Source of the DNA: an uncultured Chloroflexia bacterium
GTDB taxonomy: Bacteria; Chloroflexota; Anaerolineae; CG2-30-64-16
Length of the DNA stretch: 64,000 nucleotides
NCBI GenBank assembly: GCA_963774265.1
Contig: CAVZDU010000001.1
Span: 1,408,001 to 1,472,000 of the forward strand
Direction of reading: 5' to 3'
Below are positions 1 through 64,000 of the stretch, one piece after another. The position numbers and the translations under genes are program-made. Within the stretch, counting starts at the first letter, position 1; every line of letters starts with the position of its first letter. The notes under the pieces were generated by a model, which made no database searches, had not been told where the DNA came from, and saw nothing but the letters and a program-made list of their open reading frames with translations.

Positions 1-2
1 CG

Positions 3-917
3 CTGGCCGGCAACATCGTCGCCCTCGATGACCTGGGCGTCGACAAGGCGTTCCTCGACAGCACTTTCGAGCCAGCGGCTGTGAAGGGCGTTATCTGGTC
101 CGGCAAGATTTGGGCGCTCCCCGAAAGCCAGGAAGGCATCGCGCTGGTCTACAACAAGGACCTCGTGACGGACAAGTACCTGCCCAAGGACCTGGATGAT
201 CTGCTAGTCAAGGCTGAGCAGTTCCAGAAGGACACCGGCAACGTGCTGGTTTGCAACCAGGGTTTCGGCGCCCAGGACGCATACCATGTGGCCCCGATTT
301 ACTTTGGCTATGGCATGCCGACCTATGTCGACGACGCTGGTAAGGTCTATATGAACACGCCCGAGGGTATCAAGGGCGCCGAGTGGCTTGCGGCCTTGAG
401 CAAGGTCTCCCTGAAGGAGAACTCTTACGACATCTGCAACGCTTCGCTGAAGGACGGCAAGATTGGTGCGTGGTGGACGGGCCCGTGGGCGATTGCCGCT
501 GTGGAAGAGAACAAGATTAACTACGGGATCCTCTCTGTCGGCAAGCCGTTCGTCGGCATCAAGACCTTGATGATCAGCAAGAACGCTGTTGACCGCGGCA
601 CCGCCGAACTGGCGCTGGACATCCTGAAGTTCTTCACCAGCGCCGAGGTGCAGAAGCCGATTGCCCTGACCAACAAGACCATCCCGGCCACCACCGCGGC
701 CCTGAAGGATCCTGAGGTCCAGGCGCTCGGCACCATCGCCGGGTTTGGCGAGGCACTAAGGGTGGGCGTGCCCATGGCGAATACACCGTATGCGGATGCC
801 CAGTGGGTGCCCGTTGGCGATGCCAGCGCGGCAGTGTGGACTGGCGCCCAAACGCCGGCCGATGCGATGGCCGGCGCCCAGAAGGCCATTGAAGACAAAG
901 TCAAGGAAATGCAGTAG
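3..917 (+). CDS. Sugar (maltose/maltodextrin-type) ABC transporter substrate-binding protein, 5'-truncated by window
   Basis: Open frame from window edge; MalE-like motifs (LVYNKDL, GPWAI, PFVG, VPMANTP); followed by two CUT1 permeases. Confidence 0.85.
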   Translation: MAGNIVALDDLGVDKAFLDSTFEPAAVKGVIWSGKIWALPESQEGIALVYNKDLVTDKYLPKDLDDLLVKAEQFQKDTGNVLVCNQGFGAQDAYHVAPIYFGYGMPTYVDDAGKVYMNTPEGIKGAEWLAALSKVSLKENSYDICNASLKDGKIGAWWTGPWAIAAVEENKINYGILSVGKPFVGIKTLMISKNAVDRGTAELALDILKFFTSAEVQKPIALTNKTIPATTAALKDPEVQALGTIAGFGEALRVGVPMANTPYADAQWVPVGDASAAVWTGAQTPADAMAGAQKAIEDKVKEMQ

Positions 918-928
918 ACTTCGGTTTT

Positions 929-961
929 TGTGGGGCGGCTGAGAAGATCGGTCGCCCCACA
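929..961 (+). terminator. Intercistronic stem-loop after the SBP gene (mRNA stabiliser or partial terminator)
   Basis: TGTGGGGCGGCTGA-gaaga-TCGGTCGCCCCACA inverted repeat; no U-tract. Confidence 0.5.
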
Positions 962-1017
962 CTCCTTCAGCCAACCAAATACGGCGCGCACCGCCTCACT
1001 CTCAAGGAGGTCACCCA

Positions 1018-2232
1018 ATGGTCAATTGGTCGGGACGCCGCAAAACGTTGATGATCCTTCTCTTTACTGGCCCAATGCTCCTGGGGCTCCTGGTCTTCAA
1101 CGTCTATCCCATCGTCTTCAGCACCTACATCTCCCTCACCAATCGCAATCAATTTCACCCTTACCCCGATTGCACGGAAGCTGCCAATCGCATTATTGAG
1201 CCAACTTGTTGGGGCCTGACCAAGGCACCGTCTGGGCTGGGCCAGCCTTTCGGCATTCGGGAACCTTTCTATGCCAACTATACCGACATGCTCGGCCAGT
1301 TCTTCACCAGTTCTTCGATGGTCAATCTGATGCGGATTCTGGCCGTTCTCGTGCCCATCATCATCGCCGCACAGGTGAACAAACGCCTGGGGCGGCAACT
1401 GATTCGGCCAGTATCATCCGGCGCGGTCTGGCTGGCGGGAATCGTGGGTGCAATCGCCGTGGCCCTTCTCGTCAACCTGGGAGGTGCATATCAAACGCTC
1501 CTCAATTCAGGTGACTTCGTGGGCGTCATTGTCCAGACAGTCCTGTATGTGGCCATCCGTGTGCCGCTGACCCTTGTGTTGGCGATGGTGCTCGCGTTGG
1601 TACTCAACAGCGACTTTATCAAGGGTCGCTCTTTCTTTCGGGTACTCTTGTTCGTTCCGTGGGCTGCGTCTTCGCTGGCGATCCTCATTGCCCTTATCTG
1701 GCAGTTCTTCTTCCGCGAGCAGGGCACGATCAACCAGTTCCTGGCCGCAGTCTTCGGCATCAAGGGGCCAGCCTGGCTGAACATGGAATGGGGGGCGATG
1801 GGCGCGGTCGTGCTCGCTGATATCTGGTTCTCCTACCCCTTCATGATGATCATCATTCTGGGAGCTCTGCAGTCGATCCCGGGTGAACAGTACGAGGCGT
1901 CGGAGATTGATGGCGCGACCTGGATGCAGCAGTTCAGCAGCATTACGCTGCCGCTGCTGAGACCGGCCATCTTGCCAGCCATCGTGTTGACCTCAATCTC
2001 CGCCTTCCAGATGTTCGGCACTGCCTATGCAATGACCGCCGGTGGCCCGATCAAAGGCGCAGGGAGGCCCGGCTTCACCGAGCTTGTCATGGTTTATGCC
2101 TACAAGCAGGTGTTCCAGACCCAGGCTTATGGCCGCATGGGCGCGTTTGCGGTGATCATCTTCATTCTGCTCTTTGCCGCGACGCTGTACAGCCTCCGTG
2201 TCACGCGCATCACGAAAGGAGCCTACGAATGA
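1018..2232 (+). CDS. Carbohydrate ABC transporter permease (MalF-like)
   Basis: Multiple TM segments; EAA loop YEASEIDGA; AGGAGG SD. Confidence 0.9.
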   Translation: MVNWSGRRKTLMILLFTGPMLLGLLVFNVYPIVFSTYISLTNRNQFHPYPDCTEAANRIIEPTCWGLTKAPSGLGQPFGIREPFYANYTDMLGQFFTSSSMVNLMRILAVLVPIIIAAQVNKRLGRQLIRPVSSGAVWLAGIVGAIAVALLVNLGGAYQTLLNSGDFVGVIVQTVLYVAIRVPLTLVLAMVLALVLNSDFIKGRSFFRVLLFVPWAASSLAILIALIWQFFFREQGTINQFLAAVFGIKGPAWLNMEWGAMGAVVLADIWFSYPFMMIIILGALQSIPGEQYEASEIDGATWMQQFSSITLPLLRPAILPAIVLTSISAFQMFGTAYAMTAGGPIKGAGRPGFTELVMVYAYKQVFQTQAYGRMGAFAVIIFILLFAATLYSLRVTRITKGAYE

Positions 2233-3074
2233 AACGGCGTCCGTCCCCCATCGTCATGGCTTTGCAGTACCTCCTGCTTGTCCTGGCGGGCATCTTCGCA
2301 TTCTATCCCGTCTGGTTCGCCATTCTCGCTTCGGGACGCCTGGGCGGACGTCTCTACAGCATGAACCTGCCTGGGATGCTCTTCCCCGTCGAGTGGACTT
2401 TCGAGAACTACAGGGTCATGCTATTCGACCGACCCTTCCTCACCTGGCTGATGAACAGCATCGTCGTAGCTGCGATCACGATGGGCAGCTCGATGTTGTT
2501 TGCGACGTCGGCCGCGTTCGCCTTCTCGCGCTTTCGATTTAAGGGGCGTGAGCTAGGGCTCATCTTTTTCCTGGCGTTGCAGGCATTCCCGGGCGTGCTG
2601 GCGCTGGTCCCCGTTGCACAACTCCTGGCCGCATTGGGTCTGTACGGCTCCAAGCTGGGCCTGGTGTTCGCCTACACGACGGGCACTCTTATCTTCTGTA
2701 CGTGGAATTTGAAGGGTTATTTCGACACCATCCCCATAGACCTCGAAGAAGCGGGGATGATCGACGGCGCCGGGCCGATTCAATCGTTCCTATTGATCGC
2801 CCTGCCGCTGGCGCGGCCCGCGTTGGCAGTCACGGCTCTCTTCGCATTTCTGGCGGGCTGGAGCGACTTCGTCTTCGCGTCCGTCCTCGTGCCCGCGCCC
2901 GACAGCGCGAAAATGCTGGTACCGGGCATGTACAGCCTGGCGAACAGCCAGAGTGTGCCCTGGGGGTACTTCGCGGCCGGCGCCGTGATGATCATTTTGC
3001 CGGTGTCCGCGTTGTTCCTCTATCTGCAGCGCTTCTTCGAGTCTGGCCTGACGCTCGGCGGCGTGAAGGGCTAA
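2229..3074 (+). CDS. Carbohydrate ABC transporter permease (MalG-like)
   Basis: KGYFDTIPIDLEEAGMIDGA EAA motif; ATGA overlap with the previous gene. Confidence 0.9.
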   Translation: MKRRPSPIVMALQYLLLVLAGIFAFYPVWFAILASGRLGGRLYSMNLPGMLFPVEWTFENYRVMLFDRPFLTWLMNSIVVAAITMGSSMLFATSAAFAFSRFRFKGRELGLIFFLALQAFPGVLALVPVAQLLAALGLYGSKLGLVFAYTTGTLIFCTWNLKGYFDTIPIDLEEAGMIDGAGPIQSFLLIALPLARPALAVTALFAFLAGWSDFVFASVLVPAPDSAKMLVPGMYSLANSQSVPWGYFAAGAVMIILPVSALFLYLQRFFESGLTLGGVKG

Positions 3075-3202
3075 ACGGTTGTGGCCTGCTGCAACCTGAT
3101 GATCAAGCACCAAAAGAGGCACTTGCAGGATCCTATCGGTAGTACGCCATAGCCGGATGCGCTGGAGCACAGCCATCCGGCTGCTTTTTCCCACGTGGCC
3201 CT

Positions 3203-5326
3203 ATGCGAACATTGCGTTCTTCGCGACATCTGACGGTCCTGGGCATCGTCCTGTTGGCCGCGGTCCTGCACCTGTGGGCCGCAACGAAGCTGCCGGTGGA
3301 TTTCGATGAGCCGGATTATGTCCAGGCTGGCTACGGCTATGCCGCGGTGATAGCTGCAGGTGACCTGGATGGGTTGATAGACTACCCATTCAACCGTGAG
3401 CACCCCCCGTTGGTTAAGTTGACCTACGGCCTGGCTGTTTTGGCCCTCGGTGATCGGGCCACCTGGATCGGCTCACTGTACGCGGCGCGGCTGATCTCCG
3501 CGGCCCTCGGCGTGCTGGCGGTGCTGTTCCTGACACTGGTCGATCCGCTGGCCGGCGTGCTGCTGGCCACTCACACCCTGGCCATGAAGTACACCAGTCA
3601 GGCCTACCTGGAGGCGCTGCCTTTCTGTGCGGGGTTGGCTGCGGTGCTGGCGATGACCCGCTCGCGAGCGACGCGCGATCGCTGGTTCTGGCTGTCGGCC
3701 GTGGCGTTGGGCGTGACCGCGGCCGGCAAATTCACCTATTTCCCCGTGGTATTTCCCATCTTCTTCCTGTTGGTGGTGCACCAGAAGCGGCGCTGGACCG
3801 ATCTCCTTCTCTACGGTGGCGTCGCCGTGGCGACCTTCTGGGCGTTGAACCCAACACTCTGGCGCGAGCCGTTGGCGCGGTTTGCCGATATGCTGCTGTT
3901 TCATGTGCGATACTCGCAAGGTTCGAATGTCCAGCGCGCCGGCTACCCCTGGTATCAGCCGGTATTGTGGCTGTCACAACCTGTCCCCTGGCATCGCCAG
4001 GTGTTTTTCTATATCGGGCCGGACGGTCTTATCTTTTGGCTGGCTGCCCTGGGCGCGTGTTTGGAGCGCCGCACGCGGCCGTGGCTCGCGGTCTGGCTGG
4101 TTTGTGGGCTGGCCGTACTACTTTTTTGGCGCACCAAGTGGCCCCAGTACACACTGGTGCTGGTCCCGGCGCTTTGCCTGGCCGCAGCGTCCGCGCTCCG
4201 CTGGCTGGCGCAGCGGGTGCGTGATTGGGAGGACCGTTGGCAGGTTCTGCGCAACATTTTCCCGCGCCCACGCGTTCGTTCTGGATCTTCATCCTTCTGC
4301 TGGTGGCCGCTGTTATCTTAGGGATGGCGTTCAATTCGATCCGCACGGTGACCACCCGCATGCCCTGGTCGCATATGACTTCGGAGGCGACCCTTTTGCC
4401 GAGCAACACCGTTCATGCCATCCTGGCTCTCTCAGGTGGCGAACTGCCACCGGGCAGTATGGCGCTTGGCACAGAGCGCGGTCTGGCTGTGTGGGCGCCG
4501 GCGATCGAGAACCATTCGATCGATCGTTGGATGATCTTCACTGCGGAGGACGGTGGCCTTCCACACGACCGCGTGCTTGCCCTGGCGCAGGATGCGGCCG
4601 GGAATCTATGGATTGGCACGGGCGGCGGCGTGGGCAGGTATGACGGCACTGACTGGCAAGTTGACCGGGCATCCGACCTGGGCCTTGGGGGTGAGCAGGT
4701 GAACGCACTGGGGGTGGACAGCGCCGGCCGCGTCTGGGCCGGCACCGATGCCGGCGCTGCCGTGTTCGACGGCGAGGCCTGGCAGCCCTATACGGCCGCC
4801 ACATCCGGACTGAAAAGCGATTATGTGCTTTCGCTGGCGATCGAGCGTCGTGCCGGCGGAGACGTGATCTGGTTCGGCCTGTTGGACGGGATCAGCCGGC
4901 TCGACATGGCCACTGGCCAATGGACCAGTCTCACGCCCGCGGAGGCCGATCTCGGATCGGGCGGCATCGGAGCGCTCTATGTCGATGCGGCGGGCCACGT
5001 GTGGGCGGGCTCGCTGGGCGGAGGGCTGAGCCGCTGGGACGGCGTCAATTGGCGAGGCGCGCGGACGGGCGACTGGGATATTCCTAACGAGACGGTCCAG
5101 GTGATTTCTGAGAGCGAGCCGGGTCGCCTGTGGGTCGGCACCGCCCTGCCGATGAACGTTGGCGGCACGCTGTCGAGTTATGACGGTCGCGGCGTGGCGG
5201 CATTACTCGGCGAGCAACTCCGGCTATTCGGGCGCCGAGCCACTGGCGCTCGCCCTCGATGCCCAAGGCAGGCTATGGGCCGGTACCCAGACGGCAGGTG
5301 TGGACATCTTTCTGATGGAGCATTGA
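3203..5326 (+). CDS. GT-C (PMT/ArnT-like) membrane glycosyltransferase fused to a beta-propeller; two frameshifts (~4270, ~5191)
   Basis: N-terminal DFDEPDY and EHPPL motifs plus many TMs; repeats of LAQDAAGNLWIGTxGG type; a third frame continues the repeats (LALDAQGRLWAGT) to TGA at 5326, one base before the next ATG. Confidence 0.7.
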
Positions 5327-5327
5327 C

Positions 5328-6956
5328 ATGGAGGAATTCACCTTCGGAACCTTGGCCACCGATGAACTGAAACTGACCCACCACCGGGCCGCGCAACGAG
5401 GGCTCCAGCATGATCACCAATTGGAACCCTATGACCCGCTGCCCGGTCAGCCGGTCACGGTCACGGCGCGTGTTGGGCCGGACCTGGACGCTGGCACGGT
5501 CGCCTGTTACTACACAACTGACGGCAGCGAGCCGGCGGGGAGCCGAGGAACTGCTGAGAATGGGGCCGTCCTCTTCCTCCGACGGTCTGACATCACCTGG
5601 GATACCCTGGCGTGGGGCTACCTGACGGTCTGGCGCGGCATCTTGCCCGCACAGACTGAAGGAACGCTCCTGCGGTACCGCATCGGCGCATGGAACGGCG
5701 ACGGCCCTGAGCTCTTCGCCGATTGGCCCCGCGTGCAGGATGTGGTGGAAGCTGCCGCGCACGCCTTTTTCCATGGACCGGCGCTCCCTGTCGCCACCGC
5801 ACAGCTGCCCGGTGGCGGCCACACGTTCGTTTGTCCCGTCGATCGTCTGGGACCGCCCGCGTGGGCGCGCAACGCGGTTATCTACCAGATATTTGTCGAT
5901 CGCTTTAGCCCGGGCGCGGGCCGGGAGTGGCGACAGACGTCCGATCTGCGCGCGGTTTGGGGCGGCACGCTGTGGGGCGTGATCGAGAAGCTGGACTACA
6001 TTGCTGAGTTGGGCGCGGATTGCATCTGGCTTACCCCTATCTTCGTCTCAGATTCGCACCACGGCTACGACGCGGTGGATCTGGCCCACATTGAGCCGCG
6101 TTTGGGCGGCGAGAAGGCTCTGGCCGCTCTAGTGGAAGATGCGCATGCACGAGGTATTCGCATTCTGCTGGATATGGTCTGCAACCATGTTTCGGCCCGG
6201 CACCCGATGTTCCGGGCTGCGCAGGCGGACCCCAGCGGCCCTTATCGTGACTGGTTCACCTTCGATGATTCACCCATCGGTTATCGCACTTTCTCCGGCG
6301 TTGCGTCGATGCCCGAGGTGAACCTGGCCGACGCAGGCGCGCGCGGTTGGCTTATCGACATCGCGCGATACTGGCTGCGCGAATTTGGCATTGACGGTTA
6401 CCGGCTGGACTATGCCAACGGGCCGGGACCGGACTTCTGGGCGGATTTCTGGACGGCGTGTAAGGCGGAGCGTCCGGACAGCTTCTGCTTTGGCGAGGTC
6501 ATCGATGCGCCCGACGCCCAGCGCTCGTACGTTGGCCGACTGGATGGCTGCCTGGACTTCCACTTAAGCGAGATGCTGCGCCGGACCTTCGCCTTCCGTA
6601 CCCGCACCGGGGCGGACCTGGAGCGTTTCCTCTCGCGCCACGCCGGTTTTTTCCCCTTCAATTTCGTCATGCCGACGTTCATCGACAATCATGATATGGA
6701 CCGTTTTCTTTTCATTGCAGGGGGCGACAAGGGCGCGCTGCGCCGGGCGGTCGCGCTACAGATGCGACTTCCCGGTCCGCCTATCATCTACTATGGCACG
6801 GAGATTGGATTGACGCAGCTCGAGGGCAAGGATGAGGGTCTGGGGTTGGACGTGTGTCGCGTTCCCATGGCGTGGGATGAAAAACAGGATGGGGGACTGT
6901 TGGCCTTCTATCGCGACCAGATCCGCGAACGCCGCCGGCGACAGGCCGCCGTGTAG
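5328..6956 (+). CDS. GH13 alpha-amylase family (neopullulanase/maltogenic-amylase-like)
   Basis: YQIFVDRF, HGYDAVD, DMVCNH, GYRLDYA, GEVI and FIDNHD conserved regions. Confidence 0.9.
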   Translation: MEEFTFGTLATDELKLTHHRAAQRGLQHDHQLEPYDPLPGQPVTVTARVGPDLDAGTVACYYTTDGSEPAGSRGTAENGAVLFLRRSDITWDTLAWGYLTVWRGILPAQTEGTLLRYRIGAWNGDGPELFADWPRVQDVVEAAAHAFFHGPALPVATAQLPGGGHTFVCPVDRLGPPAWARNAVIYQIFVDRFSPGAGREWRQTSDLRAVWGGTLWGVIEKLDYIAELGADCIWLTPIFVSDSHHGYDAVDLAHIEPRLGGEKALAALVEDAHARGIRILLDMVCNHVSARHPMFRAAQADPSGPYRDWFTFDDSPIGYRTFSGVASMPEVNLADAGARGWLIDIARYWLREFGIDGYRLDYANGPGPDFWADFWTACKAERPDSFCFGEVIDAPDAQRSYVGRLDGCLDFHLSEMLRRTFAFRTRTGADLERFLSRHAGFFPFNFVMPTFIDNHDMDRFLFIAGGDKGALRRAVALQMRLPGPPIIYYGTEIGLTQLEGKDEGLGLDVCRVPMAWDEKQDGGLLAFYRDQIRERRRRQAAV

Positions 6957-7041
6957 GTCGACGCGACAATCTATCGCAGGCATTTCCAATACCAGTGCGT
7001 CAGGGCCTCTCGAAGGCGATGGGGGCATCGACCTAATGGGC

Positions 7042-9509
7042 TCATACGCGCTCCAGCACGTTCCGCAACGCCATCCACTGCGCGTCGCTCACCCGATCCA
7101 TTTCGCCAGCTAACTGCTGCGAGCGCTGCGGCTCCTGCACGAGATCCGGCATGGCCTCATTCAGAACCAGCTTCGCCCACGAATCGAGCTTGAATGCCCG
7201 CAGCATGGCACGGCAGGTCTCCAGGCGCCGATCACGCTTGGAAAGCAGGGAACCATCCGCCACGCCGAGCGCCAGCGTCAGTTCGTCGGCCGGACCAACC
7301 GGCAGGCTCGGCAATTGCAATGATTCGGTAGCCTCGTCGTAGGTCCACTCGACCGTCAGGCCGGCTCCGTTGATCGCCACGTTAACCTGATCCGGCTTAC
7401 GGACGCCCCGGAACATCAGCCGATAGGCGCGTCCAGCCGGGATGAGGCGGCCGGCCACCCTTTGGTGGCGCGATGCCGCCGCGTTGCCCTCAACCTTGTT
7501 GATCTTGAAGGTCAACTGTGAGTCCCCCCAGGTCTGTGCCAGACGTGTGATCGCATAGTCGCCATCCAGGTATGCGGTTGAGGCGCCGTCGTCCTCGTAG
7601 AGCGCGAACGCGCCATCCGCGCCGGGGAAGACGACCACCGTCAATTCGGCAGGGTTGTCGATGCCGCCCCAGCCGACTTGCGGCCCCAGCGGCACGATGC
7701 CGCCGGCCCGGGCGAGCACGGGGATGTCATCGAGCGTGCCGTATAGTGTCACCGTGCGACCGCCGGTGAAGTGCTCGCCCGTGGTGAAGTCGAACCAATC
7801 TCCATGCGGCAGCCAGACCGATTGTCGGCTCAGGTTGGTATCTTCGTGGCGCGGGGTCACGAAGGGCGCGACCAGAAGCTCACTGCCGAACCAGAACTGG
7901 GTGCGGCAGTGATACGCCTCTCTCCGCTCCGGCTCCCAGTAATAGAGTGGCGTCACCAGGGGGATGCTTTCTTGCGCCATGCGCCACGCCATGGTGTAGA
8001 GGTACGGGATCAAGGCGTGGCGCAACCGCATCGCGTTGCGCGTGACGCGGAATACATCATCGCCGTGGCCCCACGGCCGGCGATCGAGAAATGGGTTACT
8101 GGTGCTGTGCAGGCGCAGGATCGGGCTAAAGACGCCGAGCTGCACCCAGCGCGCGTATAGCTCGGGCTCCTCGATGCCGCCCATGTGGCCGCCGATGTCG
8201 TGGCTCCACCAGCCGAACGCGACGTTCGAGGCCGTGGCAGTGAAATAGGGCTGAAACGCCAGGGAAGCCCACGTCACGCAGGTGTCGCCGGAGAAGCCGA
8301 TGGGGTAGCGGTGGCTGCCAAGTCCACCCCAGCGCGAGAAGATGAAGGGACGCCGGGCGCCGTCACGGCCAAGGTCATAGAAGTGCAGGTGGTTGAGCCA
8401 CCACAGCGGGTCCATGACCTCGGCCACCGGCTGCTTGGAGTAGACCATGCGCTGGCCCTGCTGCCAGTCAAGCCACCAGAAATCGACCCCCTGTGCTTCC
8501 ATCGGATGGTGCAAGATCTTGAAGTAGCCTTCGACAAAGTGCGGATCAGCCGCGTCAAAGCGCACCGGTTGGCCGCTCGACGGGTCTTGGTCCATCCAGC
8601 GCGCCATCGCCTCGTACTGCTCCTCGTGCGGCCAGATGCCGTCGGCCGGATGCAGGTTCAGTGCGGTGCGCAAACCCTGGCTCGTGCAGCCAGGCCAGGA
8701 ACCCCTCCGGGTCAGGCCACTGCTGGCGATTCCAGGTGTAGCCGGTCCAGCCGCGAGATACGTTGCCCGTCTTGGTGATGTGCCAGTCCATGTCGATAAT
8801 GCACACCGACAGGGGCACCTGCTTCTCCCGGAACTCGACCATCAGATCACGCAACTCGTCCTGGCGATAGTTCCAGAAGCGACTCCACCAGTTGCCCAAC
8901 ACGTAGCGCGGCACCATGGGCACGCGGCCGCTGACTCTCGTGAAGTCTTGCAGACAGCCGATGTAGTCGTGGCCGTGGCCGAAGAAATACAGATCCTGGT
9001 ACTCGGAAACACGAGCCGGGGGCCGTTCTTCCAGCCAGCCAATCCTGATTGAAAACCAGGCTGGCTGAGTCATCCACCAGAGACCATCCCGCGCGAGACA
9101 TCAGGCCCGGCTCCAGCGGTATTTCGCCATCAGCCTTATCGAGCGTCCGCGCGGTGCCCCGTAGGTTACGGCGATCGCGGTCACCCAAGCGCCAGGTCAC
9201 GCCCAGTTCCTTCACCAAGACGGAGAGGGTCTCGGCGGTGAAGCCTGCCTCAGTGACCCGGTAGCGGAGCAGCAGGTGCTCAGTCTCGATTTCGATCCCG
9301 TCCGATGCTTGTGTGGACCTGAATGGTGGTATGGGCTGGCGGCGATACCAGAACGCCTGACTAGCGCGATCTTCGAAGGCGTTGCTTTGGCTGTACTCCA
9401 TGCGGATCAAACGCGAGGTCAACACCGTGAAGCGGACTTCCGGTCCGGTTACGAAAGCGGCCGGATCGGCCTGTGATGGAAATGAAGCGGGGATCGTGAT
9501 GGCCGTCAT
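7042..9509 (-). CDS. GH31 glycoside hydrolase (alpha-glucosidase/xylosidase type); two frameshifts (~9043, ~8676)
   Basis: Three consecutive ORFs join into one GH31: GNWWSRFW, IIDMDWH, WWLDWQQG nucleophile motif, FSGD, WSHDIGG. Confidence 0.85.
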
Positions 9510-9643
9510 GTTTCGTCCTCGCGTGCAATGGAGTCAGTGTAACATGATCAGAAGGCTGACTCCAAGTCGTTCCGACTGAGATCGAGTAGACTTTGTGTTC
9601 CCGGTTCCTTGCGCATTCTCCTCGCCCGGTGCTAGAATTAGCC

Positions 9644-10171
9644 ATGCATATTTATCGGGCCGATCTGCGCGACCTGACCGGCTGCCTGCAACTCGATGGC
9701 TCCTATGAGACCGAGCATGTCTGGCAGATCACGCAACAACAAGAGGGCGGCCAGGTTATCACGCGCTTCCAGGTGGCGCGCCTGCCGCGTGCGATGCAGG
9801 TGCAGTACCCTGGTTGGAGTGAGGCGCTGCTGGCGCACCAACAACGAGGCGACCTGATCCTGGTGGCGGCGGCTGCTACGGATGTGCATGGGTATATTGA
9901 CCAGGAGTCGCAGCCCGACCAATCGGTTGCCTGGATCCATCATCTGGTCATCAAGCCGGAGCAACGCCGGCAAGGGATCGGTTCAGCACTATTGACGCGC
10001 GGGTTGCAGCACGGACGACAACAGGGGATGGCCCAGGTGATGACCGTCGTGCAAAGCAAAAACTACCCGGGCATCCAGTTCTTGCAGAAACACGGTTTCA
10101 AGTTCTGTGGCTATAATGAGCGATATTACCGCAGCAGGGACATTGCGCTGTATTTTGTACGCGGGTTATAG
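9644..10171 (+). CDS. GNAT family N-acetyltransferase
   Basis: Motif A QRRQGIGSALL; NYPGIQFLQKHGF; extended -10 TGcTAGAAT just upstream of ATG. Confidence 0.85.
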   Translation: MHIYRADLRDLTGCLQLDGSYETEHVWQITQQQEGGQVITRFQVARLPRAMQVQYPGWSEALLAHQQRGDLILVAAAATDVHGYIDQESQPDQSVAWIHHLVIKPEQRRQGIGSALLTRGLQHGRQQGMAQVMTVVQSKNYPGIQFLQKHGFKFCGYNERYYRSRDIALYFVRGL

Positions 10172-10174
10172 GGC

Positions 10175-12187
10175 ATGATGGAGTCCTCGGGCCTGACGTG
10201 GCCCGTGATCCTGGCGTTCGCGAATCTCCTGCTTTCCTCAGCCATCGTAATCACTGCTTTCTCGCTTCTCGGGTTCATGTTGACCCGGAACCTGCGCAGT
10301 GCGGTGGCCCAGACGTTTAGCGTGCTCCTCACCTGTGTGCTGATCGTCTTCGCGGTAGACATCATCAGCGCGCGCGTGGAGACCACGCATGCTGCGCTTG
10401 TGTGGCTTCGTGTGCAGTGGATTGGGATCGCTTTGGTTCCCGCAGCCTACCTGCATTTCTCAGATGCTGTGCTGCGCACCACCTGGCACTGGTCGTTGCG
10501 CCGGCGTGCCGTCGTCATCGCCAGTTATATCGTGAGCGCTGCGTTACTGTTGCTGGCCTTGTTCACCGACACGCTGGTTTACGATGGGCCATACGCACCG
10601 GGTGTCCCTCACCTTTCGGCCGGCACTGTATTTCCCTTTTTCGTGGCTTACTTTGTGGCGACGGCGATATATGGCGCGTGGAATGTGTATCGCGCCCGTC
10701 GGCGGTGCCTCACCCCCACCTCCCGCCGTCGAATGACGTATCTCACGTTGTCTTTTGCAGCGCCCGGTCTTGGCGTGTTCCCGTACTTGCTGACTCTGGG
10801 ATCGGCCGAGAACCTGCCATCATCGTTGATTCTCGTGCTCGCCATGATTGGGAACTTCGCCGTCGGTACTATGCTCGTCGTAATGGCTTATAGCGTCACG
10901 TACCTGGGCGTGTTATCACCCGAGCGCGTCATCAAGCACGATCTACTCCACTACCTGCTGCGCGGTCCCGTAGTGGGCACCCTGGTGATCGTTGTCATGC
11001 TGGTCATCCCTCGCGTCGAGCTAATTCTTGGCCTCCCTCGCGACACGGCACTGATCTTCGCGGTCGTCGGTGTCATGGTTGTCGGCCAGTTGGCGGTTGG
11101 TCTGGCGAAACCCTGGATTGATCGCTTGCTCTATCCTGAGGACCGCGAGGAGATCACCTGGATTCAGACGCTCGATCGTCGCCTGCTGACGTCCAGCGAT
11201 CTACGCCAGTTTCTAACCAACATTCTCATCAGCCTTTGCGAGTTGTTGCGCGTGCCCAACGGCTTTGTCATGGTGCAAACGGATGAAGGTTTACGCCTGG
11301 AAGCCGTCGCCGGCGATGTCAAAGCGCCTTCTGCCTATGTCGCAAGTAAGAACGCCGCAGAAATCTGGCAGCAATTTGCAGCGAATGCCGGACCATTGGA
11401 TGAAGATGATCGCCCGAGTGGAGATGACTTGTCGTTCGCCTTCCAGTCTGACGCCGGTTTCTGGTTCTGTCCTCTGCACAGTCAGGACGGCGGCAAACTG
11501 CTGGGATTGCTAGCGGTGGTCGCACGGACGAACGAAGTTCAGATGGATGAAGACGAACAAGCCGAAGCGGAGGCGCTTCTTACACAGGCTGCCGCTGCAA
11601 TGGCTGATCGGTATGTCCAGGAAGGCGTTTTCGCGACCCTTCAGCGCATCCTGCCTGACCTTGAGCGTATCCAGGAGTGGCGCGGCGCAGTACGTTACGC
11701 GTCTCCGTTGCCTTCGCACGACATGGTGTCGGCTGAACCTGCAACCGATACGCAGCAGATGCTCGCACAGACGACCTGGCAGCAGTGGGTCAAGGATGCC
11801 CTGAGTCACTACTGGGGAGGGCCGAAGCTGACTGAGAGCCCACTGATGGACCTCAGATTAGTACGCCGCCGGCTGAAGGCTTCCGATGGCAATTTGACCG
11901 CTGCATTGCGCTCGGTGTTGCAGGAGGCGATCGAGCGCCAGAAGCCACCTGGTGAACGGAAGCTTACGGCATCCGAATGGTTGGTGTACAATATACTTGA
12001 TATGCGATTCGTTCAGGGCCAGCGCGTCCTGGACATTTCGCGGCGGCTGTCGATGAGTGAGTCGGATCTCTATCGCAAGCAGCGGGTAGCGGTGGCAGCA
12101 GTGGCACGAACGTTGGCCGAAATGGAGTCATCTGACGCCGGCGATACTGGCGATTGGCCTCCGCCGGAGCGGCAGAGGGTTGGATAA
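10175..12187 (+). CDS. Membrane sensor: HisKA_7TM-like N-terminal domain, GAF-like region, C-terminal HTH-like region; no kinase domain
   Basis: About 9 hydrophobic segments; WFCPL...LLGLLAV GAF-like stretch; ISRRLSMSESDLYRKQR HTH-like; no H/N/G boxes seen. Confidence 0.6.
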   Translation: MMESSGLTWPVILAFANLLLSSAIVITAFSLLGFMLTRNLRSAVAQTFSVLLTCVLIVFAVDIISARVETTHAALVWLRVQWIGIALVPAAYLHFSDAVLRTTWHWSLRRRAVVIASYIVSAALLLLALFTDTLVYDGPYAPGVPHLSAGTVFPFFVAYFVATAIYGAWNVYRARRRCLTPTSRRRMTYLTLSFAAPGLGVFPYLLTLGSAENLPSSLILVLAMIGNFAVGTMLVVMAYSVTYLGVLSPERVIKHDLLHYLLRGPVVGTLVIVVMLVIPRVELILGLPRDTALIFAVVGVMVVGQLAVGLAKPWIDRLLYPEDREEITWIQTLDRRLLTSSDLRQFLTNILISLCELLRVPNGFVMVQTDEGLRLEAVAGDVKAPSAYVASKNAAEIWQQFAANAGPLDEDDRPSGDDLSFAFQSDAGFWFCPLHSQDGGKLLGLLAVVARTNEVQMDEDEQAEAEALLTQAAAAMADRYVQEGVFATLQRILPDLERIQEWRGAVRYASPLPSHDMVSAEPATDTQQMLAQTTWQQWVKDALSHYWGGPKLTESPLMDLRLVRRRLKASDGNLTAALRSVLQEAIERQKPPGERKLTASEWLVYNILDMRFVQGQRVLDISRRLSMSESDLYRKQRVAVAAVARTLAEMESSDAGDTGDWPPPERQRVG

Positions 12188-12237
12188 GTAGATTCTCTGG
12201 TGATGACCAGATCATCACCGGTAATAGGAGTTTTTGA

Positions 12238-13230
12238 ATGGACGACGGATACTGGGCGGCGCTCCTGCGAGATATTGAAGAGGAACCAGAGACCCCTCGG
12301 CCGCAGATAGGGGCGGATGATGCAAGTGGCGAAGCAGGAAGCCTGTCGAGCGCCCGCCGCTGGTCGAGTACGGCCGGATCAGACAGCGAGGTCGACTGGC
12401 AGCGAGCGGAGACGTTGTTGGCGAGCAGCGAAGTTGCTGAAGTCAGGATTTCGGGTTTCAATCGTGGTGGGCTGCTGGCGGATTTTGGCGCCTTGCAGGG
12501 CTTTATCCCTGCCTCCCATTTGGTGACGCCGCTGCCCGGTCAGTCACAGGAGCAGCGCGCTGCCGGTTTGGCTGCCCGCATCAGTGAGACGCTGACTGTG
12601 CGGGTCGTTGAGATTGATCGCGGGCGATGTCGCCTGATCCTCTCCGAACGCATGGCCCGTGATAACAGCAAGGAAACCGAGCTGCTTGCCAGCCTTGAAC
12701 CGGGTCAGGTGCACAGCGGCCAGGTCACGAGTCTGTGCCCCTTCGGCGCGTTCGTGGACCTCGGCGGCTTTGAGGGTCTGATTCATATCTCCGAACTGTC
12801 TTGGGGCAGGGTCGGCGCGCCGGGTGATGTCGTGACCCCCGGCGATAGGGTGCAGGTGCTGGTGCTGGAGACAAACCCGGGCGAGCAGAAGGTAGCGCTC
12901 AGTCTCAAGCGCCTCTTGCCGGACCCCTGGCAGGGGGTGGAGGAGCGGTATCACCCGGGGCAGGCTGTCGAGGCGATCATCACCAATGTGGTCAATTTCG
13001 GCGCGTTCGCCCGCCTGGAGGAGGGTCTTGAGGGCCTGATCCACGTTTCCGAATTGGCTGAAGGAAGCTTCATGCACCCACGCAACGTCATCCGCGAAGG
13101 TGACAAAGTCCGGGCGCGCGTTATTGCCGTGGATGCAACAAAGCGTCGCATCGCTCTTACTCTACGTTCGCTGGATATGGCCTTACGCAACAATCAGGAA
13201 CCGCAGGGGTCGGATACCTGGGATCTCTAG
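12238..13230 (+). CDS. S1 RNA-binding domain protein (ribosomal protein S1-like, 3 S1 domains)
   Basis: Three repeats: GFIPASHL, FGAFVDLGGFEGLIHISEL, FGAFARLEEGLEGLIHVSEL. Confidence 0.85.
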   Translation: MDDGYWAALLRDIEEEPETPRPQIGADDASGEAGSLSSARRWSSTAGSDSEVDWQRAETLLASSEVAEVRISGFNRGGLLADFGALQGFIPASHLVTPLPGQSQEQRAAGLAARISETLTVRVVEIDRGRCRLILSERMARDNSKETELLASLEPGQVHSGQVTSLCPFGAFVDLGGFEGLIHISELSWGRVGAPGDVVTPGDRVQVLVLETNPGEQKVALSLKRLLPDPWQGVEERYHPGQAVEAIITNVVNFGAFARLEEGLEGLIHVSELAEGSFMHPRNVIREGDKVRARVIAVDATKRRIALTLRSLDMALRNNQEPQGSDTWDL

Positions 13231-13272
13231 CCGCGTGGCGCCCAACCCCGCCCCTGCCATAGAGCTGGCGAT

Positions 13273-15364
13273 TTGAAACGAAGCGTTCAGGACATCGTTG
13301 GTTGGGCTATCGCGGGCTTCACTCTGGTAGCCCTGGCGTTGCTCGCTCTGGATTTTGGGCTGAGTGCGCCGCTGCTTCGCTTGCTTTTCGGTTGGGGCGC
13401 CTACCTGCTTCCGCCCGCGTTACTGGTCGGTGGACTTTCTCTCGCCTTCGCTGAACGGCGGGGTTGGCAAGTGCGTTTCATCGGAATTGCCAGCGCCGAA
13501 GCGATCTTTTTGTGTCTCCTCGCCTTGAGTCATCTTGGATCGGAAGCGGGCCTGGCGGACGCCTTGCTCGGACGCCGCGGTGGTCTTGCTGGCTGGGGTA
13601 TCAGCCAGTTCCTGCTTTTGTTCCTGCCGCCTGTCCTGGTCTGGACGGTCTTCATTCTGGCTGTGCTTGCGGGTCTCGTGGGGGTCTATGTTAATCTTCC
13701 TCCGTCCTGGCAAGTTATCCCGTCCGCTCTGTGGGATAAGATTCGCGCCGCGTTGGCGCCCACCGGGCGCGCCGCGCCTGATGTAGAGGATGCTCGGGAG
13801 GCGCGGGCGCCGCTTGTTCTTGATGACAGCCCCCAACCCAAAAGCAAGGATCTCTCCCGGCGGCGTCGGCCGCGCAACGCCCAGCTTGTCAAGCGCCCAG
13901 AGTGGCTCCCGCCGCTGGACCTCTTGCGCTCCGATCCAGGAGGCAATGGTCCTGGGACATCGAACGCCTATTCACCTAACGCGCGCCAGCGCGCACAGCT
14001 CATCAAGCATACCCTTGCTGACTTTGGCGTGCCCGTCGAAGTGGTGAGCATCAAGGAAGGACCGACTGTCACCCAGTTTGGCGTCGAACCGGGTGAGATC
14101 GTTAAGGAACGTGATGGCGAGATAATCCGCCGCCGCGTCTCAGTCCAGCGCATCTTGCGCCTGCGCGATGATCTGGCGTTAGAGCTTGCTGCTGCGTCCC
14201 TACGTATCGAGGCGCCGGTCCCTGGGCGGCCGTACGTGGGAATCGAGGTGCCGAACAGCGCAAAAACCCTGGTCAGCCTTCGCAATGTCATAGAATCCCA
14301 GAGCTTCGTTGCGGTTCGATCGCCGTTGGCTGTAGCGTTGGGTCGAGATGCGTCCGGAGACCCGGTGGTGACTGACCTCGGTAAGTTGCCTCATTTGCTG
14401 ATTGCTGGTGCGACCGGCTCCGGCAAATCGGTCTGTATCAATGCCATCGTGTGTAGCCTGTTGATGAGCAACGGCCCTGAAACGCTGCGGTTTCTCATGG
14501 TGGATCCCAAGATGGTCGAGCTGCCCGGCTATAACGGCATCCCTCACTTACTTGGGCCTGTGATTACCGATCCAGGGCAGGCTGCTGGCGCCCTCTCGTG
14601 GTTGATGCTCCAGATGGATGACCGATATCGCCTGTTTGCCGAGACAGGGGTTCGCAACATCGCCGAATTCAACCGTAAGGCCCTGCGCTCGCGCACCAAA
14701 CGCCCGCTGCCATATCTTGTTTTGATCATCGATGAGCTCGCCGATCTCATGATGACCGCGGCGGTGGATGTGGAGCGCCAATTGTGCCGTCTTGGGCAGA
14801 TGGCGCGCGCTACCGGCATTCACCTGGTGCTTGCAACTCAACGCCCCAGCGTTGATGTTATCACCGGGCTGATCAAGGCCAACTTCCCGGCGCGTATCGC
14901 CTTTGCCGTCACAACCCAGATTGACAGCCGCGTGATCCTGGATGTACCCGGGGCAGAAAAGCTGCTGGGCCGCGGCGACATGCTTTACATGGCGCCCGAC
15001 TCGGCCAAGCTGGCGCGCATCCAGGGTTGCTTCGTGTCCGACCGGGAGATCGAGCGGATCGTTGACTTCTGGACCACAGCGGCCTGAGAGCGAGGTCGAG
15101 CGGATGCCCATCTCGCCTCCGTGGGCGGGATTTGGCACGGGAGATCAAACGGATCAACTCCTGAACCAGGCCCTTAGGTTGCTGGAAAACAAAACGCACG
15201 TGTCGACAAGCCTGCTCCAACGCCAGTTGCGTATCGGCTTTCCCCGCGCTGCGCGACTCATGGATCAACTCGAGGAGATGGGGGCTGTCGCGGCCGACGA
15301 AGGCGGCGGCCGTTCCCGTGAAGTCCTGTATCGCCCGGAATCTGGCGTCGACGCCATACTTTGA
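13273..15364 (+). CDS. ftsK: DNA translocase FtsK/SpoIIIE; frameshift ~15078 before the gamma domain
   Basis: PHLLIAGATGSGKS, IIDELADLM, ATQRPS; gamma domain STSLLQRQLRIGFPRAARLMDQLE lies in the adjacent frame ending at 15364. Confidence 0.9.
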
Positions 15365-15388
15365 GCACCACGACGAATGAGGTATAAT
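15361..15388 (+). promoter_or_regulatory. Sigma70-type promoter of tRNA-Val
   Basis: TTGAGC-16-TATAAT, 10 nt upstream of the tRNA. Confidence 0.6.
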
Positions 15389-15398
15389 GAAGGGCAAT

Positions 15399-15473
<75 letters not shown>

Positions 15474-15484
15474 ACCTGTCGTTG

Positions 15485-15527
15485 ACCTGGTCTCGCCTTT
15501 CCGTGCGGCAGACCAGGTTTTTCTTTT
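15485..15527 (+). terminator. Intrinsic terminator after the tRNA
   Basis: ACCTGGTCT...AGACCAGGT stem followed by TTTTCTTTT. Confidence 0.75.
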
Positions 15528-15555
15528 GCAACTGTATGCGTTGAGAGGATGCTCA

Positions 15556-16949
15556 ATGTCTGACCCAATTGTGACCCATCCTGACAGCCGTCGCAGCTTG
15601 CCCAGTGTTGACCGCCTTTTGGCTGTCCCTGCGCTCATGTCCTTTGCCGAGGAACATGGTCACACTGTGACTCTGGAAGCTGTGCGCGCTGCGCTGGTCG
15701 ACGCGCGCAGCCGGCTGGCCGAGGGCGAATCGGCGCCGGATCTCGCAGCATTGGCCGAAGACGCCCTCGCCCGCGCCCGCGACACAGTCACCGGAACACT
15801 CGTCCCAGTTATCAATGCCACCGGTGTCATTGTACACACGAACCTCGGTCGGGCTCCGCTTTCTCACTCGGCATACGCTGCGATGGAGTCAGTGGCTTCC
15901 GGCTACTCCAATTTGGAGTACGATCTCGAAGCTGGCGAACACGGGTCGCGGTACATCCACACCGAAGATTTGCTGCGCAAGCTGACCGGGGCTGAAGCAG
16001 CACTTGTGGTTAACAACAACGCCGGCGCCGTTTTCCTTACGCTTTCTGCGTTGGCGCGGGAGCGCGAAGTGGTCATCTCCCGCGGTCAATTGGTGGAGAT
16101 CGGAGGCGGCTTCCGAATCCCTGATGTCTTGCGCCAGAGTGGAGCTCGTCTCGTCGAAGTGGGGACGACCAACCGGACTCACAAGAGCGATTATGAGGGA
16201 GCCCTTAGCTCAGAGACGGCCCTGCTACTCCGGGTGCACTCTTCGAATTTCAAGCAAATCGGCTTTACCGCCGAGGTTGCTCTGACTGATATGGTGTCCC
16301 TGGCGAGAGCAGCCGGCGTCCTGGTCATCGATGATCTGGGCAGTGGCACCCTGCTGGACACATCGCGCTATGGTTTGGCCCGGGAGCCCATGATTCAAGA
16401 GAGCATCATGGCCGGTGCGGATCTTGTCACCTTCAGCGGCGACAAGCTTCTCGGCGGACCGCAGGCGGGTTTGATCGTGGGGCGGGCCGACCTCGTCGGG
16501 AGGTTGCGTCAACATCCCCTCGCACGCGCCTTACGGGTTGACAAGGCCACGCTCTCCGCACTTCAGGCCACCCTCCTGCATTACTTGCGCGGTGAAGCCG
16601 AGCGTGAGATCCCAGTGTGGCGGATGATCAGTACGCCGCGGGAGATTCTGTCGGCGCGCGCTGCTGACCTGGCTGCTGGTCTGCGCAGTCACGGCCTCGG
16701 CGCCAAGGTTGTATCCGTCGAGGGCATGGTGGGGGAGGATCATTGCCGGGCCAGATGTTGCCGAGCATCGCAGTCGCCGTGGCCACCCCTGTGCCCGACA
16801 TCTTGTCCACCGCGCTGCGGAAAGGCCAGCCTCCGGTTGTTGCGCGCATCGCAGACGACGAGCTGATGCTCGACATGCGAACGGTTCAACCCCACGAGGA
16901 CGAGAGTTTGTTACAGGCAATGTTGCGCGCCTGGAAGAAATCTGCCTAG
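15556..16949 (+). CDS. selA: L-seryl-tRNA(Sec) selenium transferase; frameshift ~16735 in a G-run
   Basis: VINATGVIVHTNLGRAPL, VNNNAGA, SRGQLVEIGGGFRIPD, DLGSG, FSGDKLLGGPQAG (PLP lysine); C-terminus LMLDMRTV in the adjacent frame. Confidence 0.93.
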
Positions 16950-16958
16950 GGGAACGCG

Positions 16959-17363
16959 ATGACGCAAACTGCGACCTTCACTGCACGCATCATTCGCTCC
17001 GGCCGCGCTGAAGGACCGGCGTTGGTTTCTTCTGCGCCAATCGGTTTTCTCGGCGGGGTTGACCCGGACACAGGTGTTGTGCTGGAGCCCGGCCATCCAC
17101 TTCAAGGCCAGTCCATTAAGGGGACGGTGTTGGTCTTTCCGACTGGCAAGGGCAGCACGGTTGGCTCTTACACGATCCTGCGCCTGGCGCGCAGCGGCGC
17201 CGGACCTGTCGCTATCGTTAATGCCGAAAGCGAAGCTATCGTGGCGGTTGGGGCGATCATCAGCGACATTCCGATGGTTGATAAAGTAGACATAACGCAA
17301 ATAAAGGACGGCGACTGGGTCGTCGTCGATGGCGAGAAGGTGATTGTGACGCGGCAGACATGA
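16959..17363 (+). CDS. Aconitase X swivel domain (DUF126), probable phosphomevalonate dehydratase small subunit
   Basis: GFLGGVDPDTG, HPLQGQSI, FPTGKGSTVGSY motifs; coupled to isopentenyl phosphate kinase. Confidence 0.85.
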   Translation: MTQTATFTARIIRSGRAEGPALVSSAPIGFLGGVDPDTGVVLEPGHPLQGQSIKGTVLVFPTGKGSTVGSYTILRLARSGAGPVAIVNAESEAIVAVGAIISDIPMVDKVDITQIKDGDWVVVDGEKVIVTRQT

Positions 17364-18178
17364 CAGAGCTCGTCTTTCTGAAACTGGGCGGCTCCCTCCT
17401 CACGGACAAGACCCAGCCGCAGTCGCTCCGCGGGGACGTCCTTCGCCGCCTGGCAGGGGAGATCGCCGGCGCGCGGCTTGCTCGTCCGGACCTCAGATTG
17501 CTCTTGGGGCATGGCAGCGGCTCCTTCGGCCATGTTGGCGCCAAGCGCTACGGCACGCGTGAAGGTGTGCGGACTGCCGAGCAATGGCGCGGCTATGCTG
17601 AGACCGGCCGGCTGGCGTCGGAGCTGAATCGGCTGGTTGTTGATGCGCTATGGGATGCGGACATACCTGCACTGCGCGTGCAACCTTCCGCATCCGCCCT
17701 CTGTCATGATGGGGAACTACGTTCCCTGGCAGAACGTCCTTTAGTCGCCGGCATGGAACACGGTCTCGTTCCGGTGATCCACGGTGATGTCGCGCTCGAT
17801 GAAGTCCGTGGCGGGACGATCATTTCGACGGAAGAGATCTTTGCTTTCCTGGCTCCCAGGCTGTGGCCTGCGCGCGTTATCCTGGTGGGCGAGGTTGAGG
17901 GGGTCTTGACAGTGGATCCGGCCACGGCGATTGATGGTGAAGTGATCCGAAGCATCTCGCGCGTCTCGTTGTCCGCGCTGAGCCCTGCGCTCGGAGGTTC
18001 GCGCGGCGTCGATGTGACTGGCGGCATGATGACGAAGGTCCGGGAGATGTTGGACCTCGTCGAGAGCACTTCTGGCCTGAGTGCTGTTCACATCGTGTCC
18101 GGTTTGATCCCTGGGCTGTTGTGCGATGTGCTAAAGCATCCTGACGTGCCGGCAGGCACTCGGATCGTGGCCGGGTGA
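17360..18178 (+). CDS. Isopentenyl phosphate kinase (amino acid kinase family)
   Basis: LKLGGSLLTDK, HGSGSFGH (IPK histidine signature), PVIHGDV, DVTGGMMTKV. Confidence 0.88.
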   Translation: MTELVFLKLGGSLLTDKTQPQSLRGDVLRRLAGEIAGARLARPDLRLLLGHGSGSFGHVGAKRYGTREGVRTAEQWRGYAETGRLASELNRLVVDALWDADIPALRVQPSASALCHDGELRSLAERPLVAGMEHGLVPVIHGDVALDEVRGGTIISTEEIFAFLAPRLWPARVILVGEVEGVLTVDPATAIDGEVIRSISRVSLSALSPALGGSRGVDVTGGMMTKVREMLDLVESTSGLSAVHIVSGLIPGLLCDVLKHPDVPAGTRIVAG

Positions 18179-18218
18179 AACCGTCCATACGGAAGCATTC
18201 CTGCTGACGCAGGACCTT

Positions 18219-18247
18219 TTGCGAGTTATCATAAGAGTGAATATAAT
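18219..18247 (+). promoter_or_regulatory. Sigma70-type promoter of rseP
   Basis: TTGCGA-17-TATAAT. Confidence 0.55.
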
Positions 18248-18303
18248 GAATATCCGCGTGTCGACCGAGAGACGTAGACATCGTGGGTAAGTGAGAGGTT
18301 TGA

Positions 18304-19401
18304 ATGTTGCTGACGGTTCTTTCGTTCATCCTGGTGATGGGCGTGGTAGTCTTTATACATGAACTCGGCCACCTGATTGCCGCCAAGCGCAATGGCATCA
18401 TCGTGGAGGAGTTCGGGTTGGGATATCCGCCGCGTTTGGTGAAGCTTTTCGAGCGGGGCGGCACAGTATATTCCATCAATGCGATTCCCTTCGGCGGCTT
18501 CGCACGCATGCGCGGGGAAGATGATCCGACCGAGCCCGGCAGCTTTGCTGCGGCATCTCGCTGGGCCCGTTTCGTTACTCTCTCTGCCGGTCCGGTCATG
18601 AATTTCTTGCTGGCCATTGTCCTCTTCGCCAGTATGAGTATGGTGCAGGGAATGCCGGATGCGAGCAAGCCGGGGGCCGTCGTCAATGCTCTTGTTTCGG
18701 GCGCGCCGGCCGAGCAGGCTGGCATGCTCATTAATGACCGTATCATTGCGGCGGATGGGCAGCCCGTAGTCAGTTTTGCTGACCTGCAGAGTTATACGTC
18801 GGCGCATTTGGGCCAACCCATTAAGTACACATTGGTCCGTTTGGATGAAACGACGGGTGCGGTGCAGAGGCTGGATATAACAGTCACGCCTCGTGCTAAT
18901 CCCCCGGAAAATGAGGGCGCACTGGGCATTCAGATTGGTTCGTTCATGCGGCCGACGCGTATCTGGGAAGCGGCTTGGACTGGCGTGCGCAGTGTGGGTG
19001 AGATCATTTACATGACCTTCGCAATTCCTGCCAACCTCATTCGTGAAGGACGGCCCATCGATGAGGCTGGTTTCATGGGGCCGGTGGGCATTGCGGCAAC
19101 CACGGGGCAATTCGTGCGCTACGGGTTGAGCACCGAATCGATCCAGCCCATTCTGTATCTCATCGCGGTGATTAGCGCTGCCCTGGGTCTCACCAACTTG
19201 TTGCCGATTCCGGCACTGGATGGCGGCCGTCTGCTCTTCCTGGCGGTTGAGACGATTCGCGGCCGGCGCATCGAACCAGCGCGTGAGGGCATGGTGCATC
19301 TGATCGGTTTCGGGCTGCTCTTGTTGCTGGTTGGGCTTCTTACCGTGCGGGAAGTCAGTTGGTTAATCAACGGCACGTTCCCCACAATAGGCTTGCCGTA
19401 A
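18304..19401 (+). CDS. rseP: RIP metalloprotease RseP (M50, PDZ domain)
   Basis: HELGH, FGGFARM, AGPVMN, PDZ domain, NLLPIPALDGG. Confidence 0.92.
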   Translation: MLLTVLSFILVMGVVVFIHELGHLIAAKRNGIIVEEFGLGYPPRLVKLFERGGTVYSINAIPFGGFARMRGEDDPTEPGSFAAASRWARFVTLSAGPVMNFLLAIVLFASMSMVQGMPDASKPGAVVNALVSGAPAEQAGMLINDRIIAADGQPVVSFADLQSYTSAHLGQPIKYTLVRLDETTGAVQRLDITVTPRANPPENEGALGIQIGSFMRPTRIWEAAWTGVRSVGEIIYMTFAIPANLIREGRPIDEAGFMGPVGIAATTGQFVRYGLSTESIQPILYLIAVISAALGLTNLLPIPALDGGRLLFLAVETIRGRRIEPAREGMVHLIGFGLLLLLVGLLTVREVSWLINGTFPTIGLP

Positions 19402-19436
19402 CCCAGGCCACCACGCCCATGCGTGGTGGCTACTTC

Positions 19437-19478
19437 GTTCCATAGGGACGGTTCCCTGTCCCAAAGGGATGGTTCCCA
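19437..19478 (+). repeat. Two tandem 21-bp units of repeat family A (consensus GTCCCAnAGGGAYGGTTCCCA), intergenic
   Basis: GTTCCATAGGGACGGTTCCCT and GTCCCAAAGGGATGGTTCCCA. Confidence 0.85.
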
Positions 19479-19491
19479 AAGGACAAGTTGT

Positions 19492-20742
19492 ATGTACTGT
19501 AGACGCTGCGGGGCGCCCCTACACCAGGGTGTGGTCATTTGCCCCGAATGCGGGGCCCGGCAGCGCCGCGGGCTAAGCGCTGTACGTTGTGCGCGCTGTG
19601 GTGACCGCGTGCCCCTCGGTTTGACTGTCTGCCCTCATTGCGGAAGAGATGTTCATGCCGCCGGTCCGCGGTGGGGCCTTTGGATCGCGGGGTTTGCCGT
19701 GGTGGCCCTGGCAGTGCTATGGGGATTCGGTAAACTGCCAATGGAAAGCATCCTCGACGAGATTGCGTCAGTTCGTACACGCGTCGAAGGTGTTGTGCGG
19801 GTTCTCGGCCCTGTTGCGTCCGACTTGACCGAGTCTCAGAGGGATGGCACCCAAACCCCAAGGGACGGTTCCCAGTCGGGCGCGGCTACAACAACGCCCC
19901 AAGTTATTGCAGAGTTGGATAATACGCCGCCAGCTGCCTCGATTGACCTCCCCGGGCCAGAATCGACGGAAAAGATTCCTGAAACTTCGACGCCGCTACC
20001 AAATCCCGAAGGGATGGTTACCAATTCCACCACCGAACCGACGGTGATGCCAACCCCAACACCAACGGATACTTCCACGCCGGAGCCCACGGCCACTGCG
20101 ACGGCCGTGCCGACGGAGACCGCGACCGCAGCCCCAACACAGGCGCCTGCAGCCACAGGACGAACGACCTATAAGGTGAAGTCAGGAGACACGTTGTCGG
20201 GTATTGCGGCGCAATTTGGGATCGCCTGGCAGGATCTCGCCGCTGCCAATAACCTCACAAGCCGGTCAACCTTGGGTGTAGGGCAAGAGTTAGTTGTTCC
20301 GGTAGGAGGGAGTGGGGCCCCAGCGCCTCCCACAGCTACGACCGCGCCCAGAGCTGCCCAGACAATCATGCCGTCCAGCCCGACGCCGGTGCAGTTGCTG
20401 TCCGCGCCCCAGTTGCTGAGCCCCGCGGATCAAACGCCATACTCGGGCGCGAACGCGGATTTGGAACTGGTCTGGTCGCCCGTCGCGGGGATTCCCTTTG
20501 GCGCCCAGTACCAGGTCTCAATTCGATGGATGGAGCAGGGCTCACCGATGGAGTATTCCGAACTCTACACAACTGCGACGAGCATCCGAATGCCGGAGTG
20601 GCTGTTTGCTAAGGCCGATCAGCCCGCGCGGCAGTACTCCTGGTCGGTGCGGGTAGTGCAGACGACGACTGACGGGCAGGGCGGACAGAAGGACATTTTG
20701 CTCAGTCCTTCCAGTGCGACCCAGGTGCTCTATTGGAACTAA
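19492..20742 (+). CDS. Double zinc-ribbon, TM, Pro/Thr-rich linker and LysM domain protein
   Basis: Four CxxC pairs, one TM, PT repeats, YKVKSGDTLSGIAAQFG LysM. Confidence 0.8.
   Translation: MYCRRCGAPLHQGVVICPECGARQRRGLSAVRCARCGDRVPLGLTVCPHCGRDVHAAGPRWGLWIAGFAVVALAVLWGFGKLPMESILDEIASVRTRVEGVVRVLGPVASDLTESQRDGTQTPRDGSQSGAATTTPQVIAELDNTPPAASIDLPGPESTEKIPETSTPLPNPEGMVTNSTTEPTVMPTPTPTDTSTPEPTATATAVPTETATAAPTQAPAATGRTTYKVKSGDTLSGIAAQFGIAWQDLAAANNLTSRSTLGVGQELVVPVGGSGAPAPPTATTAPRAAQTIMPSSPTPVQLLSAPQLLSPADQTPYSGANADLELVWSPVAGIPFGAQYQVSIRWMEQGSPMEYSELYTTATSIRMPEWLFAKADQPARQYSWSVRVVQTTTDGQGGQKDILLSPSSATQVLYWN
19833..19874 (+). repeat. Two tandem family-A units in frame inside the LysM protein (SQRDGTQ-TPRDGSQ)
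   Basis: GTCTCAGAGGGATGGCACCCA and AACCCCAAGGGACGGTTCCCA. Confidence 0.75.
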
Positions 20743-20751
20743 GGCCAGCAA

Positions 20752-20772
20752 GTCCCAACGGGATGGTTCCCA
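20752..20772 (+). repeat. Family-A unit, intergenic
   Basis: GTCCCAACGGGATGGTTCCCA. Confidence 0.8.
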
Positions 20773-20790
20773 AAGACAACTGTGCTAAGT

Positions 20791-21969
20791 ATGACACAAG
20801 AATTTGACAGCGTATTGGTGAGACTGGCCGACGGAAGTCGGCCAGTCCGTTCGATTAATATATCCCCCCTGTCTGACCTGGCGCGCGAGCGGCTGTCCGA
20901 CTTTGAGGCGACGTGGCATGCTTTGAGCGCGTCCCGACGCCTCGAATTGATCAGAGAAATGGTCGAGCAGGCGGAAACCAACATTCATTTCAACTTTCAC
21001 GCCATCTTGCGTACGCTATTGCATGATCCCGAACCCGAAGTTCGAAAACTGGCTGTTGAAGGCCTGTGGGAAGATGAGAAGACCAATCTCATCTCGCCCT
21101 TAGCGGGTTTGTTGCTCGACGACCCGGCGGTTGAGGTGCGTGCCGCGGCTGCGATCTCTCTCGGCCGGTATATCCTGCTCGGCGTCTTGGGGGATATCAG
21201 AGAAGAGCCAGCACTGTCAGCCGAGCGGGCTTTGCTTCAGGCCTGGTCGCGCATTGGGGAGGTCCATGATGTCCGCCGGCGCGCGCTTGAGAGCCTGGCA
21301 TATGGCAGCACATCGGACCTGAATGAGATGATCCGGAACGCCTACTACGATGAGGACGCCGCTTTGCGCCAGAGCGCGGTGTTCGCGATGGGTCGCACCG
21401 CCGATGCTCGCTGGTCAAGGCTCGTGCTTGAGGAACTGCACAGCTATGAGCCAGCCATGCGCTTCGAGGCCGCCCAGGCCGCGGGGGAGATGGGCCTCAA
21501 GGCTGCGGTGCAGCCATTGATCAAGTGTGTGGACGATCCAGATGCCAATGTGCGACAGGCGTCTGTTGCCGCGCTTGGCAGAATCGGCGGCCCCGCGGTT
21601 AAGCGTGCGCTCCAGGCCCTCCGTCACCTTGAGGACGAGGCCCTGGTGCAGGCTGCGGAAGACGCCTTGGATGAACTCAACTTCGGCAGCGACACAGCGG
21701 CTGATCCCATAGGGACGGTTCCCAACACCCTGCTAGATTTTGCGATAGGTAGCTCAGTCAAGGAAGCCATCTCTGACGATCTGGATGACCTTGATGACCT
21801 CAAAGATCTCGACCACGACTGGGAATCATCTCTGGGAGATGATGTTCATGATGAAGACGATTTTGGTTTCGAGGACGGCTTGGAGGTCGGTAATGATGAT
21901 GACCTGGATTGGGATGATGCGGACGGGGACGAATATGCCGATGTTGGTGACGACGAGGATGAATTCTAG
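20791..21969 (+). CDS. HEAT-repeat protein with a highly acidic C-terminal tail
   Basis: Repeated DP.PEVR..AA.ALG motifs; D/E-rich last ~65 aa. Confidence 0.8.
   Translation: MTQEFDSVLVRLADGSRPVRSINISPLSDLARERLSDFEATWHALSASRRLELIREMVEQAETNIHFNFHAILRTLLHDPEPEVRKLAVEGLWEDEKTNLISPLAGLLLDDPAVEVRAAAAISLGRYILLGVLGDIREEPALSAERALLQAWSRIGEVHDVRRRALESLAYGSTSDLNEMIRNAYYDEDAALRQSAVFAMGRTADARWSRLVLEELHSYEPAMRFEAAQAAGEMGLKAAVQPLIKCVDDPDANVRQASVAALGRIGGPAVKRALQALRHLEDEALVQAAEDALDELNFGSDTAADPIGTVPNTLLDFAIGSSVKEAISDDLDDLDDLKDLDHDWESSLGDDVHDEDDFGFEDGLEVGNDDDLDWDDADGDEYADVGDDEDEF
21704..21724 (+). repeat. Family-A unit in frame inside the HEAT protein (DPIGTVP)
   Basis: ATCCCATAGGGACGGTTCCCA. Confidence 0.8.
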
Positions 21970-22511
21970 ATGATGAGCAGCCGGTCTCAATCCTACGATC
22001 GAAAGTCCTCTGCACCAGGCGATGGGGAACAAGACGATCGTGTCAATCGACTGGTAGAAGAAGGCGCGCGCCTGCTGTCACTGCGCCGTCCGGGAGAAGC
22101 ACTGGCACCGCTCCTTCAAGCCCAAGAACTGGACCCGAACAATGTCGGGGTCGCCATCAACATAGGCAGCGCGTATATCTTGCAGGGCAAGCACAAGCAA
22201 GCTATCCCGATACTCGAAAAGGCATCTCGGTTGGAGCCGTCCAATTCGATGGTCTGGATCAATCTGGCGGCTGCCTACCTGGGAAAGCTGCCCTTCTCGA
22301 CACTCGATATGCAGAACCAGGCCATCGAGGCGTTTGAGCAAGCGCTCGCCCTTGATGTGCGCGCGCCCACGTGAACTATAATCTGGGGTTGATTTACCTG
22401 GAACGTAAAGATGTAGAACAGGCCGCCTTGCATTTCTATGCAGCCATCGAGAATGATCCCAATGATCGCGATGCCCAGATGTGGCTCGACAAAATCCGGC
22501 ACGCTTTGTAG
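21970..22511 (+). CDS. Tetratricopeptide repeat protein; frameshift ~22367
   Basis: TPR motifs continue in the next frame (HVNYNLGLIYLERK...AIENDPND) to TAG at 22511. Confidence 0.75.
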
Positions 22512-22574
22512 GGAGGGGATGAGCGTCGCCCCTGCAGGCCCCGGCACACTGAATACCAGGACAGGCTCTGACCT

Positions 22575-22595
22575 ATCCCAAAGGGACGGTTCCCA
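22575..22595 (+). repeat. Family-A unit immediately before the GTG of the FecR-domain gene
   Basis: ATCCCAAAGGGACGGTTCCCA. Confidence 0.8.
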
Positions 22596-23840
22596 GTGAA
22601 CTGGCGTCAAAATCCTACGCGCGTTGCCTGGTTGATCTTGTTGATCAGCTTTTTTGCGTGTGTCCTGCTTGCGGTCGCGGTGCCGGTGGGAGTGCGCGCC
22701 GTGCTCTTGCACGCCAGTCGGAGCAAGTTCGCGTTTCTTCAAGCCACGCAGGGGACTGCGCAGCTGTGGGCGCCAAACTCGGGTGATGCATCCGCCGTGA
22801 TTGATCGCCGGCCTATTTCGGAAGGCAGTCGCATTGTAACAGACAATGCAACCAAGGCCGTCCTGACGCTCTCCGTCGATGAAACGGGTCAACTTGTATT
22901 AGCCACGGTCCAGCTCTCGCCGAACACGACGGTTCAGCTCGATGAGGCACGGAGTCCGCGCTTCAACGTCAGCCAGGATCCTCACCGGGCGCAGTTTGGC
23001 TTTACCGGCGGACGATTGTTCTTGACCCTGCAGCAGGCCGACCAGCGCGACGTTCAGATTCGTCTTGTGACGCCCAATGCGACTGTTGACCTGACTTCCG
23101 GCGTATTCGATGTGACGGCGGACGAAACTGAGACGCGCGTCCGTGTTCGCTCGGGTACCGCGCGCGTACAGAGCGCGGGTCGTGTCGCGGAAGTTAACGC
23201 GGGTGAACGCGTCAACGTTCTGGCGGGTCGCGCCCCGGAGTTCCCCGTCTCCGACACAGTGAACCTGATCGTCAACGGCAGCTTTGTGCAGCAACTTGCG
23301 CCGCTCTGGCAGGAATTTGCCGAAGTGAAGCCCGGCCAGCGACCGGGTGTTGTGGAACTCATCCAGGACGACCGTCCCACAGGGATGGTTCCCAACCGTA
23401 ACGCTGTCCGGTTCAGCCGGCGCACGGAGGAGGATATTCCGAACCGGGTTGGCCTGGTCCAGGCGGTCAATCGTGACGTTGAGAAGTACGATGATTTGGC
23501 ACTGCGCTTTGACCTCAAAGTGCTGTATCAGAGCGTGCCCGGCGGAGGTGAAAAGGGCACCGAGTACCCGGTGATGGCGGATCTGTTCTACACCGACATC
23601 TATGGGAAGGACCTGCACTGGTACGTAGGATTTTATAATCTGGAGTTGCCGCCGGGCAGTCCCTACCCAACACCATCCGGCGAGCGTGTTCCCCTTGGGG
23701 TCTGGTACACTTACGAGTCGCCTAACTTGTTCGAACTGCTCGAAGAGACGCGGCCCGCGCGTATCAACAGCCTGACCATCTATGCCAATGGTCACGACTA
23801 TGAGAGCCTCGTCTCCGATGTTGCGCTGACGGTCCAATAG
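22596..23840 (+). CDS. Membrane-anchored FecR-domain protein with a C-terminal beta-sandwich region
   Basis: N-terminal TM; FecR-like LVTPNATV...RVRVRSGTARV; true start may be ATG 22519. Confidence 0.65.
   Translation: MNWRQNPTRVAWLILLISFFACVLLAVAVPVGVRAVLLHASRSKFAFLQATQGTAQLWAPNSGDASAVIDRRPISEGSRIVTDNATKAVLTLSVDETGQLVLATVQLSPNTTVQLDEARSPRFNVSQDPHRAQFGFTGGRLFLTLQQADQRDVQIRLVTPNATVDLTSGVFDVTADETETRVRVRSGTARVQSAGRVAEVNAGERVNVLAGRAPEFPVSDTVNLIVNGSFVQQLAPLWQEFAEVKPGQRPGVVELIQDDRPTGMVPNRNAVRFSRRTEEDIPNRVGLVQAVNRDVEKYDDLALRFDLKVLYQSVPGGGEKGTEYPVMADLFYTDIYGKDLHWYVGFYNLELPPGSPYPTPSGERVPLGVWYTYESPNLFELLEETRPARINSLTIYANGHDYESLVSDVALTVQ
23374..23394 (+). repeat. Family-A unit in frame inside the FecR protein (RPTGMVP)
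   Basis: GTCCCACAGGGATGGTTCCCA. Confidence 0.8.
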
Positions 23841-23878
23841 CGGGTCTAGCTCGAGCGAACCCCCCGTGTGGGACAAGG

Positions 23879-25654
23879 ATGCCTTTGAGTCTCGCGTCGT
23901 CTATTCTACCTGTTGAGTCATCAGCCACGACCAATCCGGACACTGTTCGGCGCGCCCTTTCTGTCCTGCCCCTGGTTGTGGCCCTGGTCGTGTTTGCTGC
24001 CCTTGCGGCATACCACCTCGATCTGCCCGGCCTGCACTACGACGAAGCCAAAGAGGCCGGCGTCAACGCCATGCAACTCCTGACCGGCCGACCGGTGACC
24101 GCGTTCCGCGATGCAACCGTGACGATGGGGCCGTGGCGTATCCCCCTGATGGTTCAGGATTACATCGGCAACCTTAACGTGCTCATGGTCCTGCCGTTTC
24201 TCGCTGCAGGTGGCTTCACGCCGGTTGCACTGCGGGCCTTGCCCCTTGTCTTGGCCATGCTCACCCTGGTATTCGCCTGGAAGCTCGCTGCTCGTTTGGG
24301 CGGACCGCTGGCAGCCGGTGTCACAGCGTTGCTTCTTGCGGTCAATCCGTCTTTCGTCTTCTGGAGCCGTCAAGGTATTTTCGTCACTAACATTACGATT
24401 CTCTTCTTTATGGCCGCCCTTTGGTTTGGGCTCATCTGGTGGCAGGAACGCCGCGCGCTCGACCTGATCGTAGCCGCCTTTATGTGCGGCCTGGGCGTCT
24501 ACGCCAAATTGCTCTTCGTGTGGGCCCTGTTCGCGATGGTTGGGGTGGCTCTTTTCGCCCTCCTTTTGGGCGCGTGGCGGCGCCGTTTTACAGAGGCGCT
24601 CACCTCGTGGCCGACCGTTCCGCACCTCGGGGTGGTGCTCCTCGCGGCAGGGGCGTTTGTCGTTCCGCTGCTCCCGCTCATCGCGTTCAACCTGCAGACC
24701 AGCGGCACCCTGACATCCATCTTCGGCAATCTCGGCCGGTCTTATTATGGAGTGGACAACAGTGCATACGGCGCCAACCTGGGCGTCCGACTGGGACAGA
24801 TCACGACTCTGCTCCGGGGGAGTCAATTCTGGTACCTGGGGGAGACGTATGCCAATCAATGGGCGCCGTGGCTGTTGATCTCATTGGTGGTGTTGGCTCT
24901 CATAACCTGGCTCCTCACACCGCGACGTGGGCCTTTTTGGCCCCTCTTGCCCCTGGCGCTGCTAGCTCTCATCGGGTTGCAGAGCGCGTTCACAGTCAGC
25001 GACCTGTTTATCACCCATTTTGCACTGGTTGTACCTCTGATCCCATTGACGGCCGGCCTAGCTGTCAGCATCTTGTGGCCACGTGCACCCGGCCAGCCTC
25101 ATCCCACCGGACTGAAGGAAGAAGGAACAAGGAAGAAGGAAAATTGTCCTTCTTTCTTCTGTCGTCCAGCCATGATAGCGGTCGGTGTGCTGGGCGTTCT
25201 GCTAGCACTGGCTTGGGCTGGGACTGACGCCACCACGACCATTCGCTACCATCGGATACTGACTATTTCGGGCGGTTACGCAGCTCATTCCGATGCGATT
25301 TATGATCTTGCGGATTACCTGGACAAAGAGAATTTCACCTCACCCGTTGCCTTGGATTGGGGTATTGACGCGCCAGTCCAATTCCTTACGGCGGGGCGGG
25401 TCAATCCCGTCGATGTCTTCGGTTATACGCGCATCGATGCACCGGACCCAGGCTTTGCGGATCGGGTCGAACCGTATCTGGAGGATTGGCAGACGATTTA
25501 TGTAGCGCACTCTCCCGAGAACGTGGTTTTCAAGGGGCGTCTGGAAGCCATTGCCGAGTGGGCTGCTGAGCGAGGCTGGCGCTGGTTCGAGCAGATACGC
25601 TTCGGCCAGCGCAGCGGCGACCCGGTGTACATTGTTTACCGGTTTCTTGAATAG
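23879..25654 (+). CDS. GT-C (ArnT/PMT-like) membrane glycosyltransferase
   Basis: PGLHYDEA luminal-loop motif, ~12 TMs, GLGVYAK. Confidence 0.75.
   Translation: MPLSLASSILPVESSATTNPDTVRRALSVLPLVVALVVFAALAAYHLDLPGLHYDEAKEAGVNAMQLLTGRPVTAFRDATVTMGPWRIPLMVQDYIGNLNVLMVLPFLAAGGFTPVALRALPLVLAMLTLVFAWKLAARLGGPLAAGVTALLLAVNPSFVFWSRQGIFVTNITILFFMAALWFGLIWWQERRALDLIVAAFMCGLGVYAKLLFVWALFAMVGVALFALLLGAWRRRFTEALTSWPTVPHLGVVLLAAGAFVVPLLPLIAFNLQTSGTLTSIFGNLGRSYYGVDNSAYGANLGVRLGQITTLLRGSQFWYLGETYANQWAPWLLISLVVLALITWLLTPRRGPFWPLLPLALLALIGLQSAFTVSDLFITHFALVVPLIPLTAGLAVSILWPRAPGQPHPTGLKEEGTRKKENCPSFFCRPAMIAVGVLGVLLALAWAGTDATTTIRYHRILTISGGYAAHSDAIYDLADYLDKENFTSPVALDWGIDAPVQFLTAGRVNPVDVFGYTRIDAPDPGFADRVEPYLEDWQTIYVAHSPENVVFKGRLEAIAEWAAERGWRWFEQIRFGQRSGDPVYIVYRFLE
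25114..25166 (+). repeat. Purine heptamer (GAAGGAA)n with an inverted pyrimidine arm, inside a CDS
   Basis: GAAGGAA GAAGGAA CAAGGAA GAAGGAA aattgt CCTTCTTTCTTCTG; encodes LKEEGTRKKENCPSFFCR. Confidence 0.65.
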
Positions 25655-25660
25655 ATGTCG

Positions 25661-26836
25661 TCACCGACCTCGCGCAAACCAGATGATGAGCGCCGCGATC
25701 AAAACGAACATGGCTGAAGTGAGGGCAACTGCCGGCAGCCCATCCGCTGCCCACAACCTGGGACCGCTGAGCGAGCCGGCCATGCGGCCGAGTGAGGCGG
25801 CTGATACGTTAAGCGCCATGACGGTCCCGCGCACATCTGGCGCCAACTCCGAGATCAACGGAATTGACGCCACGATGCTGAATTCGAAGGTCAGAAACAT
25901 CAGCGCTACGCCGGTCAATGCCGTGCCGAGACCGCCTGCGAGACGCGGTAAAAGCAGGTAGGCTCCGACGGTTAAAATGAGCCCGGCGAAGACAGACCGT
26001 CGCTTGCCAAGTGAGTCAACGAGCGCGGCCGAGGCGAATTCCGCTGTGAGTTCAGCAACACTGATGACGAGTGACGCCAGACCCAATGCCGCCACCGCCA
26101 GGTCGAATTGTTTTTCCAGCCAGTCGCCGTACACAATGAAGACGTTCTCGTTGGCCAGCGTGATAAGCCACGTCATGGTTAGCAGAGGCAGACAGCGACG
26201 CCAGGGTACTCGCCCGAAGGTCCGCAGAAGCGCGGTACGGTCTATGGGGATGGCCGTGCGGCCGCATTGGGGGCATAGCCCCCATAATGCCGCCAGCGCC
26301 AGCACGCCGGCGCCTGCGATCAGGACAAACGGGGCGCGCCACCCTGATCGAGCGATGAGAAAACCGGCGATCGGCACGCCGAGAAACCATGAGAGCGACC
26401 AGGAGAGCTCCAGAAGGCTCATGACGCGGCCGCGTCGCTCATAAGGCACGCTGTCACCCACGTAGGCTTGCATAGCCGGGTCGAAGGCAGCCTTCGAGAA
26501 ACCCAACAAGGTGAAGGCGAGCAGGGCAACTCCCAGGCCTGGAGCCAGCGCTGTCAGCCCTGCGCCTGCGACCAACGCAAGCAGCCCGGCCAACATCAAG
26601 GGCCGCCGCCCATAGCGATCCGCCGCCAGCCCATAGATCGGACTGAGCGCACCGACGAGCGACCGGATCGTTAGCAGCAGGCTGGCGGTTTCCAAAGGTA
26701 CGCCAAGGCCGCGACTGATTGCGGGCAGAAACGGGTACACGACGCGGAATTGCAGGTTGAGCGCCACACGTGCGAGCAAAATCACAACGAGCTCGCGCGT
26801 GGGATGGCTAGGTGACTTGGCTGGGTGAGTGGCCAT
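25661..26836 (-). CDS. MFS transporter
   Basis: Motif A GLAADRYGRRP; 12 TMs. Confidence 0.88.
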   Translation of the reverse strand: MATHPAKSPSHPTRELVVILLARVALNLQFRVVYPFLPAISRGLGVPLETASLLLTIRSLVGALSPIYGLAADRYGRRPLMLAGLLALVAGAGLTALAPGLGVALLAFTLLGFSKAAFDPAMQAYVGDSVPYERRGRVMSLLELSWSLSWFLGVPIAGFLIARSGWRAPFVLIAGAGVLALAALWGLCPQCGRTAIPIDRTALLRTFGRVPWRRCLPLLTMTWLITLANENVFIVYGDWLEKQFDLAVAALGLASLVISVAELTAEFASAALVDSLGKRRSVFAGLILTVGAYLLLPRLAGGLGTALTGVALMFLTFEFSIVASIPLISELAPDVRGTVMALNVSAASLGRMAGSLSGPRLWAADGLPAVALTSAMFVLIAALIIWFARGR

Positions 26837-26958
26837 GGTCGGATAGTATAGCAGCATTGAACTTATTTGCCCTGCCCAACGTCATGTATAATGACATCCC
26901 CAGTTTGTGACCGGCGGTGCACCCGCAATGACGATAACTCGGTCCTCAGGAGGAGTTT

Positions 26959-28225
26959 GTGACCAGGCGCTTTCGCAATTCGCTGATTTTTATTACCCTT
27001 GCTTTGTTGGTCTTTGCAGGCACGCTCACGGGTTGTGCGCCTTCGGTTCAGGCCACACCCACGCCGACGAAGACGCCGCGCGTGGAGCCCACTGCCGTTC
27101 CACCCACGGTTGTGCCGACGGAACCGCCGCCGACGCCCGAGCCGACCTCGCCGCCCACAGCCGAACCGACGGCTACGGCCACTGAGCCTCCCGCGACAGA
27201 AACCCCAACGGCTGATTTCGCTCAGGCAACTGCGGTTCAGGTGTCCAATAACCTCAGCACCGTCGTGATCGCGCGCGAGGAGGGCGTTTCTATCTTCACA
27301 GGCCTTCGTCCGGCCGACCCCTCGGTGCTTAACCGCCGGCCCCTGGCAGTTAAGGTCGACAACGATCTGGCTGTAGTGCCCCAATCAGGGCTGAGCAAGG
27401 CCGATATCGTTGTGGAACACCCCAAAGAAGCATGCATGACGCGGCTTACCGCTATATACCAGAGCCAGAATGCACCGCGTATCGGCTCCATCCGAAGCGC
27501 GCGTATCATCGACAAGGAGTTGCCGGTCATTTTCGATGCGATCCTTGCTTTCTCGGGGAGTGTTGAGCCGGTGCGGCAGATGATCTATAAGTCGGACATC
27601 GGCGGCCAGGTGCTGGAGCAGGCGCGTAACGGCAGTGCGTTCTTCCGAGTATCCCAATATTCGCGTACCGTTCAACCTGTTTGCCAACACTGCAACCTTG
27701 TGGAGCGTTGCCACCCAGCGCGGTTGGAATGTGGCCCCGAAGCCTTCCGCGGCATGGGTCTTCTCCGACGGCGCCCCGTCTGGCGGCAAAGCCGCGACAA
27801 AGCTCGACATTCCGTATCCGAAGGCCTATGCGGCATTGCGGGTCGGTTGGCGCTACGATGGGAGCAGCGGGCGGTGGCTCCGCTTGCTGGGCGGTAAACC
27901 CGCCATCGAGAAGACCGATAGCACGCAACTCAGCGCAGCGAACGTGGTGGTTATCACCGCGACCACAGTCCAAACCCTCATCCCCGAGCAAGGGACAAAG
28001 CTAACGACAGGGGCATGCTCGAATGCATCGGTGGAGATCCAGCTTTGGGGTCAAGGCCCGGTCAAGATCTTGCGTGACGGCAAGGTTTACGAGGGGAAAT
28101 GGCTGCGAGCTGACCGTCATGCGCCGTTCCGCTTCGTGGACGCGCAAGGCAAGGATATTCCTCTGAAGCCTGGCAACAGCTGGTGGCAGATCGTGTCATC
28201 GGGCATGCCGGTTACAATCCAATAA
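26959..28225 (+). CDS. DUF3048-like lipoprotein; frameshift ~27650
   Basis: Lipobox LTGC, PT linker, RRPLAVKVDN, PQSGLSKADIV, GSIRSAR; C-terminal IPLKPGNSWWQIV. Confidence 0.75.
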
Positions 28226-28232
28226 GCTGAAC

Positions 28233-28390
28233 GGCCGCTGCTGGGAGGAGCTTATCTCTGAGCGAAAACTAAACTCGTTCTCACCTGAGATTAATCTGAC
28301 CATGTGATACTACAGATGCTTCGGGTGAGGGTTCGGGACAGCCTAAACCCAAAGAGAAAAGGTTCCTCCTCCACAACTACATAGGCGGTC
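28233..28390 (+). ncRNA. ssrS: Probable 6S RNA
   Basis: About 160-nt rod: GGAGGAGCTT/AAGGTTCCTCC, TCTCT/AGAGA, central A-rich bubble, TTCTCACCTGA/TCGGGTGAGGG, ATCTG/CAGAT. G-U pairs favour the + strand. TACAAT upstream and terminator downstream. Confidence 0.6.
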
Positions 28391-28392
28391 TG

Positions 28393-28432
28393 AGCACGAA
28401 TCCTCGGCGGGTGGGCCGGGGATTCGTGCTTT
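28393..28432 (+). terminator. Strong hairpin terminator between the ncRNA and the convergent SLT gene
   Basis: AGCACGAATCCTCGGC-gggtgg-GCCGGGGATTCGTGCT TT. Confidence 0.7.
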
Positions 28433-30926
28433 AACGGGGATATAACCTGCGGTAGAACTCGTAGTTTTGCCAGACTGTCTGCACGTAGACTCGAGTCTCG
28501 TTGATGTTGATCAGCCCTGCAAACAGATCATCATCATTCGGCGCCAACTTCCACCACGCATCCGCGTTTCCTGGTCCGCCGTTGTACGACGCCAGCGCGG
28601 CGAAGACGCTTCCGTCAAAGTGGCTCAACCACTGCCGGACGTAGAATGACCCGAAGGCGACATTCACGTACGGCCAGTATGCCTGGCTGTCCTGGTAGCC
28701 CGGCCATGACATCTGCCTTGCGATCCCGGACGCCGTGCCCGGCATAACCTGCATCAGCCCCTGCGCGCCCGCGGACGATGCTACGCCCGGCTCGAAACGG
28801 CTTTCCTGACGGATGATGGCTGCCAGCAGCCGTGGGTCGAGATTCTGCCGCTCCGCCTCTTGTCGAACTAGCGCCTCATACGGGAAGGGATAGGCGAGCT
28901 TCTGAAGAGCAACCGGCGTCTCACGCAGTGGCTGCGCCCGCAAGCTGATCACCCCCTCTGCGCTCAGCAACGACAACCGGTTTGCACCCGCATCGCGGAA
29001 GGCGAGTGACAGACGCGGCAAGCGTCCAAGGCTCCTTTTCGTAACGTTTACGCACACGTTCCCAGTTCTGCAGCGCTTCGGTGCGCCAGCCAATCGTGTG
29101 CAGCACGTGGCCGCGCTTCCAGTCCGCATCGGTCGTTACGCGCTGTGGTAGGGTGAGGGAGCCCTGACCGGCCCAGCCTTTGAGCCAGTTGCTGATCTCG
29201 GTCCGTTCGTCCAGCGAGCTTTTCAAGAGTAGCGTATCAGTCTTTGCCGCTTCCTCACGCACCCAGGCTTCAGGCTTGCCGTCGAGCCAAGCAGCGGCGC
29301 GGAGACCATAGAAGCTTTCGCCCAGCGCCTTCCCTGCCTCCCACCGCGTCTTGCACCCGCTGCGTCGCCAGCCGCAGCCAGCGCGCGACCCTGCCAATAG
29401 TACCCCACGGGTCGTGCGAAGGCGGCAATGTCCCTGGCTGTCGCCATCTCACCCCACACCTCGGCCACGCGCCGCCACTCGGCTCGCCGGAAGAGCGTCA
29501 TGCCTGCGGCCTGGTATCCGCGCCAGCCCTCATCGGCGCCTGGGTAGCGCCGCGCAACGTCCAGGTAGGCGTCCTGCACCTGATCGATCGCGCTGTCTGC
29601 CAACAGCAACGCGACCTGCCACAGAGCTTTCGGCGCCTGGGGCGAACTAGGTCGCTGTTTCGCCAGATCGCGATACGCGGCCACGGCCTCAGTCGTCCGC
29701 CCTGCGCGAGCCAGGGCCCGGGCCTTGGCCATCCACGCGTCTGCCCATTGGGGGCTGTTTGGCCATTTGCGGATGAACGCGTCCAGCATTTGCAGCCCTG
29801 GGTCCAGTTCTCCCAGGGCAATCTGGCTGAGGCCTGTGTAGTAGAACGCCAGCCCTTGGCGGCCATCCGGCTCGGCTGCGCGCACTCGGTCAAATGCCGC
29901 CACAGCGAGGGCATGGACGCCATTTGAGTGATTTGCCAGGCCGCGTTGGAACTCATCTACTGGCGCACCGGCGCCAAGCAGGGCCACGATGGAGGAGTGG
30001 GCGTAGCTTGACGTGTTGTCGGCATCGACCGCGGCCTGCCAGCGTTTCAACGCTTCGGCGGGATAGGTCGGCGTGATCACACCGGTCGCTTTGATCGCGT
30101 TCGCCACCTGTGCCAGCGCATTGCCCGACAGGAATTGCATTTCCGCTGCCCATGCCCCCGTCGTGGCGTTTCCGCGGAGCGCATCATATTGTGCAACAGC
30201 TTCCTTTGCGTTTCCAACCGCCTCCGCGAGGCCGGCCAGGTTCCGGCGGATGGCCACGGTGTTGGTCCAGTCCGGCGACTTGGCCAGCGCCTGGCGGTAG
30301 GCCTCGGCCGCGCCGCTCGGGTTGTATTGCGCCTGCCGCTGGGCAGCGATACGCTGCCACGTCAGGTACTGCAGCTCCGGCGTGAGGGCCAGGTGGGCCT
30401 GGTACGCGGCTTCGGCCGCCTTCCAATTCCCCAAACTGGACAGCGCTTCACCCAACAGGAAGTGGGCCGGCGCCCGATGCGCATCCTCTGATGGTGCGGT
30501 GGACAGCAGATCCTTTAGCGTGGCCATGGCCTCAGCGGCCGCGTTATCGCGCAAATAGCACTGCGCCATTCGGTATTTTGCTTCGGCGCCTGCTGTGGCT
30601 GTTGGCTGGCTTTTTATGATGGTGGCAAAAATCCGCCGCGCCTGATCGCAGTTCCCGATGAGCTGTTGGAAGCGCCCTTCTTCCAACTGAGCTGCTACGG
30701 CCTGGCCGGGTTGTTGGCTGTCTGCGCCCGGTGCAGGTGTGGTCGCGCGAGTGGCGACCGGCGTGGCGTTCGACTTGATAGTTGAAGATGCTACAGGGCC
30801 AGGTGTCGCCCCTGGTGTGCGTGTGGGGGCAGCCCCCTGATGCGCAGGGCTGGCCAGCAAGGGCGTTGAAGAAAGGGCAAGGCAGGCCAACAAGATCAGG
30901 CTTGCCAGAGTGCGTTTGGGAATCAA
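28431..30926 (-). CDS. Secreted TPR-containing soluble lytic transglycosylase (SLT); two frameshifts (~29350, ~29015)
   Basis: Signal peptide, TPR array, then RQESRF, GAQGLMQVMP, ASYNGGPG and ETRVYV SLT motifs. Confidence 0.85.
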
Positions 30927-31122
30927 GATAGACTACTCCGTTATGCCGCCACTGGCTCAACTGCCAGCGCAGGCTTCTGCTTGCCCGCACGCGGCCTCGT
31001 CGTGTTGCGTGTGGCGAAGTGCGGCACTGGCGTTGGCTTTATCACTCGCGTTCAAGCGAAACCTCATCTGGAAAGGAGGCTCCTCTATCAAGAACGCATG
31101 AGAGGCCTGGGAGGTTCCGTTC

Positions 31123-31962
31123 CTAAAGATCGCGTCGGGAAAACAGGCGCACCGCAATCGCCAGGGCTGCAACGACGTAGAGTACCGCATAACCCACCAT
31201 CAGGGGACTTGGCGTGCTGGCCGCACCGAAAGGTGTGGCATCGAGCCCCAGGTTGCTCAGGAACGGCGGCTGTAGGAGGTACGCAGCGCGCTTCCACATT
31301 GCTTCGCTCGGCATGAGAAGGCTCACCACAATGCCCGTGTTGATGGCCGCCTCGTTGCGGAGCATGGCGCCTATTTGTTCGATCCACCCGGCGATGAATG
31401 CCAGACCATAGAGCATGAACACCACAACGCCGTTGGCAAGTGCTGGCAGCCGAGTGCCGCCCAGAATTGAGAGAGTCAGCACCACCAACCCTTCAAGAAC
31501 AATCAGCAGCATGGCCGGCAAGGGGTTGGGCGGCAGGTAGCGGGTGATGGTCCATACGATGCCGATCAACGCGCCGCACATGACCACGATGAACAAACTC
31601 AACATCGCCGCGAGGCCCAGCCATTTACCCACGACCACCTCCCAGCGGCGCAGCGGCTTAGTCACCAGTGTCTGGATCGTACCAGACGTGATTTCACCTG
31701 CGATCGTGTCGACAGAAATAAGTAGCGCAAGCACTACGCCAAGGAAGGCAACGCCGTACATCCCCGCCAGGACGAAGAAGTTTACCGGCTCCAACATTCG
31801 CACAGTTGCGATATCGTTGTACCGACCCATGTCACGCCACATGAAGTAGAAGCCGACGCCGTAGACGATCAGGAAGGCGAGGCCGAGCAAGATGATGGCC
31901 CACGCCACCTTGCGCCAACGTGCCTCCATGAACGTGATGCCAGCGATCTTCAGCAGGTTCAT
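31123..31962 (-). CDS. ABC-2 type transporter permease
   Basis: IAGEITSGTIQTLVTKPLRRWEVVVGKWLG; 6 TMs. Confidence 0.85.
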   Translation of the reverse strand: MNLLKIAGITFMEARWRKVAWAIILLGLAFLIVYGVGFYFMWRDMGRYNDIATVRMLEPVNFFVLAGMYGVAFLGVVLALLISVDTIAGEITSGTIQTLVTKPLRRWEVVVGKWLGLAAMLSLFIVVMCGALIGIVWTITRYLPPNPLPAMLLIVLEGLVVLTLSILGGTRLPALANGVVVFMLYGLAFIAGWIEQIGAMLRNEAAINTGIVVSLLMPSEAMWKRAAYLLQPPFLSNLGLDATPFGAASTPSPLMVGYAVLYVVAALAIAVRLFSRRDL

Positions 31963-32882
31963 GCCGATTCCTCCGACATCACGCGCATGAAAAGCTCCTC
32001 CAACGAAGGACGCTGCGGGGCGAGCGCGTAAAGCTGCGCACCTCCCTGCACCAGATAGGACGCAACTCGGGGCAGCACGCTTTCATCCGGCACGTCTAGC
32101 AGCAGTCTTTGTGATGGGTTGGCCGGGTCATCCGCCGTACGCACCTTTCCCCATTGCGACAGCCCGGCCAACAGAGCCTCAGTCAAACCGCTGGCCCGAA
32201 TTTCGATTTCGCTTGCCCCGGCGGTTAGCTCATCCAGCGTCCCGATCCGCACCAGGCGTCCGCCCTTGACAATCCCCACCCGGTCACAGGTCACTTCCAC
32301 CTCGCTCAGGTAGTGCGAGTTGAGGAAGACCGTAACACCCTGGTTGCGCAGATCGCGGATGACCTCCCGCACTTCATAGCGTCCTACGGGGTCAAGTCCA
32401 GATGTCGGCTCATCGAGGAAAACCAGGGAGGGCTGGTTGAGCAGCGCCTGCGCCAACCCCACGCGCTGCTGCATCCCTTTGGAAAACTCACCTAGCCGGG
32501 AGCGCGACCGGCCCCCAAGGCCTACGCGGTCAAGCAAGAGCGGGATACGGGCGTGCCGCTCCGCTGAGTTGAGACCGTACAATTGGCCGTGCATATCCAG
32601 GAAGTTGTAGGCCGACAGCCATGGCGGGAACCGGAAATGCTCGGGCAGGAAGCCGACGCGAGCCATCGCGTGAGGCTCGCCTGGCCGGCGCCCCAGCACG
32701 AGGGCCTCACCCGACGTGGGATGCACCAGTCCGAGGAGCATTTTGACCGTGGTGGTCTTCCCGGCGCCGTTCGGTCCCAGAAAACCAAAGACCTCACCCG
32801 CACCGACAGCCAGATTCAGACCCTGGACGGCAACGAGATCACCGTAAGCCTTGCGCAAATCGCGCGTTTCGATGAGCATCAT
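31959..32882 (-). CDS. ABC transporter ATP-binding protein (exporter type)
   Basis: GPNGAGKT, FSKGMQQR, FLDEPTSGLD, SH. Confidence 0.92.
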   Translation of the reverse strand: MMLIETRDLRKAYGDLVAVQGLNLAVGAGEVFGFLGPNGAGKTTTVKMLLGLVHPTSGEALVLGRRPGEPHAMARVGFLPEHFRFPPWLSAYNFLDMHGQLYGLNSAERHARIPLLLDRVGLGGRSRSRLGEFSKGMQQRVGLAQALLNQPSLVFLDEPTSGLDPVGRYEVREVIRDLRNQGVTVFLNSHYLSEVEVTCDRVGIVKGGRLVRIGTLDELTAGASEIEIRASGLTEALLAGLSQWGKVRTADDPANPSQRLLLDVPDESVLPRVASYLVQGGAQLYALAPQRPSLEELFMRVMSEESA

Positions 32883-32903
32883 GCAGCAACAACTCGGACA
32901 AAG

Positions 32904-32950
32904 CGAAAATCAGCAATCCGGCTCTATTATCGCCGATTTGCTGATTTTCG
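32904..32950 (-). terminator. Intercistronic hairpin between the anti-sigma and ABC genes
   Basis: CGAAAATCAGCAA...TTGCTGATTTTCG 13-bp inverted repeat. Confidence 0.5.
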
Positions 32951-32964
32951 GGTAGGCGCAGACC

Positions 32965-34131
32965 TTACTGAAGTGAATCCGCCGCGTCGAGGAGCACCTT
33001 TTCGTCCAGGTTATCTCCACTCAGGAAGTACAAGATGCCGTCCCGTTCCCACAATAGGGCGGTGTTTTGCCGGCTGGGCTCCACGCCTTCGAGCAGAAGC
33101 CCTGTGACCCCATCGACGGAAACCTCGCGAGCTTTCCCGGCATTCGTAGGCAATGGGATCACCAGGGTGCTGGTCCAGTCGATGCTGTTCGCCATGCGTT
33201 CCGCGTCCTCGGCCGGCATGCCCAGGAAGAGAAAGCCGGTCTTTGCGAGCGCTATCGGATCTATCCCTTCGGGTAAGTCAACCTGCGGACTCGGCGCCTG
33301 GATGAATTCCAGTCGGGTGAACCTCGGCTGGTTGGCGGCAACCTGGTATTGTTGAAGCACGATGTTAGCGATATCGACGTCGAAGGCGATGCTCTCCGTC
33401 TGGGGCAGCCCATCGGTTGAGGCGCCTGCGGCCTGCAAGACGGCTGCGACCGCATCCCGGCCGTATTCGAAGTGCATGGCAGGTCCAGCCTGCACGACGA
33501 CCCTCTCCAGGGTTGTCCCTTCAGGCAAGCGCCCAAGCGTTCTCACGGGATATCCTGCCAGCGCCGTCGCCTGTGTGGCGTCGGCCACAACCTGCTCCGG
33601 CCCTTCCTCACGCACGATTTGCGGCTCGCCGAACGCGCCTTCGGCCTGTCGCGCCAGGCTTTCCAACCGATCCATTTGCCCTTGGTCGAGCGGAATCACT
33701 GCAAACTTGCGGATACGAAACAGGCCCAGGAAGTCGGCCGCGGCCTCGCGCACCGGCGCAATGCTGAACAGGATCGCCACAAGCAGGACTGCGGTGACGG
33801 CCACTGTCAAGGGGCGCCAGCGCGGGCTGAATATGTTTCGACTTGTCATGCCAATTCTCCCTATGAAATTCTCCCAACGGAAGGACTGCGCCTCCGTAGC
33901 GGGGATCTCTGCCCGAAAGCGCGCCAGCGCCTGCTGGGGCTCGGGCATCCGGCCCTGGAATTCCAGATCTTGTATACCGATGCTTACCGTTTGCGCCCGG
34001 CTGCGCAACAGCGCCAACGTTTCTCGGCATTGCGTGCACACCCCAAGATGTGACGTCAACTGCGCCAGCTCGGCGGGCAACAACTCACCATCCAGGTAGG
34101 CACGCAAGCGCCCCATATCGTGTTGGTTCAT
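32965..34131 (-). CDS. Zinc-binding (ZAS, HxxxCxxC) transmembrane anti-sigma factor
   Basis: LRAYLDGEL...HLGVCTQC, single TM, extracytoplasmic domain; overlaps the sigma stop. Confidence 0.8.
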   Translation of the reverse strand: MNQHDMGRLRAYLDGELLPAELAQLTSHLGVCTQCRETLALLRSRAQTVSIGIQDLEFQGRMPEPQQALARFRAEIPATEAQSFRWENFIGRIGMTSRNIFSPRWRPLTVAVTAVLLVAILFSIAPVREAAADFLGLFRIRKFAVIPLDQGQMDRLESLARQAEGAFGEPQIVREEGPEQVVADATQATALAGYPVRTLGRLPEGTTLERVVVQAGPAMHFEYGRDAVAAVLQAAGASTDGLPQTESIAFDVDIANIVLQQYQVAANQPRFTRLEFIQAPSPQVDLPEGIDPIALAKTGFLFLGMPAEDAERMANSIDWTSTLVIPLPTNAGKAREVSVDGVTGLLLEGVEPSRQNTALLWERDGILYFLSGDNLDEKVLLDAADSLQ

Positions 34132-34787
34132 GCTCCCTCACCGCCCCGATTCACGGGATTACTTTGGTTGTCCACAGGAATGCTTCGCGAGTAGGCCTTT
34201 TCGAAGGCGGCCTCTGCCCGCGCAAGCAGCGTGCCCACTGATCCGGGCGCCACATTCAGCGCCTCGGCCAACTCCTTGTACGAGAGACCTGCATAGCGCA
34301 GCAGCAGTAGTTGCACCTGGCGCTCCGGCAGCGCTTTCAATGCCTGACGCACAGCCAGACGCGTCTCTGCCCGTTCGGCTAAATCGACGGGATCTGCCTC
34401 ACCTGTCACGCTGATGACAGTGTTTTCTCGGCGCTGCCGGCGGCCATATCCTCGCACGGAGTTGTACGCCAGGTTGGTGACCACCCGATACAGCCACGCA
34501 GCCACGCGTCGGTCGTCTCCAGGACTGCTTCGCTGGCCTACGGGACTGCTGTGCCGGTCCACAGAACTACTTCGCCGGTCCGCCTGATCCCGCCAGACAT
34601 TGGGCGAGCGATGTAAGCGCAGGAAGGCCTCCTGCGCCAGATCCTCCGCTTCCTCCCGCGTGCCGGTAATCCGATACGCCAGCCGAAACACGGACTGGTA
34701 GCGGGCCAGGAACAAGGCGTCGAAATCAACCGACACAGTATGCTCTGGGGACGTTGGTCGCGCCAGCGATAAGGCAATGCTCCCCAT
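34128..34787 (-). CDS. ECF RNA polymerase sigma factor carrying a repeat insertion
   Basis: EAEDLAQEAFLRL, AWLYRV, region 4 GLSYKELAEALNVAPGSVGTLLARA. Confidence 0.9.
   Translation of the reverse strand: MGSIALSLARPTSPEHTVSVDFDALFLARYQSVFRLAYRITGTREEAEDLAQEAFLRLHRSPNVWRDQADRRSSSVDRHSSPVGQRSSPGDDRRVAAWLYRVVTNLAYNSVRGYGRRQRRENTVISVTGEADPVDLAERAETRLAVRQALKALPERQVQLLLLRYAGLSYKELAEALNVAPGSVGTLLARAEAAFEKAYSRSIPVDNQSNPVNRGGEGA
34511..34583 (+). repeat. 3.5 tandem 21-bp units of repeat family B (consensus GCCGGTCCACAGGACTGCTTC) inside the sigma gene
   Basis: GGTCGTCTCCAGGACTGCTTC / GCTGGCCTACGGGACTGCTGT / GCCGGTCCACAGAACTACTTC / GCCGGTCCGC. Confidence 0.75.
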
Positions 34788-34875
34788 CCTGCAGTGTCCT
34801 CATGTAAGCTTTGGTTCTATGATTAAGAACACCGCAAGATGGCGATTTGTGACAAGAGGGCGATGTTGTTCTTTG

Positions 34876-35142
34876 TCAGCTTTCAAACGGCTGCGTGTCC
34901 AGGCTCCCGTCCGGTCCCTGGATCAGTTGCCGCACTCGCAACTCCGCGCGATCCAGCAGAGCGTTGCACTGTTGCGCCAGCGTTGTGCTGCGCTCGAAAA
35001 GGGACAGCGCATCGCTCAGTGACAGGTCGCCTCCCTCCAGCTTGCGCACGGTTTCTTCCAGCTCGGAATAGAGCTCCTCAAAGGCGCCCGGTGAGGGCGA
35101 TGCACGTGTCGCCTCACCATCGCTTGCGTGCTCTTCTGTCAT
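34876..35142 (-). CDS. xseB: Exodeoxyribonuclease VII small subunit
   Basis: FEELYSELEETVRKLEGGDLSLSDALSLFERS. Confidence 0.92.
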   Translation of the reverse strand: MTEEHASDGEATRASPSPGAFEELYSELEETVRKLEGGDLSLSDALSLFERSTTLAQQCNALLDRAELRVRQLIQGPDGSLDTQPFES

Positions 35143-36353
35143 TTCACTCCTCGAACTGTTGTCTCGAACGCGCCGTCGGCCACACGCACGGTGAGCGCGT
35201 CTCCCGCAGCCACTTGATGGATGGAACTGACGATTTCTTTTTCGCGCGTGACGATGGCGTAGCCCCTTTCGAGCACGCGGCCGGGGTCTAGTGCCGCCAA
35301 TTGCAGGCGTAAACCTTTCAGGCGGGCGCGGTCATTGCGAACGGTGTTCATGATCGCCAGGCTGGCGCGGCGCTGGAGATCGTCCACTCGCTGTCGGTCT
35401 GTGGCGAGGCGACGTTCAGGAGACACGCGCCGGGCACGACCGGCAAGGATCTCGACAGCAGACCGTGCTCTACTCAGGCGCTGGGTGATGGCGGCTTGCG
35501 CCGCAGTCCCCAGGTCGGCCAGCACCAGCAGCACCTGGCGCATATCCGGGGTGCAGGCCGCGGCCGCCCCCGTGGGTGTGGGGGCACGCAGATCTGCTGA
35601 GAAGTCAGCAATGGTGAAGTCAGTCTCATGACCCACACCAGTGACGACCGGTACAGCGGACGCAGCGATGGCACGCGCCACGCGCTCATCGTTGAATGCC
35701 CATAACTCCTCGATGGAGCCGCCCCCGCGCGCAACGATGATCGCGTCCAACGGCTCGCGCTCGGCCGACCAGCGGTTGAGCATCGCCAACGACGCGCAGA
35801 TGCCGGGCGGCGCGTCCGCGCCCTGCACCGGGGTGGGAGCCAAAACAACACTGACCAGCGGATACCGGGCAGCCAGCGTGCGCAGGATATCGCGCAAAGC
35901 CGCTGCATTGGCTGAGGTGACGATGCCCAGCCGCCTGGGCAGAGCCGGGATGGGGCGTTTTCGAGCGTCGTCGAACAACCCCTCGGCAGTGAGCCGCGCG
36001 CGCAGCCGCTCGAATTCCTGCCATAGTCGCCCAGCGCCAGCCGCCTCCAGGCGATCGATGTAAAACTGGTAGACACCCTGGCTTTCGTAGACCGATACAT
36101 AGCCGTGTGCGACGACGGCGTCGCCGTCGCGCGGCAGGGACATGCGGACGGCGGCGGTGCGCCAGATTACCGACCGGATAGATGCGTCGCCATCCTTCAG
36201 CGTCAGATAGCAATGTCCTGACGTCGCCAGCTTGAAGTTTGACACCTCGCCACTGATCCATACGTCAGACAGCAACTCGTCAGCAACGAAGAGCGACTTA
36301 ATATAAGCCGTGGCCTGCGAGACCGACAGGACGTTGACGTTCTGCATGATCAC
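35139..36353 (-). CDS. xseA: Exodeoxyribonuclease VII large subunit
   Basis: GEVSNFK, SGHCYLTLKD, ARGGGSIEELWAFNDE, GVGHETD, APTPT. Confidence 0.95.
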   Translation of the reverse strand: MIMQNVNVLSVSQATAYIKSLFVADELLSDVWISGEVSNFKLATSGHCYLTLKDGDASIRSVIWRTAAVRMSLPRDGDAVVAHGYVSVYESQGVYQFYIDRLEAAGAGRLWQEFERLRARLTAEGLFDDARKRPIPALPRRLGIVTSANAAALRDILRTLAARYPLVSVVLAPTPVQGADAPPGICASLAMLNRWSAEREPLDAIIVARGGGSIEELWAFNDERVARAIAASAVPVVTGVGHETDFTIADFSADLRAPTPTGAAAACTPDMRQVLLVLADLGTAAQAAITQRLSRARSAVEILAGRARRVSPERRLATDRQRVDDLQRRASLAIMNTVRNDRARLKGLRLQLAALDPGRVLERGYAIVTREKEIVSSIHQVAAGDALTVRVADGAFETTVRGVK

Positions 36354-36357
36354 CTGC

Positions 36358-37422
36358 TCAATGGAAGCTCGGCACGCGCAGGAAGAAAAATGCCAGCGCG
36401 AGGATCACGTAGAGCGCCAGCAACTGCACACCCTCAAGCCAGTGACTCTCACCGTCCTGCGCCACGAACGCCGCGACCAGGACGCCGGCGAAGAGGGCAA
36501 TGATTTCGAATTGGTTGAACACCAGGGTCAAGGGGTTGCCCATCAGCAGGCTGACAAACACCAGGACCGGTGCAACGAACAGGGCAACCTGCAGGCTGGA
36601 GCCGAGCGAAACCGTCATGCTCAACTCCATCTTGTTCTTAAGCGCAGCTTGCACAGCCACAAGGTGCTCGGCAACGTTGCCAATGATGGGGACAACAATG
36701 ATGCCAATGAAGAATTCGGAGACGCCCAGGGCAGCCACTGTCGGCTCCACTGACCCGACCAGCACTTCGCTCAACACGGCGATAAGCGCTGTAGAGCCCA
36801 ACAGATAAGCTACCGCCTTACGGATCGGCCATCCGCCGTGGTGCGCATTTTGGGTCGCGTGGCCTAACTCGGGTTCCGGGCTCGTGAAACGGAATGCGAA
36901 AACGAGCCCCAGAACATACACGATCAGCATGGCGATGGCCGTACCGATGCTCAAGGATTCGACCGGCCCGGTCGTTTCGGTGTGGGCAAAGAAGAAGAGG
37001 GAGGGGATCATCAATGCCAACACCGCGAGGATGAGTTGAATTGCGTTGGCGCCAGCTTGCGTCCGATCAAAACGCTGCACGCCGTTCTTGAGACCCCCGA
37101 CAACGATCGCCAGCCCCATGACCAGCAGGATATTTCCCAGGATCGAACCGGTGATAGACGCCTTGACCAACTCCAACAATCCGGCGCGAATGGCGAACAG
37201 GGTGATGATCAACTCCGCCGCATTGCCAAGGGTTGCATTGAGCAGCCCACCGACGCGCGGCCCCGTGTGAACGGCGAGTTCTTCGGTGGCTTGTCCCAGA
37301 ATACCGGCGGTGGGGATGACGGCCAGCGCTGAGGTGATGAAAACGAGAGTTGGCGACCAATCCAGGATGCGGCCCAGAATGGCGAGCGGGGCGAAGATCA
37401 GCAGGACATTGATGAATTTCAC
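36358..37422 (-). CDS. cax: Calcium/proton exchanger (CaCA family)
   Basis: LNATLGNAAE and GNVAEH alpha-repeat motifs. Confidence 0.9.
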   Translation of the reverse strand: MKFINVLLIFAPLAILGRILDWSPTLVFITSALAVIPTAGILGQATEELAVHTGPRVGGLLNATLGNAAELIITLFAIRAGLLELVKASITGSILGNILLVMGLAIVVGGLKNGVQRFDRTQAGANAIQLILAVLALMIPSLFFFAHTETTGPVESLSIGTAIAMLIVYVLGLVFAFRFTSPEPELGHATQNAHHGGWPIRKAVAYLLGSTALIAVLSEVLVGSVEPTVAALGVSEFFIGIIVVPIIGNVAEHLVAVQAALKNKMELSMTVSLGSSLQVALFVAPVLVFVSLLMGNPLTLVFNQFEIIALFAGVLVAAFVAQDGESHWLEGVQLLALYVILALAFFFLRVPSFH

Positions 37423-38474
37423 GGTAGGCTACTCCTTTCTTTGATAGCGGATTGCACGTCGCGGGCGGTACGCTGCATCCACTCCCACAGACCCTGTGGT
37501 GGTGGCGCCAACCCTTCGGGATCCATAAAGAGATTGGCCGGGGCGCCCAGGGGCGCCAGGAGGTTGAGGGCCTTGGGCAGGATTTCGATGACGACGGGGG
37601 TCTCCCCTACGCAATCACCGTCCACATGAACAGGCAGACGACGACTGGTGCGGATTTCGACGCGTCGGGCGCGATAGATGTCGACCTCCGGATCGTCGAT
37701 GTGACGGGCGACCAGCAGCTTCATGCCATGTCGGAAAGTGCGGAAGCCGCTGCTACCCAGAAAACCGTACACGTCGAGCCAACCATCGTCAATCTTCGCG
37801 TGCTGAGCCAGGCGCCAACTCAGTCCGTAGAGCTGGATGTTGCTGGCGGTCAGCATGACAATACGCCGGCTGATGCGATGGCCGTCGATTCGCAGCCTGG
37901 CGGACGTCCCACGCCAGTAGCGCAGCGTCATGAAGGTGGTGACAAAGTGGGCAAGTGGACTGCCCAGTCGCCGCTTTATGTCTTTGTCTGCTGCGACGTT
38001 CCGGTTCACTTCTGCATCGAAGCCCACGCCGCCCCAGCAAAGAAAATGGTGCACCGGGCCGCGCCCGCCGCGCAGTGTCATGCGTCCCACATCCACCCGA
38101 CGGATCTGGCCGCCCAGCAGCAGTCGTGCGGATTCGACGATGGGTTTGGGATGGATGCCACCGGGGACGGGCAGGTTGAGCTGGTGGGCAAAGACATTGC
38201 CCGAGCCTCCGGGCAGCACCGCCAGTGCGGTATCGGAGCCCAGCAGCCCGTCAACGACTTGAGCGATGGTCCCGTCTCCGCCAAGCAGGAAGACCACATC
38301 TGTACTATTGGCAGCCGCCTGGCGGGCAAACGTTGTGGCATCGCCGGGACCCAGCGTGGTGTCCACCGACGAGACGGCAATCCCGCTCTCCTGCAGCAGG
38401 TTGACGATCTGGAGAATGTCATCCGCGGGAGCGTGCTGACCTGCTTCGGGGTTGGCGATGATAGTCGCCTTCAT
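37419..38474 (-). CDS. Diacylglycerol kinase family lipid kinase (YegS/DagK-like)
   Basis: NPEAG, GGDGT, LPGGSGNVFA, GVGFDA, HVDGD. Confidence 0.88.
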   Translation of the reverse strand: MKATIIANPEAGQHAPADDILQIVNLLQESGIAVSSVDTTLGPGDATTFARQAAANSTDVVFLLGGDGTIAQVVDGLLGSDTALAVLPGGSGNVFAHQLNLPVPGGIHPKPIVESARLLLGGQIRRVDVGRMTLRGGRGPVHHFLCWGGVGFDAEVNRNVAADKDIKRRLGSPLAHFVTTFMTLRYWRGTSARLRIDGHRISRRIVMLTASNIQLYGLSWRLAQHAKIDDGWLDVYGFLGSSGFRTFRHGMKLLVARHIDDPEVDIYRARRVEIRTSRRLPVHVDGDCVGETPVVIEILPKALNLLAPLGAPANLFMDPEGLAPPPQGLWEWMQRTARDVQSAIKERSSLP

Positions 38475-38488
38475 AGCATTGCCTCAGC

Positions 38489-38509
38489 CGTGGTCTACAG
38501 GACTGCTTT
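38489..38509 (+). repeat. Family-B unit supplying the meaB stop codon
   Basis: CGTGGTCTACAGGACTGCTTT. Confidence 0.6.
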
Positions 38510-39580
38510 GTGCTCACCGCACTGCAGCGCAGCGCGCAGTGATGCAGTGCAGGTGTCGCGAAGAACCTGGTCCGCGGCGGTATACGGGTCGATTTCGCGT
38601 CGAGCGATCGCCACAGCAAGCCGCGTTACGAGTGTCGCGGCACTCATGCCGTCCGGCTGGCTTGCCATCAAGGCGGCCATAAGCCGCTCAGCCAGGATGG
38701 CGTTGAGCGCCGCGGTCGCGCGGATCACCTCCCGGCGACTGAGTTGGCCTGTCTCGCGGAGAAAACTGGCATGGCGCTCGATCCAATCCCGCAGCACATC
38801 CACGCCTTCGCTGCGAACTGCTACGGTCTTCGTGATCGGCGGGAGCCACGAGCCATCCGGCTGCGCGCCAGGTTCAGCATGGACGGCCGGATGCCTTGAA
38901 CGGTCCCCACGGGATGGTTCCCCATGATGACTTGCCGCTAATGGCGCCAGTCCCTGCATCATTTGGAGCGCCATGATGGTGTGGTCAGCGCCCTCGCGAT
39001 CGGCCTTATTCACAGCGAACAGGTCCGCGATCTCGAGGATGCCCGCTTTGATGGCTTGCACCTCGTCGCCCAACCCTGGCGCCTCGACGACGATGGTCGT
39101 ATGCGCAGCACTGGCGATGTCGATCTCTGCCTGCCCAACTCCAACCGTCTCGATCAGGATGCGGTCGAAGCCGGCTGCGTCAAGGACGGTCAATACATCC
39201 GAAGTCGCACGAGCAAGGCCCCCCAGGCTGCCGCGCGTCGCCATGCTGCGGATGAAGACGCCCGGATCACCTGACAGGTCGCGCATGCGGACACGGTCGC
39301 CCAAGAGCGCGCCGCCTGAAAAGGGGCTAGTCGGATCGACCGCCACAACGCCCACCGTGAGTCCCTGGGACCGATACGCGCGTGCAAGTGCATTGACCAG
39401 GGTGGACTTGCCTGTGCCCGGCGCACCGGTGATACCTATCAGGTGAGCGCGGCCGGTGTGCGGGTAAAGTGCAGCGAGGAGTTGCTGCGCATCGACAGCT
39501 TCATTCTCAACATGAGAGATAGCCTTCGCCAGCGCACGCCGATTGCCGGCAAGAAGCGGTTCGACCAGATCCAGCCCCAT
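38495..39580 (-). CDS. meaB: Acyl-CoA mutase-associated GTPase MeaB/ArgK
   Basis: GITGAPGTGKST, AVDPTSPFSGGALLGDRVRM, ETVGVGQ, NKAD. Confidence 0.93.
   Translation of the reverse strand: MGLDLVEPLLAGNRRALAKAISHVENEAVDAQQLLAALYPHTGRAHLIGITGAPGTGKSTLVNALARAYRSQGLTVGVVAVDPTSPFSGGALLGDRVRMRDLSGDPGVFIRSMATRGSLGGLARATSDVLTVLDAAGFDRILIETVGVGQAEIDIASAAHTTIVVEAPGLGDEVQAIKAGILEIADLFAVNKADREGADHTIMALQMMQGLAPLAASHHGEPSRGDRSRHPAVHAEPGAQPDGSWLPPITKTVAVRSEGVDVLRDWIERHASFLRETGQLSRREVIRATAALNAILAERLMAALMASQPDGMSAATLVTRLAVAIARREIDPYTAADQVLRDTCTASLRAALQCGEHKAVL
38903..38923 (+). repeat. Family-A unit inside meaB (antisense to the gene; GEPSRGD)
   Basis: GTCCCCACGGGATGGTTCCCC. Confidence 0.75.
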
Positions 39581-39591
39581 CTGGGAAACCC

Positions 39592-40020
39592 TTATTGTCC
39601 CACAGGGACGGTCCCCAGTCTTTGGGTCTGCGTCTCGCGCCGGATAAAGTCGATAATGTCGTGCGTATTGGTTCCAGGACCGAAGACACCCTTCACCCCA
39701 AGTTGTTTGAGTGGCTCAACATCCTCATCCGGGATAATGCCGCCCAAGAGGACAATAACGTCATTCATCTCTTGTGCGCGCAACAACTCGACGATGCGCG
39801 GGCACAGCGCCATATGCGCACCCGACAGGATCGACAGCCCCACGATATCCACATCTTCCTGCAGGGCGGCCTCGGCAATCATTTCCGGAGTCTGCCGAAT
39901 CCCGGTATAAATGACCTCCATGCCTGCGTCACGCAATGCACGCGCAACCACCTTGGCGCCTCGATCGTGCCCATCTAGTCCAGGCTTGGCCACCAATACA
40001 CGAATCTTTCGCTCAGTCAT
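39592..40020 (-). CDS. Cobalamin-binding small subunit of acyl-CoA mutase (IcmB/MutB-like)
   Basis: [10 protein letters not shown] (DxHxxG), [14 protein letters not shown]. Confidence 0.93.
39597..39617 (+). repeat. Family-A unit forming the C-terminus of the B12-binding subunit (LGTVPVG)
   Basis: GTCCCACAGGGACGGTCCCCA. Confidence 0.8.
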
Positions 40021-40070
40021 GTAGCTCGCCCTCCGGTGCTATTGTACCGCCACACCGTGTTATTGTCACC

Positions 40071-41771
40071 CTAGAAGAACACCGGCTCCTGGTACTCCCC
40101 AAATACCTCTCGAAAGATGCCGGTGATCTCGCCCAGCGTAGCATACGCGGTTACGGCGTCCAGGATGGGATACATCAGATTATCCTTGCCCCGCGCCGCG
40201 TCCCGGAGCCGTCCAAGCATGGCTTGCACCTGTCCATTGTCGCGGCCGGAACGCACCTGCTCAAGCCGAGCGATCTGTCGTTCGTACCCCTGCGGATCCA
40301 TTTCTAAGATCGGAATGGACATCGGTTCATCGGCTACAAAATCGTTGACGCCAACGATGGTGCGCTGCCCTCGATCTATCTCTTGCTGGAATCGGAATGC
40401 TGCCTCTGAAATCTCGCGCTGCATGAAGCCGGCCTCCAGCGCGGGGATGACACCGCCAAGCGCTTCGATCCGTTTGAAATAGGCTTTGGCCTCGGCCTCC
40501 ATACGATCCGTGAGCGCCTCCACGAAGAAGGAGCCGGCCAGCGGATCGGTGGTATCGGCGGCGCCGCTCTCTTCGGCGATCACCTGCTGAGTGCGCAGAG
40601 CGATTGTGACAGCCTTCTGCGAAGGCAGCGCCAGCGCCTCATCCATGCTGTTCGTGTGGAGGCTTTGTGTGCCGCCCAACACAGCGGCCAACGCTTGCAG
40701 CGCCACGCGCACGATATTGACTTCGGGCTGCTGCGCAGTCAGGCTCACGCCGGAGGTTTGCGCATGGGTGCGCAGCATCCAGGAGCGAGGGTCCTTAGCC
40801 CCGTATTTTTCGCGCAGCGCACGCGCCCAGATGCGCCGCGCCGCACGGAATTTGGCGATCTCCTCGAAGAACTCGCTGTGGGCGTTGAAGAAGAACGATA
40901 GGCGGGGTGCAAAGTCGTCAATGTTCATCCCCCGTTCCAGAGCGGCCTCGACATATGCAAACCCGTCAGCGAGCGTGAACGCCAGCTCCTGGGCCGCCGT
41001 GGATCCTGCCTCTCGGATGTGATAGCCGGAGATGCTGATGGTGTTCCACTTCGGCATCTCCCTGGCGCCGAACTCGATCGTGTCGACGACCAGACGCATA
41101 GAGGGCGCGGGCGGGAAGAGGAATTCTTTCTGTGCAATGTATTCCTTGAGAATATCGTTTTGCGTGGTGCCGCCCAGCGCGGATCGAGGAATCCCCCGCT
41201 TCTCCGCCGCCGCTATATACATGGCCCATATGATGGCCGCCGGGCTGTTGATGGTCATGGAGGTGGTTACCTGGTCCAGTGGCAGGCCTGAAAGCAGAAT
41301 TTCCATGTCGGCCAGCGAAGAAATGGCGACGCCACACTTACCGAACTCGCCGATGGCCTCCGGCGCGTCTGTGTCGTAGCCGTAGAGTGTGGGCATGTCG
41401 AAAGCAATGGAAAGGCCGGTCTGTCCCTGCTCCAACAGATAGCGGAAACGCGCGTTGGTCTCTTCGGCCGAACCGAAGCCAGCGAACATACGCATGGTCC
41501 ACAGCTTGCCGCGGTAGCCGGTGGGATGCACCCCGCGTGTGAAAGGGTAGCGGCCCGGCAGGCCCAGGTCGCGATCGTAGTTGAGTTCTGCGGCATTGGC
41601 CGGCGTATACAGGCGTTCGATGGGTGCACCCGACATGGTCGTGAAGGGGTTCTTGCGTTCCGGGATGCGTGCCAAGGCTTGCCGGACATCTGTCTCTTCC
41701 CATTGTTCGACGGACTCGCAGATTTGTTGGGTTGTGGCCTTGTCCCACAAGGATGGCTCCTGATCGACCAT
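40071..41771 (-). CDS. Acyl-CoA mutase large subunit with isobutyryl-CoA mutase signature (IcmA-like)
   Basis: [42 protein letters not shown]. Confidence 0.85.
41742..41762 (+). repeat. Degenerate family-A unit in the mutase N-terminus (QEPSLWD)
   Basis: GTCCCACAAGGATGGCTCCTG. Confidence 0.65.
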
Positions 41772-41786
41772 TTTGTGCCTCCGTCT

Positions 41787-43055
41787 CTAGCTCCGCCACT
41801 CTCCGGTCACCGCTGCATCGAGACACTGTTCTACATCTCCGAAGCGCATTTTGACTCCGCTGTGCATGGGCGCGTAACACGCCATCTTGCCTGCGTTGGT
41901 CGCCATCGTCCGGACATCCAGCATCCGCATGGGCGCGACAACCGCGCAAGTATCAGCGACGACCTCGCCGCCTGCGGCTTCGATAATTTGCACGTAACCC
42001 AATTCTGCCGCGCGTTCCCGGGTGATCTGTCCGGTGGTGACCCAAAGCCGGGTGGCCAGGCGTTTTCCTGACAGGATTTCGGCCACTTGTTGGATTTCGC
42101 TCAGACTTGCATGTGGGCAGCCGATAGTGACCAGGTCGATCTTGCGCAGATCCGGGTCCGCATCCATCACACGGTACGCGTCTGCCAGGCTGTCGACCAC
42201 GAGTCGTTTCGCGTCGGACCGGATCAGCTCAACACCGGCGTCGCGCGCCTCGGGGGTATAGCCCGCGATGTGATAAACCGCGACCGCCCCATAGGCTGCC
42301 AGCCCCGCGCCTAACGTTTTCAGCCGGTCGCCTGCCGGCCCACCCAAGGTCAGATCCTCTGGCAGCGGCGGAAGCGTCTCAGCCAGGTCAGCAAACCAGG
42401 GGACGCCGTTGCCCACAGCCTTGCCGACCGTGTAGCTCAGCGCGCCGAAATCCGCCACGGATTTCAGCGGCGTCCGCACTTCGACCAGCCAATTCGCGCG
42501 CCGATTGTCGTCAAGGTGATACCCGTAACGCGCTGTGCGGCCGATGATAGCGGCTGCAATGGCGCTTGGACCGCCCTCCCGATTACTCCGTGCTCCGATC
42601 ACCGAGTTGGCGAATGCCACCGCGCTCGACTCCGCCCACGCGAGGGCATCGCCCCGTTGCGGCCTGAAGCTGGGAAACAGGTATGGCGTACAACTCATCG
42701 TCGGTGTCACACCCATGGTCTCAAACGCGTCGATCACGCTGAGCTGCGGCGTCGCGAAGCTCGATTGAATGCCCCAGGTCTGCCACTTGCCGCGCTCCAT
42801 CCCCATTGGGTTGAGAGTGGTGGGCACCCGTACACGGGCACCATCGGCCGCCCAGCGGGACAGAAACTCAACGCCAGCATCGCCCAGATTCTTGTAGGAA
42901 ACGCCCGCAATTTGAACATGCTTGATTGGGACAAGATCGGCTGCGCCATAGATGCGCGCCAGGGCCACAACGATCTCCATCGCCCGTTTAACGCCCGGGC
43001 CCTCGACGCCGGCCAACAGGCCCTCTTCTTCAGGGGTTAAGAGAAGTTTGTTCAT
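41787..43055 (-). CDS. Aconitase X catalytic subunit (DUF521), probable phosphomevalonate dehydratase large subunit
   Basis: GVSYKNLGDAG, SCTPY, WAESSAVAFANSVIGARSNREG, IGCPHAS, DTCAVV, TNAGK; start chosen from TGcTAGAAT 7 nt upstream. Confidence 0.85.
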   Translation of the reverse strand: MNKLLLTPEEEGLLAGVEGPGVKRAMEIVVALARIYGAADLVPIKHVQIAGVSYKNLGDAGVEFLSRWAADGARVRVPTTLNPMGMERGKWQTWGIQSSFATPQLSVIDAFETMGVTPTMSCTPYLFPSFRPQRGDALAWAESSAVAFANSVIGARSNREGGPSAIAAAIIGRTARYGYHLDDNRRANWLVEVRTPLKSVADFGALSYTVGKAVGNGVPWFADLAETLPPLPEDLTLGGPAGDRLKTLGAGLAAYGAVAVYHIAGYTPEARDAGVELIRSDAKRLVVDSLADAYRVMDADPDLRKIDLVTIGCPHASLSEIQQVAEILSGKRLATRLWVTTGQITRERAAELGYVQIIEAAGGEVVADTCAVVAPMRMLDVRTMATNAGKMACYAPMHSGVKMRFGDVEQCLDAAVTGEWRS

Positions 43056-43157
43056 GATCGTCATTCTAGCACGCCCCGGCGCTATGTAAAGGAAGCCAGC
43101 TTTCAAGCACCGAACTCGGCGCCGGGTTGGTAAATAGGAATAGAATTTCCCCGATGT

Positions 43158-43187
43158 TTGACAGCCAGTCTAGCCAAAGGCTATAAT
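43158..43187 (+). promoter_or_regulatory. Near-consensus sigma70 promoter
   Basis: TTGACA-18-TATAAT. Confidence 0.75.
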
Positions 43188-43217
43188 TGCGTGATACTAA
43201 GGTGTATGAGGACTAAA

Positions 43218-43334
43218 ATGGCGCGCAAGAAGTCGTCACGGCGCGATTGGCGCATGACCCTGTTTCTTATCGTATCGGTTCTGATTGTGCTTTCAATGGT
43301 GTTGGGTTCGGTTATCATCGCCATCCAAAACTAG
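43218..43334 (+). CDS. 38-aa single-TM small protein (not in the ORF track)
   Basis: MARKKSSRRDWRMTLFLIVSVLIVLSMVLGSVIIAIQN; GAGGA SD; consensus promoter upstream. Confidence 0.7.
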   Translation: MARKKSSRRDWRMTLFLIVSVLIVLSMVLGSVIIAIQN

Positions 43335-43338
43335 GGCG

Positions 43339-44220
43339 ATGATCTCCGAGGAAATGGAAGCCAGACCGGCCACCAGTGCGCGCAGTGGAGTTTCGCTGGC
43401 GCTGGCGGCTGTCCTTGCGTTTTCGACGACTCCAGTGTTGGTCATATGGGCTGCACCTCTCAGTCCGTATGAGATCACATTCGGCCGCCTGGCCGTTGCG
43501 ACGGCAGTCGTCGTCATCCTTGGCAGGCTGAGTCGCCAACCGTTCTTACCGGCGCGCACGGACCTGGGGCGTTTCGTCCTCTTCGGCCTGGTCACCGCGA
43601 TCCACTTTCTCAGCTATATCGCCTCACTCAACTTCACAACCATCGCTCACACCTTAGCAATTGTGTACACTGCACCGGTCTTCGTCACGTCCTTCTCGTC
43701 ATGGTTTTTGAAGGAGCCAGTGCAGCCCAGAAAGTGGATCGGAATTGTCGTTGCCGTGTTGGGTATCGCGGTGCTGGCTGGTTTCGAGCCGAGGTTGAAT
43801 GCGCGGATGCTGATCGGCGACGGGTTGGCGCTGATCTCGGCTGTCACGTTTGGGCTTTACACTGTTGCTGGCCGGTCGCAGCGGGACCGGTACAGCCTTT
43901 TTACTTATGCCGGAACCGTCTATGGTGCGGCGGCGTTGTGGACCCTGCCCGTCGCTGCGCTCAACCTGACGCCTGCCGGCTATAATACCCGTTCCTTGCT
44001 TGCCTTGTTTGGCGCGGGACTGATCCCGCTGGCCACAGGACATACCCTGTACAACGCTGCATTGCGGCGTACACATGCCACCATCGTCAACCTGATCGCC
44101 ACGCAGGAAGTCACTGGGGGCGTGCTGCTGGGGTTGCTCTTCCTGCAGCAGGTCCCGCAGGTCAACGAGATTGTTGGCGTCTTGATCACCCTGTTGGGGA
44201 TTGCTTTGGTGTTGATTTAG
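43339..44220 (+). CDS. DMT/EamA family transporter
   Basis: Two EamA repeats, 10 TMs, FLKEP motif. Confidence 0.85.
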   Translation: MISEEMEARPATSARSGVSLALAAVLAFSTTPVLVIWAAPLSPYEITFGRLAVATAVVVILGRLSRQPFLPARTDLGRFVLFGLVTAIHFLSYIASLNFTTIAHTLAIVYTAPVFVTSFSSWFLKEPVQPRKWIGIVVAVLGIAVLAGFEPRLNARMLIGDGLALISAVTFGLYTVAGRSQRDRYSLFTYAGTVYGAAALWTLPVAALNLTPAGYNTRSLLALFGAGLIPLATGHTLYNAALRRTHATIVNLIATQEVTGGVLLGLLFLQQVPQVNEIVGVLITLLGIALVLI

Positions 44221-44233
44221 AGGATGATCGCCT

Positions 44234-44542
44234 GTGTTGAAACCAGTTGATTGCCCTTATTTTTACGGGGATTACCACCGCGGCCGGGACGTTGAGAAGT
44301 GCCGGTTGATCGAGCGCAACCGCGAGAACCGTCGCCCCTGGCGTCGTCCATTGTGCGACACATGTCCGGTGCCCGGCATCTTGCGCAACACAACCTGCAA
44401 GCATCTCGCCCTGGAAGCTTCGGTCGAGCGCAAGCTCCTCGTGCTTGATCGCGTTCAGGTCTATGCCATCTGCACCGAGCATGTGGTCGAGCTCAACGAC
44501 CCAAACCATTGTCCGCAATGTGAGGCCGCAGGGGACCGGTAA
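44234..44542 (+). CDS. Small Cys/His-rich hypothetical protein, probably metal-binding
   Basis: CPYF, CDTCP, CKH, CTEH, HCPQC; GAGG SD. Confidence 0.6.
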   Translation: MLKPVDCPYFYGDYHRGRDVEKCRLIERNRENRRPWRRPLCDTCPVPGILRNTTCKHLALEASVERKLLVLDRVQVYAICTEHVVELNDPNHCPQCEAAGDR

Positions 44543-44544
44543 CC

Positions 44545-44575
44545 AAAGGAAGAAGAAAGAAGGAAGAAGGAAAAT
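44545..44575 (+). repeat. Purine heptamer repeat, intergenic
   Basis: AAAGGAA GAAGAAA GAAGGAA GAAGGAA. Confidence 0.6.
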
Positions 44576-44603
44576 GGGCGTTTGGGGTGTTGGTTCATAC
44601 TCT

Positions 44604-45701
44604 TCACCCCGGCAGCGCCAGCAACGCGTCGCCCAGGCTCTTTCGGCCTAGACCGACCCGGAAGTGGCCAGGCATATCGAACATCTCTCCTGGCGCGACC
44701 ATCACCCCACAAGTCCCGAGGCATTGCTGCGCATATTCCAGCGCGGTCACCGGCAGCCAGAGCCGTGGAAACGCTACCGGGCCTCCCATCGGCGGGAGCC
44801 ATTCGAATGCCTCCGGACGCCCGATGAAGAACTGTCTGGCGAGATCAAGATTGCTCCGGATGATCTCGATATTGCGGTCCACGATCATACCTCGGGCGCG
44901 CAACGCGATGATACCCAGGATTTCGCCCGGTGCGCTGTTGCAGATCGTCGTGTAGTCTTTGACTTGCCCTGCCCGCATAAGGAGGTCGCGATCCTGCGTT
45001 GCCAGCCAGCCGATGCGCAAGCCCGGCAGCCCGTACGACTTGGACAGACCCGAGAGCGTGACAGCTCGCTCGTAGCAGTCACACGCCGAGGGTAATCTGT
45101 CGCCCCCATCGTATTCGAGCCCACGGTACATCTCGTCCGAGAACAGGACCGCGCCCATCGCACTTACCGTGCCAACGATGGCATCCCATTCGGCGCGCGA
45201 TGGCAAGTAGCCGGTAGGGTTGTGCGGGAAGTTGACCACGACCAGCCTGGTTCGAGGGGTGATCAGGCGAGACAGAGCTTCGACGTCGAGCTGCCAGGCC
45301 CCATCACGCGCCACCAAGGGCCACCGCACCACGGAGCAGCCGATCGCCGCTGCAACCTCAGCCAGCGACTGGTACGCAGGCCATGTGACGACGACCTCAT
45401 CCCCGGGGCCCAGCAGACCATTCATCAGGACAAAAATCCCCTCTTCGGGCGCAGCCACGAGCACATGCTGAGGGGTGATCTCCGTGTAGAGCCGGGCGAT
45501 TTCACTCCGCAGCAGCGGATGACCCTCTGATTCAGTGTAACCGAGCCATAAGTGTTCCCACAGCCCACGTGTTTGACCGTCGGACAGCGCCAGCAGGTCG
45601 GGAAGTGCCAGGCTTTCACAGTCCGACGCGCTGAGCAGATGCCGGACTTTGAATTCATACTCGGCGAAGTAGCGCTCCAGCTTGAACGGGGGTAGTCTCA
45701 T
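44604..45701 (-). CDS. PLP-dependent aminotransferase class I/II
   Basis: NFPHNPTG, FSDEMY, SGLSKSYGLPGLRIGW. Confidence 0.9.
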   Translation of the reverse strand: MRLPPFKLERYFAEYEFKVRHLLSASDCESLALPDLLALSDGQTRGLWEHLWLGYTESEGHPLLRSEIARLYTEITPQHVLVAAPEEGIFVLMNGLLGPGDEVVVTWPAYQSLAEVAAAIGCSVVRWPLVARDGAWQLDVEALSRLITPRTRLVVVNFPHNPTGYLPSRAEWDAIVGTVSAMGAVLFSDEMYRGLEYDGGDRLPSACDCYERAVTLSGLSKSYGLPGLRIGWLATQDRDLLMRAGQVKDYTTICNSAPGEILGIIALRARGMIVDRNIEIIRSNLDLARQFFIGRPEAFEWLPPMGGPVAFPRLWLPVTALEYAQQCLGTCGVMVAPGEMFDMPGHFRVGLGRKSLGDALLALPG

Positions 45702-45710
45702 TGCGCCTCA

Positions 45711-45749
45711 GAAAATAGGAAAATGGAAAAAGGAAGAAGGAAAAGGAAG
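45711..45749 (+). repeat. Purine heptamer repeat, intergenic
   Basis: ATAGGAA AATGGAA AAAGGAA GAAGGAA AAGGAA. Confidence 0.55.
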
Positions 45750-45811
45750 CCCGCAAGTGTGGTGCGGAGACTCACCTGCGGGCTTCTCGGTCATCGGATG
45801 GCTGTCCGGCG

Positions 45812-47803
45812 TCAGGGCGCCAGCAGACCGTCGATCACCGGACTGAACTGGTCGTAGGGCAGCGCACCCGAGAGGGGTTTGGGATCGCCCACCGGCTGGC
45901 CGCCTACCATTTTGTACAGGAAGAACGCGGGCGTGCCGCGCACGCCCAGCGCCCCGCCGTCCTTCAGATCCTGATCGATGATCGCCTGCGTTTTCGCAGC
46001 GCTGACGCAAGCGTCATACTTGCCGCTGTCAACTCCGATGGCCAGCGCCTGCTTGCGGAACTGATCCGCGGCATCTTGCGCGTCCTGCCATGTGGCTTGA
46101 TTAGCATAGAGCCAATCGTGCATATCCCAAAACAACTTCGCATCCTGTTCACCTGCGCAGATGGCGGCCTTCGCGGCCCCCGGCGCATTCGGATGAAAGT
46201 CAAGCGGGAAATTCCGGAATATCTGAACCGCCTTGCCGGTTTTCACGTACGCTTCATACAGAAGCGGCTCCGTCTGCATAGCATGACGGGCACAGTACGG
46301 TCACTGGAAGTCCGAGTAGTCCACCAACTTGACCGCTGCGTTCGGGTCACCTCGATAGAAGTTCCCCTCGGCGTCACGCCCCACAGGCAAACTCGCCAGC
46401 TCGGTCTTCGAGATGGACGGTGGCGGTGTGGGCGTGGGTGTCGGTGGCACCGAGATGTCCTTGATAGCTTGTTCGAACTGATCCAACGGCAGCGCGCCGG
46501 GGAAGCCCTTGGCATTCTCAACCTGGCCCTGGGCGTCGAGTTTAAGCACCAGGAACGACGGTGCGGATGGCACACCGACTTCCTCCTGGGCAAAGGACAG
46601 CGCCTGCTGCACCTGGTTCTGAACCGTTTCATTGGTCAGGCAATCGCTGAAGGGCTTTTCGTCCAGCCCCAAGCTCTTGGCGAAGCCCTGCATCGCCGCA
46701 TCGTCGCCTTCAGTCCACTCTGCCTGTTTCGTGTAGAGCAGTTCACGGAACTCCCAGAACTTGTCCTGCTGACCGGCGCACAACGCCGCAGCAGCGGCTC
46801 GGGGGGCCGTCACGGGGAATAGCTGAACAGAGTAACGCACCTGTCCCTTGTCAAGGTAGTCCGACTTCAGTTTCGGTTCAACCGACTTCAGGTGCTCGGC
46901 TGATTCCGGGCTCTTGAAGTCTTCAAAAGCCAACACGACTACAGGCGCCGTGTCGGCGCCGAGGTAGTAACCGCCGCCAAAGTCGCGACCGGCTCGCTGA
47001 GGATCGGGCTGCCAGAACTCAACGCCTTGGGGCAGCGGGGTTGGGGTGGGCGGGGGCTTCTGCCCAGCCTTGGCCTTTTCGATTTTGTCCTTGAACTCAT
47101 CGATTCCGACCGCGCCGCTGATGAACCAATCGTTTACGAAGAACGCGGGTGTGCCTTGCACGCCCATCGCCATCCCATCCTGCACGTCCTTCTGGATTCG
47201 TGCGGTCGAGGCAGGGTCCTGGATGCACTTGTCGTAATCGGCCTCTTTGACGCCGAGCGCCAAAGCCTGCTTTTTGAACTGGTCTGCTCCATCGGTCGCC
47301 TCAGACCATCCATCCTGGTTCTTGAAAAGCCAATCGTGTAATCCCCAGAACAACTTCGGGTCCTGCTGACCGGCGCAGTAAGCCGCCAGCGAGGCAGGCA
47401 TAGCATTCTGGTGAAAATCCAGCGGGAAGTGGCGGTAAACGTGTAGGACCTGACCGGTTGCTACGTACGCTTCATCCAGAAGCGGTCCCGTCTGTACAAC
47501 ATGACGGGCACAGTACGGTCACTGAAAGTCCGACCATTCCACCAGCTTCACCGCGGCGTTCGGATTGCCCCGGTAGAAGTTGCCCTCCGCATCGACGCCG
47601 ACCGGCACATCTGCCGCCATAGCCGGGGCGGTCGTGGCGCCGGGCTGCTGCGTGGCTTGCTCGGCCGGCGCAGGTGTGCCAGCCTGAGGCGCCGGAGTGG
47701 GTACTGGCGCTGAGACACCGACACAGCCGGCGACGAACAGCGCCAAAGCCAGCAGCAGCAGGCCGTACACAGCACGTCTGGTGCGAGACTGGGGTTCTCT
47801 CAT
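45812..47803 (-). CDS. Three-domain DsbA/thioredoxin-fold lipoprotein with two in-frame UGA (selenocysteine) codons, ~663 aa
   Basis: ORFs 47519-47827, 46301-47401 and 45812-46279 share one frame and are joined by TGA in SDFQ-U-PYCARH; lipobox VAGC; GGAGG SD; cis-Pro motifs GTPAFF; selA in the window. Confidence 0.88.
46270..46289 (-). promoter_or_regulatory. Candidate SECIS hairpin after the second UGA
   Basis: CCGTC-A-TGC-TAT-GCA-GACGG starting 11 nt 3' of the UGA. Confidence 0.6.
47487..47508 (-). promoter_or_regulatory. Candidate SECIS hairpin after the first UGA
   Basis: CCCGTC-A-TGT-TGT-ACA-GACGGG starting 10 nt 3' of the UGA. Confidence 0.65.
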
Positions 47804-47866
47804 GGAGTCCTCCCTCTGTAAGATCAAACCGCGGCGTGGGGCAGGCTGGCTGCCAGCCTACGCCGG

Positions 47867-49039
47867 TCAGTATACGAATTCTCGGATGTCATAACGCGAC
47901 AGTTGTGGCCCGGCGGCGCCGGCTGACAAGCCCGCTCGCAAGGCCGCTTCCTGCCTGGCAATCTGATCGGATGAAAGCGGCGTAATGCCCGTCCTCGTGG
48001 CCAACTCTCCATATTCCGAGCCAGGCTGCTCAAAGAACGGCGAGAAATACACGAGATCGCCCTTACTCAACGGCATTGCATTGAGCGTTGCGATCGTGTG
48101 AGCGACATGGCCTTTGCCGTACTGCGCTCCGCCGACGCCGGTCATGATGATGACGCTGACCGCTACGCCGGCGGCCTTTAGTGTGCGCACTGCGTCAACC
48201 GCATCGGCTGCTGTCCCCGGCTTGGCCAGGAACCGGAGCAGGGTGTCGTCCCCGCTCTCCATGCCGATGTACACCCGGCGCAGGCCTCGCCCGGCCAACT
48301 CTGCCCACTCGGTGACCGACTTACGACCTACATCGAACGCATCGATGAAAGAGAAGATGCCCCCAGGGCGGCGCGGCCCGGCAGCATCGACCACGTCCAG
48401 CCACGCACGTACACGCGGCATGGGCGCGACCAGGGCGTTTGCGTCGGCCAGGAAAAGCGACTTGCGCAGATGGAGGGCTGGCCCAAAAAACGCCTGCACC
48501 TCATGGACGTGCGCCTGCAGCTCTTCCGGACTTTTTATGCGGAACGGCCGATCCCGGTAGAAGTCGCAGAACGTACATCGATTGTACGAACAGCCTTCGG
48601 TTGCCTGGATCACCAGCGCCAGGTATTGGTCGGGCGGCAAGATGCTGACGGGAAGATAGATGCGATTGAACCACGCAACATCGGCTGCCAGGCGTTCCGC
48701 GGTCCACCCACGCAACACATCGAGCCGGTGATCACCAAGGGTGTCCGCGACCTTTTGGGCTAACGCATGGGCCCGCACGGCAAAGGCATGGCTCTCGTCA
48801 CCTGAGAGCCACTGTCGCCGGCGTCCGTCTGAACCGGGCCACTTGCGCAGCACGCGACCATCGAGCGCCCGCCGATAATTATAGCCATCCTCAAACGCGC
48901 CGATCAGCCTTCCCGCCAGATCGAACGAGAAGCTCGGTTGCTCATCGTCGACAAGTATGTTGATCGCCACCGGTCGCACGCGCACCGCAATCGGTCCGAC
49001 GCCTAGTAAGGTGCAATTGAGAATCTCAGTCGCCATCAT
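47867..49039 (-). CDS. Radical SAM protein
   Basis: GCSYNRCTFCDFY cluster motif, FLADANAL, IGMESG. Confidence 0.85.
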   Translation of the reverse strand: MMATEILNCTLLGVGPIAVRVRPVAINILVDDEQPSFSFDLAGRLIGAFEDGYNYRRALDGRVLRKWPGSDGRRRQWLSGDESHAFAVRAHALAQKVADTLGDHRLDVLRGWTAERLAADVAWFNRIYLPVSILPPDQYLALVIQATEGCSYNRCTFCDFYRDRPFRIKSPEELQAHVHEVQAFFGPALHLRKSLFLADANALVAPMPRVRAWLDVVDAAGPRRPGGIFSFIDAFDVGRKSVTEWAELAGRGLRRVYIGMESGDDTLLRFLAKPGTAADAVDAVRTLKAAGVAVSVIIMTGVGGAQYGKGHVAHTIATLNAMPLSKGDLVYFSPFFEQPGSEYGELATRTGITPLSSDQIARQEAALRAGLSAGAAGPQLSRYDIREFVY

Positions 49040-49181
49040 CCAACCGAATCGTAAACAGTCAGATTATTATAAACGAAGGCCAGCCAGCGCGCTAACAATG
49101 CACTGCGCGATGGACGCTATGCTATTCGTGATCGATTTAGTCCCCGTGGTATAATGTGGGCTTGTTGGAGTATCGTTAGGC

Positions 49182-51095
49182 ATGTCTCTCTTAGTTGCAA
49201 CCGGCCTGGCCAAGGCCTTCGGCGCGCTGGATGTCTTTGCGGGTGTCGACCTAAGGGTCGAGGCGGGCGACCGGATCGGTTTCGTTGGCGCGAACGGGGC
49301 TGGCAAAACAACCGTCCTGCGCATTCTTGCTGGTGCAGAAGAGCAGACCAGCGGTGATGTTGCGCGCAAGCGGGGTCTGACGGTGGGCTACCTGCCCCAG
49401 GATCCGCCACCTGGGCGCGATCTCACCCTCCATGCCGCCATGCTCGAGGTCTTTGCACCCGTGCTGGAGCAAGCGGCGACGCTGCGGGAGATGGAACATC
49501 GTCTTGCCGGAGCTGCCGCCGAAGCCTCGGATGACTACGACGCGTTGCTAGAAGAATATGGTCATGCGCAAGCCCAGTTTGAAGTGGCTGGCGGCTATGA
49601 TTACGAGACCCGCATCCGCCAGGTGTTGGGCGGTCTCGGCTTCAACGAAGATGAGCACGAAAAACGCCTTGCTCATCTCAGCGGCGGCGAGCGCACGCGC
49701 GCGCTCCTGGCCCAGCTTCTGCTGCAGGAGCCGGACCTGCTACTGCTCGACGAGCCAACCAATCATCTGGACCTCGAGGCTGTGGAGTGGCTGGAGGAGC
49801 TGCTGCTGCGCTGGGAGGGCGGGCTCGTTGTCGTCGCGCACGATCGCTACTTCCTTGACAAGGTCGCCAATCGCATTTGGGACATGAACTTTGGCCGGCT
49901 TGAGTCATACCGGGGCAATTACTCGGCTTTCCGCCTGCAGAAAGAGATGCGCCTGGACCGCCAGCGGCAGGAATGGGAGTCTCAACAGGAGTTTGTCGAG
50001 AAGACAGAGGATTTCATCCGCCGCAACCTGGCCGGTCAGCGAACCAAGGAGGCCCAGGGGCGACGCACGCGGCTGGAACGGTTCTTACGCGATGAAGCGT
50101 TGGATCGACCGCAAGATCAACAGCAAATCCGCCTGGGGTTGACGACGCAAATCCGTTCGGGCGACCTGGTGTTGGCCACGAAGGATCTCGCGGTCGGTTA
50201 CGACCGGCCGCTCTTCTACGCGGAGAATGCCGAGATTCGCCGTGGTGACCGCGTGGCCCTGATCGGCCCGAATGGAGCCGGCAAGACGACGCTGCTGAAG
50301 ACGATCCTGGGCGACCTGCCACCTTTGCAGGGTCGGGTGCGCTTCGGTGCGAGTGTAGAGCCGGGCTACCTCGCCCAGGCACAGGCCGGGCTGGATCCGG
50401 ACGAAACAGTGCTCGATGCAATTCTGGACGTGCGCAATCTGCCCCTGGCGCAGGCGCGCAACTTCCTGGGCCAGTTTCTGTTCCGCGGGGATGATGTCTT
50501 CCGTACGATTGGCACTTTGAGCGGCGGGCAGCGCAGCCGGGTGGCGCTCGCGCGGCTTACCCTGAAAGGCGCGAACTTTCTCCTGTTGGATGAGCCGACA
50601 AACCATCTTGACCTCGATACGCAAGAGATTTTGGAGCAGGTGCTAAAGCAGTTTCCTGGCACAGTGCTGCTGGTCACTCATGACCGATGGCTGGTGCAGG
50701 CACTCGTTACGCAGGTTTGGCGGGTCGATGGTGATGAGATGCGCGCATATAAGGGTAATTACGAGGAATACCTGAAGTTGCGCGGTCTTGAGATGGAGGG
50801 TCCGGGGAAGCCCAACGGGGATGATTTGGAGCGCCAGGCGCAACTTGAGGCGGATCGAGCGCGCGCCAGGGAGGAACGCCGCCAACGCAAGGCCGCCGAG
50901 AAGCGTGTCGAGGCTGCCGCGGCTATGGAAGGGCAGATTCACAACCTGGAAGCACGGTTGGCCGGGTTGAGCACCCAACTCGAGGCTGCCAGCCTCGCAG
51001 GTGATGTGGCAAGGGTGCAGCGGTTGGGGATCGAGTATCAGCAAACCGATGCGGAATTGCACCGGATCATGGCCGAGTGGGCGGAGCTGGCATGA
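49182..51095 (+). CDS. ABC-F family ATP-binding protein
   Basis: Two NBDs (GANGAGKT, LSGGE, LDEPTNHLD twice), linker and C-terminal coiled coil; no TM. Confidence 0.92.
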   Translation: MSLLVATGLAKAFGALDVFAGVDLRVEAGDRIGFVGANGAGKTTVLRILAGAEEQTSGDVARKRGLTVGYLPQDPPPGRDLTLHAAMLEVFAPVLEQAATLREMEHRLAGAAAEASDDYDALLEEYGHAQAQFEVAGGYDYETRIRQVLGGLGFNEDEHEKRLAHLSGGERTRALLAQLLLQEPDLLLLDEPTNHLDLEAVEWLEELLLRWEGGLVVVAHDRYFLDKVANRIWDMNFGRLESYRGNYSAFRLQKEMRLDRQRQEWESQQEFVEKTEDFIRRNLAGQRTKEAQGRRTRLERFLRDEALDRPQDQQQIRLGLTTQIRSGDLVLATKDLAVGYDRPLFYAENAEIRRGDRVALIGPNGAGKTTLLKTILGDLPPLQGRVRFGASVEPGYLAQAQAGLDPDETVLDAILDVRNLPLAQARNFLGQFLFRGDDVFRTIGTLSGGQRSRVALARLTLKGANFLLLDEPTNHLDLDTQEILEQVLKQFPGTVLLVTHDRWLVQALVTQVWRVDGDEMRAYKGNYEEYLKLRGLEMEGPGKPNGDDLERQAQLEADRARAREERRQRKAAEKRVEAAAAMEGQIHNLEARLAGLSTQLEAASLAGDVARVQRLGIEYQQTDAELHRIMAEWAELA

Positions 51096-51883
51096 GACCG
51101 CCGGTCCACAGGACTGCTCCGCTAGTCATCGGCATCACAGGGGGCATCGGCTGTGGCAAGAGCCACGTGCGCGAGACATTGGTCGAGTTGGGTGCGGACG
51201 GAATCGACGCAGACACGGTTGCGCACGAGGTCATGGCCCCAGGCGGCCCGGCCTACGAACCACTGATCGCTGCCTTCGGACGGGAAGTGCTGCTGCCCGA
51301 TGGGGTCGTAGATCGTGCTAAGCTCGGCGCGCTGGTCTTTACAGACCCTGACGCGCTCGCACGGCTGGAGGCGATCGTCCATCCGGCGGTGTACCAGGTG
51401 TCAAAAGCGCGTGTCGCAGGCAGCACGGCTCCTGCCGTCGCCGTCGAGGCCATCAAGCTGCTCAAAGCCGGGTTGGGCGTCAGCCTGTGCGACCAGGTGT
51501 GGGTGGTGACCTGTAGCGAGGAAGATCAACTGGAGCGCCTTGCTCGCACGCGGGGCATGTCTGCTGCTGAGATGCGTCGTCGCCGGGCCAATCAGATGCC
51601 GCACGAGCAGATGGCCAAGGCGGCCGATCGGGTCATTCACACGGATGGTGCTCTGGTCGAGACCGAGCGTCGTGTGTTGCGTGCCTGGCTGGAGCTTGGC
51701 CTGCCGTTGCCGGGTGCGCGGGTTGCCGGCAGCCGGCGAGACTACCTCCTGATCGCGGTTCGTATGGATGCGCCCGAGTCACGTGCTTTTTATGAGCGAC
51801 TTGGCTTCACCGAATGTGGGCGCCTGACGGAGGAGATCGCCGGTCGCTACGTCGACCAGATCATGGTCGAGTTCCCGCTTTAA
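51092..51883 (+). CDS. coaE: Dephospho-CoA kinase with a C-terminal extension
   Basis: GITGGIGCGKS, IDADTVAH, LEAIVHP; extra ~55 aa resembling a GNAT C-terminus. Confidence 0.88.
   Translation: MRPPVHRTAPLVIGITGGIGCGKSHVRETLVELGADGIDADTVAHEVMAPGGPAYEPLIAAFGREVLLPDGVVDRAKLGALVFTDPDALARLEAIVHPAVYQVSKARVAGSTAPAVAVEAIKLLKAGLGVSLCDQVWVVTCSEEDQLERLARTRGMSAAEMRRRRANQMPHEQMAKAADRVIHTDGALVETERRVLRAWLELGLPLPGARVAGSRRDYLLIAVRMDAPESRAFYERLGFTECGRLTEEIAGRYVDQIMVEFPL
51100..51127 (+). repeat. Family-B unit in the coaE N-terminus (PPVHRTAPLV)
   Basis: GCCGGTCCACAGGACTGCTCC followed by partial GCTAGTC. Confidence 0.7.
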
Positions 51884-51925
51884 TGCCGCCCGGCTTACCG
51901 CACGGTGCGGGGATGGGGTGTACAA

Positions 51926-52162
51926 ATGCGTAAATTGTGGAACGAACATCCGAACCTGGTTTCGTGGATTGCGCTGGCCATCGGCATGGTGGTCATCGTT
52001 ATCTTTGCGGCTCGCAACGTCGGTTTTCAACCTGGACAGTGGGCGGCCGTGATCGCCGCGACGATCGCTTTGGCAGGGTTGTGTGTTTGGATCATCAGTT
52101 GGGAGGATTCGCCCAACGAGGACTCATTGTCGGGTAAGGAGCAGGACGCTGCATCGAAATAA
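51926..52162 (+). CDS. Small two-TM hypothetical protein
   Basis: Two hydrophobic helices; lies in operon order before dnaJ. Confidence 0.65.
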   Translation: MRKLWNEHPNLVSWIALAIGMVVIVIFAARNVGFQPGQWAAVIAATIALAGLCVWIISWEDSPNEDSLSGKEQDAASK

Positions 52163-52178
52163 GGCGCAGCGATAACTT

Positions 52179-53321
52179 ATGAGCAAGCGCGATTATTACG
52201 AAGTATTGGGCGTGCCGCGCGATGCGGACGATAACGCCATCAAGGGCGCCTACCGGCGTCTGGCGCGCCAGTATCACCCGGACGTAAACAAAGCCTCCGA
52301 TGCCGAGGAACGCTTCAAGGAAATCAACGAGGCGTACGAAATCCTCAGCGATGCCGACCGTCGCGCCGCGTATGACCGCTACGGCCACGCGGGGACCCAG
52401 GGCTTTCCCGGAGGCGCCGGCGGATACGGCGGGGCCGGCTTCCCGGGTTTCAACGACATCTTCGAGGAGTTCTTTGGCGGCTTCACCGGTATGCGAGGCG
52501 GCGCCGCACAGCGGGGTCCGGCCCGGGGCGCAGATTTGCGCTACGACCTGGAAATCACTTTTCAAGAGGCCGTTTTCGGCACGGAGAAGGAGATCGAGGT
52601 CACGCGGCAGGAACTCTGTCCGACCTGCAATGGTTCAGGTGCGGAGCCGGGCACCAAGCCCATCAGGTGTCCGCAGTGTAATGGCTCCGGCGAGGTCCGG
52701 CGCGCACAGCAGACTATCCTGGGCCAGTTCGTCAGCGTGACTACGTGCCCGCGCTGCAACGGCGAGCGCGAGATCGCCACAACGCCATGCGCCGAGTGCC
52801 GCGGGCAAAAGCGCGTGCGCGTCACCCGCAAGTTGATGGTCAGCATCCCAGCGGGCGTCGATGACGGCATGCGCATCCGGCTCGCGAACGAAGGCGAGCC
52901 GGGCGAGCGCGGTGGCCCGACCGGGAGCCTGTTTGTCGTCCTGGCCGTCAAGCCGCACCCAATGTTCCAGCGCCAAGAGAACGATATCATTTTGGAGCTG
53001 CCCGTCAATATCGTGCAGGCAGCCCTGGGCGCGGAAATCGAAGTGCCGACCGTAGACGGTACCGAACGGATCAATGTCAAGTCGGGCACTCAGCACGGGG
53101 AGGTGCTCCGTCTCAAGGGCAAGGGTGTGCCGATCCTGCGCACCAGCCGCAGGGGCGACCAACTCATTGTCGTCAAGGTTGTTGTGCCCGAGAAGCTCAA
53201 CGACAAGCAGCGGAAGCTTCTGCACGAGTTGGGCGATTCGCTGGGGCTGGAGTCGTTAGGCAAGGACAACCGGAGCCTGTTTGAGAAGCTCATCGACTCG
53301 GTTGGCAACGCGTTGGGGTAA
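52179..53321 (+). CDS. dnaJ: Molecular chaperone DnaJ
   Basis: J-domain HPD, G/F region, four CxxCxG repeats. Confidence 0.97.
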   Translation: MSKRDYYEVLGVPRDADDNAIKGAYRRLARQYHPDVNKASDAEERFKEINEAYEILSDADRRAAYDRYGHAGTQGFPGGAGGYGGAGFPGFNDIFEEFFGGFTGMRGGAAQRGPARGADLRYDLEITFQEAVFGTEKEIEVTRQELCPTCNGSGAEPGTKPIRCPQCNGSGEVRRAQQTILGQFVSVTTCPRCNGEREIATTPCAECRGQKRVRVTRKLMVSIPAGVDDGMRIRLANEGEPGERGGPTGSLFVVLAVKPHPMFQRQENDIILELPVNIVQAALGAEIEVPTVDGTERINVKSGTQHGEVLRLKGKGVPILRTSRRGDQLIVVKVVVPEKLNDKQRKLLHELGDSLGLESLGKDNRSLFEKLIDSVGNALG

Positions 53322-53323
53322 GC

Positions 53324-54253
53324 ATGGACTGGATTGAGATCAGCGTGACGGCTGACGGCGAGGCGGCTGAGGCGGTCAGCGAGTTATTCAACCGATTGAA
53401 CGCCCGGCCTGACGGTCAGGGCGGCGCGGTGACGGAAGTGGGCGGTTTTGACCCGGTGGGAGAGGATCATCACCCAACGGTCGTCGTCAAAACCTACTTG
53501 CCCTCAGATGATCCGGCAGCCGGCGAGACGCAGCGCCAGATCGAGGAAGGGCTCTGGTTCTTGGGCCGCCTGTATCCGTTGGGCGAACCCCACGTTCGCC
53601 CGCTGAAGGACGAGGATTGGGCCAACGCGTGGAAGGCAAGCTACAAGCCACTACGCGTGGGCCGGTTCCTTATCATCCCCTCCTGGGAACGCGACGAAGT
53701 GACCCCGTCCGACGATGATCTGCCCATTATCCTGGACCCCGGTATGGCCTTCGGCACCGGCCTGCACCCGAGCACGCAGCTCTGTCTCTTGGGTATGGAC
53801 GGCGTTATCGGGCCGGGGCAACGCGTGCTCGACGCCGGGTGCGGTTCGGGCATCCTGAGCATTGCGGCTGCGCGCCTTGGCGCCACTCAGATTGACGGCT
53901 TTGACATAGATCCCATCGCCATGCGCGCGACGGACGAAAACACCGCCCTTAACGACCTTCCCACAACCATTAACGTCGTGACGAGCGCTGGGCCGGATGA
54001 GAACTCCCCCTTCTGGACGCCAGGCGGCGCGCGCCGTATGTGGGATGTCATCCTGGTCAACATCCTTCCGCACATCATCACGGCCCTGCTCGACCAGGGC
54101 CTGGCGAATCATCTGGCCCCTGGCGGCCGGTTGATCCTGGCCGGCATTATTGAAGCGCGCGAGGCCGATCTGCGCAGCTATTTGTCCGGTCGCGGGCTGT
54201 CTGTGACGCGCCGCCTGGCCCAGGGTGATTGGGTGTCCTTGACGGTCCGGTAG
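53324..54253 (+). CDS. prmA: Ribosomal protein L11 methyltransferase
   Basis: EDWANAWK, LDPGMAFGTGLHPST, DAGCGSGILS. Confidence 0.95.
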   Translation: MDWIEISVTADGEAAEAVSELFNRLNARPDGQGGAVTEVGGFDPVGEDHHPTVVVKTYLPSDDPAAGETQRQIEEGLWFLGRLYPLGEPHVRPLKDEDWANAWKASYKPLRVGRFLIIPSWERDEVTPSDDDLPIILDPGMAFGTGLHPSTQLCLLGMDGVIGPGQRVLDAGCGSGILSIAAARLGATQIDGFDIDPIAMRATDENTALNDLPTTINVVTSAGPDENSPFWTPGGARRMWDVILVNILPHIITALLDQGLANHLAPGGRLILAGIIEAREADLRSYLSGRGLSVTRRLAQGDWVSLTVR

Positions 54254-54261
54254 CGCGATCT

Positions 54262-55005
54262 ATGCACCGATTCTTCGTGTCACCCAACATCCTTGCCGTT
54301 TCACCGGTTACCCTGACCGGCGACCAGGCGCATCAAATCCGCCGCGTGCTGCGGCTGCAGCCCGGAGACCGGGTCATACTGCTGGACGGAGAGGGTTGGG
54401 CTTATGAGGCCCAGCTGATCGCGGTCTCCTCCAGGGACGTGCGACTCACAGTCGTAAGCCGCGCGAAGGCCTGCGGCGAGCCGCCAGTGCACATAACCCT
54501 GTACCAGGCAGTGTTGAAGGGCGAGCGCTTCTCCTGGGCGCTTCAGAAGGGAACTGAGGTCGGCGTCAGTGCGTTTGTGCCGCTGGTGTGTGAACGCAGC
54601 GTCATAGATGACTTGCAGGTTGTCGAGGGCAAGCGGGATCGTTGGCAGCGTATCATCCAGGAAGCCGCGGAACAGTGCGGACGGGGATACGTGCCGGACC
54701 TTCTACCGGCGCAGTTGCTGCGCCAGGCGGTGAAGGCGCCTGCGCAAGAGGGCGCCTTGCGTCTCATCCCCTGGGAGGGCGAGCGTGTCACGCCCCTGCG
54801 CGAGGCGTTGAGCGGGTGTAACCTTAACGATGGCTTGCACATCGAACTCTTTGTTGGCCCGGAAGGTGGCTTCACGGATGTCGAGGTCGATTGGGCGCGG
54901 CGCCACGGGGTGCAACCGGTGACGTTGGGCCCGCGGATCTTGAGGGCAGAGACGGCCGGCCTGGTTGCAACTGCAGCCATCCTTTATCAGGCAGGCGAAT
55001 TCTAG
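54262..55005 (+). CDS. rsmE: 16S rRNA m3U1498 methyltransferase
   Basis: HQIRRVLRL, QKGTEVGV, EAAEQC, VGPEGGF, LGPRILRAETA. Confidence 0.95.
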   Translation: MHRFFVSPNILAVSPVTLTGDQAHQIRRVLRLQPGDRVILLDGEGWAYEAQLIAVSSRDVRLTVVSRAKACGEPPVHITLYQAVLKGERFSWALQKGTEVGVSAFVPLVCERSVIDDLQVVEGKRDRWQRIIQEAAEQCGRGYVPDLLPAQLLRQAVKAPAQEGALRLIPWEGERVTPLREALSGCNLNDGLHIELFVGPEGGFTDVEVDWARRHGVQPVTLGPRILRAETAGLVATAAILYQAGEF

Positions 55006-55010
55006 GTTTT

Positions 55011-55030
55011 TGGGAGCGGCTTCAGCCGCC
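55011..55030 (+). repeat. REP-like palindrome
   Basis: TGGGA-GCGGCT-TC-AGCCGC, classic REP layout, intergenic. Confidence 0.5.
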
Positions 55031-55049
55031 GCGTGGAGGATAGGACGAG

Positions 55050-56111
55050 ATGTTGGACGGATTGAACTTCAACCTGAACATGGGTGGCGCAACGGAATCT
55101 CAGACGGAACCAGCGGAGCTTGAAAAGGCCCCGCGCCCCGAGATCGAAAACGTCATCATCATCGGTAGCGGCCCTGCGGGGTGGTCAGCGGCCATCTACA
55201 CCGCGCGCGCCGACCTGAGACCGCTGCTGATTACCGGGAATGAGCTGGGCGGCCAGATCGCGCTTACTACTGAGGTGGAGAACTTCCCAGGCTTCGACCA
55301 AATTCAGGGGCCCGAGTTGGTCGAGCGGATGCAGCGGCAGGCTGAACGTTTCGGGGCCGAGGTGCTCATCGACTATGTGACCGAGATCGACGTGAACGGA
55401 CCGCCGTTCACTGTGCGCACCGCCTCGGGCAAGGAATTCACAACCAAGGGAATCGTTGTCGCCACGGGCGCGTCGCCTCGTCGTCTGGGCGTACCCGGCG
55501 AAGATCGACTGATCGGCCGCGGTGTCAGCTTCTGCAGTACCTGCGATGGTTTCTTTTTCCGCAACAAGGATGTTGTGGTGGTCGGCGGCGGCGACAGTGC
55601 ACTGCAGGAGGCCTTGTTCCTCACGAAGTTCGCTGCCAGGGTGCGCGTCGTTCACCGCCGCGATCAGTTGCGCGCTAGCGCGGTGCTGCAGCGGCGGGCC
55701 AGGGAGAACCCGAAGATTGAGTTCGTGTGGAACAGCGTGGTGGAGAACGTCAACGGGCAAGACAAAGTGGAGACTCTGACGCTGCGCAACGTCCAGACGG
55801 GCGAAACCAGCGAGACGAAGACGGACGGCGTGTTTGTCTACGTCGGTCACCTGCCGAACAACGCGCTGTTTATCGATAAGGTGGCTGTGGACGGAGAGGG
55901 CTATCTGATTACTGACAAGCTAATGCGGACGAGCGTGCCGGGCATCTTCGCCGCGGGTGAGATCCAGGATCACCGCTTCAAGCAGGCGGCGACCTCCGCG
56001 GGCCAGGGTGTGGCCGCCGCGATGGAGATGGATAAATACCTCGCGGACCTTGAGGATCGGACGTATCCGGGACGCGAAGAGACCTATAAGGAAGTGGAAA
56101 TGGCGGCGTAG
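55050..56111 (+). CDS. trxB: Thioredoxin-disulfide reductase
   Basis: GSGPAG, GVSFCSTCDG, GGGDSA, HRRD. Confidence 0.95.
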   Translation: MLDGLNFNLNMGGATESQTEPAELEKAPRPEIENVIIIGSGPAGWSAAIYTARADLRPLLITGNELGGQIALTTEVENFPGFDQIQGPELVERMQRQAERFGAEVLIDYVTEIDVNGPPFTVRTASGKEFTTKGIVVATGASPRRLGVPGEDRLIGRGVSFCSTCDGFFFRNKDVVVVGGGDSALQEALFLTKFAARVRVVHRRDQLRASAVLQRRARENPKIEFVWNSVVENVNGQDKVETLTLRNVQTGETSETKTDGVFVYVGHLPNNALFIDKVAVDGEGYLITDKLMRTSVPGIFAAGEIQDHRFKQAATSAGQGVAAAMEMDKYLADLEDRTYPGREETYKEVEMAA

Positions 56112-56141
56112 ACGTCACTCACCTCCAGGCGAGAGCAACCC

Positions 56142-56180
56142 AAGCCAGGTTTCTAGCGGCAGGTTAGGAATCTGGCTTTT
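56142..56180 (+). terminator. Intrinsic terminator after trxB
   Basis: AAGCCAGGTTTCTAGC...GTTAGGAATCTGGCTT TT. Confidence 0.7.
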
Positions 56181-56186
56181 CTATTC

Positions 56187-57209
56187 CTACGGCGCGCGCC
56201 ATTCATGCGGAATGCCCTTCGCGTCCAGCGCTGCTTCGTACTCTTTTAGATTGGCTGCAGTCACCACGTCTACGCCGGTGTCAATCACGCCATTCACTGC
56301 ACTCATCTCCGACAGTGCAGCCGTCGCACCTTTCTCGGCCATCAGCTTGATAAGCTGGACTGATTTGTAGCCCATGTTGTATTCGCGCTGGGCAATCGTG
56401 GCCGCGATGATGCCCATCTGGACACCGTGGATGATATCTGTCGTGGCATCGAATGTAATCAGCTTGATCTCACCTGCTGCGTCTGCATCTTGGATCGCTG
56501 TGACCCATGCTGGTCCGGTAGCGGCGTAAACCGCAAAGGCGCCGGCGAGGTCCGGATTGGCGGAGATGGTGGAACTGGCCAACTCCAGAGCGGTCGAGGG
56601 GTCCTCGCGATCGTTATAGGCCGCCAAAGCGACGATGCCTGATCCCGCGATGGCCGACAGAAATCCCTCTGTTCGTTGTAGTGCGTTTCGGGCCGTGTCG
56701 GAGCCGCGGCCGATGCCCACCTTGCCACCCCGTGGCAGCAGATCGACCATCTTCTTTCCGGCGATCTTTCCGGCGTTGACATTGTCGGTGCCGATATAGG
56801 CGAGAGATGCGCTTCCGTCCACGGGGGGCGTGTCCAAGGTGATGACGAGGATGCCCACCTCACTTGCTTTTCGGATAAAGGGCTCCAGTGCCAGAGGATC
56901 CGACGGCGCAATTGCAATTCCGGTGACCCGTTGGGCAATATAGGTCTCTAGGGTCTGGATTTGAGCAGCCACGTCTTCTTTAGGCGGGACAAAGAAGGCT
57001 GTCTGGACGCCCAACTCCGTTCCGGCAGCTTTCACACCGGCCTCAACGTTTGACCAATACGGGTGCACGGATTTGCCGATTACCACAATCTTCAGCGCCT
57101 CGGTTTTTCTCGCTGGGGCACACGCAGCAACACAGCCACCGGCCAACAGCACGCACAGCATGAGTGTCATTAGTTTGGACAGGCGCTTCGGCATCGTCTT
57201 GTTCTCCAT
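56187..57209 (-). CDS. RbsB-type sugar-binding lipoprotein (divergent from the sensory operon)
   Basis: Signal/lipobox, [35 protein letters not shown]; TTGTAT-17-TATGAT promoter. Confidence 0.88.
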
Positions 57210-57261
57210 CGCGCGATCATACTACTGCCATTGCTTGCATACAAACCGGTGAATGCCCCTG

Positions 57262-57300
57262 AGGGGATTTCCCCTAACACAATATCGGGTTTTTGCCCCA
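57262..57300. promoter_or_regulatory. Two candidate response-regulator boxes (GGGG-N4-CCCC)
   Basis: AGGGGATTTCCCCT (57262-57275) and weaker CGGGTTTTTGCCCC (57286-57299) between divergent promoters. Confidence 0.55.
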
Positions 57301-57354
57301 AGCGCCGTCCACGTTGTCGTTTGCCTGGCGCGCCTGAGATGCTATAATCTGGCC

Positions 57355-58413
57355 ATGAATGGGACCACCATAGGCAATGTGCGTGTTGTGCTGGCGGATG
57401 ACCATGCTGTGGTACACGCGGGCATCGGAAACGCGCTGCGTGAACTCCAGAGTCTCGAGATCGTGGGCGAAGCGGATGATGGGCCCTCCCTCTTCGTCGC
57501 GTTGGATACGCTACGTCCCGATCTCCTACTCATTGACGTCACGATGCCCGACTTTGAGCCAGTATCCGCGATTCGCTCGATTCGCGGTCGTTATCCCCTT
57601 ATGAAGATCCTTGTCGTGAGTGCATATGACGATGATGCATACGTGCAGGGGTTGCTCGGTGCCGGAGTAAATGGATATCACTTGAAAGACCGTTCGCTGA
57701 ACGAGCTCAAGCTGGCAGTGCAGCGGGTCCTCGACGGCGATCGGTGGATTTCCAGCAATCTCATTGACAAGTTGCTCAGCTACAACGAGGTCTACCCCTC
57801 CGCCTCGATGCTCACGTCGCGCCAGCAGGAACTCCTGCGGTTGTTGTTGCAGGGCCTGGATAACCAGAACCTAGCGCGTGAGACTGGCTTGAGCGTGAAA
57901 ACTATCGAGAACCACCTCACCCGCATCTATCGACAACTCAACGTTCAGAGCCGGTTGGAAGCAGTCCACTATGTTAGGGAGCACCCGGAAGTGCTCGCTG
58001 CCTCGGTAACTCCTGCCGCAGCCACAGCCGAGTTGCTTCCCCAGAACCGGCTCACGGTAATGCTGGTAGATGACAACGCGCGATATCGCGGACAACTGCG
58101 GCGAGTGATCAGCCGGCTCTACCCGCATGCAATCATGTGCGAGGCGGGCGCCACCCAAGAGGCCTTGAAACTGGGTGAACAGATTCGCCCACAACTCGCG
58201 CTGGTGGATGTCATCCTCGGTGACGAGGATGGCATCCGTTGTGCGCGGCGGCTCAAAGGGCTGCTGCCTCAGCTGCGAGTGGTGCTGATTACTGCCTATC
58301 CGGACCGTGAGTTCCGGCGTTTGGGCATGGAGGCCGGCGCGGTTGCGTTGCTTGACAAGAAAGACCTGGACGTCTCCACAATGCGCCAGATGATTGATGA
58401 TGTACTCGCATAG
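57355..58413 (+). CDS. Response regulator REC-LuxR HTH-REC (probably leaderless)
   Basis: ADDH...LIDVTMP; LTSRQQE...SVKTIENHLTRIYRQL; second receiver VDDN...LVDVIL; TGcTATAAT ends 6 nt before ATG. Confidence 0.88.
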   Translation: MNGTTIGNVRVVLADDHAVVHAGIGNALRELQSLEIVGEADDGPSLFVALDTLRPDLLLIDVTMPDFEPVSAIRSIRGRYPLMKILVVSAYDDDAYVQGLLGAGVNGYHLKDRSLNELKLAVQRVLDGDRWISSNLIDKLLSYNEVYPSASMLTSRQQELLRLLLQGLDNQNLARETGLSVKTIENHLTRIYRQLNVQSRLEAVHYVREHPEVLAASVTPAAATAELLPQNRLTVMLVDDNARYRGQLRRVISRLYPHAIMCEAGATQEALKLGEQIRPQLALVDVILGDEDGIRCARRLKGLLPQLRVVLITAYPDREFRRLGMEAGAVALLDKKDLDVSTMRQMIDDVLA

Positions 58414-58415
58414 CT

Positions 58416-59495
58416 GTGCACGACTTCGAGACCCCGTGCGGAGGGATGCCGGTGACTGACGCCCCAACGGCTGCGCCCCCCGAATCGTTCTCAACGCCTG
58501 CGCGCCGCTTCTTACTCGATCGCTTTTGGCAGGGCAATGCTGGCCGCCAGATTTTCGTCGCAGCATTTCTGTTTCTCCTTATTGTGACCTTATTCAGCCT
58601 CAGTTCGGATGCTTTCCTGCGCTCAAAGAATCTGGCGAATCTTTCTCGAAGTTTCTCGTGGCTGGCCATTGTCGCGATCGGCCAGAGCATGGTTATCATC
58701 ATGGGCGGGATAGACCTGTCCGTCGGTGCGACGATGGCCCTGGCAGGACTGGTGGCTGGTCGTTGCATGCAACTTGGTTTTCCGATAACCCTGGCCATCC
58801 TGCTGGGGCTACTGGTCGGCGTCGTTATTGGCTGGTTCAATGGTGTCCTGGTCGCCCGTTTTCACCTGCCTGCATTCGTAGTCACCCTGGGGACGATGGG
58901 TATTCAGCGCGGTTTTGCATTCGGCCTAACCGGCGGCTGGTCGGTCACCAACATGCCCGAAGCGTTCCTGCAGTTGGGTCAGTCGGATATTGTGCTTGGT
59001 CCGTGGATTGTGCCGGTTCCGCTGCTGATCACCCTGACGGTGGCCCTTTTGCTCAGCCTGTTCTTGCGGCGAACTGTCATGGGCGGCGACATCTATGCGA
59101 TGAGCAGCGGCGAGCGAGCGCTGCTTGTGTCCGGCGTTAACGTGATGCGCCTCAAGGTCTTCGTTTACACTTTGTGTGGCTTGCTGGCGGCTGCCGGCGG
59201 ATTGCTCCTGGCAGCACGCCTCGGCGTGGCGGCCCCTGCCGCTGCCGTTGGCACTGAGGTCGATGTGGTGGCGGCGGCCGTCATCGGCGGGGCCAGCCTG
59301 TTTGGGGGCGTCGGCAGCATCCTGGGGGTACTCCTTGGCGCGGCCATCACCCAGATGCTGAACAACGGCCTCATCCTGCTTGGTTACCCTTCCTACTGGC
59401 AGACAGCGGCGATCTGCGCGCTGATGCTGGTAACGGTCCTTCTCGATTACTGGCGGCGGCAACGCCAGGTGGCAGCGCACGGAACCTCTCCTTAA
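58416..59495 (+). CDS. RbsC-type sugar ABC permease
   Basis: GGIDLSVG, PAFVVTLGTM, AAAVIGGASLFGG. Confidence 0.9.
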   Translation: MHDFETPCGGMPVTDAPTAAPPESFSTPARRFLLDRFWQGNAGRQIFVAAFLFLLIVTLFSLSSDAFLRSKNLANLSRSFSWLAIVAIGQSMVIIMGGIDLSVGATMALAGLVAGRCMQLGFPITLAILLGLLVGVVIGWFNGVLVARFHLPAFVVTLGTMGIQRGFAFGLTGGWSVTNMPEAFLQLGQSDIVLGPWIVPVPLLITLTVALLLSLFLRRTVMGGDIYAMSSGERALLVSGVNVMRLKVFVYTLCGLLAAAGGLLLAARLGVAAPAAAVGTEVDVVAAAVIGGASLFGGVGSILGVLLGAAITQMLNNGLILLGYPSYWQTAAICALMLVTVLLDYWRRQRQVAAHGTSP

Positions 59496-61080
59496 AGCCC
59501 GCAATCTGTCGCTGAGCATCGGCACGCTGCCGCTGATTCACGAGGTGAGCCTCGAAATCTTACCCGGCGAGGTGTTGGGCGTCGCGGGTCAGAGTGGGGC
59601 AGGGAAGTCGGTGCTGGCGATGCTGCTTGCCGGTGTCCAGACACCCGATGCTGGTGAGCTTGTGTTTGCCGGACGACGGCTAGACTGGCCTTTCCGTGCT
59701 CGCAATCTTGGAATCGAAGTCGTTCACCAGCAACCGGAGATGGTTGAAGGGTTAGACATAACGGGCAACGTGTTCCTGGGAAACGAGTTGGGCTGGTCGC
59801 CGTGGGGCCGCTGGCTGCGCGTGCCCGACCGTCGACGCATGGACGTCGAAGCCGCGCGCATCCTTGCTGATCTGGGGATGCGGTATCATTCCCTGCGTGA
59901 ACGGGTGTCTAACCTGACGGGCGAGCAGCGGCAACTTATCGCCATTGCACGCGCAATGACGCATCCCGCCCGGCTCATCATTATTGACGACCCAGGTCTT
60001 TTGTTGAGCTATCCCTACCAACAGAAGTTGCTTTCGTTGATCCAGGCGTGGCGTAGCCAGGGCGCCGCCGTGCTCTACGGCAGCGACAATGTCGATCATC
60101 TCATGGCCGTCACCGATCGTATCCTGGTCCTCCGCCACGGCCGCTGCATCGCACAGCGCGTCACCGAGGAGACGGATCGCGAGCAGATCTTGGCCGCCTC
60201 GGTTGGTGCAGCGGACCAGCAGGAGTTGACGCCGATCATCTGGGCCCTGGACAGCTATTATCGGGCCAGGGAGCAGGCGGAGAAGCTCAGCAGCCGGCAG
60301 AAGGTGTTGGAGCGCGATCTTGGCGCACCGGAGTTGAACCGGCAGATCATCGACCAGTTGGCCGATCAGGTTAACGTGCTTGACCGGGCGAACGCGGCCC
60401 TACAGGAGGCACAACGCCGGCTGTTATCCGAGCTCGAGCTGGAGCGCAAGCGACTCGCCCGCGAGATCCACGACCAGGTCATCCAGGATCTGCTGGCGGT
60501 GGGCTATCAGCTGGAAGAGCTCGAGTCGGGCCCTGCCGTGACGCCCAGGCTCGAGGAAGAGCTGCAGAGCGTGCGGGCTGATGTGCGCAACGCGGTGAGC
60601 GACCTGCGCAACATCTGCGGCGAGTTGCGCCCGCCGACCATCGACAGCCTGGGGCTAGGACCGGCGCTGCAGTCCTTTGTGCACGAGTGGAGCAAGCGTA
60701 CCGGCATTGCAGTCAGCATGGTGCTCGACCCTAATCTGGGACGCCTGCCGGAGTCGACTGAGTTGTCGATCTTCCGCATCGTGCAGGAAGGGCTCAACAA
60801 CGTGCGCAAGCACGCCGCCGCGCAGCAGGTCGACATTCAGCTCAAGCATACCTCTCCTCGACGCCTCCTGCTCACCATCGCCGACGACGGCCGGGGCCTG
60901 GCTCCGGACTTTGATCCTTCGCAGCTGTCGGCCGAAGGACACTATGGGCTATCCAGTATCAGCGAGCGTGTGGCTCTCCTGGGCGGGCGTTGGAAGCTCC
61001 AGAACCGGCCCGAGGGGGGCGCACTCATCCAGGCCGAAATCCCACATCCGCGCATTGAGCCAACCTCCCCGGATAGCTGA
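59482..61080 (+). CDS. Degenerate ABC ATPase domain fused to a HisKA_3/HATPase_c histidine kinase; start uncertain
   Basis: EPLLKARNLS...GQSGAGKS; LTGEQ; IIIDDP; then ERKRLAREIHDQ, QEGLNNVRKHA, ADDGRG, HYGL. Confidence 0.88.
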   Translation, partial: EPLLKARNLSLSIGTLPLIHEVSLEILPGEVLGVAGQSGAGKSVLAMLLAGVQTPDAGELVFAGRRLDWPFRARNLGIEVVHQQPEMVEGLDITGNVFLGNELGWSPWGRWLRVPDRRRMDVEAARILADLGMRYHSLRERVSNLTGEQRQLIAIARAMTHPARLIIIDDPGLLLSYPYQQKLLSLIQAWRSQGAAVLYGSDNVDHLMAVTDRILVLRHGRCIAQRVTEETDREQILAASVGAADQQELTPIIWALDSYYRAREQAEKLSSRQKVLERDLGAPELNRQIIDQLADQVNVLDRANAALQEAQRRLLSELELERKRLAREIHDQVIQDLLAVGYQLEELESGPAVTPRLEEELQSVRADVRNAVSDLRNICGELRPPTIDSLGLGPALQSFVHEWSKRTGIAVSMVLDPNLGRLPESTELSIFRIVQEGLNNVRKHAAAQQVDIQLKHTSPRRLLLTIADDGRGLAPDFDPSQLSAEGHYGLSSISERVALLGGRWKLQNRPEGGALIQAEIPHPRIEPTSPDS

Positions 61081-61125
61081 GCTCACTGGACGGCGAGCGC
61101 GGCGTGCAGGCGCGGCGCCTGAGAT

Positions 61126-61212
61126 AGGGGTTCCCCCCATTTCGGTTGAGGCAAGTCCGACACAGCCAATCCAATTTTTGGACTGCACGCGTTTTGGTAA
61201 TCGTGTTATAAT
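61126..61212 (+). promoter_or_regulatory. Regulator box plus extended -10 promoter of the downstream sugar ABC operon
   Basis: AGGGGTTCCCCCC at 61126-61138; TGtTATAAT at 61204-61212; no good -35. Confidence 0.55.
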
Positions 61213-61300
61213 ACACTCTGTGGGTCATCCGCCACCGGATGTTGGCGGACAACTCTGTGGCCCACGCGCAAACCCCATATATTCAATAGGAGGATTGTCG

Positions 61301-62434
61301 ATGAAGTCCAAGTTCATGTTGATCGTCTCGCTGATTTTGATCGTGACCACGCTGTTTGGCTGCGGTGGTGCCGCGACGCCGGCGGCCGCCCCTGCCGCGC
61401 AGCAACCGGCCGCCGGTGGCGGAGGAGCAACCAAAGGGTCGGTCGGCGTCATCCTGCCGACCAAGGATGAGCCGCGCTGGCTGCAAGACCAGGCCGTCTT
61501 CCTCAAGGCCGGCTGGACCCCCCTGTTCAGCCAGGGTGACTCGGCCAAGGAAAAGGCCAACGTCGAGGCCTTGATCAGCCAGGGCATCAAAGTCCTGATC
61601 ATTTGCCCGCAGGATGCTGTCGCCGCAGCCGCGGCCGCATCGGCTGCCAAGGCCGCCGGCATCAAGGTCATTTCCTATGACCGCCTGATCCGCGACACCG
61701 ATGCCGTCGATTACTATGTGACGTTCGACAGCATGGCGGTGGGTGCGGCCTGGAGCGAGTACCTGATCAAGCAGGCCGGCGACACCAAGGGCAATCCGCT
61801 CTATCTGTATGCGGGTGCATCCACCGACAACAACGCCTTCATCTTCTTCGAAGGCGCCTGGGAGAAGATCCAGCCCAAGATCGCCGATGGCACCTTCGTC
61901 ATCAAGAACTCCAGCGAGGCCGTCGCTCTCCAGGCCAAGCCCACGCTGACCCGCGATGAAGAGGCCAAGATCATCGGTCAGGTCACCACCAACTGGGACT
62001 TCAATACCGCTAAGGGCCTCACCGAGGCTAACCTGACCAAGGCTACCGCTGCCGACAAGGGCACCGTCTACATCCTCGGCCCCAACGATGGCACCTCTCG
62101 CGCCATCGCTGACGCCTTCGCCTCGGACAAGGAGGTCAAGAAGTACTTCGTCACCGGTCAGGACGCCGAGAAGGCCTCCGTCCAGTACATCATCGACGGC
62201 AAGCAGTCGATGACCGTCTTCAAGGACGTCCGCACCCTGGCGGCCGACGCCGTCGCCGCGGCCAATGCCTTCCTCGCCGGTAAGACCCCGGAGAAGACAA
62301 CGACCTACAACAACGGTAAGATCGATGTTCCGGCGAAGCCGTCTGCGATCGTCACCGTCACCAAGGACAACGTCAAGGCAGCCTTGATCGACTCCGGCTA
62401 TTACCAGGCCGGCGACTTCACGGGCTTGCAGTAA
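61301..62434 (+). CDS. ChvE/XylF-type multiple-sugar-binding lipoprotein
   Basis: AGGAGG SD, lipobox LFGC, LPTKDEPRW, ISYDRLI, GPNDG, VTGQDAE, QSMTVFKD. Confidence 0.92.
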   Translation: MKSKFMLIVSLILIVTTLFGCGGAATPAAAPAAQQPAAGGGGATKGSVGVILPTKDEPRWLQDQAVFLKAGWTPLFSQGDSAKEKANVEALISQGIKVLIICPQDAVAAAAAASAAKAAGIKVISYDRLIRDTDAVDYYVTFDSMAVGAAWSEYLIKQAGDTKGNPLYLYAGASTDNNAFIFFEGAWEKIQPKIADGTFVIKNSSEAVALQAKPTLTRDEEAKIIGQVTTNWDFNTAKGLTEANLTKATAADKGTVYILGPNDGTSRAIADAFASDKEVKKYFVTGQDAEKASVQYIIDGKQSMTVFKDVRTLAADAVAAANAFLAGKTPEKTTTYNNGKIDVPAKPSAIVTVTKDNVKAALIDSGYYQAGDFTGLQ

Positions 62435-62442
62435 CAGATCGT

Positions 62443-62561
62443 CCTTCCCCCTCTCCCGCAACCCTGAGCGAAGCGAAGGGCCGGGAGAGGGGGAGGCAGC
62501 CCTACCGAGGCAGGGTTATTGCGAACGCACTCTGCGGCTGATTTGCGCAAGTCAGCCGCAG
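62443..62561. repeat. Two intergenic palindromes (REP-like/stabiliser)
   Basis: CCCCCTCTCCCG...CGGGAGAGGGGG enclosing CCCTGAGCGAAGCGAAGGG; CTGCGGCTGA-TTTGCGCAAG-TCAGCCGCAG. Confidence 0.55.
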
Positions 62562-62615
62562 TAGAACAGGGACAGAACTGGACCCTCATGTTTCACTTCG
62601 TCAGGAGTTAGCGCC

Positions 62616-64000
62616 ATGCCTGAACAACCTCCCATCCTAGAGATGAAGAACATTACCAAGACTTTCCCCGGCGTGAAAGCGTTGAGCGACGTAAGCTTTC
62701 AAGTCGCCGCGGGTGAGATTCACTGCCTAGTGGGCGAAAATGGCGCCGGTAAGTCCACCCTTATGAAGGTCCTTAGCGGGGTGTATCCGCATGGTACATA
62801 CGAGGGGGACATCCTTTTCAATGGGCAGGTGCAGAAGTTCTCGGGCATCGCCGACAGCGAGAAGGTCGGCATTGCCATCATCTATCAAGAGCTGGCACTG
62901 GTCCCCGAGATGACGGTCTACGAAAACATCTTCCTCGGCAATGAGATCAAGAGAGGCTTCACCGTCGACTGGAATGAGACCATCAAGCGGGCGACCGAAG
63001 CGATCAAGAAAGTAAAGCTTGACGTCAACCCGGGGACGAAGGTCAAGGATCTGGGCGTGGGCAAGCAGCAATTGATCGAGATTGCTAAGGCGCTGAGTAA
63101 GGATGTGAAATTGCTCATCCTGGATGAGCCGACGGCCGCCCTAAATGAGGATGACAGCGAGAACTTGTTGAACTTGATCCGTGAGCTGAAAGGGCACGGC
63201 GTCTCGTGCGTGATGATTTCGCACAAGCTGAAGGAAGTCATCGCGATTTCCGATACGGTCACAGTCCTGCGTGACGGCCAGACGATTCGCACCCTGGATG
63301 CTCACAAGGGCGAAGTGACCGAACCTGTGCTGATCAAGCACATGGTCGGCCGCGAAATCAACAATATCTACCCGCAACGGCGGCGCAGCCTGTTCAGTGC
63401 TACGGCCGCCGTCGTAGAGGAAGCCAATGCGGCCGGCGTAAAGGTCATATCGTATGACCGGCTGATCACCGACACCAAGGCGGTGGACTACTATGTGACC
63501 TTTGACACCCCTGCCGTCGGAGCACAGCAGGCGCGGTACCTGGTCGACCATGCGACGGGCAAGGGCAATCCTTTGTATCTATACGCTGGCGCCCCGACTG
63601 ACAACAACACTTTCTTCCTCTTGCAGGGCGCATGGGGTGTTTTGCAGCCCAAGATCGCCGACGGCACTTTCGTCATCAAGAATTCAAGCCAGGCTGTCAG
63701 CCTCCAGGGGAACGCCGTCCTGACGCGCGAGCAGCAGAACGCGATTGTTCGCCAGGTCACCACCAACTGGGACCCCCATACTGCCAGGAACCTGGCGCAA
63801 TCCAATCTGGCTCTTGCCAGCGCGGCCGACAAAAGCAATGTCTTTGTCCTCGCCCCTAACGACAACACCGCGCGCGCGATTGCCGATGTGTTCGCTGCCG
63901 ACCAGGACGTCAAGAGCTGCCTGATTACCGGCCAGGACGCCGAGGAGGCTTCCGCCCAATACATCAGGGACGGCAAGCAGTCCATGACAGTCTTCAAAGA
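62616..64000 (+). CDS. XylG/GguA-type ABC ATPase (first NBD) fused in frame to a ChvE-like binding-protein domain; 3'-truncated by window
   Basis: [30 protein letters not shown], then without a stop ...[13 protein letters not shown]...APNDN...TGQDAE...QSMTVFK. Confidence 0.8.

Follow-up and report, generated by a model that had tools for sequence, protein, structure and literature searches.

A three-domain DsbA-type lipoprotein with two predicted selenocysteines, called as three open reading frames in an uncultured Chloroflexia bacterium

The closest described family is NF041057, the 'Rcas_1661 family thioredoxin-like (seleno)lipoprotein', which has the same domain type, UxxC selenocysteine (Sec, U) position and lipoprotein signal as the protein presented here. 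In the accessible part of a 2026 review (PMC13188914) this family is tabulated as a DsbG-like selenoprotein with a UxxC motif and one Sec, and most of the 119 selenoprotein families described there contain a single Sec. The DsbG-like selenoprotein family (COG1651; UxxC; 1 Sec) has been attributed to Zhang/Gladyshev too. Among solved structures, the nearest folds are those of Wolbachia alpha-DsbA1 (3f4r), Corynebacterium diphtheriae DsbA (4pwo/4pwp) and TsdA (7unn/7uno), and Bacillus subtilis BdbD (3eu3/3eu4), all of which share with our protein a thioredoxin fold carrying a helical insert; ScsC proteins are also found among the structural neighbours. These solved DsbA-like proteins are single-domain, use a CxxC motif and contain no selenium, whereas the protein studied here has three domains and predicted Sec. 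Our literature searches on Rcas_1661 and on a tandem three-thioredoxin DsbA in Chloroflexi found nothing, and those on multi-Sec or two-SECIS proteins returned only eukaryotic proteins of the SELENOP type. In the literature searched, with supplements and subscription journals outside it, we came across no account of a DsbA-type protein that combines fused domains with two Sec residues.

The window analysed is the whole stretch of 64,000 nucleotides. On its reverse strand, positions 45812-47803 translate, with TGA read as U, into 663 residues in a single frame that closes with a TGA. Open reading frame calling with Table 11 breaks this gene into three pieces (47519-47827, 46301-47401 and 45812-46279). 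The two in-frame TGA codons are codons 95 and 501, and both occupy position 1 of a UPYC motif in the context SDFQ-U-PYC. The features of the gene, in the order of its transcription, are as follows.

45812-47803, reverse strand: whole coding sequence, 663 codons, with its genuine TGA stop at 45812-45814
47809-47814, reverse strand: GGGAGG Shine-Dalgarno sequence, from sequence reading
47801-47803, reverse strand: ATG start, from sequence reading
47723-47803, reverse strand: predicted lipoprotein signal peptide, residues 1-27, with lipobox VAGC (sequence; invariant Cys27)
47615-47722, reverse strand: Pro/Ala/Thr/Gln-rich tether, residues 28-63, predicted disordered
47069-47587, reverse strand: domain 1, residues ~73-245, DsbA-type fold (profile, model), active site U95-P-Y-C98
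47519-47521, reverse strand: UGA-95, putative selenocysteine codon of domain 1, from the U/Cys pattern in orthologues
46448-46978, reverse strand: domain 2, residues ~276-452, DsbA-type fold (profile, model), with K-S298-P-E-S301
45815-46390, reverse strand: domain 3, residues ~472-663, DsbA-type fold (profile, model), active site U501-P-Y-C504
46301-46303, reverse strand: UGA-501, putative selenocysteine codon of domain 3, from the U/Cys pattern in orthologues
45750-45768, reverse strand: terminator-like hairpin with a T-rich tail, 3' of the genuine stop, read from the sequence

The single frame is not a product of chance, since related genomes contain this frame as well, again with TGA at these sites; the orthologues and the all-Cys full-length proteins in the databases also match the coding sequence in length. 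The N-terminus, MREPQSRTRRAVYGLLLLALALFVAGC, reads by eye as a charged start followed by a hydrophobic core and the lipobox VAGC, whose Cys27 (codon 47723-47725) is unchanged in all 13 aligned orthologues. Residues 1-63 have a pLDDT below 50 in the AlphaFold model. Beyond them lie three domains joined by PTPTP linkers, and a signal peptide is absent from domains 2 and 3. In the middle domain the sequence is FEDFKSPES, where Ser298 (46910-46912) and Ser301 replace both active-site cysteines; this domain retains the conserved proline P415 and the pair Cys342/Cys388. Such a second, non-active-site Cys pair is invariant in each of the three domains in the orthologue alignment, and alpha-DsbA1 likewise has one, to judge from the title of PDB 3f4t, a C97A/C146A mutant. 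No stable fold was found directly after the genuine stop (folding z = +0.34). On all of these points (one frame, TGA codons at the first position of UPYC at 47519-47521 and 46301-46303, a middle domain that has lost both cysteines, and an N-terminal lipobox) our translation and alignment agree with the first-pass annotation of this DNA. The three called open reading frames are one gene for a membrane-anchored, three-domain disulfide-exchange lipoprotein.

Profile searches place all three domains among the DsbA-fold proteins. Pfam PF13462 (Thioredoxin_4) matches the protein in three stretches with 280 bits, and PF01323 (DSBA) in three stretches with 111 bits. Over the whole protein NF041057 scores 440 bits, also in three stretches, against a cut-off of 190; this model, however, describes one domain in 247 positions, and domains 1, 2 and 3 taken singly score 167.9, 108.3 and 157.2 bits, each below the cut-off. 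AlphaFold gives three confident DsbA-type domains, the placement of the domains relative to each other being unreliable (pTM 0.39), and Foldseek assigns a probability of 1.00 to DsbA-type structures. The TM-scores with solved DsbA-like structures are 0.6-0.86 at 21-30% identity, with sequence E-values down to 7e-23. The NF041057 model thus has one domain and one Sec, whereas here three domains are fused, two with predicted Sec and one redox-dead. The first-pass annotation had called the architecture unusual. This stands for the fused two-Sec form, which is not listed in the accessible part of PMC13188914; the novelty was nevertheless overstated, as the domain type itself is already covered by NF041057. 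What is new is the union of three domains in one lipoprotein, the two predicted recoding events, each with a SECIS of its own, and the active-dead-active order.

Few bacterial proteins contain more than one selenocysteine. Here, two independent recoding events, each with an in-frame SECIS, would be needed for every molecule of an exported protein. Public databases hold genes of this kind mostly as fragments of 366-374 aa or ~500 aa, because gene callers split them, and these split calls both hide the architecture and inflate the counts of 'protein-disulfide isomerase' genes.

The first-pass annotation had proposed an alignment with Cys homologues and a search for the same architecture in other genomes, and both were productive. 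The three-domain frame is present in 23 of the 37 genomes of the same GTDB family, with two TGA codons in nine of them, one in twelve and none in two. In the 16 orthologous loci inspected, all in-frame TGA codons fall on one of the two active sites, which otherwise carry Cys: of the 14 orthologues readable at the domain 1 site, 8 have U and 6 have Cys, and at the domain 3 site 15/16 have U and 1/16 has Cys. Identity among the orthologues is 51-81% over the full length, and the frame stays open. The clade offers natural U/U, C/U and C/C versions and, with them, a ready comparison of the value of Sec in extracytoplasmic disulfide chemistry. Direct all-Cys orthologues from Anaerolineae (P0004, P0006, P0007 and G047) are the same three-domain lipoprotein with PTPTP linkers and with Cys for Sec, and all-Cys orthologues are annotated as single proteins of 663-676 aa. 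A more distant all-Cys family of Anaerolineae (P0100 and P0113, ~35% identity) has the same architecture with all three CPxC motifs kept. Among the 16 orthologues, CPxC is retained in domain 2 in four, the more distant ones; the redox-dead state of domain 2 is thus a derived one. Two-domain proteins consisting of domain 1 and domain 2 (~440-470 aa) occur in this family and also in another six families of the class, and the genome itself also carries a separate single-domain all-Cys paralogue. A scan with Cys-codon back-translated patterns, which gave organism names only and by which Sec forms are not countable, found Cys-type relatives in Anaerolineae/Chloroflexota, and multi-domain Cys forms also in Myxococcota. 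DNA contigs from four sequencing runs are short pieces, 88-99% alike, none of which spans the gene. At 47519-47521 there is coverage by short contigs of relatives from three further studies, and at 46301-46303 by one; among the differences listed, none is a change at these codons. The comparison is weak in that 16 further differences are absent from the list.

Each of the two UGA codons has its own conserved two-hairpin element downstream, inside the coding sequence, defined by pairing and conservation.

47468-47508, reverse strand: SECIS-like element 1, with H1 at 47487-47508 and H2 at 47468-47484 (CGCUUC-UGGAU-GAAGCG)
46250-46290, reverse strand: SECIS-like element 2, with H1 at 46269-46290 and H2 at 46250-46266 (CGCUUC-UGUAU-GAAGCG)

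Over 23 Sec sites, 95.7% of the pair cells are paired, compared with 33-43% when the partners are slid; at 7 Cys sites, where the hairpins are lost, the figure is 53.6%. In the same 23 sites the pairing of H2 is complete (100%); 3 of its pairs are compensatory, as is 1 pair in H1. Compensatory changes are few, and those in H2 come from two genomes that are related to each other and so probably represent a single event. Synonymous-codon conservation points to the same place, the top 12 of 601 windows all lying right at UGA-501. In the 18 codons 3' of the domain 1 site, Sec forms share a nucleotide identity of 0.868 and Cys forms one of 0.667; in the remainder of domain 1 the values are 0.663 and 0.71, respectively. 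Typical bacterial SECIS elements are nearer to the UGA than 40 nt. Here the loop of H2 is 40 nt after the UGA, and H1 is closer, but without a conserved G in its loop. No Rfam family matches the hairpins, the lone match being a chance miRNA (E = 0.76). The PLLDEAY/PLLYEAY stretch of the protein is encoded by hairpin H2, an example of the constraint that a SECIS places on protein sequence.

The selenocysteine machinery is present in the genome. A tRNA-Sec (selC) with anticodon UCA scores 73.2 bits, above the cut-off, and selA, selB and selD score 506, 333 and 382 bits, selD carrying an in-frame TGA of its own. The presence of selB, selC and selD, which the first-pass annotation had left for checking, is thus settled, and selA is indeed where it had been placed, ~30 kb from the lipoprotein gene.

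15592-16922, forward strand: selA (selenocysteine synthase)

In the assembly the selA frame shifts at a G5 run near 16730. This gene is split in all three of the fewest-contig assemblies of the genus and intact in 4/5 of the more fragmented ones, a pattern from which we take the frameshift to be a probable assembly error.

Given the Sec machinery, the U/Cys pattern of the orthologues and the conserved hairpins, both TGAs are almost certainly selenocysteine codons. We put the probability that this is one surface-anchored lipoprotein gene with both UGAs recoded as selenocysteine at roughly 0.87, judging from sequence comparison. The two-hairpin element would recruit SelB with Sec-tRNA(Sec), the UGA then being read as selenocysteine, and the third UGA, which lacks an element of this kind and lies before the terminator-like hairpin, would end the protein. 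The TGAs could instead be true stops or errors, in a pseudogene, in three small genes or as base-call errors for TGY. Table 11 calling does yield three open reading frames, the databases mainly hold the fragments of 366-374 aa or ~500 aa, and an indel error is likely in at least one place of the assembly, selA. Such an explanation is nonetheless scarcely credible, given that the same TGAs stand at the same codons in independent assemblies of other species (both of them in 9 genomes) and that the frame is open and conserved over its full length. The middle open reading frame would, moreover, begin within domain 1, domains 2 and 3 would be left without a signal peptide, and the relatives' contigs from three other studies, with no listed change at 47519-47521, argue weakly in the same direction. 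Very improbable too is a reading of UGA as Trp, Cys or Gly, whether through reassignment across the genome or through near-cognate suppression. An open frame results from any code in which TGA is sense, which is nothing specific to this reading, whereas TGA ends 16/37 long open reading frames in the window as well as the lipoprotein gene itself. Also against it, the in-frame TGAs are confined to the catalytic Cys position, where they alternate with Cys codons, they are tied to the conserved hairpins, and the genome keeps tRNA-Sec, selA, selB and selD.

The first-pass annotation had further proposed that termination at either UGA yields selenium-dependent shorter isoforms; in a fuller form of this speculation, termination at UGA-501 (or UGA-95) is physiological and selenium sets the ratio of full-length to two-domain product. 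Selenocysteine insertion in bacteria competes with release factor 2, and the natural two-domain proteins of ~440-470 aa are what a product ending at residue 500 would resemble. We nevertheless consider such regulated isoforms improbable. According to the model, a stop at UGA-95 would leave a signal peptide, a disordered tether and two short strands, without a folded domain, and position 500 falls within the first strand and helix of domain 3 rather than at a domain end. All-Cys orthologues, furthermore, make the full-length form only, which indicates that the full-length form is the conserved product.

The full-length, twice-recoded protein would act outside the cytoplasmic membrane in thiol-disulfide exchange on exported proteins. 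The selenols of U95 and U501 would be the attacking and leaving groups, via a selenenylsulfide with Cys98 or Cys504, and the dead middle domain may be a spacer or a substrate-holding module, like the b domains of eukaryotic protein disulfide isomerase (PDI). As to the direction of the reaction, we lean towards an oxidase/isomerase that is re-oxidised via the VKOR homologue of the genome. Homologues of VKOR and of DsbD_TM/CcdA are both encoded in the genome, and for either one the tie to the lipoprotein is hypothetical. The adjacent genes are ruled out as redox partners by their identities (an aminotransferase, a radical-SAM gene, an ABC-F protein and an EamA transporter). In general, a selenenylsulfide is a weaker oxidant than a disulfide, and this speaks for the reverse direction, in which the protein would be a surface reductase or isomerase of the DsbG/ScsC kind, maintained in its reduced state by a membrane protein of the CcdA/DsbD type and serving in the repair of sulfenylated or mis-paired cysteines, or in copper/oxidant stress. 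The curated literature name 'DsbG-like', the ScsC proteins among the structural neighbours, the DsbD_TM matches in the genome and the separate single-domain all-Cys paralogue, which could be the housekeeping oxidase, point the same way. Against this stand the VKOR homologue, the lack of an adjacent partner gene (the neighbours include the aminotransferase and the radical-SAM gene) and the kinship with C. diphtheriae DsbA and TsdA and with BdbD, which act as oxidases. These three are the closest solved sequence relatives, BdbD being titled a disulfide bond formation protein in the PDB. We therefore regard the reductant role as possible and the less likely of the two directions.

In eukaryotic PDI (a-b-b'-a'), catalytic thioredoxin-type domains are found at the ends with redox-dead domain(s) of the same fold between them. 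The protein described here differs in its DsbA-type domains with helical inserts, its independent duplication, its lipid anchor and its Sec, and the resemblance, being an analogy, is one of layout only and not of membership. A doubtful extension of the oxidase/isomerase role would make it a selenium-based bacterial counterpart of PDI, a lipid-tethered a-b-a' isomerase/oxidase in which two selenenylsulfide sites might act on a single substrate that the dead middle domain holds, and in which the UGA+SECIS cassettes would be exchangeable. The history of the active-site segment of domain 1 differs from that of the rest of the domain. Cys-type domain 1 segments from four genomes of three genera cluster together with support of 100/99, and a post hoc AU test rejects the grouping of this segment by genus (p = 0.006). 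The domain 1 of one genome, G007, derives from a different subfamily and has a SECIS that differs as well. If cassettes are indeed exchanged, Sec would be acquired and lost through recombination of a ~180-nt cassette and not by point mutation. Recent gene conversion between domains 1 and 3 of a single genome is unsupported in the genus of the window, where the active-site segments of the two domains form separate clades. The remaining candidate for such conversion is G017, in which the domain 1 and domain 3 segments are 87% identical.

When TGA was read as selenocysteine (Sec, U), the three ORFs into which standard ORF calling breaks the triple-DsbA gene became, as the first-pass annotation had proposed, a single frame of 663 residues at 45812-47803 on the minus strand, closed by a third TGA. 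The two internal TGA codons are:

47519-47521, minus strand, internal TGA 1, codon 95, within SDFQ-U-PYC
46301-46303, minus strand, internal TGA 2, codon 501, within SDFQ-U-PYC

Pfam places three Thioredoxin_4/DSBA stretches in this protein. The middle domain, described earlier as having lost both cysteines, indeed reads FEDFKSPES, with Ser298 and Ser301 occupying the cysteine positions. The N-terminus opens with charged residues, followed by a hydrophobic stretch and the expected lipobox (VAGC), whose Cys27 is invariant in 13/13 aligned orthologues. A Shine-Dalgarno sequence (GGGAGG) lies upstream of the ATG and a terminator-like hairpin downstream of the last TGA; the adjoining genes are unrelated. 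An AlphaFold model built with 13 sequences gave three confident DsbA-type domains, disorder at residues 1-63 and weak linkers; its pTM is 0.39 and the inter-domain arrangement is not readable from it. A second Cys pair is invariant in each domain (143/193, 342/388 and 549/599). These results show one gene with two UGA codons at catalytic positions, a DsbA fold and a lipoprotein signal.

The protein matched NCBIfam NF041057, 'Rcas_1661 family thioredoxin-like (seleno)lipoprotein', with 440 bits over three stretches (cut-off 190), and its single domains scored 168, 108 and 157 bits, each under the cut-off. This kind of selenoprotein is already catalogued: a 2026 review (PMC13188914) enters NF041057 as a 'DsbG-like protein', UxxC, with 1 Sec, whereas the 663-residue protein has three domains and two Sec. 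The DsbG-like family can be traced to the Sargasso Sea study (PMC1088965) and PMC1794560. The first-pass annotation was correct in every item that it observed and largely correct in interpretation (Sec codons, dead domain, lipoprotein); novelty could not be upheld for the kind of selenoprotein. No fusion of three domains, two carrying Sec and the middle one dead, was found in literature searches or in the accessible part of PMC13188914, and this architecture is what appears to be new. Public protein collections contain the protein mainly as fragments.

The same architecture was sought in all 37 available genomes of the window's GTDB family. The three-domain frame was present in 23 and, in three of these, runs off the end of a contig. 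Two in-frame TGA codons were found in nine (G000, the genome of the window, and G003, G006, G007, G009, G014, G016, G017 and G045), one in twelve and none in two (G047 and G022). In the 16 loci whose TGA positions were read, each in-frame TGA coincides with one or the other active site; G041, G042, G045, G046, G047, G051 and G052 enter by TGA count only. Alignment with Cys homologues placed U at the domain 3 active site in 15/16 loci and Cys in 1/16 (G022); at domain 1, U was found in 8 and Cys in 6 of 14 readable loci, the site being cut in G005 and covered by N in G002. The G002 locus (L025) is the closest orthologue, at 81% identity, and its N fall exactly over the domain-1 active-site codons. 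Full-length all-Cys orthologues of 663-676 aa are present as database proteins (P0004, P0006, P0007). This alternation is that of classical Sec/Cys pairs, from which it is also clear that the three domains make up one polypeptide.

Two hairpins lie downstream of each Sec codon. H1 begins 11 nt past the UGA and has the stem CCCGUC/GACGGG; H2, directly after it, reads CGCUUC-UG(G/U)AU-GAAGCG with an invariant loop G. In an alignment of 23/27 Sec sites (the other 4 belong to another subfamily or have a different H1), 95.7% of pair cells were paired, against 33-43% with the partners slid, and H2 was paired in 100% of cells. Compensatory changes came from few lineages and are real but thin: both partners of three H2 pairs changed (CAUCUC/GAGAUG, in G003 and in G006), which also alters the protein from PLLYEAY to PSLYEMY, and one H1 pair was compensated in G020. 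Three contrasts gave stronger evidence. At the 7 Cys-codon sites, pairing of the same structure fell to 53.6% of cells and was largely due to G020 and G022, whose sequences are still Sec-like. When synonymous-codon conservation was scored over 12 full-length orthologues in 601 sliding windows, the top 12 windows were all at residues 494-505, at UGA-501. Over the 18 codons past the domain-1 site, Sec forms had a nucleotide identity of 0.868 and Cys forms one of 0.667, compared with 0.663 and 0.71, respectively, over the remainder of domain 1. These results show that two RNA elements are conserved in association with Sec.

No comparable fold followed the genuine stop (z = +0.34), and Rfam has no family for the two-hairpin element. 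Either hairpin may be the one that binds SelB: the spacing between H1 and the UGA is the usual one, but H1 is without a conserved loop G; H2 carries the loop G, yet its loop sits 40 nt from the UGA. At one left-out site, in G015, H2 is retained downstream of an H1 whose sequence is entirely different. In the all-Cys locus of G022 (L039), the sequence past both TGC codons is still Sec-hairpin-like with one mismatch each in H2, which suggests that Sec was recently replaced by Cys and that the SECIS is decaying at both sites.

The full Sec machinery was found in the window's genome, an assembly in 10 contigs that is 84% complete: tRNA-Sec (73.2 bits; called SeC with anticodon tca by ARAGORN), selB (333 bits), selD (382 bits) and selA (506 bits), the last inside the window, as the first pass had noticed. 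The selD gene (L017, G000:C1:464620-465552) contains one in-frame TGA, and its product, selenophosphate synthetase, is likely a selenoprotein too. TGA is the stop of 16/37 long non-overlapping ORFs in the window; therefore, it is not generally reassigned. The selA gene is frame-shifted in this assembly:

15592-16922, plus strand, selA
16680-16800, plus strand, selA frame-shift region, within selA

The shift falls in a stretch of five consecutive G around 16730, leaving the C-terminal 67 model positions in another frame. Since selA is split in all three of the least fragmented assemblies of the genus (G000, G001, G007) and intact in 4/5 more fragmented ones (fragmentary in G003), the shift is probably a homopolymer/indel error of assembly. 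A tRNA-Val(TAC) gene lies directly upstream of selA, at 15399-15473 on the plus strand.

Domain 2 lacks active-site cysteines in 12/16 orthologues and keeps CPxC in 4/16 (G009, G017, G020, G022); the dead state is therefore a derived one. All three domains are active, with CPxC, in a more distant family of Anaerolineae (P0100, P0113; ~35% identity). A sample of 301 genomes from the whole class had the three-domain form in the window's family alone, and two-domain forms with one TGA in six other families, their domain 2 being CGYC or dead. The tree of the C-terminal parts separated D1 from D3 at 100/100 and followed genera. The tree of active-site-plus-SECIS segments differed: Cys-type D1 segments from three genera (G004, G021, G024, G010; L026, L029, L030, L032) clustered at 100/99. 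AU tests, on groups picked after the tree was seen, rejected D1 monophyly (p = 0.007) as well as a grouping of G004 with other members of its genus (p = 0.006); such a tree is also open to distortion by the RNA constraint. We regard the conflict as apparent mosaicism rather than demonstrated recombination. These four Cys-type segments share EPxLRxxY with domain 2; their clustering could reflect cassette recombination or convergent reversion after SECIS loss. Domain 1 of G007 (L031) belongs to a second subfamily (EISDFQ-U-P[FY]CG) with another SECIS, a single hairpin, CUGGCG-CGGGU-CGCCAG, ~23 nt past the UGA (also at L043:228-302 and L042:4077-4151); the presence of this subfamily in the three-domain protein of G007 looks like domain shuffling. 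Two differing two-domain Sec/Cys DsbA lipoprotein genes stand head to tail in L042 (G015:C165:43540-46460) and L043 (G019:C254:22603-25549); the family thus comprises arrays of genes as well as domain fusions.

We propose that Sec would be inserted at both UGA codons in a SelB-dependent manner and the protein exported and lipid-anchored. It would act in thiol-disulfide exchange, Sec95 and Sec501 serving as attacking and leaving atoms and forming selenenylsulfides with Cys98 and Cys504, respectively. PDI has the layout a-b-b'-a', and domain 2 might by analogy act as a spacer or substrate holder. Termination at UGA, giving selenium-dependent shorter isoforms, has low odds: a stop at codon 95 would leave a product without any folded domain, although one at codon 501 would yield a product of two domains, resembling natural two-domain relatives.

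As to redox direction, the nearest solved folds were Wolbachia alpha-DsbA1, C. diphtheriae DsbA and TsdA, BdbD and ScsC. We lean towards an oxidase/isomerase because the nearest sequence relatives with solved structures are oxidases and because a VKOR homologue is present in the window's genome; the main rival is a reductive role like that of DsbG/ScsC. The same genome holds DsbD_TM matches and one single-domain all-Cys paralogue (36% identity). Next to a stronger DsbD_TM gene lies a weak match to DsbD_TM (L139, G000:C3:322616-322810) that contains one in-frame TGA; it may be due to chance or be another recoded membrane redox protein.
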